Shown here in pieces: positions 1-64,000 of a stretch of DNA of 64,000 nucleotides (within the stretch, counting starts at the first letter, position 1; each line of letters opens with the position of its first letter). The DNA comes from Octopus sinensis. Its lineage: Eukaryota. Location: NCBI RefSeq assembly GCF_006345805.1, contig NC_043005.1, positions 16,182,001-16,246,000 of the forward strand. The letters are read 5' to 3'. A program made the position numbers and the translations under genes. The notes under the pieces are model-generated. The model ran no database searches. It was given only the letters and a program-made list of their open reading frames with translations, and was not told the DNA's origin.

Positions 1-775
1 TCCGGAACGTTCGTGCCGATTTCTAAAGGAAAGAAAAAGGTCAATAAATACTTGCCATTACATTTTTAATCAACCAAATATGAACCATTTTGTTGTACAA
101 TGCGTCTCCATCTTTCCTTTAACTTGAAAATACCCTCTTCCCAGAATTGAGGTGGTTTCATGGCAAAGGTATCTTTTTACGTCATCCAAGGAATTGAAAT
201 TTTTACCATTAAGACTATTCTTCTCACTCAACTAATGTGGTACCCAAACATCGTAGCAATTTGTGTACCGAAGCTTTACCAGGTGCTCATGAACGACAGA
301 TTCTGATAGGTTGAGAGTTTCTGCCATTTCTCGAGTTGTGCAATGTTGGTTATTCTCAATTAATGACTTGATTTGGTCATCATCTATAGTGGATGGTCTA
401 CCTGATTGCACTTTATCAATAAGGCTATAATCTCCAGCTCGGAACCTTGCGAACCACTTCCGTAAAGTTCTTTCGGATAAAGAAACATCACCGTAAACTG
501 CGCATATTTCTTTGGTTGCTTGTGAGGCAATTTTCCCTTTACGGAAAAAGAAAAGTATCAAGTGCCGAAAATGAACTTTCTTATTTTCCATTTTAAAGAG
601 TTACAGAATTAACACAGGTTATAGGAACATAAACCTTCTTCTACGAAAAGATAGCTTAAACTATGCTCTAAATGGAGGTGTAGTCAAATCTTATTTTTTG
701 GACTCAACCATGTTCTAAAATAAGTCGAAAAGTAAGCTACTATAAATCAGCATGGATTTTCCGGATAACCCAATA
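1..775 (-). mobile_element. Internally deleted mariner (Tc1/mariner) DNA transposon; left end runs off the window
   Basis: ORF 232-591 is a mariner N-terminal HTH region ending in WVPH. It continues past a stop into the C-terminal tail (NSLNGKNFNSLDDV...FWEEGIFKLKERWRRIVQQNGSYLVD). TIR at 744-773 is followed by TA and its reverse complement resembles 1-22. Confidence 0.88.
232..591 (-). pseudogene. Mariner transposase N-terminal (HTH) remnant
   Basis: HFRHLILFFFRKG...ICAVYG...WFARFRAGDYSL.D...SGRP...WVPH motifs; catalytic domain absent. Confidence 0.88.
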
Positions 776-1140
776 TATCAAAGTCAACAATTATGGCTTT
801 CTTTAGAGATTGTGCGGTGAACATTCTTTTCTATAGAGCAGAAACCTAGACGATAAAAATGGATTTTTATGACCACAGCGACAGTACGTTCACCAGGCTT
901 AAAATAGCTCGTGGCGTGAGTATAAAAGGATATTTATGGACACTTTTCATCCACCTTTCCTATAGAATAGGTTTTGCCTTACCGTTGTGCTGGACATTAG
1001 GCCACATCGGATGTTTTGCTTCGGACATTTCTACATCCTGATAGAGGACGTAAACCACTTGCCTACATTGATGATATTGGAAGAGACGCTCAACATGGCA
1101 TTGACGATCTACCACACTTGACGGGAGTCACGGCATGATG

Positions 1141-1406
1141 AAAGGTAGAAGAAGAAGAAGAAGAAGAAGAAGAAGAAGAGGTCGACGACAAATAAGAGAA
1201 AGATGGAAGGGGAGGAGAGGAGGAGGAAGAGGAGGAGGAAGGGGAGAAACAGTTGACGACGACGAAGAAGAAAGAGAAGAAGAAGAAGAAGAAGAAGAAG
1301 AAAAAGAAGAAGAAAAAGAAGAAGAAAAAGAAGAAGAAAAAGAAGAAGAAGAAGAAGAAGAAGAAGAAGAAGAAAAAAAAAGAAGAAGAAGGAGAAGAAG
1401 AAGAAA
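1141..1406 (+). repeat. (GAA)n/(GGA)n microsatellite
   Basis: Direct inspection. Confidence 0.95.
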
Positions 1407-1596
1407 TATACCAAATATACCACATTATAAAATAGCATAATAACATAAAATTGAAGTGTATCAGTTCTTTAAAACTTCACACGTGGTAACTTAAGACCAA
1501 CCGTTGGCGGTTACAAAATTGGTCTCATGTAGTTAAATAACTAATTAAGAAATCTAATTTAATCACCAAATCGCTGTATCACCATGACCACAGCCA

Positions 1597-1752
1597 TTAC
1601 AACAACAACTACTACTACTACTGCTACTACTACTACTACTACTACTACTGCTGCTGCTAATGTTGATGCTGAAGCTGCTATTACTACTACAAATACTTCT
1701 ACAACCAGAACTACTGCTGTTGCTACTACTACTACTACTACTACTACTACTA
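1597..1752 (+). repeat. (ACT)n/(GCT)n microsatellite
   Basis: Direct inspection. Confidence 0.9.
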
Positions 1753-2069
1753 TCAGTCGTACTAATCCTGATGTATTTTGTACGCAGGTCTGCCTTAATA
1801 GGATAAACCTATGTTGAAAGCTGTTTCACCTACCAACATACTATATATGTTTCAGGCATTATGTATCTTGGATTATATCATTCAATGTATCCTCCCATTT
1901 TTAAGAAGTGGGGTTGATTTAAGAGAGCTTTGCTTGCTGCTCCCAGCATATCAAATGGCCAAATAAAGACATCTTCTACACTTGTCATGTCCTTATTCAG
2001 CGAAAAGGTACGGTGATATTCTTAAACTCTATGAAGTTGTGTGAATACCAATACAGACTTCTGTTTTTT

Positions 2070-2990
2070 TTATGAGCCGGGCGTAAATCAGGACGCTACC
2101 TGAATTATCTCAGGTCATTAAACTCTGATGTGGTAACCATTAGTCAGACCAGACTTTCGGAGGCACGTTTACGCTTTCATCTTCTAGCCGACTACTAGAC
2201 CAAAGCCTCTTTTGGTGGACACAGAGCGAATGGTGAGAAAGTACTGCTACAGAATCGAAGCACGTAGAGATAGGCTCAGTTCTAGCTATACCCGAAGGGT
2301 AGATTAGTGTACTGAAATTTGAGCGCAGTGGAATTGGCAGTGATTGGTAACTATTTGTTTTCTGATAAAGGCTACAAAGGTGGATTTCTTCGAGCGTCAG
2401 GTAGCTCTCCTAGGATCTTACTTAAAACTGTTAGGATGACTGGAATGTCATCTAAGACGCACGTAGAGCTTGGGTTGGAGAAGCATATGTTAGAGAGTTG
2501 TAAGAATTCTGTAGTTTCCCTTATCTTGCTGGTATCGTCTGGGTTTCCTAACACGTCAATTTGGACTTGAACAAGCGCCAGTAAGCAATCTAGATTGTAT
2601 CAGACTAACAGATAGGAATAGTGTAAATTGTTCACAGTTACAAATACTTGATTATACAGACTAAATGTTTGTGATCTGTGTGGTGGATTTAGACAAGGAT
2701 TTTAAAAAAGAGGTTTCCGAATCCTGGAAACAGAATGCATCGTATACAACGGGAAGATTTCAGGGACACGATTAGTGAATTAGTTATGCGGGAATTGACC
2801 CGTGCAATTATAAAGTAATGGGTCTTATAAAAAAGGAAAATCTGTCAGAATTAGCAATCATGTAAGAACCATGTAATAGAAGAGTTTGTCAACTGATTAA
2901 AAATGTTTCGCTTACGACGTGCTTGTATCGAAAAGGGCCTTTGATCACTTCCTCGAAGCGAATTGAGATACGTTGGGGCCAAAACTGTTT
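2070..2990 (+). mobile_element. Highly decayed LINE (L1/Tx1-like) APE endonuclease and partial RT remnant
   Basis: Broken-frame motifs in the expected order: NSDVVTISQTRL (~2121), DWNVI*D (~2438), FPNTSIWT*TS..QSRL (~2543-2597), EK.FD (~2930). Confidence 0.5.
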
Positions 2991-3273
2991 GAATGGCCCG
3001 TGTAGAGGAGGTGCAGTGTAGCAAGATTACGATTCTAGTATCAGTTGCAACAGCAGCAGCAGACTTGTGGCATGATCTGGTGTTAATATTCCCTGTTGCA
3101 ACAAGATACTGCATCTGGGATGCAATAACCATTGAAAACTGCTCTACATTGTGTAGATGACGCATGAAATACCAAACTGGGCTGGTTGCTGAAGTGGTGT
3201 GCAGGGGTCATTCCTACAGACCATTCTCAAATCACCATTAAAAAAACACATCCTTCATTCAAGTGACATTTTT

Positions 3274-3520
3274 CTCCCCTCCACGCTATCTTTTACTCAC
3301 TCCCCACTCTCTTTCTCTTTCACTCTCTGTTTCTCTCTACCTCTCTCTGTCTTTGTCTGCCTGTCTCTGTCACTGTCTGCCTGTCTATCTGTCGCTCTCT
3401 CTTTCTCTCTCTCTCTCACTCTCTGTCCCTGTCTAGCTCTCTGTCTGTCTCTCTGCGTTTCTATCTTTGACTCTGTCTCTCCTCCTCTCTCTCTCCCTCT
3501 CTCTCTCTTTCTCTCTGTCC

Positions 3521-3552
<32 letters not shown>

Positions 3553-3620
3553 GCCTGTCTGTCTTTGACTCTGTCTCTGTCTGTCCCCCCCTCCCTCTCA
3601 ATCTCTCTCTCTCTCTCTCA
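3274..3620 (+). repeat. (CT)n/(CTGT)n low-complexity tract
   Basis: Direct inspection. Confidence 0.9.
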
Positions 3621-3704
3621 AGCTGTCGAGTTGCCCGCCCGCATTGAATTACTAATTATTCCATATTGCATTGCACATTGTTGTTGATGTAACAGGCTTC
3701 ATTA

Positions 3705-3761
3705 CAATAGCAGCAGCAATAGCAACAACAACAATAGCAGCAGTAGTAGTAGCAATGGAGA

Positions 3762-3800
<39 letters not shown>

Positions 3801-3960
3801 GTGGTGGTGGTGGTGGTGGTGGTGGTGGTAGTGGTGGTGGTGGTGATGGTGGTACTGCTGCTGAATTAGTATTAGGTAGTAGTAAAAGTAGAAGTAGCCG
3901 TGCTGTAACTGTCTTTGCTGCTACAGTTGATGCTGTTGCTGTTGTTATTGATGATGGAGA
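3705..3960 (+). repeat. (GCA)/(GTA)/(GGT)n compound trinucleotide tract
   Basis: Direct inspection. Confidence 0.9.
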
Positions 3961-4276
3961 TTAGGTAATGTCTGTGGTGTTGCCAGGGTAACCGCAATGT
4001 TTGTTGACGTAATCAAAGATTTTGCTGACAATGTTGTTGCAGTTTACGTTGCAGTAGTTATCGCTTCTATTCTTGTCACAGTTGTTGTTGTTTTTTTTAT
4101 TTTTATCTCCAGATAAGACCTGATCGAACCGATCTATAATCGATTGTGTCCCAAACTTGATAATCATGTCCTTTTATACTTCAATAGGTTTAACCCGTCA
4201 CCAGGTATAATAACCCCACCTGGCTCTTCCATGCCATCAGATGAGTTCACAGGTTCTTGCAAACAGTCGTTCCTGG

Positions 4277-5441
4277 TCTCTGACCTGAGGATATCCCCAG
4301 CCCTCCTTATAACCAGTCTTGGAGGCTTTAGAAAAGACGACGAACCTTACCCTTTCTCTCAAATTAAGGCATTATAAAATTATTTTAAAATCTTAATACA
4401 TTAACCAAACTGTCCAGTGTATCTCTGATCTGAGGATGTCTCCAGACCACCTTATAACCAGTCTTAGAGGCTTTAGAAAGGAAGACGAATCTCTTTTCTC
4501 TCAGATTAAGGCATTATAAGATTATTTTAAATCTCTTCAGATACATTAATTAACCAAACTGTCCAGCGTATCTCTGATCTGCGGATTCTTCCAAACCACC
4601 TTATAAAAAAACCAGTCTTAGAGCGTTAGAAAGGAAGACGATCTCTTTTCTCTCAGATTAAGGCATTATAAGATTATTTTAAAATCTTCAGAATACATTA
4701 ACCAAACTGTCCAGTGTATCTCTGATCTGAGGATGTCTCCAGACCACCTTATAACCAGTCTTAGAGGCTTTAGAAAGGAAGACGAATCTCTTTTCTCTCA
4801 AATTAAGGCATTATAAGATTATTTTAAAATCTTCAGAATACATTAACCAAACTGTCCAGTGTATCTCTGATCTGAGGATGTCTCCAGACCACCTTATAAC
4901 CAGTCTTAGAGGCTTTAGAAAGGAAGACGAATCTCTTTTCTCTCAAATTAAGGCATTATAAGATTATTTTAAAATCTTCAGAATACATTAACCAAACTGT
5001 CCAGTGTATCTCTGATCTGAGGATGTCTCCAGACCACCTTATAACCGTCTTAGAGGCTTTAGAAAGGAAGACGAATCTCTTTTCTCTCAAATTAAGGCAT
5101 TATAAGATTATTTTAAAATCTTCAGAATACATTAACCAAACTGTCCAGTGTATCTCTGATCTGAGGATGTCTCCAGACCACCTTATAACCAGTCTTAGAG
5201 GCTTTAGAAAGGAAGACGAATCTCTTTTCTCTCAAATAAGGCATTATAAGATTATTTTAAAATCTTCAGAATACATTAACCAACTGTCCAGTGTATCTCT
5301 GATCTGAGGATGTCTCCAGACCACCTAAACCAGTCTTAGAGGCTTTAGAAAGGAAGACGAATCTCTTTTCTCTCAGATTAAGGCATTATAAGATTATTTT
5401 AAAATCTTCAGAATACATTAACCAAACTGTCCAGCGTATCT
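4277..5441. repeat. Tandem satellite, ~145-bp unit, ~8 copies
   Basis: CCAGTCTT(A/G)GAG recurs at ~4313, 4458, 4612, 4755, 4900, 5045, 5189, 5330. Inner copies are near-identical and the first copy is diverged. Confidence 0.95.
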
Positions 5442-6116
5442 CACGAAAATCTAAAGACGGCGTTCAGGTTTCTGCCGTTGGTTCACTTGCCCTTATACTT
5501 GTTACTACTGCTGCTACAATTGTTGTTGATTCTGCTGTTGTTTATGCTTATGTTAATCTGTTTGGTATAATTTTTCGGTCTTCTCTTTGTTGTCTTCTTG
5601 AGAGAACGAGAGCATCCCACATGCCAAAAATGACAGCTGTTTTAATTCAGAAGGTGATACGAAGATAAACATCTCAGATTTCCGGTAAAGACTCTTTTTA
5701 CTTTTTCTTTTTTCATTTTTCTATTTTTTAAAAATATTTCAGTTCTTATTTGTATGCATGTAATCATGCATACAGGAAACGCAATATGGCCGATTAGACA
5801 ATCATTCATTCGTGTACAAGTTTTAATCATTGCACTAAGGCCGTGCGGGGGCACTGCCTTTAAGGGTTTTAGTCGATTATATGGGTGCAATATTTCGTTT
5901 CGTATTTATTTTATGGACCTTAGAGAAGGACAGAAATAGTGATTATCTGAGCTAAAGAGGGGGCTACAGAAACAAAATTATGGCCAACAATTTTCTCACG
6001 ATATATCGTTTTTTTTACCATCCTGCACCGATGCATACACACATATCGACACACAACCACAAAGATATAACTACATGTGTGTGAGTGTGTGTGTGTGTGT
6101 GTCTGTGTGTCTGTGT

Positions 6117-6860
6117 GCACAAGGCCTCACATTTGGGGTAAAGGATTAAGTCGATTACATCAACCGCAGTGCGTAACTGGTACTTATTTAATCGATCCCG
6201 AAAGGATGAAAGGCAAAGTCAACCTCGGCAGAATTTGAACTCAGAACGTAGCGACAGACGAAATACCTATTTCTTTACTACCCACAAGGGGCTAAACACA
6301 GAGAAGACAAACAAGGACAGACAAACGGATTAAGTCGATTATATCGACCCCAGTGCGTAAATGGTACTTAATTTATCTACCCCGAAAGGATGAAAGGCAA
6401 AGTCGACCTCGACGGAATTTGAACTCGGAACGTAGCGGCAGACGAAATTCCTATTTCTTTACTACCCACAAGGGGCTAAACACAGAAGGGACAAGCAAGG
6501 ACAGACAAACGGATTAAGTCGATTATATCCACCCCAGTGCGTAACTGGTACTTATTTAATCGATCTCGAAAGGATGAAAGGCAAAGTCAGCCTCGGCGTA
6601 ATTTGAACTCAGAACGTAGCGACAGACGAAATACCTATTTCTTTACTACCCACAATGGGCTAGGGGACAAACAAGGACAGACAAACGGATTAAGTCGATT
6701 ATATCGACCCCAGTGCGTAACTGGTACTTAATTTATCTACCCCGAAAGGATGAAAGGCAAAGTCGACCTCGGCGGAATTTGAACTCAGAACGTAGCGGCA
6801 GACGAAATACCGCCAAGCATTTCGTCTGGCGTGCTAACGATTCTGCCAACTCGCCGCCTT
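6117..6860 (-). mobile_element. SINE family A multimer (one head plus four ~183-bp bodies)
   Basis: Head AAGGCGGCGAGTTGGCAGAATCGTTAGC, B-box GAGTTCAAATTCC, central GCCTTTCATCCTTTCGGGGTCGATAAATTAAGTACCAG repeated four times. Confidence 0.88.
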
Positions 6861-7344
6861 ATACGATATTATGATAATGAAAACTTCCTGAATAAAGTTG
6901 CTCTAAGTCAGATAAAGAATCACACACGTTACAGAAGTTTCTGAATAGCCAGTTGCTTAATATACATAATGTAGTTGTTAATCTCATTCATCAAACTTGG
7001 AATAGTATTCACATGTGTCAAGTCTTAGATTTAAAGATGGAAAACTTACTAAACAAACTGGATGACCAATGGTAAAAGCAACAACCAAAAGATTATTTTA
7101 ATCAACTTCTGAATCGTAGTTCCGTCCAAACAGACTTATTCAAGGTAAAAAAATAAAAGCAAATTCTAAAACTAAAATACTAAAATACTTAAGTTAATGT
7201 TAGCACACTTAATGCAAGAGTATTAAAAAACTAATATGGAATTATTAAATGGGTACGAAAATATATAGACAGACAGACAGACAATTACGTTGGTATAAAG
7301 GTAAACTAAAACTGATTATGCGATCAACAAAATATATTAGCCAA

Positions 7345-7495
7345 TTGTTAGTTCAAATGCTGCCGAGGTCGACTTTGCCGTTTATCCTTTCGTGAACGAT
7401 AAAATAAGTGCTAGTAGAGAACTGGGGTCGATATGATTGACTTACCCTCTTCCCCCGAAATTGGTGGCATTGTGTCAAAATTTGAAGCCAATATT
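7345..7495 (+). mobile_element. Decayed SINE-A fragment
   Basis: AGTTCAAATGCTGCCGAGGTCGACTTTGCC...ACTGGGGTCGAT matches the SINE-A body. Confidence 0.7.
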
Positions 7496-8269
7496 TCTCC
7501 ATTATTTCCGCTAGAACGGGAGACAATTCTGGACATATTTCTATATTACTATGATCTCATCAGTGGGGCACAAATTTCATTTTAAATAAATATCCAAAAA
7601 TAATATATAGTATTTAAATTTTCATCATTTGTGAATTATTTTGGAAATTATGATAAATTTTTCCAAAAGTCTCAAATGGGAATCGCTGAAAAACAGCATA
7701 TTTATCCTTTTCTATTCAATTGTAATAATAAACATTTTGGTTTTTTTTAAACTATAGTATCAAATGCGAATGTGTGTGAAATATCAATCAATGATATAGA
7801 TGGGAAATGTAAAAAAAAAAGAAGAAAGAAAAATAAAAACGTTTTCAAAACAGTTAGTATTTTCGTAGTTCAAAACTTGCGATTTATGACATAAAATGTC
7901 CTCTAGAATCAGCCAGAGCTGATAATGACAAACTTTAACTACTAAATATTGGTAAATACACCTCTGCAAGTGCAATATGCATAAGGAATTCATTTTAAAT
8001 ACAACTAACAAACTGCAGAGAGACTGTTTTTAGCAGATCCCCAAATAGGCTCATGGCAGGCAATGGGTTAAAATCAGTTTCTATTTTTCATATAAGTAAA
8101 ATTCCTTATGCTCTGTATCTAACTACATCATGCGGCACACCATTGTGTTGTAGGACACCGTTTGGGAAAAACTAACGCGTAATCTCACTTCGTAAACAAA
8201 AGATTGTAGGTTCAATCCCAAACCGAGGGGCGCGATGAAGTCTCAAGTAGTTCGCTTAAAGACGTACAG

Positions 8270-8375
8270 AAGCGGCCGTTCACAGGGGTCGCACATGGCG
8301 CTGGACTGTAAGCAACCGGGGTCCGTTTGCTATCGATGCAGGCAGACAGGGCACATCGCCCGTGATTGCGACCAG
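8270..8375 (+). mobile_element. Retroelement gag remnant with CCHC zinc knuckle
   Basis: In-frame SHMALDCKQPGSVCYRCRQTGHIARDCDQ: a complete CX2CX4HX4C at 8328-8369 preceded by the HX4C half of a first knuckle. Confidence 0.7.
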
Positions 8376-8589
8376 TTACTCTAGTACACTCAGACATAAA
8401 TAACTTAGGAATTGTGTTGGTGCAGTCTTCTCTCACTCCAAATATCACATCGTGGATGTTTCATTGTGTCAAGGCTGGGGTGGTGGGGTGCCAAGGCAAA
8501 TTTCTATGTCTGCACGCGACTACATAGGCACCAAATCAATTAGCGAAAGCATAGTACATGCTACCAAGCCATTCTCACCCCTGAGTGAC

Positions 8590-8832
8590 TGTTAGATATA
8601 TTTCAGGTTTTAATTTACTCATAACATAGATAACAATTTCTAGCACGAATTTTATAAATGCTCCATAGCCTCTCAATATCATTTCTTCACTTCTATAATT
8701 TCTCTCTTCTTTTCCTTTTCTCTGTATCATCTTATCCTTTCTTCATTCCTTTGTACTTGCTGCGAGGAGAATCGTTACGCTTCAACTGTTGACATGTCCC
8801 TATCATGTATTGCTTACATTAATATCTAGACA
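8590..8832 (+). mobile_element. Candidate LTR
   Basis: Starts TGTTAGATAT and ends ATATCTAGACA (TG...CA, near-inverted termini); lies ~220 bp downstream of the gag knuckle. Confidence 0.35.
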
Positions 8833-9304
8833 TCTCTCTTGTTACAGTCAGGGGAGCCGAATAGCTGTAATGGCGTAGATAGTAATGGATGAGCTATGTA
8901 ACGAACATTAGCTAGAATTCTTTATAAAAACAATCTGAAATGTTAGTTGGCGCATTGGAGAGTCGTTAAAGTATTAGATATATTACCTCACACTGTTTGT
9001 TCTGATCCTCTTCGTTCAAATCATGCCAGCCTCAAATTTACTTTAAATTTTTAGTGGGTTAATTTCTTCAAAAAAAAAGTATCAATTTAGGATAGAGGCT
9101 TTGCGTCCTGACAACTTCACCTGCGATGTCATCGATACCAAGCTGTATCAGTTTTCAAAAGACGGTCTTTTTCTTTGGACAATTTCGGCCGGCATCGTGA
9201 AGAGAGAAAACTTACATCAATGGACAATAACCAGTCAAACACACACTCACAAAAATAATAAATGCCCTGGCCGGCTCATAAAGTTGACAGAGGCCAAATA
9301 TATA

Positions 9305-11010
9305 TAAAACTTAGATAAAACTTAGATATGTTTCGACCAGAGATTGGTCCAGGCCATGTCTAACTTAATAGCACCACCTGATAGGATTATTCGAATCCTG
9401 TTTAAGTCAAGTTTTGTTCAAGTAGTGAGTTCTTGTTGGGTGAGTTGTATCCAGTTTTGTTCAAGTAGTGAGTTCTTGTTGGGTGAGTTGTATCCAATTA
9501 TGGGTGGCTTGTCTGGTATTCTTTGAAGGAATCTATCCAGACTCTGTTTGAAGTTGATGGGATCCTTTTCCTCTTTGATCTCCCTCGGGACAATGTTAAA
9601 TAGGGCAGGGCCTGTTGAGGAAAAAAATTATGTTGCAGTGTACATGTATGTTGTGATCTTGAATTTGGCAGGGGACGTATAGCCCGTGGTCCAAGTCTCG
9701 GATGAACCTTGAAGCTAATGTTTAGTCGTTGGGCAAAGTTGGCGGTATATTTTCCACATCGTACAAATGATGTACCGCTCACGGCGACGCTGGAGGGAGT
9801 AAAGTTTCAAGGCTTTAAGGCGATCCCAATAGTCGAGAGCAGCCATGCCTTCAATTGTTTAGTAAGAGCCCTCTGGGTGACTCAATTCTGGAGATGTTTT
9901 GTCTTGTGTGAGGAGACCACAGTGGGCAGCAGTATTCAAGGTGTGGCCGTACAAAGGATGAAAAAAGTGGTATGATGACACCTTGTTCTCTGGACCGGAA
10001 AGTTCTTAAGATCCAGGAACTCATCCTACGAGCTGTATCGACCTTCTTGTTGATGTGTGCACTCCAACTGAGATCGTCATCAACAATTACACCCAGGTCT
10101 CTGATATTGTTAGAGGCTGTGAGCGGTTCCCCTGAAGGAAGAGAGTATTGTTGTTTTAGTGAGGAATTTCTTCCAAAATGCATCAGCTCAAATTTTCCCC
10201 TCATTCAGTTGCATTTTGTTTCTGTCTGCCCATTGACTCACAGCATATAGGTCAGACTGGAGTTGAGTTCGGTCTGCTTCTTCATTGACGATTTGCTGGA
10301 GCTTAGTGTCATCAGCGAATATTTTCACTTTGCAGTGATGTACGACACTGGAAAGGTCGTTTACATAAATTATGAAGAGTAGCGGACCCAAAACAGTTCC
10401 CTGGGGAACACCGCTGGTGACTTTTGCTGGGTTGAGTGGACTCCATCAACTACAACATGTTGTGTTCTATTCGCTAGGAAATACTGAATCCAGTGTAGAA
10501 CTTTTCCACGGATTCCAACATTTGCCAATTTTGAGAGTAGGATGTTATGGTCTACCCTGTCGAACGCTTTACTGAAGTCAAGGTATATGACGTCAGAGTT
10601 CGAACCTGTTCCCAAGGCTTTGAGTACATCTTCAATGTGGTGTAAGAGCTGTGTTAGACAGTCCCTGCCACAGCGAAAGCCATGTTGATTTGAATTTAGG
10701 AGTTTGTGGGTCTCCAGGAAGTCAGCTATCCTTGATCTTAACACTCTTTCAAACACTTTAATGATGTGGGAGGTGAGTGAGATTGGGCGATAGTTGACTG
10801 CGAGGATCTGTTTCCCTGTTTGAAAACCGGGATGACCGACTGGGATAGAAACTTTTTCGGTATAAACCTGCGTCTAACGAGTTTCTCCAGAGGTTGGTCA
10901 GAGGGACTGCAAGTTGATTCTACATTCTCCTTCAGGAGACTGGCGGGAAATCTATCAGGGCTACAGCGGAGTAATGTTTGACCTCATTTATTGCTGCTAC
11001 GATGTCCCAG
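9305..11010 (-). mobile_element. 5'-truncated CR1-group LINE (RT domain and 3' end)
   Basis: Frameshifted ORFs give NYRPISLTS, NQHGFR, DFSKAFD, GPLLFIIYVND, FADDTK, RDLGV, VRPHLEYC. Short tandem 3' tail (TCTAAGTTTTA) at ~9305-9328; internal 43-bp tandem duplication at 9410-9495. Confidence 0.92.
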
Positions 11011-13555
11011 GAACGGGCGGAGTTCTCGTCGGGTCCAAGAGCGAGGTGCATGCGGCGCGTATGCGTGCACGAACCGGCGCAAGCGCGTGTGTGCGCGCGC
11101 CTGCGAGTATGCGCGTAAGTATGTATGTGTGTGGATGTGTGAGTGTGTCTGTGTGTATGTCTGGGTGGCAGTGTGTCCGATGAATGTATGTGAGTATGTG
11201 TGTATGTAGTGTGTGCATAGATGTATGTCCGTGTGGGTGTGTGTGTGTGTATGTGTATGAGTGTGTATGTATGTACGTGTGGGTGTGGGGAAGTGTGTGT
11301 ATGTGCATGTGTGTGCGCGTACATACAGGTGTGTGAGTGAGTGTGTGTGTGTGTATGTATGTGTGAGTGTGTATGTATGTGGTGTAGGATGCATGTATGT
11401 GTATGGGTGTTTGTATGCGTGTGTGGTGTATGTATGTATGTGTACGTGCGTGTGTGTGTGTGTATGCGTGTAGGTGTGCGCGTGTGCATGCATGCATGCA
11501 TGCATGTGCGTATGTGTGTGTGTGTGTGCATGTGTGTGGGTATATATGTATGTGCGTATATGTGTGTGTATGTGCGTACATGTGTGTGTGTGTATGCATG
11601 TGTGTGTATGTAGGTGTGGTAGGGTGTGTGTATAGGTGTATGTATGTAAGTATGTATGGGTGTGTCCGTGTATGTGTGTGTATGTATGTGTGTGCATGTA
11701 GGTGTGTGGGCGTGTGTATATGTGTGTGTATGTAGGTGTGTGGGCGTGTGTATATAGGTGTTTGTGTGTATGTCTGGGTGTGTCCGTGCATGTTTGTGTG
11801 TGTGTGTGTATGCATGTGTATGTAGGTGTGTGTGTACGTGTGTAATGTATGTGTGTATGCGTGTGTATGCGTGCGGTGTGTGTATGTAGGTGCTGTGTGT
11901 ATGTGTGTGGAGTGTAGGTGTGTGTGTGCGTGTGCGTGTTTATGTTGGTGTGTGCGTATGTGAGTGTGAGTGTATGGGTGTTTGTCATGCATGTGTGTGC
12001 GCGTGCGGGTGAGTGTGTGTGTAAGTATGTGTGTGTGTATGTTTGTGTGAGTGTGTATGTGTGTATGTCTGTGTGTATGTATGTGCGTATAGGAGTATGT
12101 AGGTATGTGTGTGTGTATGTATATGGGTGTATGTATGTATGTGTGTGTGTGTGCATGTGTATAAGTATATGTGTGTGTGCGTATGTGTGTGTATGTGTAT
12201 GTGTGTGTGTTTATGTATGTGTGTATGTATGTGTGTAGGCGTGTGTGTGTAGATGTATGTATGTATGGGTGTGTGTCTGTGTGTGTTTGTGTGTGTGTGT
12301 AGGTAGATGTGTGTGTCTGAGTGAGGGTATGGCTGTGTAGGTGTGTGTGTGTATGAATGTAAGTGTGTGTGTATACAAGTGTAATGTATGTATGTAGGTG
12401 TGTGTGTGTGTCTATGTGTACGTGTGCGTGTGTATGTGTGTGTGTGTATGCGTGTGAGTGTGAGTGTATGGGTGTATGTCTGTGTGTGTGTATGTCTGAA
12501 GTAGGTATGTGTGTGTATGTATGTATGTGTGTGTGTGCAGGTATGTGTGTGTGTGTGTATGTTTGTGTGTGAGTAGGTGTGCGTGTATGTATGTGGGTAG
12601 GGATGCATGCGAGTGTGTGGGTATGTATGCATACATACGCATGCGCACATCCGAAGCAAGCCCACACACACGAAGCGCGCTCACGCACACAACGCACAAG
12701 CAGTACAACGCAGGCCCAAGGGGACGACCAAGCCCCCAGCGCGCGCCAAGGCGCGCGAGCGCAAAGGCCCTCGAACGCCCCGCTACGCGGGAACCGAGGA
12801 TCCATCAGCCAAAACCGGAAAGAAAAGAGGGGGGCTGCCTGGATGCAAAAAGGTGTATGTGTGTGTGCATTCAGTGTAAGGGTGTGCATGTGTGGGTATG
12901 TATGTATGTATGTGACTACATGTATGTGTGCATGTGTGTGTGTGTGAAGTATGTACGTGCGGTGTGTGTGTGTGAGTGTGTGTGTATGTATGTGCGTATG
13001 TATGTGTGTGTATGTGTGTATGTATGTCTGTGTGCGTGTGTGTGTGTAAGTATGTATGTGTGTGCGTATGTATGTATGTGTGTGTGTATGTGCATGTTGG
13101 TTTGTATGTTAGTGTGTGCTAGTATGTCTGTAAGTGTGTGTGATTAAATGTGTGAATGTATGTACGTAGATGGGTCTACGTATGTGTGTGTGTGAACAGG
13201 CGTGTGGGAGGTAGGTGGGTGGGTGTGTGTGGGTGGTGTGTCCACAAGAAAAAAAAAACGGATCTCAAGAGGAGGGGGCTGTGTTAAGTCCGTGTGGGGT
13301 GGTAGTTTGTAGGGTGAAGATGTAGCGTTGCTCCAAGTGGAGCCTGGAAAGTGGGCGACCATTGTGGGGGGCGAGACCAAACACTGAGATGTCATCTAGG
13401 GAATGGCCGGCCGAGCGGAAGTGGCGTGCGACGGGAGAAAAAGAGTGTAGGCGAACGTCCCTCAAGTGTTCAGTGAAACGGTCGGACAATCGGCGTCCCG
13501 TCTGTCCTACATACAGCATCCCGCATAGGTTGCATTTAATGCAGTAAATAAGGCC
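11011..13555 (-). mobile_element. 5'-truncated Penelope-like element: GIY-YIG domain plus long CA-rich 3' region
   Basis: GIY-YIG coding at 13265-13555; the distal non-coding part (~11025-11430) is homologous, inverted, to ~16240-16640. Confidence 0.75.
13265..13555 (-). pseudogene. PLE GIY-YIG endonuclease fragment
   Basis: GLIYCIKCNLCGMLYVGQTGRRLSDRFTEH...VARHF...EQRYIFTLQTTTPHGLN, typical of the PLE C-terminal endonuclease. Confidence 0.9.
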
Positions 13556-13647
13556 ATATGTATATATATATATATATATGCATGTAAGTATACTAGTAGA
13601 GATACCCGGCGTTGCTCGGGATAAAACGGCATAGGTTTTTTATTGTG

Positions 13648-13938
13648 TTACTTGATTCAATCATGTGACTGTGGCCATGCTGGAGCACCACCTTTAGTTG
13701 AACAAATAGACGCCGGGATTTCTTCTTAGTAAGTCTAGTACTTATTCCATAGGTGTCTTGTGCCGAATCGCTAAGTTACGGGGACGTAAACACAGCAACA
13801 TCGGTTATCAAGCGATGGTGGGGTACACAGACAAACAGACAGACACACACACACACAAATACACACATATACGACAGTTTTCTTTCAGTTTCTGTATATG
13901 AAATACACTCAGAAGGCTTTGGTAGGCCTGAGGCTATA

Positions 13939-13940
<2 letters not shown>
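13648..13940 (-). mobile_element. SINE family B, 5'-truncated
   Basis: Matches the SINE-B 3' half and part of the 5' half. Confidence 0.8.
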
Positions 13941-14016
<76 letters not shown>

Positions 14017-14282
14017 TCATGTGTGTGTATGTATGTGTATATATACATATATACATACATATATATATATATATATTATATATACATATATATACACATA
14101 TATATGCATATATATATACATATATATAAATATATATATAAACATGCATATATATACACACACATATATATGCACATATATGCATACATGTATATACATA
14201 CATATATATCTATATATAAAGATATACATAAATTTGTGTGTGTGTATATATATATATATGCATACATGTATATCTATACATA
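13940..14282. repeat. (TA)n/(TACA)n compound microsatellite
   Basis: Direct inspection. Confidence 0.9.
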
Positions 14283-14841
14283 GTGAAACTGTTAAAAGTG
14301 AAAGAATATAAGTGAAATTATTACAAGTGGAACAGTATAAAAGTGAAACAATATAAATGTGAAACTATTTATAACTTACTCCGTCGAAGTTTTCACTTTT
14401 AATCCTCGGGGTTTGAGACGTAATATTGAACCAGTGCCAATGTTGCATTGTTTCAATCCCAAAAAATAATATGTTGACATTCCTGGGGTCTCATAGTCTT
14501 GCCATGTAAAATTTGATTTGATTTGGTTGAGCCGTTCGAGAATGCATTGGGAACGGACAAAGATACACAAGATTTTATATATAGATATATATATAATGAA
14601 ACTGACAAGGTTCGTGTCTCCGAATGCTTATATGTAATTCAAGTGTGCCTAATGAGGCAAATAGCAACTCCACCCCGTAACTTGTGTCAAATATTCCGTA
14701 TTTTCTACATGTGGTATATTTGGGTCCTTTCTGTTTGTTTGTTTATTTCATTTAAACATTAACGACATAGCACCCACTACCTGTTGAGTCGTTGTGTATT
14801 CTCATTTAATGAATCATTCAGTTTAGTTCTGCGCATACCTT

Positions 14842-14945
14842 TATACATACATACCTACATACATATATATATATAAATAGAATATATATATATGTATATA
14901 TATATATATGTATATATATTCATGTGTGTGTATGTATGTATATAT

Positions 14946-14980
<35 letters not shown>

Positions 14981-15142
14981 CATATATACACATATATATG
15001 CATATATATATACATAAATATATATATACATATATATATATGTAGACATATATACATATGTAAACATACATGCGGAGATACATATATATACATATATATA
15101 TAAATATATATATAAACATGCATATTTCTACATACATATATA
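14842..15142. repeat. (TA)n/(TACA)n compound microsatellite
   Basis: Direct inspection. Confidence 0.9.
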
Positions 15143-15465
15143 GTATGTGTGTTTTTGTGTATCATAGCATATATTCTGGAGACTTTAAGTTGAAGTTCGC
15201 ATGTACTGTAAAACACGTTGTCTGTCTTTCACTTAATATTTCAAATTGAAGGTATATATTGTAGTTATGAGAATTTAATTTCTTGCATAAGTACAGAATC
15301 AGAAACTTATCGGGAGTATGATAGTGTTACTTGTAGTCCGTTCAAAAGATATATTAACGATACATGGGAAGAATGACAATGATTATGATATTGCTGTTTT
15401 CGTTTAACCCTAAGTCATCCCTGATTGAGCAGACCTGCGAACATCCAGGTTTGTTTTAAGTATAA

Positions 15466-15864
15466 CTAGCAGTATCGCCCGGCGTTGCTCGGGTTTGTAA
15501 GGGAAATAACTATATAAGCATTTTTAGAGATGTAAAGTATAATAGCCATCTCAATATGGCTAACCACAAAGGGGGGGGGGGGGTTACTGTAGCTTTTTAC
15601 GTTCTGAGATTTAATAATAAACTTTTAGAGAGTTACTTCCCTTATATATGCCAAAAATGTATTAAAAATGGGAAAATTGATGGAAAATTTTTTTTTAAAA
15701 TCGTAGACTCATCGTAGACGCGCGCTAATACCCAGAAGGGCTCGATATGAATCACGACTATAAGATACTCGTCTTGGTTAAACTGCACCGGAAAATGTGG
15801 GAGTAGTTAGGATTCTAAATCGTAGGAGACAGACAGCACACAACCTCACTTTTATATATAAAGA
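15466..15864 (-). mobile_element. Non-autonomous Helitron (same family as 48743-49240)
   Basis: Minus strand 5' TCTTTATATATAAAAGT; 3' CCCGAGCAACGCCGGG hairpin then CTAG; A^T insertion site. Confidence 0.82.
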
Positions 15865-16229
15865 TATGTTTCGCCAGTTACTTTAAGCATCGTGTTATTC
15901 CGCTTCCTTAGAAAAGAATGGTATGGTGTGATATCACACACCCATGTTAGACCATGAGAAATCTATGGCCAGTAAATTACGCAGCCATAACAAATATCGC
16001 CCATTCTGTTTCTGGGGAAGAGGTTGAAATATCAGTTGGAATGGTTAAATTAATATTATCATGTAAATTTTTAATCACATGGTGAAAGGAGAAAGGTCAG
16101 TGACCATGACCGAAGCTGGTTGGAGGGAGCTAGGGAAATATTGAAAGGAGAAAACCAGAGTTGCATGTGTGCAACAGCGTTCGCTTTACTTAAGGAACAC
16201 AAGAGTCATATGAAGAAACATTCAAACGA

Positions 16230-17460
16230 TAATTGGAAATACGTACACATACATACACACACACATACATACACCCATACACATACATGCATCCTACACA
16301 CACATACATACACACACACACACTCACTCACAAACCTGTATGTACGCGCACACACATGCACATACACACACTTCCACACACCCACACGTACATACATACA
16401 CACTCATACACATACACACACACACACACACGGACATACATCTATGCACACACATATATACACACATACTTACATACATTCATCGGACACACTGACACCC
16501 AGACATACACACAGACACACTCACACATCCACACACATAGATACTTACACACACACTCGCAGGCGCGCGCACACACGCGCTTGCGCCGGTTCGCGCACGC
16601 ATACGCGCATGCATGCACCTCGCTCTTGGACCCGACGAGACCACCCGCTCATTTCTGGGGCCGTCGCCTGTCGTTGGGTTCTCCCACGCCCGTCTCCGCG
16701 GGACTACTCTTCCATCTTCCCCTCAGCTGAAGTCCTTTTTCCTTATAACCCCCCCTTTTTTTGTTACACACATGCGCACACATACATACACCCACTCACA
16801 CACACACATTTGCTTAAATATATACATTACTCTTACACACACTTCAAATCTACTCGCTATACATACAACTACGACACTGGACACACACACACTACTACTC
16901 AACACACACGCTGGCACGTTACATACGCCCCCACCCCTTCCCCTCCCTCCCTTCCCCTCCCTCCCTTCCTCCTTTCTTCATTTTTTTTTTTTTTTACTAC
17001 TGACCACTGTCTGTTATGCCTACTACTGTTCGCCCTACCTCACACGCCTACACACAGACGCACACACTAACATATACATATATTTTTTGTTTTTTATCTC
17101 GCCTCACACACACATACACACATGCACACGCAACACACTCACACATACACACACATCTGTGCGTTACCAACCTTGTCTCCACTCTTTTGGCTTTAAAAAC
17201 CTACTTTGCTCTCGTTATCGTAAACTTCCGCCTTCACCATGTGTACTTCGTAAACACAGTCGTTTTTTTTTTCTTCCTCTTGTTGCCCACCTTTGGATCT
17301 TTTCTCCTCTCTCTTCCTTCTTTATGTTTCCGACGAAGAGCTCCGCTCGAAACGTCATGCCTTCCTGCTTCATCTTTTCCTGAGCGCCTATTAATAATAA
17401 TAACTGTAATTTTCCACGTGTTGTTTGTTTTTTCTGTTTTCCGTTTGGGATTAAAATTCT
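16230..17460 (+). mobile_element. 3' region of the PLE family seen at 11011-13555, opposite orientation, with a hammerhead-like motif near its end
   Basis: Unique interruptions in the CA tract and the GC island (GCGCCGGTTCG...CCTCGCTCTTGGACCCGACGAG) match the reverse complement of ~11025-11430; motif at 17330-17357. Confidence 0.75.
17330..17357 (+). ncRNA. Minimal hammerhead-like motif (variant core)
   Basis: CCGACGA-A-GAGC-tcc-GCTC-GAAA-CG-TC; U4C variant, no clear stem I. Confidence 0.5.
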
Positions 17461-17473
17461 ATAATATATATAG

Positions 17474-17510
<37 letters not shown>

Positions 17511-17579
17511 ATATATATATATATATATGTACGCGCAACAACAACACACACACACCACACACACATGATATATATATGA

Positions 17580-17871
17580 TTGTATCGACCAGATTATCGC
17601 ATATGGTTGTACACCGCTGGTCACAATGCGCTTTTTCGCATCATTATACCTTTCGAATGGTGCCATCCCACTGGGTAGACATGTAGGCCAACATTTTCCT
17701 TGAACAGAATACCACTCCGTCGTAGGAACGTTTACCCATTTACAGGTAAGTGGACTGGAGCAACGGAAAATGAAGTGTTTTGCTCAATAACTGAACGCCG
17801 ATCTGGGAATCGAAAACCTTCATCTTGCGATCGTGAATGCAACACCCTAACTGTTTAATCATGCGCCTTCA
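17580..17871 (-). mobile_element. tRNA-headed SINE related to family C, with CORE-like segment
   Basis: Minus strand GTGAAGGCGCATG...GTTTTCGATTCCCAGA...TTGAGCAAAACACTTCATTTTCCGTTGCTCCAGTCCAC. Confidence 0.6.
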
Positions 17872-17872
17872 C

Positions 17873-17902
<30 letters not shown>

Positions 17903-17903
<1 letters not shown>

Positions 17904-18080
17904 CTAGCCACTAAACCTTTTTTATTTTCTCTCTCTGTTGATTTCTGTGTTCCCCTCTGTTGAAGAGCGTAAGCTCGAAATGTAAAAGACTTTCTTACTT
18001 CCCGAGTGTTAAACTAATACATCTTTCTGTTATTTGCACACCCATCTTCGTCTTTTTTTGTTTATTTTTTTCGTAAATTC

Positions 18081-18085
<5 letters not shown>
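17903..18085 (+). mobile_element. Short TA-flanked element (probable PLE terminal fragment) with degenerate hammerhead-like motif
   Basis: CTGTTGA-A-GAGC-gtaa-GCTC-GAAA-TG-TA at 17957-17984; (TA)n on both sides. Confidence 0.5.
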
Positions 18086-18153
<68 letters not shown>

Positions 18154-18211
18154 TAAATGAAGAATGGAGTCGAACGTCCTTTTGTTTCGTCTTGTGGCTG
18201 AGAGAGGCTCC

Positions 18212-18300
18212 TTATCTTCCTGATGAGAAGATTGCATAATGCACCCTTTATATTCCTTCGGAATAAAAGTATCCTGTCTTCGAAATATGTGTCGAGAGTA
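18212..18300 (+). ncRNA. Type I hammerhead ribozyme candidate, canonical core
   Basis: CTGATGA (18220-26), stem II GAAGA/TCTTC enclosing an extended hairpin, GAAA (18282-85), GTC (18291-93), short stem I TTC/GAG. Confidence 0.65.
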
Positions 18301-19105
18301 AAGGAATTTTGTTAACATCTTCGTTCGCTCCGTCAATTTCCATTTTTTCATTATTCATATAAAAACACACACATTTTCCACACAAGAACCCGGAGTCTCT
18401 ACCCTTGACAGATCGCTTCAACCGTGTTTTCTGACGTGAATTTGCTACCCAGTTATAGGTTAAACGAATTTTCCATGCTAGGATAATTCATTCACCTACT
18501 TAAATATATATATATATATATATAAAATTACTAATATTTTAACAATGTCGTCAAGTTCAGTATTCTGAACACATCTTCGAATATGCTTCGGTATTATTAA
18601 CTTGAGCATACTTCTGATATTCCCTTTCTTGAATCTTGCTGAATTTGACCTCATATCGAACCAGCAGTATGTAAACATTCCATTGTTCTTCTGTGCCCTT
18701 GGAACATTTTCCATTTTCAAAAGTGTGCACGCAAAAGTGAACCGGTTTCAACCGCTTTTCGACCTCTGTGTCGGAACATTGGCGTGCGCACGTGAATGTA
18801 TGTATAAACATGCATAATGAATACATATGTACAGACATACATACATACAAACATGCATACATGTATGTCAGCTCACTTTTAGTGCTGCTGGTAATAAGTA
18901 ACCCAACACAACGTGTCGTATTTTGGGGCTGTCAGCGACTAAACCGGCAACAATACCACGCTTGCTTTGTAAGGAGGTGGCTTTCGTCGGACATCTTGTA
19001 GGATAAAAAAAATTGTAAAAAGACGGATGAACTTAGTAGAGTCAACGGCCATCCAACAGCTGGGAGTGAGAGACTCTGATACTTTGTTTAGACATCTCTA
19101 TTGGC

Positions 19106-19529
19106 TAGTGGTTCTGAACCGGTATCCATTTGATCCCTTAGATTTCATATAAAATCTGAGGAGGGATCCACGCAAGCAAAATAGTAAATTAAGAACCCAC
19201 AGTAAGTTGTGAAGGGTTCATGAAAAGATTTTGCCTCAGATGTATATATTGCAAGATACATCAAGATTTCTTTCTCTAACGTTTTACTTTGTTCAGACTA
19301 CACAAGTGTGAAAAGTAAAATAAGAATTTTACAAGTATTTATAGGCGTAGGAGTGGCTGTGTGGTAAGTAGCTTGTATACGAACCAACCACATGGTTCTG
19401 GGTTCAGTCCCACTGCGTGCCACTTTGGGCAAGTGTCTTCTACTTTAGCCTCGGGCCGACCAAAGCCTTGTGAGTGGATTTGGTAGACGGAAACTGGAAG
19501 ACCGTCGTATATATATATTATTATATATA

Positions 19530-19572
<43 letters not shown>

Positions 19573-19877
19573 ATACGTGTGTGTTGTGTGTGTTTGTCCC
19601 CCAACATCACTTGACAACCGATGATGGTGTTTTTTAGTTCGTCCCGTAACTTAGAAGTTCGGCAAAGAGACCGATAGAATAAGTACTAGGCTTACAAAGA
19701 ATAAGTCCTGGGGTCGATTTTCTCGACGATGGGTGGGGCTCCATCATGGACACAGTCAAATGACTGCAACAAGTAAAAGTGTAGTATCTATAAAACATGG
19801 TTTTTAACCATGGGGTCCACCAGAGTAGAATAGTTATCAGAGGGTTCCATAGATTAAAAAATGTTTGAGACCCACTG
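19106..19877. mobile_element. hAT-like MITE remnant interrupted by SINE-B
   Basis: Termini TAGTGGTTCTGAAC and GTTTGAGACCCACTG resemble CAGTGGTTCTCAA-type TIRs; no clean TSD. Confidence 0.45.
19344..19779 (+). mobile_element. SINE family B, full length
   Basis: GGCGTAGGAGTGGCTGTGTGG head, GGTTCAGTCCC B-box, CORE-like TTGGGCAAGTGTCTT, internal TA/TG tract; TSD-like AGTAT(T/C)TATA. Confidence 0.88.
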
Positions 19878-20302
19878 CGCTAGGTTAAGGAATGCTTTAG
19901 TGTAGCCTTCGTTTCAATCCAACGACGTAAACTAGTTCTTTTTGGGAGGGCAAAAGAATTCGTTACTCAGAGAGTGGCATTGATCCAGTACGAAACCTTT
20001 CTTCACTTTAAAAAGCTTCAGGCATAGACATCGCTTGAATTTTTTAACATTTTTCTTGTGCGTTACATTTTATGGCTGGACAAAACCAAAAAACGCCAAT
20101 CAACAATGAAATTTTCTTTGATGGAATGAAGACTTATGACAGCGTGGGTGGTGACTCTCTGAACACCTGCTGCATAAAGCACCCACCGTTTCCACATCTG
20201 TGGGAAAGAGTGTAAATCCTTAGCAGAACTGAAAAGCCACACCCATGCTGCTTTAAGTGAGCATTGAAGCTATAGTTTTCTCGACATTGAGTTGCAGTCA
20301 TC

Positions 20303-21037
20303 ATGTATGTATATATGTGTGTATGTATGTATGTATGTATGTATGTATGTATGTATGTATGTATGTATGTATGCATGTATGTATGTATGTATGTATGTAT
20401 GTATGTATGTATGTATTTATGTATGTATGTATGTATGCATGTATGTACGTATACTCTTTTACTCTTTTACTTGTTTCAATCATTTGACTGTGACCATGCT
20501 GGAGCACCGCCTTTAGGCGACCAAATCGACCCCAGGACTTATTCTTTGTAAGCCTAGTACTTATTCTATCGGTATCTTTTGCCGAACCGCTACGTTACGG
20601 GGACGTAAACACATCGGTTGTCAAGTGATGTTGCGGTGGGGGTGGTGGGGGAAACTTATACACACACACACATGTATATACATGTGTGTGTATATACATG
20701 TGTGTATATACATGTATATACATGTATATACATGTATATACATGTGTGTATATACATATATTCGACGGGCTTCTTTCAGTTTCCGTCTACCAAATCTACT
20801 CAAGGCTTTGGTCGGCCCTAGGCTATAGTAGAAAACACTTGCCCAAGGTGACACGCAGTGGGACTGAACCCGGAACCATGTGGTTGGTAAGGAAGCTACT
20901 CACCACAGAGCCACTCCTACGCCTACATGTATGTATGTATGTATGTATGTATGTATGTATGTATGTATGTATGTATGTATGTATGTATGTATGTATGTAT
21001 GTATGTATGTATGTATGTTTGTATGTATGTATGTATG

Positions 21038-21066
<29 letters not shown>
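20303..21066. repeat. (ATGT)n tract split by a SINE-B insertion
   Basis: Direct inspection. Confidence 0.9.
20453..20923 (-). mobile_element. SINE family B, full length
   Basis: Reverse complement of the SINE-B consensus with (GTAAAAGA)n tail. Confidence 0.88.
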
Positions 21067-21068
<2 letters not shown>

Positions 21069-21429
21069 GTACGTGCTCATGGAGTTATTTTTGATTTTCT
21101 GCTGAACAGATTCCATCACACCTCACCTCTTCTCTTCTGGACGGCAAGAAATATATAACCCTTCGCCGTAACTTGATCCGTCCTTCTTCATGAAGCTTTA
21201 CCCGGGGACAACATATCAATTTTGTATTGCTCCATCGTGCTTTCCATCTACTCCAGTCTTCCACACGATCACAATGTTCGAACATTCCATCACGTATTCT
21301 AAAATTTCTATTTATAAAGTCTGATATTTTAAACAGTCTGTTTGCTCGCGATTGGAGCCATTAATATGTTGTAGTTTTCGTTATTGTTAACATTCGTATT
21401 ATTTTTTTGTTATGCATCTATAAATAATC

Positions 21430-22125
21430 CAACCACAGAAGACATTGTCGGAAGAGGGATGTGATAGGATATCAGCAAGGGACATGAAAATGATGACTGG
21501 TGATTTAAATCCGAAAGCTGGCAATAGCAACAAAAATATGGATCAGACGATCTATATGAATAGGCCTGGAGATACGAATGAGAATGCTGTAAGACCTATC
21601 AGCTTCCTTTAGCCAACAATTTTATCATAGGGGATATTTTCTTTAAACACTAGGATATATTATAAATAATGGCTCTTGTTATTCATTGAAGAACTAGCAA
21701 AAGCCATTGAACAATTGAAAGAAAATCAGAAAGGCTCCGAGGTTAGATGGAATTGCAGAGGAAATTCTTAAACGAAATAAGCACATAATTGCAAAATATT
21801 ACTAAAGCTGTTTCATAATATATGGAAGACTGAAAAGATATCTAAAGAGTGGAAGCGCAGTGTAGCGAATGGGATATCAAAATTGCATGATCTCAGAGAG
21901 TGGCAACTGAAGGAGTAAGATTGATCAAGTTCTTTTTCAAAGGATTCAGTTGTTTGGTTTGGAAACTTACCAAGATATGAACAGATAGGCTTGCTGTGAT
22001 CATCTGGTTGTAGTGACAAGATATTTTGCCCTGGCTTGCTCTACAACAATATATCAAATTCAGACAGCCCTTGATAATGACTTTGATAGACTCTGAAACT
22101 CTGAAAGGTTTTGCTATTATATGTA
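21430..22125 (+). mobile_element. Highly decayed RTE-like LINE (endonuclease and RT pieces)
   Basis: MTGDLNPKAG, DTNENA, ANNFIIGDIFFKH, EELAKAIEQLK..KAPRLDGIAEEILK, LFHNIWKTEKISKEWK in broken frames. Confidence 0.65.
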
Positions 22126-22367
22126 CATAGGGTTGTCGTTTAGAAGGTACTACATTATGATTTGCCAGAAAGAAGGGCAACCAATTACAGGAAGCGTATC
22201 GAAACCTGAAAGCAATGAAGTCATAAAAGAATCATCTATAACTTGCAGTAAGCAACATTTATTAAAATAAAAGTATTCAGAACACAGAATAACATATAAC
22301 AAAAACAATTTGCAAACATATTTACATTCCCATATAACAGTTAAGAACATCACAATTATTGTATTAC

Positions 22368-22539
22368 GCTTGCGCGGAAGTGTTTGTTCGACTAGGTGCT
22401 GCTAGCTTAATTACGCACGACACAAGTTAGAGAAGGAGTGCGTATTATACACAAGGTTTAAGTTTTTCAGAGGTACAGCCCCCTAAAAACCCCCTGCGTA
22501 TTATACTCAAGGGCGGACTATACTCGAAGATTTACAGTA
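22368..22539. mobile_element. pogo/Tc2-like MITE right end
   Basis: Ends TATACTCGAAGATTTACAG-TA with subterminal TGCGTATTATAC repeats; left end not found. Confidence 0.4.
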
Positions 22540-22629
22540 TTTAAAAAAAACCCTGATGTGACGAAAACAGAGCAAGCAGTCAGAAGAAAAGTACATACTA
22601 GAGGAGTTAAAATATTTTGGAACATATAT

Positions 22630-23001
22630 TTGGAAGCACTCCGTCGGTTACGACGACGAGGGTTCCGGTTGATCCGAATCAACGGAACAGCCTGCTCGTG
22701 AAATTAACGTGTAAGTGGCTGAGCACTCCACAGACACGTGTACCCTTAACGTAGTTCTCGGGGATATTTAGCGTGACACAGAGAGTGACAAGGCCGGCCC
22801 TTTGAAATACAGGTACAACAGAAACAGGAAGTAAGAGTGAGAGAAAGTTGTGGTAAAAGAGTACAGCAGGGATCGCCACCATCCCCTGCCGGAGCCTCGT
22901 GGAGCTTTAGGTGTTTTCGCTCAATAAACACTCACAACGCCCGGTCTGGGAATCGAAACCGCGAGTCCGCTGCTCTAACCACTGGGCCATTGCGCCTCCA
23001 C
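22630..23001 (-). mobile_element. SINE family C (tRNA-like head), full length with 14-bp TSD
   Basis: Head GTGGAGGCGCAATGGCCCAGTGGTTAG...GGTTTCGATTCC; TSD TTTGGAACATATAT at 22616-29 and 23002-15. Confidence 0.9.
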
Positions 23002-23253
23002 TTTGGAACATATATAAAGTGATGGATCTTTAGAAAGTAAATTTAATGAAAGGTTGGGGACGATAGATCAAACAATGACAATGCTTTCAAATGAGTGAAA
23101 ACTTACACCGATCGGCGGTTCATATGAAAATTAAATTGTAGACATCACAAGAAAGTAATGTCTTAATTTACTGTTAATTTACTGAAGAGATTATGGCAAA
23201 GTAATTCTGAAGTTAGAGCATTATGAAAGGGATCAAATGACGCTAGAGGGCAG

Positions 23254-23289
23254 CATATACATACATACATACATACATACATACATACA

Positions 23290-23321
<32 letters not shown>

Positions 23322-23425
23322 CATACATACATACATGCATACATACATACATACATACATACATACACACATACATACACACACATACATACATGCATAC
23401 ATACATACATACATACATACATACA

Positions 23426-23459
<34 letters not shown>

Positions 23460-23593
23460 CATACATGCATACATACATACACATACATACATGCATACAT
23501 ACATACATACATACATACATACAAACATACATGCATACATACACACACATACATACATGCATACATACATACATACATACATACATACATACA

Positions 23594-23627
<34 letters not shown>

Positions 23628-23735
23628 CATACATGCATACATACATACACATACATACATGCATACATACATACATACATACATACATACAAACATACAT
23701 GCATACATACACACACATACATACACACACATACA

Positions 23736-23769
<34 letters not shown>

Positions 23770-23998
23770 CATGCATACATACATACATACATACATACAT
23801 ACATACATACATACATACATACATACATACATACATACATACATACATACATACATGCATACACACACTGACACGTACACACACACGCATGTAAGCACAT
23901 ATGCACCACCACCACCACCACTACCACCACTATCACACACACGTGTGTATGTATGTATATATGTTTGTACTGCCGCCAACATTTGGATCCTATGTATG

Positions 23999-24070
<72 letters not shown>

Positions 24071-24140
24071 GCACATACACACATACACACAGACACACAG
24101 ACACACAGACACACGCACATAAACACATGCGCGCGCACAC
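23254..24140. repeat. Long (CATA)n/(TA)n/(CA)n microsatellite block
   Basis: Direct inspection. Confidence 0.95.
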
Positions 24141-24577
24141 ACAAACATTAAACGTATTGCATGTATGTAGGAAGATAAAAAAAACTTATACAGCTTCTGT
24201 TTCTCTTTCTTTCCTTCACTTATCTTCACTGCTTCCACATTTACATCTTTATCGTCTGTCCTTTCATCTACTTGCACTCCTCATCCTACATTTATTCTCC
24301 TTTTCATCTAATTATAATATACCCCTCGCACAGACGTACCCCACGTCTCCAGTTACCCCCATATCTCTCAATACTGCTATTTGAGAGGAGCATCACTCTA
24401 TAACTGACATTACTGAATTTCTTTGTGGAGAAAGCAATGAAATGGCGGATTTAAACATAATGTTTCGAATTATATCTCTTTGCACTCAGCTGTAATTACA
24501 AAAGTCTGTCCCTATTTCAAACGAACTGTTATGTTGATCGGAAGAACGGATTTATGTTGATCAGAAGGACGGATCAG

Positions 24578-24994
24578 AAGGCGGCGACCTGGCAGAGACG
24601 TTAGCATGCTGGGCGAAATGCTTAGCGGTATTTTGTCCGCCGCTATGTTCTGAGTTCAAAATCCGCCGAGGTTGACTTTGCCTTTCATCCTTTCGGGGTC
24701 GATTAAATAAGTACCAGTTACGCACTGGGGACGATTACATCGACTTAATACCTATGTCTGTCCTTGTTTTTCCCCTCTGTGTTTAGCCTCTTGTGGGCAG
24801 TAAAGAAATAGATATTTTGTCTGCCGCTAAGTTCTGAGTTCAAATTCCACTGAGGTTGACTTTGCCGTTCATCCTTTCGGGGTCGATAAATTAAATACCA
24901 GTTATGCACTGGGGTCAATCTAATCGACATAATCCCATTGTCTGTTCTTGTTTGTCCCCTCTATGTTTAGCCCCTTGTGGACAATAAAGAAATA
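24578..24994 (+). mobile_element. SINE family A dimer
   Basis: Head plus two bodies joined at ~24811; flanking AGAAGGACG repeat. Confidence 0.85.
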
Positions 24995-25409
24995 AGAAGG
25001 ACGAATTTCCTAAGTGTATAGCAGAAAAAGCTTTTACAAGAATGAGGTGCTAAGAGACTGTGTGACAGATTAGGGTTTTGTTTATGTGTAGTGTTGACCC
25101 TTTCCAAGTGAAGGAAAGTGTTGCATCAATGATAGGAATAGGAATATATAGAAAGTCCAAACCATACTTTGGTCAAGTGTGTCGCACACTCCTAGAAGTA
25201 AAAAAAAAAGCGTGAACACAAAAACAGTTGCACATTTGTTGGAGATAGAGTTCTTACATTTTGTTTTGAAGAAAATATGGTATATAAGTGTACATATAAC
25301 GAAAATGACCCCAGAAAATAAGTTAGAGAGGCCAGTGGAAAATATTTGAACAAGGACAGATTAGGGCTTACTAAATATGATACAAGATAAATCTTTGATT
25401 TATAGAAAT

Positions 25410-25868
25410 TATGCATGTGTGTGCGCGCGCGTGTGTATGTATAAACACACGTACATACATACATGCATATATACATACATACATACACACATACATACAT
25501 ACATGCATACATACATACATACATACATACACACATACATACATACATACATACATACATACATACATACATAAAAAGTAAAATGTAAAAGAGTCAAAAG
25601 GAAGAGTAAGTATGGTTAAGCAGCTTTTTAATCGCTACAGTTTCGATACATTCAGATCCTCGTATGTACAGGAGTTAAAGTTGAGTTTAAATTAAATTAT
25701 GTAACGTTTTACCTGTATAAGATCTATATGTATCCCCTCAGGCTTTTGGGGGAATTCTAAGGGCGAACGAGCTCTATTTGTACTCTTATACGTTCTTAAC
25801 AGAACACACCTCAACTACATACATACATACATACATACATACATACATACATACATACATACATACAT

Positions 25869-25907
<39 letters not shown>

Positions 25908-25925
25908 CATACATATACATACATT
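25410..25925. repeat. (CATA)n tracts enclosing a ~245-bp unique insert (25573-25816)
   Basis: Direct inspection. Confidence 0.85.
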
Positions 25926-26125
25926 CTACTGCAATAATCGTTGCGTTTGTGCCTGCTGTTTACCATAGTCGTAGTAGAGGGACAGTGGTCAATTATCTTA
26001 GCCTGTAATGTAGTTTGGCTAGCAGGCAGTGGAGTATCGGTTGGAATGTCGCTAACTGCGAAACTACGTGGTGTTCCAACATCGTTCACGCTTTCATTTA
26101 TATTGTTTGGGAGAAGGTTAATTTC

Positions 26126-27865
26126 AGATGAGATCCGAGCAATTGATGTGAAAACCCGGAAGACACTAACCAGTACATATAGTTTCCACATCAACAGTGA
26201 CGTAGACCGCCTCTACTTAAATCCAAAACAAGGCGGCGGAGGCAAAACATCAATTCAGGCTGCATTCGAATGTCATATCATATCTCTTCGGCAACATCTA
26301 TTAATCGCCAAGCGTCGAAGATCATCCCTTGATCAAGTTTGCATACATGAAGCTGATAACAACATAGGACTTGGAAAGCAGCTCCTAGAGCAGCATTCAA
26401 TGTCTGATAACTTTAAATACGTACCCAAAGAAGTCTTATAACTCTACCGCAACGTATCATTACATGAAAGAATGAGCGTTTATCAGCAGAAGACCATGCA
26501 TGGATCTGTTAGTAGAAAGTTCCGAGATAATAGTAACATTGATCATCAAAGCAGTCTACCAGGAACCCTCCCATTTTAAGGGTATGTGTTTGCAATCCAG
26601 GAACAGGAAATATCAACTAAACACCTGATGCACAAAAGAGACAGGGATGCTGGAAAAGCAGTAAAATGTGACAAACGATGCAGGCTTTGTGGAGTTAATA
26701 CCAAAAATATCACCCACATCATAAGCAGTTGATTATTATCTACTGATGAGACATGATGTAGCTAAGATACTATATAACGAGATCAGTCGGAAGGATAACT
26801 CCGAGGACATAGAAATAAGAAATCACGGTATGGTGGAAGCCATATCCACTCATAATAAAAAAGAGTACTGGTGGAATGTCCAAGTGAAAACCTCAATAAA
26901 ATGTAAACACAATAGATCTGACATAATGATTTGAGATAGAGAAGAGAAACTGTGAACAGTTGTGGAAACCAGCTGCCCAGCGGATGTTAACATAAAGCTA
27001 AAGATAAGCGAAAAAGAAAATACTTGCACTGAACTATTGAGGAATGTACATCTACTCTGTCAGGATTACAAGTTCAGGTTTATACCTGTAATTATTGGGG
27101 TACTGAGATATGTAACACACTGCCTAAACACCAATCTTGAGAAATTAGACTTCTCAAAACCAGACAGGCGAAAGCTGATTTGAAGACTACGGATCCAATC
27201 CATCACTGGATTAGTAAAAATATGTAAAACTGCAGAAGTTTATTATTTAAGTATATATGAAAATGTCTAGGAGTGGCTGTGTGGTAAGTAGCTTGCTAAC
27301 CAACCACAAGGTTCCGGGTTCAGTCCCACTGCGTGGCATCTTGGGCAAGTGTCTTCTGCTATAGCCCCGGGCCGACCAATGCCTTGTGAGTGGATATGGT
27401 AGACGGAAACTGAAAGAAGCCTGTCGTATATATGTATATATATATGTATGTGTATGTGTGTTTGTGTGTCTGTGTTTGTCCCCCTAGCATTGCTTGACAA
27501 CCGATGCTGGTGTGTTTATGTCCCCGTCACTTAGCGGTTCGGCAAAAGAGACCGATAGAATAAGTACTGGGCTTACAAAGAATAAGTCCTGGGGTCGATT
27601 TGCTCGACTAAAGGCGGTGCTCCAGCATGGCCGCAGTCAAATGACTGAAACAAGTAAAAGAGTAAAAGAGTAAAAGAGATACGTAGCTATATGTGTGAGA
27701 ATACATACATAAATCAAAACATACAAATCTGCACATATACATACATACAAAAATACCCTGTTGATGATGTTGAAATTCCAATGAAGGAGAATTAGATCTA
27801 GGTTAGAAACCGGCTCTTTCTCTATTGACAAGAAATCTTGAAATAAAAATTACATACATACATAA
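26126..27865 (+). mobile_element. 5'-truncated RLE-type LINE (R4/Dong-like), interrupted by SINE-B, ending in (TACA)n
   Basis: IDVKTRK..SDVDRLYL...GGGG, AIQEQEI, CRLC..HIIS, RHD, NRSDIMI..ETSCPADVN.K..EK, PVIIG; multiple stops. Confidence 0.82.
27269..27678 (+). mobile_element. SINE family B
   Basis: Near-identical to the copies at 38099 and 46077. Confidence 0.9.
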
Positions 27866-28449
27866 TTACATGTATGTTTACTTAAATACATACACAGCTG
27901 TTTTGCGAGTAATCTACCCGTTTCTATTTATTTCCATCCACTCTTCCTCATACCTTTACCCCATTACTTGCAGCATTTTCGTTTTTTTCTTTCCGTACCC
28001 TCGTCCTCTAGACTTGTACACAATTGTATGAATAGCTACCCGCTCACACGATCTCGCACACATATATACATATACGCATATGTACGCGCACACACACACA
28101 CACACGAAACGTTTTTGCTGAGAGGTATATATGGCTCAGTTTCTAAGACAATGGACTTACTAAAAAAAGAAGTGGTTTCTAAATGTCATGCTTATAACAG
28201 CATCTTTTATTTATACGTGTTAAAAAAAAGGGTTATTTTAAAACTATTTATGTTCAAACAGATTCACACACACATGAATATAATGAAAATAAAAGTCTGA
28301 AAAGTAAGTCTTTAATATTTTAACTAATAGTTTTGCATTCTTTTATTTTTTACTATTAGAGTTGGTTTCTTTGTTTATCTTAAAATCCAACATTTTGATT
28401 CTTAATACGAATGAATGGCTTTTTGATTTAGAAGTCTGTTTTGAAATTA

Positions 28450-28665
28450 AGTGGCTTCGCGTTCAGTTCCATCGCACATCGTCTTGGGTAAGTGCTTCTA
28501 TTATATCCTGGGCTCAACAATTGCTTTCTGAGTGCCTATGGTATATGGGAACTGTGCAGAAGCTCGTCGTGTATTTGTATGTGCAGGTGTATACGGGTGT
28601 GTACGTCTGTGTGTTTGCGGTTATATCTTCCTCCATATCTTGTCTTCATTTGACATTGCTGAACA
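28450..28665 (+). mobile_element. Old, decayed SINE-B fragment
   Basis: GTTCAGTTCCA...TTGGGTAAGTGCTTCTA...GGAACTGTGCAGAAGCTCGTCG. Confidence 0.55.
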
Positions 28666-28921
28666 GTTGGGGGGAAAATGAAAGAACAAAATGTTAAATC
28701 AATAAATATTCATTCAAAGAGTAAACGCGTAAATTCGTCGAAGGCTCATATCTTTATGTTGATTTTGACTCTTCACATGTATTTGTGTGTGTGCGTGCGC
28801 GGGTGTGTACTTGACATGGGTAGATTGTGGTTGTGTTGTCGGCGTGCAGATTGTAATTAAACTATTCGTTTCACGCAATTCCTGTCTGCTGTTGATTATG
28901 GTTTTAATTTACTTAATTAGT

Positions 28922-29505
28922 AAGGCGGCGAGCTGGCAGAAACGTTAGCACGCCGGGCGAAATGCTTTGCGGTATTTCGTCCGCCGCTACGTTCTGAGTT
29001 CAAATTCCGCCGAGGTCGACTTTGCTTTTCATCCTTTCGGGGTCGATAAATTAAGTACCAGTTACGCACTGGGGTCGATGTAATCGACTTAATCTGTTTG
29101 TCTGTCCTTGTTTATCCCCTCTATGTTTAGCCCCTTGTGGGTAGTAAAGAAATAGGTATTTCGTCTGCTGCTACGTTCTGAGTTCAAATTCCACCGCGGT
29201 CGACTTTGCCTTTCAACCTTTCGGGGTCGATAAATTAAGTACCAGTTACGCACTGGGGTCGATATAATCGACTTAATCCCTTTGTCTGTCCTTGTTTGTC
29301 CTCTCTGTGTTTAGCCCTTGTGGTTAGTAAAGAAATAGGTATTTCGTCTGCCGTTACGTTCTGAGTTCAAATTCCACCGAGGTCGACTTTGCTTTCATGC
29401 TCTCAGGATCGATAAATTAAGTAGCAGTTGCATACTAGGGTCTATCTAATCGACTGGCCCCACTCCCTCAAAATTTCGAGCCTTGTGCGTAGAGTAGAAA
29501 AGAAT
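28922..29505 (+). mobile_element. SINE family A trimer
   Basis: Head plus three bodies with junctions at 29155 and 29338 (183-bp period). Confidence 0.9.
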
Positions 29506-29758
29506 CTATTTAATTTGTTTAACCCGTTAACATCCAGTATTTTGATGTAATTTATGTATAAATAAGGTACAAAATATGTTACATAATGATCATATATACA
29601 AATATTTACACACTTCCCTTGTAGACGCGCGCACACACACACACACACATATATTCACATACTAACGTTGAATACAGTCTAGAGTACTTTCTATTGTTTA
29701 ATTCAGTTTCACTATCTCCTAATATAATAATGAGCGTAGTGTTTTTATATATTTGTGT

Positions 29759-29811
<53 letters not shown>

Positions 29812-29814
<3 letters not shown>

Positions 29815-30400
29815 CAGAATCGCGTCGGACGCGGAGGAGGAGAGAAAATAGTAATTCAGTAAAGGAGATGTAGTGAGAGTAATAACCCTGACTGAGAGGG
29901 AGTGAGAGAAAATAATAGCTATGAGAGAAGGGAAGGAGTGATAGATGAATAAGGAAGAAAGGCGTGAAAAAATAAACGTTTCAACAGGCGTCTTTCGACT
30001 AAGGACAAATTAAATTAAGCTGACGTGTGTGGAAATGATTCTTTACGGCAAAGATACATGATTTTACAGGCACAGGGAGGAATATGGGTGTTGCACGGAC
30101 AACGGCCAGACGAAGAAAGAAAGATCGGGTTTGTTCGGACGCCGGTCACGTGGGAAGAGGAGAGAGAGAGGTAGAGGCAGAGGGACAGAAGAATTAAGGA
30201 GGGGGGAGGAGAAAAATGACTGGGACACAGTGAAGTGAAAAGTTGAGGGAAAATGAGCAAGAAGAGAAGGCAAAGATGTGTGAAAGAGGGGGAATGAAAG
30301 AACGAAGAGTGGAATGAACGAATAAGCGTGAAAGGCCTAATAGACAGAAATAGGACTTGAGTAGATAAGATTAGATAAGATTAGATAAGAGTAGATAATA
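29812..30400 (-). mobile_element. Probable PLE 3'-region remnant next to (TA)n
   Basis: Pyrimidine-rich minus strand with degenerate hammerhead-like AGTCGAAAGACGCCTGTTGAAACGTT (~29976-30001). Confidence 0.3.
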
Positions 30401-30439
30401 TCCGGAGCCTCGGAAATTGTAGATATCCAAGCGAGGAAT

Positions 30440-30970
30440 ACACTGCAGGCTACTCTTCAATTTCCGTTTACGAAATCCGGCCCAAAGCTATAGTAGAAGG
30501 CACTCGCCCAGTTGTCTCACCGAGGGACTGAACCTGAAACCATGTGGTTGCAAAGCAAGTCTCTGAACCACACAACCATGCCTTTTTATTCTTTTACGCT
30601 TTTACTTGTTTCATTCATTTGATTGTGGCCATGTTGGGGCACCACCTTTAGTCGAACACAACGACCCTAGGACTTATTCCTTCTGAGCCTAGTACTTATT
30701 CTATCGGCCTCTTTTGCCGAACCACTAAGTTACGGTGAAGTAAACACACCAGCATCGGTTATCAAGTGATGGTGGGGGACAAATACATACATATGCGCGC
30801 GCGCGTAAGTGTTCGACGGGCTTCTTTCAATCTCCGTCTACCAAATTCCCTCACAGGGCTTTGGCCGGCTCGACGTTGTAGTAGAAGACACTTTCCCAAA
30901 GTGCCACGCAGTGGGACTGAACCTAGAACCATATAGTTTGGAAGCAAGCTTCTTACCACGCAGCTACGCC
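30440..30970 (-). mobile_element. Two SINE-B copies (decayed 5' part 30440-30582; near-full 30590-30970)
   Basis: Reverse-complement matches to SINE-B. Confidence 0.8.
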
Positions 30971-31564
30971 TACGGCTGTATAGTTTTTATAAAAAACATC
31001 TATAGAAAAAATTCTGCTGATAAAGTGTTTTTCTATGAATAAAAAATTCAGAAAAATTCCTACGAAGACCCCTATGGTAAGTTTGTAAATGAAAATTCTG
31101 TAAAAACTACAGACTGGTAAATAAAATGACGTTTTACTCGTAATCTGTGGCTGTAGGGGGTAACAATTTCGAAAATATGTCAGGAATTTATGCTAAATGG
31201 TTTAATTCTGGGCGTGGTTGATGATGTAAAATATGAATACATTTATACTGCTATTTTGTTCTTTTAGACGATTTAGTCATTGAACCGCGACCATTCTGGA
31301 GCACCACCTTCAAGGGTTTAGTTGATGATATAGACTCCAGTACATGTTTCTCACTTGTAATTATTTTATCAATCGAACAGATAAAAATTCATATAGTACA
31401 GACATATAGTACAGGCACAGGCGTATGTATGTGATTGAGAAGCTTACCTGGCAACCATGTGGTTTCGGATTCATTCTTTCTGCGTGACACTTCAGGCAAG
31501 TGTCTTCTATTCCAAAGCCGGACCGACCAATGCATCTTGCAACCTTTTCAAAAGGTTGCAAGAT

Positions 31565-31732
31565 GCAAGGAAAATTTTAGAAAAATAATGAAGGAAATGA
31601 TTGGAAATTTTACTGGTGACTGTGTTAACTTATAAGGTACTAAAAGAGAATGACTCTCCCCAAACACAACAGAATATGCTTCAACACACGAACTCACATA
31701 AAGAATCTTGCAAACCAAATCCCAAAGCGAAA
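31565..31732. repeat. Unclassified dispersed repeat, second copy at 47257-47410
   Basis: Shared ...TAAGG(T/C)ACTAAAAGAGAATGACTCTCCCCA...AAAGAATCTTG...AAATCCCAAA. Confidence 0.75.
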
Positions 31733-32134
31733 TATATATATATATATATATGTAGAGGATTTTGAAAAGGAACACACGAGTTGATATATATGGGGAAAAG
31801 TCAAGGTAGAAAATGCTAAAATAAATTTATAAAACATTTTGGTACCGGTTTCAGTCATTAAGATTCTTTCAACTCTAAGTATAGAAAACAATTAAATTTT
31901 GGAAAAATTAAAAGAAAAGTTAAAAAAAAAAATTTGCATAGTATTCAAATACATGAGGCATTTTTCTTGTTTCTGCCTGTCTCTGTCTCTCTTGTTTACT
32001 CATGTGGGTTCGAGGTCGTTGACCTCAAACAGGCAGAAACAAGGAAAATGCCCCATGTATTTGAATACTATGCAAATACTCTTTAAAAAAACTTTCTTTT
32101 AATTTTTCCAAAATTTAATTGTTTTCTATACTTA

Positions 32135-32170
32135 CAGTTGAAAAAGTTTCAATAACTGAAACCGGTACTG
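32135..32170 (+). ncRNA. Minimal type I hammerhead-like motif (U3-A8 core); duplicate at 32921-32956
   Basis: CAG-TTGAAAA-AGTT-tcaat-AACT-GAAA-CCGG-TA-CTG. Confidence 0.6.
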
Positions 32171-32275
32171 AAATGTTTTTTATAAAATTATTTTAGCATT
32201 TTCTACCTTGGCTTTTTTCCATATATATATATAGAAAATAGTAAAAAGTGAAAAAACTACAGAAGGCATCGATGT

Positions 32276-32314
32276 AAGAAATTTGAAAAGCTGAACGCGA
32301 AACCGGTCTTTCTT
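32276..32314 (+). ncRNA. Minimal type I hammerhead-like motif (U3-A8 core, one extra U); duplicate at 33060-33098
   Basis: AAGAAA-t-TTGAAAA-GC-tgaac-GC-GAAA-CCGG-TC-TTTCTT. Confidence 0.55.
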
Positions 32315-33897
32315 CAAAAACTATGTCATTGTATGAAAAAAATTTATAACACTCTTCAGACATAATGACTCAAATATATATTTTTTAACCTTCTAAAACA
32401 AGCCTTCTGTAGTTTTTTCACTTTTTACTATTTTCTATATATTCAACCACGTGCTTTCACACACCAACTTTCTCACCTATATATATATATTATATATATA
32501 TATTATATATATATATATATAATATATATATATATATATGTAGAGGATTTTGAAAAGGAACACACGAGTTGATATATATGGGGAAAAGTCAAGGTAGAAA
32601 ATGCTAAAATAAATTTATAAAACATTTTGGTACCGGTTTCAGTCATTAAGATTCTTTCAACTCTAAGTATAGAAAACAATTAAATTTTGGAAAAATTAAA
32701 AGAAAAGTTAAAAAAAAAAATTGCATAGTATTCAAATACATGAGGCATTTTTCTTGTTTCTGCTGTCTCTGTCTCTCTTGTTTACTCATGTGGGTTCGAG
32801 GTCGTTGACCTCAAACAGGCAGAAACAAGGAAAATGCCCCATGTATTTGAATACTATGCAAATACTCTTTAAAAAAACTTTCTTTTAATTTTTCCAAAAT
32901 TTAATTGTTTTCTATACTTACAGTTGAAAAAGTTTCAATAACTGAAACCGGTACTGAAATGTTTTTTATAAAATTATTTTAGCATTTTCTACCTTGGCTT
33001 TTTTCCATATATATATAGAAAATAGTAAAAAGTGAAAAAACTACAGAAGGCATCGATGTAAGAAATTTGAAAAGCTGAACGCGAAACCGGTCTTTCTTCA
33101 AAAACTATGTCATTGTATGAAAAAAATTTATAACACTCTTCAGACATAATGACTCAAATATATATTTTTTAACCTTCTAAAACAAGCCTTCTGTAGTTTT
33201 TTCACTTTTTACTATTTTCTATATATTCAACCACGTGCTTTCACACACCAACTTTCTCACCTATATATATATATATATATACATATATATTATAGATATT
33301 ATTGAAATACAATAGTATTGACAAATGAATGTATCTTTAAAGCATAAAACTATTACTAACTCTTTTGTAATTGTGTATATTCAATATTTATCTCTCACTG
33401 GATAGAGTACTTTTCTTATTAATCCTACCTATAATGGAACTGTAAACTATAAGTATATGTACGTGTGCATGTGTGTGTGTGTGTGTTTATGTAATATGTA
33501 TGTATGTTTCTCTGTCTGTATGCATGTATATATGTATTTATATGTGTTGCACGAGTTTAAGTGTGGATCTGAGACGAGCCCCTGAACTAAAGGCCTTATG
33601 TCGATTGTTTCTTGAAAAATCTATGGAAAGTTATTTTGCTATTATTATATGTAGAGATCAGTAATAATTTGCAACATACACCTCATCTCGAATATATTCA
33701 GGCGAGAAAAGAATTATGTAACTTACCATTTCTCTTAGAAGAACATTAGAGCTTCAAGTGAATTGAACCACTTTCGACTGAAAATCGAAACCTCTTTGCA
33801 ATTTTCTTCTACAACAGATTTTCACTCCATATATGCTTTCTAAGCTAGCACTACGCTTTTTGTTTGAACTAACATTTAGGAAATCAAACTATACAGA

Positions 33898-34810
33898 ATG
33901 GCTCTCAACAAACGCAGCAGTATTGATGTCAGGGACCAGAGAGTGCTACTCAGAGTTGAAGTAGACTTCAATGCACCCACAAAAAATGGCAAGATCACCA
34001 GCCGTCAAAACATTGTTGCTATTCTACCAACTATACAGTATGCTCTGGAGACAACAGTCAAAAGAGTTGTAGCTATGAGTCATTTAAGGAGGCCTTTGAA
34101 AAATATTCTTTGAAATGCGTAGTACCTGAAGAGGAAAATCTCTTGGGAAAATCTCTTACATTTCTTTCTGACTGAGTTGGTCTTGAGACAAAAGCTGCCT
34201 GTAGCAATTCTGATCTTGGCCGTTTTTCTTTTGGAAACTTACATTTCCATATACAAGAAAAGGGTAAAGGAACTGTTGGAAATGGTCAAAAGGTCAAAAC
34301 AAAAATCAGAAGATACTAAAATGTGCCGTTAATCGTTGTCGAAACTAGCTGTTTATGAGAATGATACCTTCGGTACAGCTCACCGACCTCACAGCTCAAT
34401 GGTTGTTGTTCAGATTCCCCTGGTTGCGTTTGGTTTCCTAAAAAAGGAACTAACATATTACTAACGTATTTTACAAAAGGCTCTTGAGAAGCATAGGGAA
34501 CCATTTGTAGCCAAAACTGCAAAGATTAAATTGATTGAGAATTGATTGAAAATTTGATTGAGAAAGTAAATTTGATGATAATTGGTGTGGTGACAAGATT
34601 TTACTTTCCTCAAAGTTCTTAACATGGAGATTGGGGATTCCCTTTTTGATGAAGGGAGTCCCAAAATTGTTACATCGTCTCGTAGAAAAGTCAGAGGAAA
34701 ACAACGTAGTTCTGCCTTTATATTTTATAACTGATGAGATATTTGCTGAAAATGTCACAAATGGACGAGCTAAATTAGTGGAAGGTATTCCTAGATATAT
34801 GGGTTTCTTT
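33898..34810 (+). pseudogene. PGK: Processed phosphoglycerate kinase pseudogene, 3'-truncated
   Basis: [92 protein letters not shown]. Collinear, intronless, many stops and frameshifts. Confidence 0.92.
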
Positions 34811-35263
34811 TAATAAAGAAAACCATAAATGAGCAGTAAATTTCACAAGAAGCGCCTATTTTAAAATTGTGTAGCGAAGCGTATCTTCATCGAGATAACC
34901 TAAACAGCAGTTTCATTTCGAGTTTCTCTGTCGTAGCTGCTGGTTTATGTAGGACTGAGGATGTAGAAGTTAACGAGTTTTGCGATTAACATTCAGGAAT
35001 TAGAAAACTAACCTGTTTTAAAGCTCAGTTTACGTGCAAGAGAAGTAAAGGAGGCACCACATCCATCGGCAAAAATAGCTTTCGCTGTACTCTTGGGCGT
35101 AAAACTCTTAAAGGCATTCTTTCGTTGTACTCTTGGGAGTAGAACTCTTAAACATTAAGGGGATTGTAATGAACTTAACTTCTTTGAAAAAAACGATGTC
35201 CTTTTGCTAATAGAGGGAGATAGTTTTGGAGGGTTATTTTGCCAATGAACTCACACGCACTGA

Positions 35264-35265
<2 letters not shown>

Positions 35266-35327
<62 letters not shown>

Positions 35328-35567
35328 GAGTGAGAGAGCAGTGCATGCCATCAAAGTGACACTGGGGTAAAATATACGAAGCCCAATATACCCATCATGA
35401 CTACCCGTCTGATAAGGGTACACCAGACACATGCATCACAACCATATGTGCGCGACATGGTGATCTCATATCAAGATAAACAGCACATGACCTTGCAGGG
35501 GGAGGGGCAGTTAGAATTTTCTTCAGGTTGAGTAGCCCATCCCGCTCAAAAGGTCCCTGAATAGGGG

Positions 35568-35661
<94 letters not shown>

Positions 35662-35668
35662 ATTATTG
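35266..35668. repeat. (TTA)n tracts enclosing a 241-bp element (35328-35568)
   Basis: Direct inspection. Confidence 0.9.
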
Positions 35669-35679
35669 AGAAAATCATG

Positions 35680-35872
35680 ACCACGCTGTGCGAAATGCTT
35701 AGCAGTATTTCGTTCGTCTTCACGTTCTGAGTCCAAATTCCGCCGAGGTCGGCTTTGCTTTCCATCCTTTCGGGGTCGGTGAAAAAAGTACTAGTCAAAC
35801 AACTGAAGTCAATATAATCGACTATCCCGCTCCCGCAAAATTTCAAACCTTGTGCCTACAATAAAAAAGATT
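35680..35872 (+). mobile_element. Decayed SINE-A
   Basis: GAAATGCTTAGCAGTATTTCG...CATCCTTTCGGGGTCGG...AAATTTCAAACCTTGTGCC. Confidence 0.75.
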
Positions 35873-35879
35873 ATTATGG

Positions 35880-36222
35880 TTATTATTCAGTAGTCTTATT
35901 TTTATCACGTGCTTCCACTGCACTACCGAGAGCAGCTCCGTGTGCTTTGGGTATGTGCTGTGGTTTGTTGTGATGCTCTTATTGTTACTGTATTGAAAGT
36001 GTTTTACATAGGATGTGTGCGCTGCCTAGTAGTTCTGTTTTCTATATGCTTTATGTACTTGTAAGTCCTGGTGTTTTTGTTAGGTATTTATCTGAATGGG
36101 TTTTTTTATCCTACCTAATGCGCCTATTATGATAGGATTTGTTTTTGTACTTCGAAAGTTTTTCCGTTTCTTTCAGAGAAACATTGTCATCTGTTGGTAT
36201 TGATACATCGATTAGAAAGCGT
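35880..36222 (-). mobile_element. 3' end of an R4/Dong-like LINE
   Basis: Minus strand FLIDVSIPTDDNVSLKETE(K)LSKY, PIIIGALG, LLGSAHILCKTL; ends in AATAATAA. Confidence 0.78.
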
Positions 36223-36294
36223 TTTCATGTTCCATTTTTTGTTTTGCTTTCTTACACACACACACACAGACACACACACACATACATACATACA

Positions 36295-36327
<33 letters not shown>

Positions 36328-36419
36328 GTGTGTGTGTGTGGTGTGTGTGTGTGTGTGTATGTATAATATATAAATATATTCATATATACATACATATATG
36401 TACATACATACATGCATAT

Positions 36420-36607
36420 ATGGGTACAGGACATCAAAAAAACCTCGAACACAATGAGAAATGAAAACATAAATACAAGAACATAGAAAACGAACTTTTT
36501 TTCGAACAACGAAAAAAAACAAACAGAGAAACGAGACATGCAACATAAAGAATATTCCCCTTCATCAGTTGTCCCTTTTTCATCTAATCCGCGTGTCGAA
36601 GGCAAGG

Positions 36608-36612
<5 letters not shown>
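36420..36612 (-). mobile_element. Short microsatellite-flanked element with a CTGATGA motif
   Basis: Minus strand CCTTCGACACGCG...ACAACTGATGAAGGGG; bounded by simple repeats. Confidence 0.35.
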
Positions 36613-36686
<74 letters not shown>

Positions 36687-37137
36687 ATATGTATGTATAT
36701 ACACAAATTATTAAGGTGACTAGTCGCAATTTAAAAACCAAAAGGCATAACAGACAAGTGTCGTCACTAAAGTGGCTAAGGGTGCAAGTAAACACCAGTG
36801 TTGTTAGAAATAAGCGTCAAAACAACTCTTAACCACGGGCAAAACACTTGTCTATTGACTGACAAGGGAAACAACCTCCCCACAACAAGCGTGCGATTCA
36901 GATCATCGATGAATTCGGGTTAAAGAAATCCTCTTCAATGATACTTACTTCGTTGCCTAGGGTTAAACTGAACTCGCCTTGTCGATTTCTAGAAAATACC
37001 ATAGGAATCAGTGGTTGACTCAGTAAAATGGTAAAGTGAAAATTATAGTAGCTGGATGCAGTTTAAGAGCCATATAGCACAAGTACAATCGCCACTAAAG
37101 TGACAAAGGGTACAAGTCAGCACACACACACACACAT

Positions 37138-37362
37138 CTTTTCTTTTATTCTTTTATTTGCTTAAGTCATCTGACTGCGGCCATGCTGGAGCACCGCCTT
37201 TACAAATCGAACAAATGAACGCCAGAACTTTTTCTTTGTAAGCCTAATACTTATTCAATCGGTCGCTTTGCTGAACCGCTAGGTTACGGGAACATAAACT
37301 CACCAACATCGGTTGTTAAGTGATGATGGGGGTGAGGACAAATACAGACGCACATACATATA

Positions 37363-37404
<42 letters not shown>

Positions 37405-37555
37405 CGATGGGATTCTTTTAGTTTCCGTCTACCAAACGCACTCACAAGACTTTGGTCGGTCAGAAGATACATGCCCAATGTGCCACGTAGTGGAACTGAA
37501 CCCGGAGCCATGTGGTTTGTAAGCAAGCTACTAACCACGCAGCCACTCCTGCGCC
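37138..37555 (-). mobile_element. SINE family B
   Basis: Reverse-complement match, internal TA tract. Confidence 0.85.
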
Positions 37556-37556
37556 A

Positions 37557-37679
<123 letters not shown>

Positions 37680-37698
37680 TATATATATATATATAGGG

Positions 37699-37729
<31 letters not shown>

Positions 37730-38098
37730 TAAAAGGAGCAAAAGTACTGGAGATTCAGTATACAACCACGGCAAAATTATGAGTTGAAAATAATAGTTTA
37801 ATATCTTTTTATAAAGAAATTTTTAAAAGACATTTTATGGATGTAAGTCCATGGAATTGAACGTGCCAAGAAATTGGACACAAACACACTAAGGACAACA
37901 AAACAAAACACTGCACCCCACTTTAAATCACTCCCATACATATCAACCCAGAACCCCAGAAACAATGATAGATAGACAGACAGAGGGATAGAGAGATACA
38001 TGGCAGTCGATGGGCAGAGCTATTAGATAACTGGTTTAAAGATATTGCCATAATTTATTTATTTATTTATTTATTTATTTACATTTACATTTATTTAC

Positions 38099-38258
38099 AG
38101 CTGTGTGGTAAGTAGCTTGCTAACCAACCACATGGTTCCAGGTTCAGTCCCACTGTGTGGCATCTTGGGCAAGTGTCTTCTGCTATAGCCCCGGGCCGAC
38201 CAATGCCTTGTGAGTGGATTTGGTAGACGGAAACTGAAAGAAGCCTGTCGTATATATG

Positions 38259-38289
<31 letters not shown>

Positions 38290-38500
38290 TTGTGTGTCTG
38301 TGTTTGTCCCCCTAGCATTGCTTGACAACCGATGCTGGTGTGTTTACGTCCCCGTCACTTAGCGGTTCGGCAAAAGAGACCGATAGAATAAGTACTGGGC
38401 TTACAAAGAATAAGTCCCGGGGTCGATTTGCTCGACTAAAGGCGGTGCTCCAGCATGGCCGCAGTCAAATGACTGAAACAAGTAAAAGAGTAAAAGAGTA
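38099..38500 (+). mobile_element. SINE family B, slightly 5'-truncated
   Basis: Match to the family consensus. Confidence 0.9.
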
Positions 38501-39866
38501 ATTCTGGGATGAAATCTGAGATCAACTTTGCTTTAGCGTTCCAGACATTCTGGGTGGATGAATATAGTACCAGCGTAGTCCTGTATACTACACAGGGTCA
38601 ACGGTGAGAGGGCCGAGAAAATGTATAACTACTCGAGCCTATATGGTTGTCTAAATGCATTGATGAAAGCATTGTATATGCTAACACTAAATTATTATCG
38701 ATAGCCTGCGACAGCTGTAGTTTATGTATTTGTGTGTGCGTGTGCATGTGTGTGTGTGTGTGTGTGTGTAATAAGAGAGAGGGGCGAATGTCATAAAAAA
38801 CATGAAAGACATGAGAAAAATTCTTTTTTTAAATAGGGTAAATAATAAGAGACAACAAAATGCATCTATCAAGGAGGAAGAGGAGGAGGCGGATGAGGAG
38901 AGGAAGAAGGAGGGTGAGCTGAAACTGAACAGAGACATTGGGAGATATTTTGATAGATAAAGAGAAAGGAAAACGAGAAAGATTACGTAACTGAGTGGCT
39001 ATAACGATGGAAAGACTGACAGTGAGAGACAGCGAGAGAGAGAGAGAGAGAGAAAGAGGGGGAAAGAAAGAGAGGGTGAATGAGAGAGACAGAGTGAGTG
39101 AGAGAGCTAAAGGATTGGATGGAGGGGGGGAGAAAATATGAAGTTAACGCTAATTTTGAAACATTAAGAAGACGTTAAAATTTAAGTGGAATGAGAAGCT
39201 TGGAGTAAATTGAAGGTTATTTGTAATACAGTGGAGTGAGAGAGAGAGAGAGAGGAAGAGAGGGAGAGAGAGAGAGAGAGTGGGGTAGAAAGATAGAGAG
39301 ACTGATAGACAGAGGTGCAGTGAGCGCCACATAGTGATGCGTTCAGAATGCAGACGTCTGCTTTTATTCAAAATATGGGTTGCTATGTCATGTTTTAAGT
39401 GCACTGCCTAAGACATTTCGTTTCTAAAAATCTAGGTGACCATTTGAAGGTTAGAATTGGAAACATGCATGCTTGTCTATACATGTACTTATATACATAT
39501 GCACATACACACTTGTATTCATACACAAAGAACGAAGGGGAGAGAGAAAGCAGGAATAAGAAAAAAGGAACTATTTTCTTGTTCTGTATTTTACCAGATG
39601 TAATAATTTGTCCTGAACTTTTCGAAGTGTGATAACTTGTCCTGTACTTTTCCAGATTTATAATCTTAAGAATATTATTTCTCTTGCGCGCATTTCCCCA
39701 AGTAATCCATGTTTTTTCCAGGCTCTGCTATTATGCTAATTAATAATGTGTCAATTAATAATTTTAAGATTTCACCTTATTGAAAATTACCTCAATGCTG
39801 CCGGTAACATATATTAAAATCCCCTGATAGAATTATATTTAAAAAAAAGTATAGACCTATATTATC

Positions 39867-40099
39867 TATTTCTTTACTACCCACAAGGGGCTAAACACAG
39901 AGGGGACAAACAAAGACAGACAAACGGATTAAGTCGATTACATCGACCTCAGTGCGTAACTGGTGCTTATTTAATCGACCCCGAAAGGATGAAAGGCAAA
40001 GTCGTCCTCGGCGGAATTTGAACACAGAACGTAACGGCAAACGAAATACCGCTAAGCATTTCGCCCGGTGTGCTAACGTTTCTACCAGCTCGCCGCCTT
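39867..40099 (-). mobile_element. SINE family A monomer
   Basis: Full head to tail; flanked by near-identical TATAG..CTATATTATC. Confidence 0.88.
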
Positions 40100-40272
40100 A
40101 TAGGACTATATTATCACCCTCAAATGTCAGAAACAAACACTCATAGCTTTTTTCTTTCAAAACTTCATTGCACGAGATTGATATCATGAAATTCCTCGAA
40201 TTGAGCTCTGTCATTTAAGATTAATTTAAATATATTTATATGTGTATATACATATATATATGTGTGTCTGTG

Positions 40273-40306
<34 letters not shown>

Positions 40307-40309
<3 letters not shown>

Positions 40310-40622
40310 AAAGAAACCAGGTTGCCGCGTCAAATTTTATATGGTGAACTTTCCTCTGGAAGAAGACTCCATCGATACAAGGATCAGCTGAAGTAGAGTT
40401 TAAAACTGACTGGAATCGATCCCAAAGCCTGGAACAGGAAGAATGAAGTCCAGGATAGGCCCGGCTGGCACCATTCCATCTCTACACTGACAAATAATTC
40501 TGAAGCTGAACGGCAGAGGAAAGAGGAAGAGAAATGACAAAAAAGAAAATGGAGGCTGCAACAACCAAAGCTTTCACCACGGATCTCTTTGTGAAAAGAG
40601 ATAGATAATAAGGGAAACTGTA
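40307..40622 (+). mobile_element. RTE LINE 3' fragment
   Basis: MKETRLPRQILYGELSSGRR..RYKDQLK*SLKLTGIDPKAW...DRPGW. Confidence 0.8.
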
Positions 40623-40644
40623 CCATATATACATACATACAAAC

Positions 40645-40753
<109 letters not shown>

Positions 40754-40755
40754 AT

Positions 40756-40804
<49 letters not shown>

Positions 40805-41262
40805 GTGGAGGCGCATGGCCTGGTGGTTGGGGCAGCGGACTCGTGGTCGTAGGATCGCAGTTTCGATTACTAGACCGGGCATTGTGAGTGTTTATTGAGG
40901 CTCCGGCAGGGGGTTGTGGTGAACCCTGCTGTACTCCTTCACCACAACTTTCTCTCACTCTTTCTTCCTGTTTCCGTTGTACCTGTATTTCAAAGAGCCA
41001 GACTTGTTACACTCCGTGTCACGCTGAATCTCCCCGAGAACTATGTTAAGTGTACACGTGTCTGTGAAGTGATGCGACGTCACTGGTGCCAAGCTGTATC
41101 GGCCCCTTTGCCTCTCCCTGAGTAACATCGGTGGCGTTGAGAGGGGAGGCTGATATTCATGGGCAACTGCTGGTCTTCCATAAACAACCTTGCCCAGACT
41201 TGTGCCTCGGAGGGTGACTTTCCAGGTGCAATCCCATGGTCATTCATGACCGAAGGGGGTCA
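40805..41262 (+). mobile_element. SINE family C head and body with a different 3' module (41071-41262)
   Basis: Matches the 22630-23001 copy up to CACGTGTCTGTG.AGTG, then diverges. Confidence 0.8.
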
Positions 41263-41319
41263 CACACACATATATATACATATATATATATATTCATATA
41301 TATATAGATATATATATAT

Positions 41320-41614
41320 ATGTTGTTATTATTATCATTATTGTTTTTACGTATTTTTGTATTTTTATTCGTGTAACATCGTCCGTTTTCCGTCCTTGTT
41401 TTGTATACATTCGAGGCTTTCTTCCAAGGAATCTAATGCGCTTGGCTTAGATTTTCCTTTGGGACTGCCCAGGTCGGAGCAATCTCAAGATTAATCAGCC
41501 GAAATTGCGAAGATGATCTGGTTCTTGACTGAAGATTGAAGGCTTGTCCGTGTTTTTTGTGTCGTCTTCTAATTGTTTCACGTTCTTGTCCCAGTTTGTA
41601 TATTTTTTTACTTT

Positions 41615-41615
<1 letters not shown>
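41320..41615. repeat. Unclassified ~300-bp element between TA tracts
   Basis: Unique-looking sequence bounded by (TA)n; contains GCCGAAA and CTGAAGA. Confidence 0.35.
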
Positions 41616-41663
<48 letters not shown>

Positions 41664-41693
41664 GTGTGTGTGTGTGCGTCTGTGTGTGTGTGT

Positions 41694-41731
<38 letters not shown>

Positions 41732-41877
41732 TGTGTGTAAAAAGGTTGAATTAGATTCCTCCTTTAATTTGGAGGTTTCCTAAAAATGATTTCTAATATA
41801 GGTTCTTCATATTTTGCTGGTAGCTTACTGGCGTAAGTTTGCAAATATGAAAATAATACTTGTATATGGTGTACGTC

Positions 41878-42272
41878 TGTGTTTGTTCCCCTCCCCCGCC
41901 ATCGCTTGACAACCGATGTTGGGGTGTTTACGTCCCCGAAACTTAACGGTTCAGCAAAAGAACCCGAAAGAATAAGTACTAGGCTTACAAAGAATAAGTC
42001 CTGGAGTAGATTTTTTCGCCTAAAGGCGATGCTCAAGCATGGCCGCAGTCAAATGACAGAAGCAAGTAAAAGAATAAAAGAAAAAATATATAAGCGCAGG
42101 AGTGGCTGTGTGGTAAGTAGCTTGCTTACCAGCCACATGGTTCTGGGTTCAGTCCCACTTGTGGCACTTTGGGCAAGTGTCTTCTACTATAGCTTCGGGC
42201 CGACCAAAGCCTGTGAGTGGATTTGGTAGACGGAAACTGAAAGAAGCCGTAGTATATATGTATATATATATA

Positions 42273-42323
<51 letters not shown>

Positions 42324-42570
42324 ATATAGATTTATATGTGTGTATATGTTTGTTTGTCTGTGTTTGCCCCCCCCCCACCAACATCGCTTGACAACCGATG
42401 CTGGTTTGTTTACGTCCCCGTAACTTAGCGGTTCGGCAAAAGGTACCGATAGAATAAGTAATAGGCTTCCAAAGAATAAGTCCTGGAGTCGATTTGCAAA
42501 TCGACTAAAGGCAGTGCTCCAGCATGGCCGCAGTCAAATGACTAAAGCAAGTGAAAGGATAAAAGAAGAA
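41878..42570 (+). mobile_element. Tandem SINE-B pair (3' half 41878-42085; full copy 42093-42570)
   Basis: Matches to the family consensus. Confidence 0.87.
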
Positions 42571-42954
42571 AAAAAATACAAGAATGTCAGTTAACATAGT
42601 TTTCACGCCTAAAATTCTCAATGTTATTATAAGTTGGAAATTGTCAAAAGCATAATTATATTAGCTGCATATGGTTAAAGAAAAATATTTACGAATTTTT
42701 TTTATTATAAACTTTAAATTAAAGTAAACTTCTTGCTCACTTAATTCTCTACGATAGAGCTCGCACAGATACATGTATACACATACAATTACACACATCT
42801 ACTTCACCAGCACATGTTCGACAACAGTCTTCGAGATTACTTGTTCTTCTCTGCTACGAACCCCTTGCTCTAGCTAACATTTATTCTGCCAATATAACCA
42901 TATAACCTATGCAGTCACTTGCATACTCGTATTTTGTACCACAAGACATTCTAT

Positions 42955-43003
<49 letters not shown>

Positions 43004-43019
43004 CATATATATAGTGAAA

Positions 43020-43044
43020 GATAGATAGATAGATAGATGATAGG

Positions 43045-43112
<68 letters not shown>

Positions 43113-43157
43113 CAGAAAGACAGGCAGAGGAGACATATAGACAGACAGAGAGACAGG

Positions 43158-43220
<63 letters not shown>

Positions 43221-43255
43221 GCAGAGGAGACAGACAGACAGACAGACAGTCAGAC

Positions 43256-43306
<51 letters not shown>

Positions 43307-43332
43307 CAGGCAGCGGAGACAGACAGACAGAC

Positions 43333-43405
<73 letters not shown>
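43020..43405 (+). repeat. (GATA)n/(GACA)n microsatellite
   Basis: Direct inspection. Confidence 0.95.
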
Positions 43406-43406
<1 letters not shown>

Positions 43407-43705
43407 TTTTTTGTGAATGCGTATGTGTGTATGTATGTATGCATGTATCGCAGTTTATGTGCTGCAAAGTTTATAAAATTGTTATAAATAGTACGACCCG
43501 TATCTGATGTACGATTCCGTAAGTTGGAGGGAGTGAGCAGGCATATTTATTATATCAAGATTTTTGAAGTCTACACTGAGTTTCGCCGTTGGCTGGGCCG
43601 TTCATGACTCACACCAACCTACAGACATACCCGCAATAACACACACACACATGCACATCAGACTTTTGTCTCTTGCTGTGGCTTGTAGAAAGGGTACAAT
43701 GTATG

Positions 43706-43757
<52 letters not shown>

Positions 43758-43762
43758 TATAC

Positions 43763-43960
43763 TTTATTTAAAGCAGCAGAAAATTCAACAAAACCTGTTA
43801 CTGAGTTTCCCGTTGCCGTTCATCGGACAGCTTTTGCCAGCAAAAACTGAATTTTTTGAAAAAGAATTTTCTGCTGCTTTAAATAAAACATATTACTCTA
43901 CCACTGGTATTTGAGTACTCTTTTTTCCACCTTGTTTCACATTTATAGTGTTTACTCCGG

Positions 43961-43961
<1 letters not shown>
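43763..43961. mobile_element. Short TA-flanked fold-back element with hammerhead-like motif
   Basis: Perfect 24-bp inverted repeat 43763-86/43864-87; minus-strand motif at 43795-43830. Confidence 0.55.
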
Positions 43962-43998
<37 letters not shown>

Positions 43999-44015
43999 GT
44001 ATGTATAAACACACA

Positions 44016-44870
44016 CATGTTGTCTCAAAATTAAGGCAACCAGCATTTCTTCAATTTTGCCAATCCAAAATATTATTATATTCCGGGTCGGAGCGCTGCA
44101 ATGCAATGGTAAAGGGAAAGCACTTATGACACTACCACATTTGTTCGATATGACCACCTCTGTTTCGAATTCACAGCCTTAAGTCTAGGTGCGAATACTT
44201 CAAAGGCTGCACGCTGTAGTTTTTGCGAAATCAAAGCCCTTTCTTGGCGCCTTCAGAGCGTGGAGCGAAGCATGAGGAGTTTTCAATACTCTCGTCTCAA
44301 AAATGGACCAAACAGAAAAATCCAACAGGTTGAGATCGGGGCTTCTTGAGGGCCATATATCTTTGCCTATGAACAACAGAATGTTTTTCTTAATCCGGTG
44401 TTGTGTCTGTTTGGAGCTGTGGGATGGCGCTGAATCCTATTGGAGGCTCCAAAGTGCTCCTTGAAAGTGTTCTTTCGTCCGTGGAAGCAGCTCAGCTTCC
44501 AAAATGTCGATAATGTATCACTGGGCACAAAAACAAGGTGAGACCTTCCAGTGGCTGTCACTGACGCCCTAACCATAACTGCCAGTGGATTTTGACGTGG
44601 GTTTACGAGTCTACCCTTGGAGGAGCCAGATACATTCCAAAGTTGGTCATTCTGATATCTACTGTCTGTTCTATGCCAAATTTCTTTTCGTCAGTGAACA
44701 CCAGGTAGGGCAACGTGCCTTCAGCAATCTGGTAGTTGGACTGCTCATGACACGGCAATACACGAACACACCCACACACACATGCACGTACAACTCATAC
44801 ACACACACTGACAAACACATGCACATCAGATTTTTGTGTTTTTCCGTAGCTTTTTGAAAGACTACATTTG
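44016..44870 (-). mobile_element. Internally deleted Tc1/mariner element of maT (DD37D-like) type
   Basis: Minus strand LVFTDEKKF, VMVRASVTATGRSHLVFV, Q*DSAPSH, WPSRSPDLNLLDFSVW, RGGHIEQM; TIR-like CATGTTGTCTCAAAATTAAGGCAA at 44016. Confidence 0.8.
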
Positions 44871-44949
44871 ACATATTTATGTGTGTATATACGTACGTGC
44901 GTATGTATGTACGCATATATAGAAATATATATATATAGACATAGATATA

Positions 44950-45135
44950 CAGGGTGTCCCGAAATTAAGACAATAGAAGATTTGTGCTTGAATAACTATC
45001 AATAAATGTGATAAGATATAAAAATTATAGATTATAAAAGATCAGTTTGACGGCCTCTCTCAATGTGTATAAGTTGTACGTGCATGTGTGTGGGTGTGTT
45101 CGTTTATTGCTGTGTCATGAGCAGCCCAACTACTC
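44950..45135 (+). mobile_element. 5' end of the same maT-like family
   Basis: TA-CAGGGTGTCCCGAAATTAAGACAA TIR; 45073-45133 is the reverse complement of ~44732-44792. Confidence 0.7.
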
Positions 45136-45466
45136 CGCCCCCATACCCATATATATATTACTGAACTGTCTATAGTTTTCCGCCCCGTTTATATGCTGTA
45201 ATGCTCCACATTTTAAGTCACTTTCTTTGTGAAATTGACTATCACAGGCGGAACCAGAGGAGTAGTATCATGGAATTTAATGTCTTTGAACGTTAATGGC
45301 ACTGAAACTACGCTGATGTTTGTCTCCACAGCTGACGAGCGATTTTCTTTGTTTAATTTATTTTCCTGTTAATCGTTTCCAAATCTGATTTCGATTTACA
45401 CTATATGTATGTGCATGTATTTATGTATGTATGCATATACACACACACCACACACACACACATATA

Positions 45467-45527
<61 letters not shown>

Positions 45528-45529
<2 letters not shown>

Positions 45530-45740
45530 TTCCCAACCACATGGTTCTCTGTTCAGTCCCACAACGTGGCACCTTCAGCAAGCGTCTTCTACTATAACAT
45601 CGGGCCGACCAAATCTTTGTGAGAGGATTTGGTAGACGGAAACTGAAAGAAGCCCGCGGCACATACATATATGTATATCTACGTATGTGTCTTTGTGTCT
45701 GTGTTTGTCTCCCACCACCGCTTCACAACCGGCTTCACAA
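45528..45740 (+). mobile_element. Partial SINE-B
   Basis: CCAACCACATGGTT...GGTAGACGGAAACTGAAAGAAGCC. Confidence 0.78.
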
Positions 45741-46036
45741 CCTAGGAGACTTTTGGAGTCGGTTTGTGAGTGTGTGTATGCGGTATACATACATACACAC
45801 ACACACATATATAAACATACATATATATATATATAAGTTTAAATTAAAGTTAAAGTTTAAATTTAAACTTTAAATTTAAACTTTATGCGTTGGGTGTTTC
45901 CCTAGTATGGCGATAAAGCACGTTTACTGCTTATGGCTACCTGTCATCAATCACAGTAACTGCACAACTGTTGCTGGCACTTCGTTTCCGGTATACTCAA
46001 TCTTCGTATCCATTATTTCTACTATACATACATATA

Positions 46037-46503
46037 GGCGCAGGAGTGGCTGTATAGGCGCAGGAGTGGCTGTATAGGCGCAGGAGTGGCTGTGTGGTAA
46101 GTAGCTTGCTAACCAACCACATGGTTCCGGGTTCAGTCCCACTGCGTGGCATCTTGGGCAAGTGTCTTCTGCTATAGCCCCGGGCCGACCAATGCCTTGT
46201 GAGTGGATATGGTAGACGGAAACTGAAAGAAGCCTGTCGTATATATGTGTATATATATATATATGTATGTGTGTGTGTTTGTGTGTTTGTGTGTCTGTGT
46301 TTGTACCCCTAGCATTGCTTGACAACCGATACTGGTGTGCTTACGTCCCCGTCACTTAGCGGTTCGGCAAAAAGAGACCGATAGAATAAGTACTGGGCTT
46401 ACAAAGAATAAGTCCCGGGGTCGATTTGCTTGACTAAAGGCGGTGCTCCAGCATGGCCGCAGTCAAATGACTGAAACAAGTAAAAGAGTAAAAGAGTAAA
46501 GAG
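46037..46503 (+). mobile_element. SINE family B with triplicated 5' end
   Basis: TATAGGCGCAGGAGTGGCTG three times, then a full body. Confidence 0.9.
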
Positions 46504-47496
46504 TATATGCATACACACGCGCGCGCGCGCGCATATATATTTGTTGCTTTTCATTTGTCTTGCTCGCTTACGTTCTGGTGTTTGCTAAATTTTTTCTTGA
46601 GAACATTTCTTAGTGGTAATGCCATAGCAGATCTACTTCTAGCCATAAGGGTTGTCCACAAGACATTCTTTTGTTGTCTTGCCATTTCTATCAATATATA
46701 TATATATATATATATATATGTTATACACTCATCCATGTACAAAGAAACAAACGTGTACCTACATACACGCTTACAAACGTGTGTTACTATTCTCTTTCAA
46801 ACACACGCGCACATGTACACTCACATACACAAACGCACACACAAACACACTCATACGCACACACACACAGATAGATAGGTGAACACATGATAGAAAATAG
46901 CGTTAAGCACATCTTGTTGGATTTGTAAATATTCAATCACAAACTGATTAAGATGCAAATTAATCAAAAATTCTGATTCCGTACATCTGAAGAGGTAAAA
47001 GCTTATCTGTGCCTATGAAACTTAGGGTAATGTCAAGTCGTATCAAACTGTTTTCAAATATAAGTATTCTTTTAATCGTTTATTCTTTTACTTATTTCGG
47101 CTATTGGACTGTGGACATATTTTGGCACTGTCTTGAAGATTTTAATCGAAGACACCGATCCGAGTATTTTTTTCTTTATAGTCTGGGAATCGTTCTGTCG
47201 TTTTCTGTTGCCAGACGGTAATATTCTGACGATGAAAAATAACCCTAACCCTATTAGAAAAATAAAGAATGAAATGAGTGGAATGTTTACCAGTGAGTGT
47301 GTTAAATTATAAGGCACTAAAAGAGAATGACTCTCCCCAGACACGACAGAATTTGCTTCAACGCACGAAATCACGTAAAGAATCTTGTAAACTAAATCCC
47401 AAAACGAAATCAACAGGGTATTTCTGTACGTATGTATGCATGTATGTATGTATGTATGTATGTATGTATGTATGTATGTATGTATGTGAGCATGTT

Positions 47497-47532
<36 letters not shown>

Positions 47533-47582
47533 ACACACACACACACACACCACACACACACACACCACACACACACACGCAC

Positions 47583-47643
<61 letters not shown>

Positions 47644-47876
47644 GGCGAGCTGGCTGAAACGTTAGCACGCCGGGCGAAATGCGCAGCCGTATTTCGCCTG
47701 CCATTACGTTCTGGGTTCAAATTCCGCCGAGGTCGACTTTGCCTTTCATCCTTTCGGGGTCGATAAATTAAGTACCAGTTACGCACTGGGGTCTATGTAA
47801 TCGACTTAATCCGTTTGTCTGTCCTTGTTTGTCCCCCCCCCCTCTGTGTTTAGCTCCTTGTGGGTAGTAAAGAAAT
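47644..47876 (+). mobile_element. SINE family A monomer
   Basis: Match to the consensus, inside (TA)n. Confidence 0.88.
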
Positions 47877-48005
47877 ATATATATATATATAGATAGATAG
47901 ATATATAGAGAGTAGGCAGTTCATATATCCGAAGAAGAAGCACACTCTAAAACGCTAGAGCAATATTATTTTTTTTTAAGACGGTAATTGTTATGGCTGG
48001 TCAGA

Positions 48006-48057
48006 GAGTGACCATTGGTTTCGAACCAATAAAGCCTATATCCAACTCGTCAGACTC
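48006..48057 (-). ncRNA. Type I hammerhead ribozyme candidate, canonical core
   Basis: Minus strand GAGT-CTGACGA-G...C-GAAA-CC-aat-GG-TC-ACTC; stems I and III perfect, stem II irregular. Confidence 0.65.
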
Positions 48058-48164
48058 AAATGTTTCCCAGGTGGATACAGCAATAAATGTTATATCCGGA
48101 AAAATATAACATAAATGAATTTTAATTGATCGAATTAATAGTGAAAACTGAAGTGCATTATTAT

Positions 48165-48549
48165 GGGAAGCACTCCGTCGGTTACGACGACGAGGGTTCC
48201 GGTTGATCCGAATCAACGGAACAGCCTGCTCGTGAAATTAACGTGTAAGTGGCTGAGCACTCATCAGACACGTGTACCCTTAACGTAGTTCTCGGGGATA
48301 TTCAGCGTGACACAGAGAGTGACAAGGCCGGCCCTTTGAAATACAGGTACAACAGAAACAGGAAGAAAGAGTTAGAGAAAGTTGTGATGAAAGAGTACAG
48401 CAGGGATTACCACCATCCCCTGCCGGAGCCTCGTGGAGCTTTAGGTGTTTTCGCTCAATAAACACTCACAACGCCCGGTCTGGGAATCGAAACCGCGATC
48501 CTATGTCCGCGAGTCCGCTGCCCTAACCACTGGGCCATTGCGCCTCCAC
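48165..48549 (-). mobile_element. SINE family C, full length
   Basis: Near-identical to 22630-23001; TSD-like GC(A/T)TTATTAT. Confidence 0.9.
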
Positions 48550-48742
48550 GCTTTATTATATAAGAACAGCGGCGTGGCATCGCTGAGAATGTCGTATGTT
48601 ATTTACCTGTATCTCTTTTATTTAGATTCCGAGTTCAATTTCCACAAAGGTCGATTTTGCTTTCCGTCTTCCCGGAATTGATAAAATAAATCTGACTTAA
48701 TTAACAGGGTCGATGTAATTGAGTGTACATTCATAAAGTATA

Positions 48743-49240
48743 TCTTTATATATAAAAGTCAAGTTGTGTGTCTGTCTCCTACGATTTAGATTCCTAACTA
48801 CTCCCACATTTTGCGGTGCAGTTTAACCAAAACCGGGTATCTTATAGTTGTGATTCATATCGAGCCCTTCCGGGTATTAGCGCGCCTCCACGATGAGTCT
48901 ACGATTAAAAAAAAAATTTACCATCATTTTTTTCCATTTTAATGCATTTTTTCGATATTATATAAGGGAAGTAACCCTCTAAAAATGTCTACGATGAGTC
49001 AACGATTTAAAATAAAATTTACCATCATTTTTTTCCATTTTAATGCATTTTTTCGATATTATATAAGGGAAGTAACCCTCTAAAAATGTCTACGATGAGT
49101 CAACGATTTAAAATAAAATTTACCATCATTTTTTTCCATTTTTAATGTATTTTTTTGCTATTTTTTGGCTATAACTCTCTAAAAATGCTTATATAGTTAT
49201 TTCCCTTACAAACCCGTGCAACGCCGGGCGATACTGCTAG
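48743..49240 (+). mobile_element. Non-autonomous Helitron with internal ~100-bp tandem repeat
   Basis: A^TCTTTATATATAAAAGT ... CCCGTGCAACGCCGGG hairpin ... CTAG^T; internal units at ~48889, 48989, 49090. Confidence 0.85.
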
Positions 49241-49831
49241 TATATATATAAAAAACAGAACGAAATATTTTGCTGAAATAGTGAAATGTATTTCTCATAT
49301 TTCCTCTCAAAACTCAATTGTTTCGGTTCTTGAAATGGTAATGCGCTGCTGGTTCCTGCTGATGTCGACTAAATTGTCATTTTACTTTTCAGCAATTTCT
49401 TTTTTCTCTTTTCCCTCTTTTTTTTTTTTTTTTTAACCATTTAATCAAAATCGTGTGTAACGTCTAAAGAGACTGTTCTCCCTCCCACTATTGCCGGACT
49501 ACTAAGCTGTCTCACTCTCTAACAACAGCAGCTGTTCATGTGAAACCAATTAATTATTAGTTGAGAACTACTGTACCGTAACCTGGTTATTCAATTTTGG
49601 TGTAATATTTCTCCCTTATAGAGAAACCTGCCCCAGAATCTCTTTTCGTCAGCAGCACCTCCCATTTTATTTGAAATACTACCAAAGGATCTGGTTCCAA
49701 CGAAAATAACATACATTATGAACAGCGTATTTAAAATTACATTGCTAATCTATCCTTCCTGTTTGAAGGAGGTATGATCTGAGGGATATTTGGCTGCTTC
49801 TTTTTGTGTGTTGAGCCTAGAGTAATGCATA

Positions 49832-49996
49832 GGCGTAGGAGAGGCTGTGTGGTAAGTAGCTTGCTTACCAACCACATGGTTCCGGGTTCAGTCCCACTGC
49901 GTGGCACTTTGGGCGAGTGTCTTCTACTATAACCTCGGGCCGACCAAAGCCTTGAGAGTGGATTTGGTAGATGGAGACTGAAAGAAGCCCTTCGTA

Positions 49997-50094
<98 letters not shown>

Positions 50095-50293
50095 TGTGTC
50101 TGTGTTTGTCCCCCACCAACATCGCTTGACAACCGATGCTGGTGTCTTTACGTCCCCGTAACTTAGCGTTTCGGCAAAAGAGACCGATAGAATAAGTACT
50201 AGGCTTACAAAGAATAAGTCATGGGGTCGATTTGCTCGACTGAAAGGCGGTGCTCCAGCATGATTGAAACAAGTAAAAGAGTAAAAGAGTAAA
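49832..50293 (+). mobile_element. SINE family B, full length
   Basis: Match to the consensus with expanded internal TA/TG tract. Confidence 0.88.
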
Positions 50294-51079
50294 GATCTAG
50301 CTAGACTACTTCTGAAAAGACGAGTCTTAGAATACATTTGATCATATGTCGGCCAGAGGTAAACAACATTTTGAATAACTTTCCCCTTCAATTGTGGGAG
50401 CCTGTATGGGATCGCTCGAGATACTAAAAATGGTAGCTAAATCTCTCTAAAACTATTCTCTACTGTCTTTAAAACTGGTAAAGACATGTTCAAAATCAGA
50501 GCCTGAGATAGACTATTCTTATAGTGGAAGGATGATCTCGTCCGGGATGTCTTTGAACATAGGTCTTTTCAGTCAGTACTAACAGACTAAGCTATAACAC
50601 AATATTATTATTAGTGTTGTATCTTTGTTTAAAATATGGTTGATGGAGAACTCGTCATACTACAACTCTACACAGCGCTGAAATTCAGTGAAACTGGTTA
50701 TCGTCTGGGTGATCATTTCCAGGTGTCAGGAACAACTCTCAAGGAGTTCTAAAACCATTTTAACTCTACAATACTATTGATCGTTAATATGTGGAATTCT
50801 CCAACACTAAGAGTCAAAATAACAAAGATGAGGGAAGTCGTTCGAACTTCAACTTTTGTTTCATAATTTATGACCGGACATCTCAATTTCCTTTTGTTTC
50901 TTATTCCTCTTTCTCCCCTTCCAAAGATCATCTCCACCTATCCTTCTCTGCTTATCCTTCTTAGAGCTCTATTGTCTAGTGTGTGTATTTATAGATATGT
51001 ATAAATGATGGAACTCGGGAAATAATTTGAAAAGTTAGTAAGATACAGCTGTCTCAGTAAGATAAAGCTGTATCTTACA

Positions 51080-51535
51080 GAGACAGCTACCTTCCAGCTT
51101 CTGAAGTCCGTATGGCTCAACTCGTCTAACAAGTTACGGAACTCTGTCTGTATACCTCTATCATAATGCCGACTTATGCCTTGTGAGACGTAGGAAACAT
51201 GAGAAAAGATCAACAGACTCTAAAGAACTGCAGAGGTTCTATTCGAACTTTGCATAAAGAGATTCTTGTCGTAATCATATCAGGAATGAAGGAGTCATGG
51301 AAATTAGTAACCTACAGGTTACCATCACAACTACAGAGCGAAAGATGCGTAACCATATGTTGCATATGCTCAAGACGGGCGAAGGAGATGAGAAAGAACT
51401 CTCAAGACCTTTTTAAGGACCGTGGAGGACACGGCAGATATAAGCCACATGACCTGGGAGCTAGTTAGTAACGGATTGCGACCATGCTGGACGGAAATCT
51501 CTCGTCATCTCGCGAAATGAACAAAGACTAAGGTG
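51080..51535 (+). mobile_element. Highly decayed RTE-like LINE 3' part
   Basis: FQLLKSVW, LYTSIIMPT..CET*, RTVEDT..MTWE in broken frames. Confidence 0.45.
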
Positions 51536-52270
51536 TATGAGTACATTATTATGAATAAGTGCTTTATACGACTGGCCAAATAAGTTTGCCTTTCTTACAT
51601 TAGAATTATCTGGAATTTTGTTACAATATGTTCTCTCCACCGAGATTTTCTCTTTTCAGCCTCTTCATGAGACCTCCACTTTGTCTTTCAACCCATTTTT
51701 AAATACCTTTCGCTTTAGTCATCTACCACATCACTCTCTGATTTTCTCCTTCCTCTAACTGAACATTTTCTATGAATACGAGGAGAAAGGAAAGAATGTA
51801 ACGCTTCGGACACATGTCCTTTTTCATGGAGTGACAGGAGGAGTGACAGGCGGGAAAAAAGAAAGAAAGAGAAAAGAAGAGAGACTCACGGAGAGATACA
51901 GACTGAGACATACATACAGGCAAACATACTATATAAAAGTGTTCATTCTTTGGTTGTAAAATTACGAAAGAGTACTTGAATAAAATATAATAGTGATGTG
52001 GAAAGAGCGACGTTAGGAGAAAAGAAGAAAAGCCAGTGACCGGTTGTGTGAAAATTAGAGGTCATCAAGGAATGGATGAAATTTGTATAAGTAGCAGTCG
52101 AGAATTATTATAGATATTTGGTTAGCGTAGAGATCGATATCAGTGAAGAGAATTAAATAGTAGTGTGTCTACTTCGATGCACAACATATACCATCTTGCA
52201 GTTCTGATATTATGGTCACGCATAAACAATCAACGTAAACAATTGGATGCCACAAAGCAACAATTATATT

Positions 52271-52702
52271 CTTTTCTACTCTGGGCACAAGGCCCGAAAT
52301 TTGGGGGAAAAGACCAGTCAATTAGATCGCCCTCACACCAGTACGCAACTGGTACTTAATTTATCTACCCCGAAAGAATGAAAGGTTAAGTCGATCTCGG
52401 CGGTATTTGAGCTCAGAACATAAAGACAGACAAGATGCCGCTAAGCATTTCGCCAGCGTAGTAACGTTTCTTTTCTTTATTGCCCACAAGGGGCTAAACA
52501 TAGAGGGGACAAACAAGGATAGACAAAGGGATTAAGTCGATTACATCGACCCCAGTGCGTAACTGGTACTTAATTTATCGACCCCGAAAGGATGAAAGGC
52601 AAAGTCGACCCCGGCGAAATTTGAACTCAGAATGTAACGGCAGACAAAATACCGCTAAGCATTTCGCCCGGAGTGCTAACGTTTCTGCCAGCTCGGCGCC
52701 TT
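52271..52702 (-). mobile_element. SINE family A dimer within one 14-bp TSD
   Basis: GCAACAATTATATT at 52257-70 and 52703-16. Confidence 0.88.
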
Positions 52703-52799
52703 GCAACAATTATATTTTGCAGAATGTGAAAGCAGAACTAAAAGAAGTTATGCATGTTTCTTGGGCCCTGGGAGCCGGGGAACTCAAGTTGAAGATAAT

Positions 52800-53165
52800 G
52801 CTCGTTTCTTTGTGGTCCCGGTTTTTTTATATCTATAGTGTTGGAGAATACAGCAGTCTGAAACGTGGTCACAGAAGCCACTGGGATTAGCCATAAAACA
52901 CCCAAGGATTCCTCAAATTCATTGCTTGTACTACGTATACCCATGAGAGGCCAGTGAGATCCACTCTCGAGTGGAAATCAAAAAGGACACCGGAGGGGAG
53001 ACAGACTTGTTAAGACCAGTCAAGACTTGACTGAAGACTGTCGAAGATGATTTGACAGATATTGACAGTCTGACCTGGGAACTGACTCATCACAGAACTT
53101 GCGACTGGGCTGAGTAGAAATTTCTCTGATACTTCATAGGGAGAGGGGCAAACTAAAACTAAGAT
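52800..53165 (+). mobile_element. Decayed RTE-like LINE 3' end
   Basis: ERPVRSTLEWK, RPVKT*LKTVEDDL..LTWE..CDWAE*. Confidence 0.55.
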
Positions 53166-55846
53166 GTATGACTGAATATTCTATTTCCATATTCTTACGC
53201 TTGCGTATGTGTGTAATGCTACAGCTTTGAGAGTTCCTGGGATATTGTTGCAGGCAGCCAGCAAATATTCACGTAACCTATCTTTCAAACGCCAACACGT
53301 TTATCATATGCACAATGCATCTCAGAGCTTGCAGATTAAGCAGTATAGTTTATTAGTCTCCTGGGTGCACATGTTCTTTGTGTCGCTTTGTTTTCTTTTC
53401 TTCTCTTGGCTGGAACATAATCTCCTCCTGTGCAACATGAGATATTGGTTCCCATTACCATTTTCCTTTATTCTAACCTTCTCCCGTTTCACCCACCTCC
53501 CACACAGTCTTCTTAATTTCTTAGACTTTGTCATTCGCAGCAATCTCCTCTCACTCTCTACATCACACTCTCATTTTTACCATTTGCTGGCCTAAAACCA
53601 AAGCGACGGTTAAAAGGTGTTATATTTTTCACTCCTCGCGGCATTGAAACGTATTGATATCTTCTAGGACCTAACTTCCATCACAAACTTTCTTGAAATT
53701 CTGGGTTTTATCTGTGTTCACAACAACTCGCCTCGGCGGTTCTTCGCTTCTTCAATAAACTCCAGTTCAAAATCCGTAGCCTGGTGGTCTATGCTAAATG
53801 TTTGTAATTCTCCCATTTCGTATTCTCTAACAAATTCCACAATTATGAGATCGTACAAGGCTCTTATATACCTCAGTCTAAGTAACTTTCGAAATAGAAA
53901 GTTACTCAAAACTGGCTGCGACTTCCAAAACTAATTATTCACTGTGGAAAAAATTACTTGGATTAGATACAAAATCCTGAAGTTACTTCCGTTTCTGTTT
54001 AACCGCCAAATCAATCTTGATTGCTTAGAGTCTAAACCTTAGACCTATCAATGACCATCCTGCCTTTCTATGACAATCATGCCCTTTCGCAGATACAGTG
54101 TGACAATGATTTTATTATCCAATGTGTTATTTCACTTCTAAGACCACTAGGGTGAGATCGATGGAAGATTTCGCTGTTCCTTGTGGTAAATCATGTGACT
54201 ACCTAATGGTTCCATGGTTCGGTGTTTCTTTCTTTCGTCTTTCGGATGAAAGAGTAGCTGGTTCTTTACTGAGTTCATAGGCATAAACTATAAAATCTGC
54301 TTCGGCTGCAATAACATGAAATGATGTTAAATGTTATATTAAATGCTATAGTGTTGTATTAAAATCGCTATTGCATATTGTTACATATATTGTAATGTAC
54401 CATTATATTATTCTATATTATATTACGTTATATTTTATTATATCATATTATATTATATATGATTTTATATTATATTATATTATATTATATCAGATTATAC
54501 TGATACAGAGTATTCGCAAATGTGATAAGACAGCAGACATTTTTAAATGCAAGAGTTCATTTATTTTATACCATTAAGATTATTTTGAGAAACAGGGTAC
54601 TGAAGCGATTCTTGACAGCAACTGGGTAACGGCATTCTGTTTTTAGTAGTTTTATAGGAAATATGAATTTCAGAAGATAGTCTTCTCCTAAAGATATCTA
54701 AGAAATAAAGTGCTAGGCGGGCAAAAAAAGAAGAACGAAAAAAAGTAGTATTTTTCCCAAGGGAAAATGTTTTCAGTTTAGTAAACAAGAAAACGTTTTA
54801 TTTCTTTATTACTAAGTTAATATTTTTAAATATAAAGTAATGTTGTCATTTCATACGTTGTCTAATGTTTCGGAGGATGAAACGTGCTGACATTTCTGTT
54901 GGAATGCTGTAAGAAGATGTTTTAAAAAAAACAAAAAAAAAAACAGAAGAAAATGTTCTCATTGTTTTAACGTTTCTTTAAAACTATTTCCAGCCTTGTC
55001 ATTTATACGATTCTCTTCGTCCATCTGTTTTCTTTTCATTAGTATTTTTTTTAAATTTATTTTTCACTATGCTTTGACATTGGCTCGTGTTAAGCAAGGT
55101 TGAATGACAATGAAAATAAAATGGGTGAATTCAGAAGCAGCATGATGTGTGAATTAAACGATCTTTGTTTAACTAAATAAGACAAAAATATAGACATATG
55201 AGTACCCGTGACTATTATATCAGTAGATATTTAATGATTATAGATCAGAGGATTATCAGTTGAAAAAAAAACAAACTCTTCAGTAAGGGCCAATTCGGGG
55301 GTTTTCTGTTCCGAGGAGCAGGAGGAATGACAGAGAGAGATTGGTAGAGAGCAGTAAGACCAACAACAACGACAGCAGTTCACAGAGGTCGCTGATCCAA
55401 TGGAACTATATGTCGAAGATCTGGTACGGGAAGAGAAAGAAGAGCTCTCCTTGTCTTCTGTCCCAGAAGTGGTGGATATAGAAGTCTTAAAGGCAGCAGT
55501 AGATTACTACCACCCTATCTATTTTCAAGTACGCGGAGAAAATACGCACTGAAGAGGAATAGCAGACTGTTGCAGAGACAAAACAAAAATGACAGAAAAA
55601 GGTCGATGAGCGAAAGCAAAAGGTGTGTAACATATACCAAGAGACCCCACCACCACCACTTTGTGGGAAAATATGGAGTTCAAGATCATGAGAAGGAGCA
55701 ATGTGTTACTGACATGACAGCTGAGTCATTAAACAATTAAGAATCACAACGATGTGGTGTACGAAGTGGAGTTAGATATACAGGAGTCGGACAAAAGATG
55801 CTGGCGAAGGCCACATCAATAATTTACCACAGTTGTTGCTTACTAC

Positions 55847-56152
55847 TGGAGGCACAATGGCCCAGTGGTTAGGGCAGCGGACTCGCGGTCGGAGGATTGC
55901 AGTTTCGATTCCCAGACTGGGCGTTGTGTGTGTTTATTGAGCGAAAATACCTAAAAGCTCCACGAGGCTCCGGCAGAGGGGGATGGAGTCCCCTGTTGTA
56001 CTCTTTCGTCATAAATTTCTCTCACTCTCTCTTCCTGTTTCTTGAGTAACGGTGCGATGGACTGGCTTCCTGTCCAGCTGGGGGGAACACAAACGCCACA
56101 GAAACCAAAAAACCGGGCCTATGAGCTTGGTTAGGCTTGAAAAGGGCGACGT
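55847..56152 (+). mobile_element. SINE family C head with a third type of 3' module
   Basis: Matches SINE-C up to CTTCCTGTTTCT, then TGCGATGGACTGGCTTCCTGTCCAG...CAGAAACC. Confidence 0.8.
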
Positions 56153-56224
56153 TTGCCGTTTCTTTTTTATCGTTGCTTGCTGCTGCTGCTGCTTCGTACT
56201 CTTGCTTGATGGGGCTGGGGTCAT

Positions 56225-56440
56225 CTCAGCTTAGTGATCCGAGAGGCGTCATCGTGCATAGAGCTGACCAGCGCCAGTACTCCCCATCATCGACGGTCCC
56301 ATGCCAGTCCTTCTACATCCCTCTGCAGAGCTTCCTTAATTACGTCCAGCCATCTTGTGCGGGGCCTATCACGAAGCTTCTTCCAACCTGCAGCAGAAAA
56401 ACAGAAACTCCCAGAAGACCTTTTAAGTCTTTTTAATATG
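56225..56440 (-). mobile_element. RTE-like LINE 3' end fragment
   Basis: GWKKLRDRPRTRWLDVIKEAL..VEGLAWDRR*W. Confidence 0.65.
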
Positions 56441-58105
56441 ACTAACTTAAAATATGTGCAGTCCCCTTTGGTATCAACACAACGAGTTGCAGGCAAGCAA
56501 AGTCGCTGAGCTCTTTGAGAGGGTAGATTACTTTATTTGTGTTTCATGTTTTTTAAATTACGACTTATACGTATTCTGTTTTAATTACTGTTTCATACAA
56601 TTATATATTTATTGTTTTTCTTAATTTTTATCAAATTTTCAATATGTTCTTTGCATAACGTTTTTACTCCTCCCCTTGACAAAACATTAAGAAATAAGTG
56701 AACAACAGATTGCATATCCTGTTATGATGTCCTCTGTATAAGTCCTTACTCTTCCCCTTGCTAAAACATTGAGAAATAAGTAAACGACACATTGCATGTA
56801 CTGTTGTCTTAGACGTGACTAAAACAGTGGATAGTTAAAGCTGGAATGTCTTTGAAAATAATTTTGTTTTGCTTGATCAGGATTGTCCTGAGGCTAAACA
56901 AAAACAACGACAGCAGCTACAACAATCTTTATAACACAGGTTATGCTGAAAAATTTTAAAGTGCACGGAAAGGCATTCCAAAGGGATTTGTAATAATTCA
57001 AGCTGAAGTGGAATGCAATCGTCTGGAAGCGAAAAACCATTTCTAAAAATACATTCAGTTTATTTCTGATAAACAATTTTTTCTAAAGAGTTTCAGAAGA
57101 ATATTAAACAGCATTTTTCAATAATGCAAGAATTGGTGAAGAACAAAACTGTCAAAAGAAAATACCTTGCGGTTTTTAGTTGTGACTCTTTACGTACTGA
57201 GTTCAAATGGTGTCATTTCTGCTTTTGGCTTTATCTTTTCTCTTTCTGCGAGAAAGTAAAAAAAAAGTAACCCTCGATAAAATAAGTCTATCTCAAATCC
57301 TAGGGATCAATGTAATCGACTGACCGCTCAAGTCCACTTCTAACAATCAATAGGATAGAAAGCGCGTCGATTGTTTGACCCCCCCCCCCCAAAAAAAAAG
57401 GCAGGTAATTAACTGTAGTTAATGAGCGGGGACAAACAAACACAACAAAATAAGATAAATCAAAATAACAAAGAATACAAAATGAAAGAAAAAGAGTGCA
57501 GAGTAAATAACAACAAAAAAAAGAAGAAACATTTCTGTTGTTGCTGCAGAGTGTACAAATTGCAGAATCTTATCTACAGATACAAAAAATTTGGTGTGTG
57601 TTCTTAGTAGTTTCTGCTTTAAGAAAATTGTTACTAATGGATTTTACTAATGGAAGGAAAACGCCCCTAACCATAAATAACTCTCGCAAGATGGCACTGA
57701 TAGACGACGGCACGAAATGTAGTAAATTTTGTTTTGTCAATACATAAAATTTATTAAAGAGATATGAAAGCACACAGATACACAAACTCACTCACACGCA
57801 TACATACATAAACATATACGTACGTACGTACATACATACATACATACATACATACATACATACATACATACATACATACAAACATACATACATACATATA
57901 TACACATGTATGCGTGTATGAATGTATGTATGTGGAAAATATATTTTTTTTTTGTATAGTATTAGAAGTTACGTCACGATCTAGTCAATTACTTTTCCTT
58001 TTCCTAAAAAATGAGAGCAAAGAGGGCGCTGCTGTTGCTATTGTTGTTGTAGTTGTTGTTCCTAGATCAGCCCTAATCGAGCGTAACTATGGTGAAAGCC
58101 ATACC

Positions 58106-58334
58106 TCTTTCTTTACTACCCACAAGGGGCTAAACACAGAGAGGACAAACAAGGACAGACAAACGAAATTAAGTCGATTATATAGACCCCAGTGCGTAAC
58201 TAGTACTTATTTAATCGACCCCGAAAGGATGAAAGGCAAAGTCGACCTCGGCGGAATTTGAACTCAGAATGTAACCGCAGACGAAATGTCACTAAGCATT
58301 TCGCCCGGCGTGCTAACGTATCTACCAGCTCGCC
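58106..58334 (-). mobile_element. SINE family A monomer with 15-bp TSD
   Basis: GGTGAAAGCCATACC at 58091-105 and 58335-49. Confidence 0.92.
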
Positions 58335-58734
58335 GGTGAAAGCCATACCATCATTCTATTTGTCAGAAGCTGCATTGTCCAATATACCCAAGACGGTAAG
58401 GTGTGATCTGAGAAAGATTCGGAGGTTATTTCTAGAAGGCTGAAGGTGACAGAGTTGGGAAAAGAAGTAAAGTTCCAGGTTAAGCAAACACCGGATGTCG
58501 TTTAGTTGCCTTCCTTCATCTTCTGAGTTTGATCCACCTAGGCGCGACAATATCCATAGCAGCCATGTAATGGGGTTAATTTTATTCAATTAAACTTCCC
58601 TCCTCAACAAAATTTCGTGGCCCTTGGCTTAAAATTAGAAATCAATAGAAGAGTTCCCATAAATATTCAATAAGATTAATAGCTGTAAAGAATGGAGAAT
58701 GTGAAGTCGAAAGATAAGAAGATATTTTGATATT

Positions 58735-59092
<358 letters not shown>

Positions 59093-59383
59093 GTAGCTGT
59101 GAGTTTCATACATAATGGCATTGTTACTGAAACATGAGATTAATGAATGTAGAATACAATCGCGTACATTATGACTAGTGAAATATTTTGCGTAATATAA
59201 GAGAAATGTGTTAAAAATTGTCTGGTATATGAAACAGTCCCTTTTTCTTATGCGCTCGCTCCCCCTACGTTTAGAACCTGGCTACACTACTGAGACCAAT
59301 GAGCAAGTTTTTGGTGAATTGTGTGCCCTCGATGTGGTTTTCATTCCTAGTGGAGGTCATAGGTACAACTACTCACATATATA

Positions 59384-59524
59384 TTAGGTTGTCCCAAAAG
59401 TTCGTAAACACTTGCGAAAATTGAATTTTTACTCGCCAAGTACTAACAAAAACAACAAAAATTATTCCTCAAAATAAAGACCATTATTTTCCAAGACTTT
59501 CTACGAACTTTTGGGACAACCTTA
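59384..59524. mobile_element. 141-bp mariner-derived MITE
   Basis: 23-bp TIRs (T(T/A)AGGTTGTCCCAAAAGTTCGTA), TA on both sides; minus strand retains KVLENNGLYFEE*. Confidence 0.88.
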
Positions 59525-59679
59525 TATTTTGCTGGTTGGAAACCTTTTATTAAGGTGGTTAGTGTAGATGAAGCAATGGATATGTTGCCCCGACACTTTG
59601 TCCTGTACTTTCTAAATATGTAAAATACATCTTGTTAACTCGATCTGTAATGTTCCTTCTGTATTTTAAACAATTGATT

Positions 59680-60535
59680 CAAAGTTTGGCACAAGACCAG
59701 GAACATTTTTGGAGGAAAAAAGATTTAGTCGATTATCTCGACCCTAATACTTGACTGATACTTCATTTTATCAAATCCTACTGGATAAAAGGTAAAGCTC
59801 ACATCGGCGGGTTTTGAACTCAGAATGTAAAGAACTGGAAGAAATGCCGCTAAGCTTTTTGTCCGATGCACCAACGATTCTGGCCGCTTGCCGCTTTCTT
59901 CCATACTTAATAATTCTTTCTAATTTTTGACAAAGGGCCAGCAATTTTGAGGGGTTGAGCAAGTTGATTTGATCGACCTTAGTATTTGACATCGACCCCC
60001 AACTGGGTAAAATGCCAAATTGACCTTGGAAGGATACGAACTCAGAGTATAAAGAGCCGGAAAAAATTTCATTCAGCGAATGATTCTGGCAGTTCGCCTT
60101 TTTCTTCTGTACTTTAGTAATTCCATCTAATTTTGGAAAAAACCAACATTTTTTTAAGGAGTAAAGGGGTTAGTCGACTACAGTAGTTGACTAGTGATTT
60201 ATTTTATCATCACCTAAAGGATGAAAGGCGAGGTTTATCGTGGCAGAATCTAAACTCGGAACGTTAGGAGCCGGAACAAATGCTATTGAGCATTTTGTTC
60301 GATGCGCTAACGACTCTCGAAGTTCGCTGTCATTTTCCGTATTTCAATAACAATTTCAAATTTTGGTACCAAGCCAGCAAGTTCGGGAGAAGGAATAAGT
60401 CGATTACATTAACTCCAGCGCTCAACTGGTACTTATTTTATCGACTCCGAAAGGATAAAAGGCAAAGTCGACCGTGGCGGAATTTGAACTCAAAACGTAA
60501 AACCGGACGAAAAGCCGCTAAGCATTTTTCGACAA
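59680..60535 (-). mobile_element. Array of four old SINE-A copies
   Basis: Four head-to-tail diverged units with AACTC(A/G)(G/A)A B-box-like sites at ~59817, 60039, 60253, 60487. Confidence 0.7.
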
Positions 60536-60555
60536 TCAATACTTCATTTCATTTT

Positions 60556-60673
60556 ATTATATATATATATTATTTATACTATATATTCTATATTCTACAT
60601 TAATATTATAAAGAATATAAATAAAACATAAAAAACAGAGTTGGAATTTCTTTGAATAATATATATATATATG

Positions 60674-60719
<46 letters not shown>

Positions 60720-60745
60720 TATATATATATAATATATATATATAT

Positions 60746-60796
<51 letters not shown>

Positions 60797-60798
60797 CA

Positions 60799-60836
<38 letters not shown>

Positions 60837-60962
60837 TAGTAATATAATAAAAGTAAATAAAATATTTAATGGTTGCCTGCCTCTTTTATGTATATACAAA
60901 AAATATTTATATATATATAATATGTACGTATATATAAATATGTACGTATATATATATATGCA

Positions 60963-61005
<43 letters not shown>

Positions 61006-61237
61006 ATATATATAATATATATATATATATAAAGCACGATTTATTCACGATCGGAGTTGCTACTGTACCTTAATAATAATAATAATAATAAATAATAATA
61101 ATAATAATAATAAGAATAATAAGAATAATAATAATAATAATAACAATAATAATAATATAATAATAATAATAATATAATAATAATAAAATAATAATAATGA
61201 TAATAATAATAATAATAATAATAAAATAATAATAAAA
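60556..61237. repeat. (TA)n and (TAA)n tracts
   Basis: Direct inspection. Confidence 0.95.
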
Positions 61238-61404
61238 GAGTTCACGTATAGCAGAATTTGCCTGTATCATTCTTGCACGTACGATGTGTCATAATCTAAT
61301 ATGCACAGAATTCAGATTCTTATTCAATATACAACTCCCGTTATATTACATACTATGATAAGATACATCCTTAAATGGAGTTAACCAATCAGGTTTAGTC
61401 ATTA

Positions 61405-61660
61405 TTTTACCTATTTCAGTCATTGGACTGCGGCCATGCTGGGGCAACGCCTTGAAGGGTGTAGTCGATGGAATCGACCCTATTCCTTTTTGATTTCTTT
61501 TGGGTTTTTTATATTTCTCGAAAGAAACTCTGCAGATTTTTTCCCATGTTTCCCACGCCTCGCAGGCATATTTTGTCGGTCTTTGTTCCGAAGCGCTAAG
61601 TTACGAGGAAGTAAACAGTCATACACCGATTGGAAGCAGTAGGGAGACAAAGACAAGCTC
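61405..61660 (-). mobile_element. Decayed SINE-B 3' half
   Basis: TTTCAGTCATTGGACTGCGGCCATGCTGG...GCTAAGTTACG. Confidence 0.65.
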
Positions 61661-61807
61661 GCACACACACGCACACACACACATACAAACACACATACAA
61701 ACACACACACATGCATGCATATACACACACATACACACACACAAGCACGCACACATATTTGTGAAACATTCAATGAAATGTATGTATGTATATATATATA
61801 TATATAG

Positions 61808-62661
61808 GGGTGAAAAGGAACACACGAGTTGATATATATGAAAAAACAAGTAAAAAATAGAAAATGCTAAAATAATTTTATAGTGAACATTTCAGTACCG
61901 GTTTCGGTCATTTTGAGACCTTTTCAACTGTAACGATTAAATAATTAAATTTAGAAAAATTAGAAGAAAAGTTTTTTTAAAAGAATATTTCTATAGTGGT
62001 GTTCAGATTTAAGTGGCATTCTGCCTTTCTCTGACTCCCTTGTTTGCACTTGTGTGTTCGAGGTAGTTGTGAGCTCTTGGTAGGGTAGTAGAGAGAAGGG
62101 CTGGTGAGGAAAGGGGGTGGGAGAATCTGGGAGTGCCCTGATGGTCGTATTTTGAATGGTCAGTGGCGGCTGGCAGTCTCAGTTCAATTCAGGAGAATAT
62201 TTATATTGATAGGCTTCTTTATAGAATTAGCGTAGGTGTTATACTAAAAACATTAGTGACAAACTTAAGGGGTAGGGGGTGGAGAAGAAAGAAGAAGAAG
62301 AGAAGAAGGAGAAGGAGAAGGAGAAGGAGAAGATGACGATGATGGTGATGGTGGTGATGATTATGACGACGATGATGATGATAACGATGATGATGAAGAA
62401 GAAGAAGAAGAGAAGGAGGAGAAGGAGAAGATGGTGGTGATGATGGTGGCGATGATGATGATGCCGATGATGATGATAACGATGATGATGAAGAAGAAGA
62501 GGAAGAAGAAGAAGAGAGAAAAAACAGAGAAGGGAGAATATGAATGTAAATATAGCTATGAAGGGGCTGATTAGTAATGGATTCTATTGAGTGTAGTATT
62601 TGTGTGTGTATATATATTTTTTTCTTTTATTCTAAAGTTGAGGTATATTAAGTTGAGGTGT
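61808..62661 (-). mobile_element. Inverted PLE 3' end (last codons plus 3' region with hammerhead-like motif)
   Basis: Minus strand starts ..PQLNIPQL*; includes the 62285-62530 microsatellite and the motif at 61893-61930; homologous to 31760-32020. Confidence 0.65.
61893..61930 (-). ncRNA. Minimal type I hammerhead-like motif (U3-A8 core)
   Basis: CAG-TTGAAAA-GGTC-tcaaaat-GACC-GAAA-CCGG-TA-CTG. Confidence 0.65.
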
Positions 62662-64000
62662 AGGAGTAACTACACCCCCTCGAAAGGTAGAAGAATAAAC
62701 ACTTGATGATTTCTGTGACCACATATCAAATTACCCATATCAACATATGCACAAACAAAAACACAAACCAAACTTCAGCAAAAAGAATGGGCTGAGGTGA
62801 ACAAATTAAAACTAGATAAAACAATAACAATCAAAGAGGCCCGATAAAGGGAGTGCTGTTGTCTTAATGGATACGACATTTTACATAACTTTGGTACTTT
62901 CTATGCTGGAAGACACAACATACTATGAAAAGGCACAAAACTACAGTCAACAAAAAATAATGAGGGAACTAAAATCCATATTAAACCCATACAAAGCAGG
63001 GCTAACCGACAAAGAATATGATTATATGACCAATTTCACAAGTAAAACTAGCCAATTCTACGGTATACCTAAGATCCACAAAGTGAAAAATAAGCAACGC
63101 ATGCAAGATAGCTACAGACAAATAATTAAAGTCCCTAATCAATGACCTCAATTGAGACCCATAATAGCAGGTCCCGCATGCGAAACCCACCGCCTCAGTA
63201 ACTTTTTAACAGACACCCTGTTAAAACCACTCCTCAAACATGTCAAAAGCTATATAGGGACGACTTAGATATGCTCAATCACCTACCGAATATACTAAAA
63301 AACAAAACACATACTGGTATCCTTCGATGTAGTCAACCTCTACTCCAATATCCCCACAACCTAGGACTAGAGGCAATCCAATTCTGGCTAGAGAATCACG
63401 CCAACGAACTACCACACCGCATCATCAAAAAAGAATTTGTGATAGAAGGGGTTAAATTCATCCTGGAAAAAACTTCTTCGCCTTCAATGACAACTTCTAC
63501 GACAAAAATCGGGGACTGCGATGGGTACCGAATGGCCCCCTCCTTTGCCAACCTAGTCATAGGATACCTAGAGATCAGTCTGTATCGTAAGGTTCTAGAA
63601 AGATATGGCAGCCCTTTCTCCATCTACATAGAAAACAACTGGAAGAGATATCTAGATGACTGTTTCATCCTTTGCATAAAAATATAGAAAAAATCATAGA
63701 ATTCCAGAAAATTTTAAACGGACTGGACGTAACATCCAATTCACGATGGAATATAGCCAACAACAACTCCCCTTCTCGATATCCTCATAAGAAAGCTAAT
63801 AATATAATAGAAACAGACATATACTATAAGCCTACAGACTCTAAGCAATATCTTCCATTCAATTCATGCCACCCCCAGACACACCAGGATGAATATCCCT
63901 TCAATCTAGCAAAAAGGATATGCACTATAGTCTCTAACGCAAACACCAGAGACACACGACTACAAGAACTAAAAGATACCCTAATCACACAGGAACTATC
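62662..64000 (+). mobile_element. Penelope-like element reverse transcriptase, frameshifted, runs off the window
   Basis: IKEA(D)KGSAVVLMD, FYGIPKIHK, LRPIIAG, LVSFDVVNLYSNIP, SGTAMGT/MAPSFANL, WKRYLDDCF, IQFTME, TDIYYKPTDS. Confidence 0.93.

What the first reader, a model, noticed from the sequence alone, without database searches (positions are those of the whole stretch)
31751..33262. Tandemly repeated 788-bp fold-back unit with hammerhead-like motifs on both strands (retrozyme- or viroid-like architecture)
Seen: two almost identical units. Each has a long hairpin (arms ~31784-31980 and ~32029-32232, centred near a GAGGTC-gtt-GACCTC hairpin) and a second hairpin (~32233-32267/32403-32440). 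Each has three motifs: degenerate on minus (~31840-31875), and well-formed on plus (32135-32170, 32276-32314). Established: PLE termini carry minimal hammerheads, and tandem hammerhead repeats in animals (retrozymes) give circular RNAs. Inference: read-through transcription cut at equivalent sites would release a highly base-paired ~785-nt monomer that could circularise, possibly a non-autonomous PLE-mobilised RNA element. The arms are visibly diverged while the tandem units are not, so the duplication is recent or an assembly artefact.
Basis: partly seen in the sequence, partly recalled or inferred. Interest (0 to 1): 0.75.

Follow-up and report, generated by a model that had tools for sequence, protein, structure and literature searches.

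The report
Duplicated pile-up of Penelope retrotransposon ends
The 788-base unit is the cut-off ends of two known-type jumping genes (Penelope-like elements) lying side by side in a TA repeat and present twice in tandem, likely through an ordinary local duplication or an assembly error, so it is not a new self-copying RNA.

Summary
The anatomy is confirmed: two tandem units (0 substitutions, 3 small indels), two fold-backs, and two well-formed U3-A8 minimal hammerheads plus one decayed antisense one per unit. The retrozyme reading is not supported. The unit is two independent insertions. Part A (31752-32230) is a head-to-head pair of 3' ends of an older Penelope-like (PLE) family. Part B (32227-32477) is the same structure from a young family. 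Longer copies of both carry PLE coding sequence (GIY-YIG for A; RT plus a GIY-YIG-type motif region for B). One arm keeps a ~30-35-nt tail and the other lacks it, the published PLE footprint. The A-B junction was found only at this locus (2 of 41 hits). The doubled segment is exactly the interval between two (TA)n tracts. Near-identical two-copy duplications without such hammerheads occur 7 times in 600 kb of arbitrary DNA from this assembly, 5 bounded by simple repeats. Whether the duplication is real or an assembly artefact is unresolved (about even). The A hammerhead is predicted to be locked in the long stem (+42 kcal/mol to free). This scan noted similar PLE hairpins and pile-ups elsewhere in this genome. 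Ordinary; low interest.

The parts
31529..31731 (+). Left flank: end of a third repeat family (C) with a PLE-type footprint (two fixed ends about 50 nt apart, opposite-strand arms, U3-A8 core in other copies). Not part of the duplicated unit; coding link not tested.
31732..31751 (.). Left (TA)n tract, 20 nt: insertion site of A and left boundary of the duplication
31752..32021 (-). Family A arm 1: 5'-truncated PLE 3' end including the ~30-nt tail (about 31752-31783)
   Evidence: aligned end at -7 on a natural reference copy; upstream GIY-YIG in other copies
31840..31876 (-). Decayed hammerhead of arm 1 (A9>G, stems I and II broken)
32012..32026 (.). Small GAGGTC-gtt-GACCTC fold-back at the head-to-head junction; likely a repair or template-switch scar (inferred)
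   Evidence: junctions differ between family copies
32029..32230 (+). Family A arm 2: inverted 5'-truncated copy without tail (ends at -29)
32135..32170 (+). Minimal type I hammerhead of family A (U3-A8 core, 4-bp stem II, palindromic ACCGGU, 3-bp stem I; predicted cut after 32167); predicted to be sequestered in the long stem
32227..32267 (-). Family B short arm, 41 bp, without tail (ends at -35)
32270..32477 (+). Family B long arm: 5'-truncated PLE 3' end with 35-nt tail (32443-32477), 98% identical to other copies
   Evidence: RT in longer copies
32276..32315 (+). Minimal type I hammerhead of family B (U3-A8 core, 2-bp stem II, ACCGGU; predicted cut after 32308). This variant lacks the A after the cut site that 15 of 32 core-bearing family arms have.
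32478..32539 (.). Middle (TA)n tract, 62 nt with interruptions: junction of the tandem copies
32540..33261 (+). Second copy of the A+B composite (hammerheads with predicted cuts after 32953 and 33092); 0 substitutions and 3 small deletions relative to copy 1
33262..33299 (.). Right (TA)n tract: right boundary of the duplication

Best explanation
The unit is two short, dead, head-to-head insertions of Penelope-like retrotransposon 3' ends lying side by side in a (TA)n tract, and the stretch between two TA tracts was likely doubled afterwards by a process unrelated to the ribozymes. Step 1 (shown by sequence comparison): family A left a two-armed insertion at the TA end of a third repeat; its arms have since drifted to about 90% identity. 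Step 2 (order inferred from divergence): a younger family B left a two-armed insertion in the TA run at A's right end; its arms are still identical over 41 of 41 bases. In both, one arm ends with the tail and the other without it. By analogy with the Anolis PLE in vitro (inferred), the enzyme nicks AT-rich DNA on both strands and primes each strand at one of two RT start sites, and the two truncated cDNAs are joined head to head. Step 3 (inferred): slippage or unequal exchange between the flanking TA tracts, or a false overlap or allelic duplication during long-read assembly, doubled the interval. The hammerheads are passengers inherited from the PLE terminal repeats.
For: The unit splits into two families in the genome search: query 11-482 at 74-93% identity, and 519-727 at 98-99%. 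Only this locus spans the A-B junction (2 of 41 hits). Longer B copies carry an RT (Pfam RVT_1, E 2e-7, above cutoff) followed by CxxxxCxxC and a YVG-type endonuclease region. For A, 8 of 28 copies seeded on a single arm show endonuclease or Zn-knuckle motifs upstream, and one matches Pfam GIY-YIG above cutoff. Ends: 23 of 23 distinct two-armed B loci (of 30 examined) have one arm ending at 0 to -7 and the other at -35 to -46, with variable inner junctions. For A, 13 of 19 two-armed loci have the tail on exactly one arm, none on both, and 6 show none. This is the footprint described in PMC8557442 and explained in PMC11167929. U3-A8 minimal hammerheads, and pairs on opposite strands 100-700 bp apart, are described for PLE ends in PMC4209133. 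Background: 7 two-copy tandem duplications of 97.5-99.7% identity in 600 kb, none with a palindromic-stem-III hammerhead and 5 bounded by simple repeats. Three of the 7 have 0 substitutions. L037 is a TA-bounded 897-bp duplicate with 0 substitutions and no such hammerhead.
Against: The B endonuclease stretch gave no Pfam hit, nor did one A stretch (2 of 5 proteins without a hit), so those rest on motifs. Clade placement (Neptune versus Nematis) was not tested with a tree. The locus sets are biased: the and queries favour hairpins, and only 40 candidates are scored per search, so a rare composite copy elsewhere is not excluded. The B hammerheads are not predicted to be sequestered (+0.8 kcal/mol), so a doubled locus could in principle be cut twice. 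No read evidence on the duplication was obtained.
Confidence: 0.9

Rival explanations
1. Sub-case of the best reading: the tandem copy does not exist in the animal. It is a false duplication made by the assembler at the TA tracts (under-collapsed reads, or two alleles placed in tandem).
For: All 3 differences are run-length deletions in unit 2. The C missing at 32762 is present in family copies and in contigs of runs X2 and X3. Background duplicates are all at least 97.5% identical, with none between 87 and 97% apart from one satellite array. The lower-identity pairs inspected look like dispersed repeats or minisatellites (5 of 7 rows viewed). False duplication is a documented assembly error (PMC9516828, passages).
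Against: The middle TA tract (62 nt) is longer than the left tract (20 nt) plus the pure part of the right tract (about 20 nt), so a simple false overlap does not give it. Young real duplicates that are quickly lost again would also lack an older age class.
Confidence: 0.5
2. Sub-case of the best reading: the duplication is real and very recent, made by slippage or unequal recombination between the two (TA)n tracts, and is functionally neutral.
For: The boundaries fall exactly in the TA tracts. 0 substitutions in about 724 bp gives an upper bound of 0.4%, against about 10% between the A arms. L177 shows a whole B hairpin doubled with its microsatellite flank.
Against: A density of about one per 85 kb, all nearly identical, would need very fast turnover. 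No read support was obtained.
Confidence: 0.42
3. The unit is, or is becoming, a non-LTR retrozyme: read-through RNA is cut at the two B hammerheads acting as a dimer, the 784-nt monomer circularises, and family-B enzyme re-inserts it.
For: Two same-strand B hammerheads lie 784 nt apart with palindromic stem III. They are not locked in the long stem. The monomer would keep B's tail region. Minimal hammerheads cleave weakly as dimers (PMC4209133). Animal retrozymes derive from PLE ends (bioRxiv 10.64898/2026.07.22.740005, abstract to methods read).
Against: Found at a single locus. It is a composite of two unrelated insertions. The period of 788 bp lies outside the 150-450 bp given in PMC7229834. 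The pre-duplication locus could only have released a 141-nt piece between its two plus-strand cut sites (32167 to 32308), so the tandem did not arise from an RNA of the unit. B stem I has a pairing probability of 0.03 or less in context. PLE hammerheads are weak or protein-assisted (PMC4209133, PMC11167929).
Confidence: 0.04
4. Part A is a MITE-like fold-back element that moves as a unit.
For: Many dispersed ~450-480-bp hairpin copies exist.
Against: Their central junctions all differ and the tail sits on either side. Of 28 copies found with a single-arm seed, 0 had an opposite arm within about 1.5 kb, and many continue upstream into PLE coding sequence.
Confidence: 0.02

Closest known systems
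C-terminal-endonuclease Penelope-like elements with the CX2-5CxxC linker (Neptune/Nematis type; PMC8557442)
   Same: RT followed by a CxxxxCxxC knuckle and GIY-YIG in longer copies; 5'-truncated head-to-head insertions; 30-40-bp tail at one end only; (TA)n targets; hammerhead in the terminal repeat.
   Different: The copies here are short non-coding remnants. Neptune versus Nematis was not resolved (no tree built).
PLE minimal hammerheads (Cervera and de la Pena 2014, PMC4209133)
   Same: Type I, small palindromic helix III, U3-A8 core covariant, pairs on opposite strands 100-700 bp apart.
   Different: Stem II is short here (4 bp in A, 2 bp in B). A has A10.1-U11.1 where the related family A' has G-C.
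PAc Poseidon element of Anolis (Frangieh et al. 2024, PMC11167929)
   Same: Two fixed ends bounding a tail; AT-rich targets; both strands extended, which would give head-to-head arms.
   Different: Different PLE clade and host; the mechanism is transferred here by analogy only.
Metazoan non-LTR retrozymes (PMC7229834; bioRxiv 10.64898/2026.07.22.740005)
   Same: Tandem units, each with a type I hammerhead; low GC (29%); no protein.
   Different: Found at one locus only, a composite of two PLE insertions, a 788-bp period, no transcript or circle shown, and the tandem is explained by flanking TA tracts.

Membership tests
EN+ Penelope-like element (parent families A and B) | RT domain upstream of the terminal repeat | tested here: met
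   B: RVT_1 in L038. A: RT core not reached in the fetched 1.5-kb flanks. The related family A' (75% identical end) shows RT thumb-like sequence by eye.
EN+ Penelope-like element (parent families A and B) | C-terminal GIY-YIG endonuclease with CCHH motif and upstream CX2-5CxxC | tested here: met
   A: Pfam GIY-YIG above cutoff in L096; A' below cutoff. B: motifs CGRPNCATC and CSGC...YVG...H...H by translation, but no Pfam hit.
EN+ Penelope-like element (parent families A and B) | 5'-truncated inverted copies and a 30-40-bp tail at one end | tested here: met
   B 23 of 23 two-armed loci; A 13 of 19.
EN+ Penelope-like element (parent families A and B) | Minimal hammerhead in the terminal repeat | tested here: met
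   Core found in 43 of 66 A arms (15 pass a strict stem test) and in 32 of 37 B arms.
Neptune clade specifically | RT phylogeny | not tested
   No reference PLE sequences were on hand; only the linker motif was seen.
Metazoan non-LTR retrozyme | At least two consecutive tandem units each with a complete type I hammerhead | tested here: met
   if the duplication is real. It would pass the purely structural screen of the 2026 preprint, subject to its MFE filter.
Metazoan non-LTR retrozyme | Unit forms a dispersed family (mobile as a unit) | tested here: not met
   A-B junction in 2 of 41 hits, both at this locus; one search agrees. Only 40 candidates were scored per search.
Metazoan non-LTR retrozyme | Monomer of about 150-450 bp | tested here: not met
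   Period 784-788 bp; range from PMC7229834 passages.
Metazoan non-LTR retrozyme | Expressed as linear and circular monomer RNA; self-cleavage | not testable with these tools
   No raw RNA reads available; cleavage needs a bench assay.

The most novel reading that the evidence does not exclude
A snapshot of retrozyme birth: a microsatellite-bounded DNA duplication, a frequent event in this genome if real, puts two PLE hammerheads in tandem. This creates a cassette that releases a 784-nt rod-like circle carrying the family-B RT start sites, which an active family-B enzyme can re-insert. L177 would be a second such seed.
Probability: 0.04. Interest if true: 0.55.

Novelty: new member of a known kind. 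Interest (0 to 1): 0.15.

Why it matters
As best explained it matters little: two more PLE families with a textbook insertion footprint. It is a useful caution. Screens that call any tandem repeat with two hammerheads an 'active retrozyme' would count loci like this one, and this assembly has near-identical tandem duplicates about every 85 kb that may be artefacts. The strict one-arm-per-end pairing in family B (23 of 23) fits a model in which each target strand is primed at a different RT start site, which can be tested in the published in vitro system.

Tried and rejected
Rfam scan: no hammerhead among the listed matches, uninformative for minimal U3-A8 motifs. Sequencing runs: no RNA holder listed, and the best DNA holder shares 0.51 of the words. 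Laying contigs of four runs on 32700-33450 and 31540-31830 gave only family-level fragments. No listed contig bridged the A-B junction, the unit junction or an empty site; three runs had no cover and one a trace at 33298-33349; 31721-31830 was skipped as repeat. These calls say nothing on whether the duplication is real. A first guess that a short frame at about 62150-62200 was the endonuclease end of family A' was wrong: the ORF ends about 400 bp further upstream. The apparent clustering of A junctions at one point was a selection effect of the hairpin query. A domain scan of 134 of 177 stop-free window stretches found only transposon domains, a PGK fragment and a below-cutoff LRR hit on a minisatellite; short exons would be missed, so host transcription across the locus is unknown. 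A look-up of earlier scan findings by sequence returned nothing. MITE and viroid-like readings were rejected as above.

Full report
Observation. The window lies in a 2.72-Gb animal assembly; earlier notes of this scan call it an octopus, which I did not check. The two units (31752-32477, 32540-33261) differ by no substitution and three run-length deletions in unit 2. The long fold-back has 176 of 196 aligned bases identical, and the short one is 41 of 41. My descriptor found four plus-strand hammerheads in the two units and one at 61927-61896 on the minus strand, and none in 20 shuffles. All have the U3-A8 core and a palindromic ACCGGU stem III. The minus-strand motif at 31840-31876 is decayed.

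Two families, not one unit. A genome search with the unit gave 93 matches from 40 scored of 5554 candidates. Outside this locus they fall into query 11-482 (family A, 74-93% identity) or 519-727 and its 41-bp inverse (family B, 98-99%). A search with the 131-bp A-B junction gave 41 matches; only the two units here cover it whole.

Family B. Longer copies continue upstream into an ORF with an RT (Pfam RVT_1 above cutoff in L038), a CGRPNCATC knuckle and a YVG-type endonuclease with CxxC and two histidines. The endonuclease stretch itself gave no Pfam hit. Of 30 distinct B loci examined (32 rows, two duplicates), 23 are two-armed. In all 23, one arm ends at 0 to -7 and the other at -35 to -46, while the inner junctions vary from about -40 to -1240. 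The query favoured short hairpins.

Family A. Among 19 distinct two-armed loci, the junctions differ; the ~30-nt tail is on exactly one arm in 13 (displaced by TA expansion in one), on both in none, and not evident in 6. With a single-arm seed, 0 of 28 loci had an opposite arm within the fetched flanks, and 8 of 28 showed endonuclease or knuckle motifs upstream. L096 matches Pfam GIY-YIG above cutoff and L090 has no hit. A young relative, A' (75% identical at the end, with a copy at window 61811 onward), has the same ORF layout. The left flank (31529-31731) is the end of a third family with the same two-ended footprint. The locus is thus a pile-up of C, A and B at a TA tract.

Literature. PMC8557442 (passages) describes an inverted 5'-truncated copy next to the insertion, a 30-40-bp tail often at one end only, (TA)n bias, and the CX2-5CxxC linker of Neptune and Nematis. 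PMC4209133 (parts 1-2 of 4 read, covering results and discussion) describes minimal PLE hammerheads, the U3-A8 covariant, pairs on opposite strands 100-700 bp apart, and low activity only as dimers. PMC11167929 (passages and the second half of the main text) shows both strands cut and extended, two RT start sites bounding the tail, and a protein-assisted hammerhead that is not needed for insertion. PMC7229834 (passages) defines non-LTR retrozymes as 150-450-bp tandem repeats expressed as circles. The 2026 preprint (part 1 of 5) derives them from PLE ends; its supplements were not seen. PMC9516828 (passages) documents false duplications. I make no claim that these families are unpublished.

The tandem. 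The doubled segment is exactly the interval between the left (20 nt) and right TA tracts, with a 62-nt TA tract at the joint. In 60 arbitrary 10-kb stretches (600 kb) I found 7 two-copy tandem duplications of 236-2227 bp at 97.5-99.7% identity, after setting aside one satellite array (L111). None has a palindromic-stem-III hammerhead. Five are bounded by TTA, T, TG, TG or CA repeats, and L144 and L153 are not. Three have no substitution in the trimmed core. L037 (897 bp, TA-bounded, 0 substitutions) and L177 (a family-B hairpin doubled with its flank) are further cases among selected loci. The focal duplication is typical of this class, so the hammerheads are not needed to explain it. Real versus artefact is open. 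Run-length-only differences and the missing older age class point to artefact or very fast turnover; the over-long middle tract argues against a simple false overlap. Public contigs could not decide.

Could it still make a circle? In folding predictions the A hammerhead stems have probability 0.0 in the unit and cost 42 kcal/mol to enforce. The B stems cost 0.8 kcal/mol but are weakly populated (stem I 0.03, stem II 0.14), and in the B-to-B span stem I is 0.0 (these models ignore dimeric and tertiary contacts). The predicted 784-nt circle is 78% paired, which merely reflects the PLE hairpins. Before duplication, the two plus-strand cut sites were 141 nt apart, so the unit cannot have been templated by its own monomer RNA. 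An accidental proto-retrozyme is not excluded (about 4%).

Verdict. Known kind: short two-armed remnants of two PLE families with inherited minimal hammerheads, doubled by a generic process or by the assembler. Steps shown: composite nature, PLE parentage, tail pattern, background duplication rate. Steps inferred: order of insertion, the two-strand priming mechanism, the cause of the duplication. Earlier scan notes reported similar footprints elsewhere in this genome; they are not independent support. Interest 0.15.

Noticed in passing
L125, L127, L130, L139, L144, L153, L158 (arbitrary G000 stretches); L037 4261-6079; L177 1387-1948: Near-identical two-copy tandem duplications, mostly bounded by simple repeats, about one per 85 kb of this assembly, with no 87-97% age class. 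Either a systematic assembly artefact or an unusually active microsatellite-mediated duplication process.
   Followed up: partly
window 33898-34500 (+): Intronless, broken phosphoglycerate kinase fragment (Pfam PGK, E 1.8e-13; stops), likely a processed pseudogene.
   Followed up: partly
window 61811-62600 and beyond (-): Young copy of a related PLE family A' (98-99% identical to the 39 other scored copies) with an intact U3-A8 hammerhead at 61927-61896 and a long CTT/CAT microsatellite in its 3' region.
   Followed up: partly
window 31529-31731: Third PLE-type family C with two fixed ends about 50 nt apart and a U3-A8 core with a 5-bp stem II in other copies; whether it has a coding parent was not tested.
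   Followed up: partly
window 32145-32157: Stem II of the plus-strand A hammerhead carries a compensatory pair change (C-G to U-A) relative to the commonest family variant; each single change also occurs alone in other copies, so it may be chance.
   Followed up: partly
window 235-600 (-), 10191-10873 (-), 13268-13639 (-): Mariner-type transposase HTH fragment, RT fragments and a GIY-YIG fragment.
   Followed up: no
window 4277-5442; 6143-6811, 24629-24994, 28971-29455: A 145-bp minisatellite (8 copies) and tandem arrays of a 184-bp SINE-like unit.
   Followed up: no
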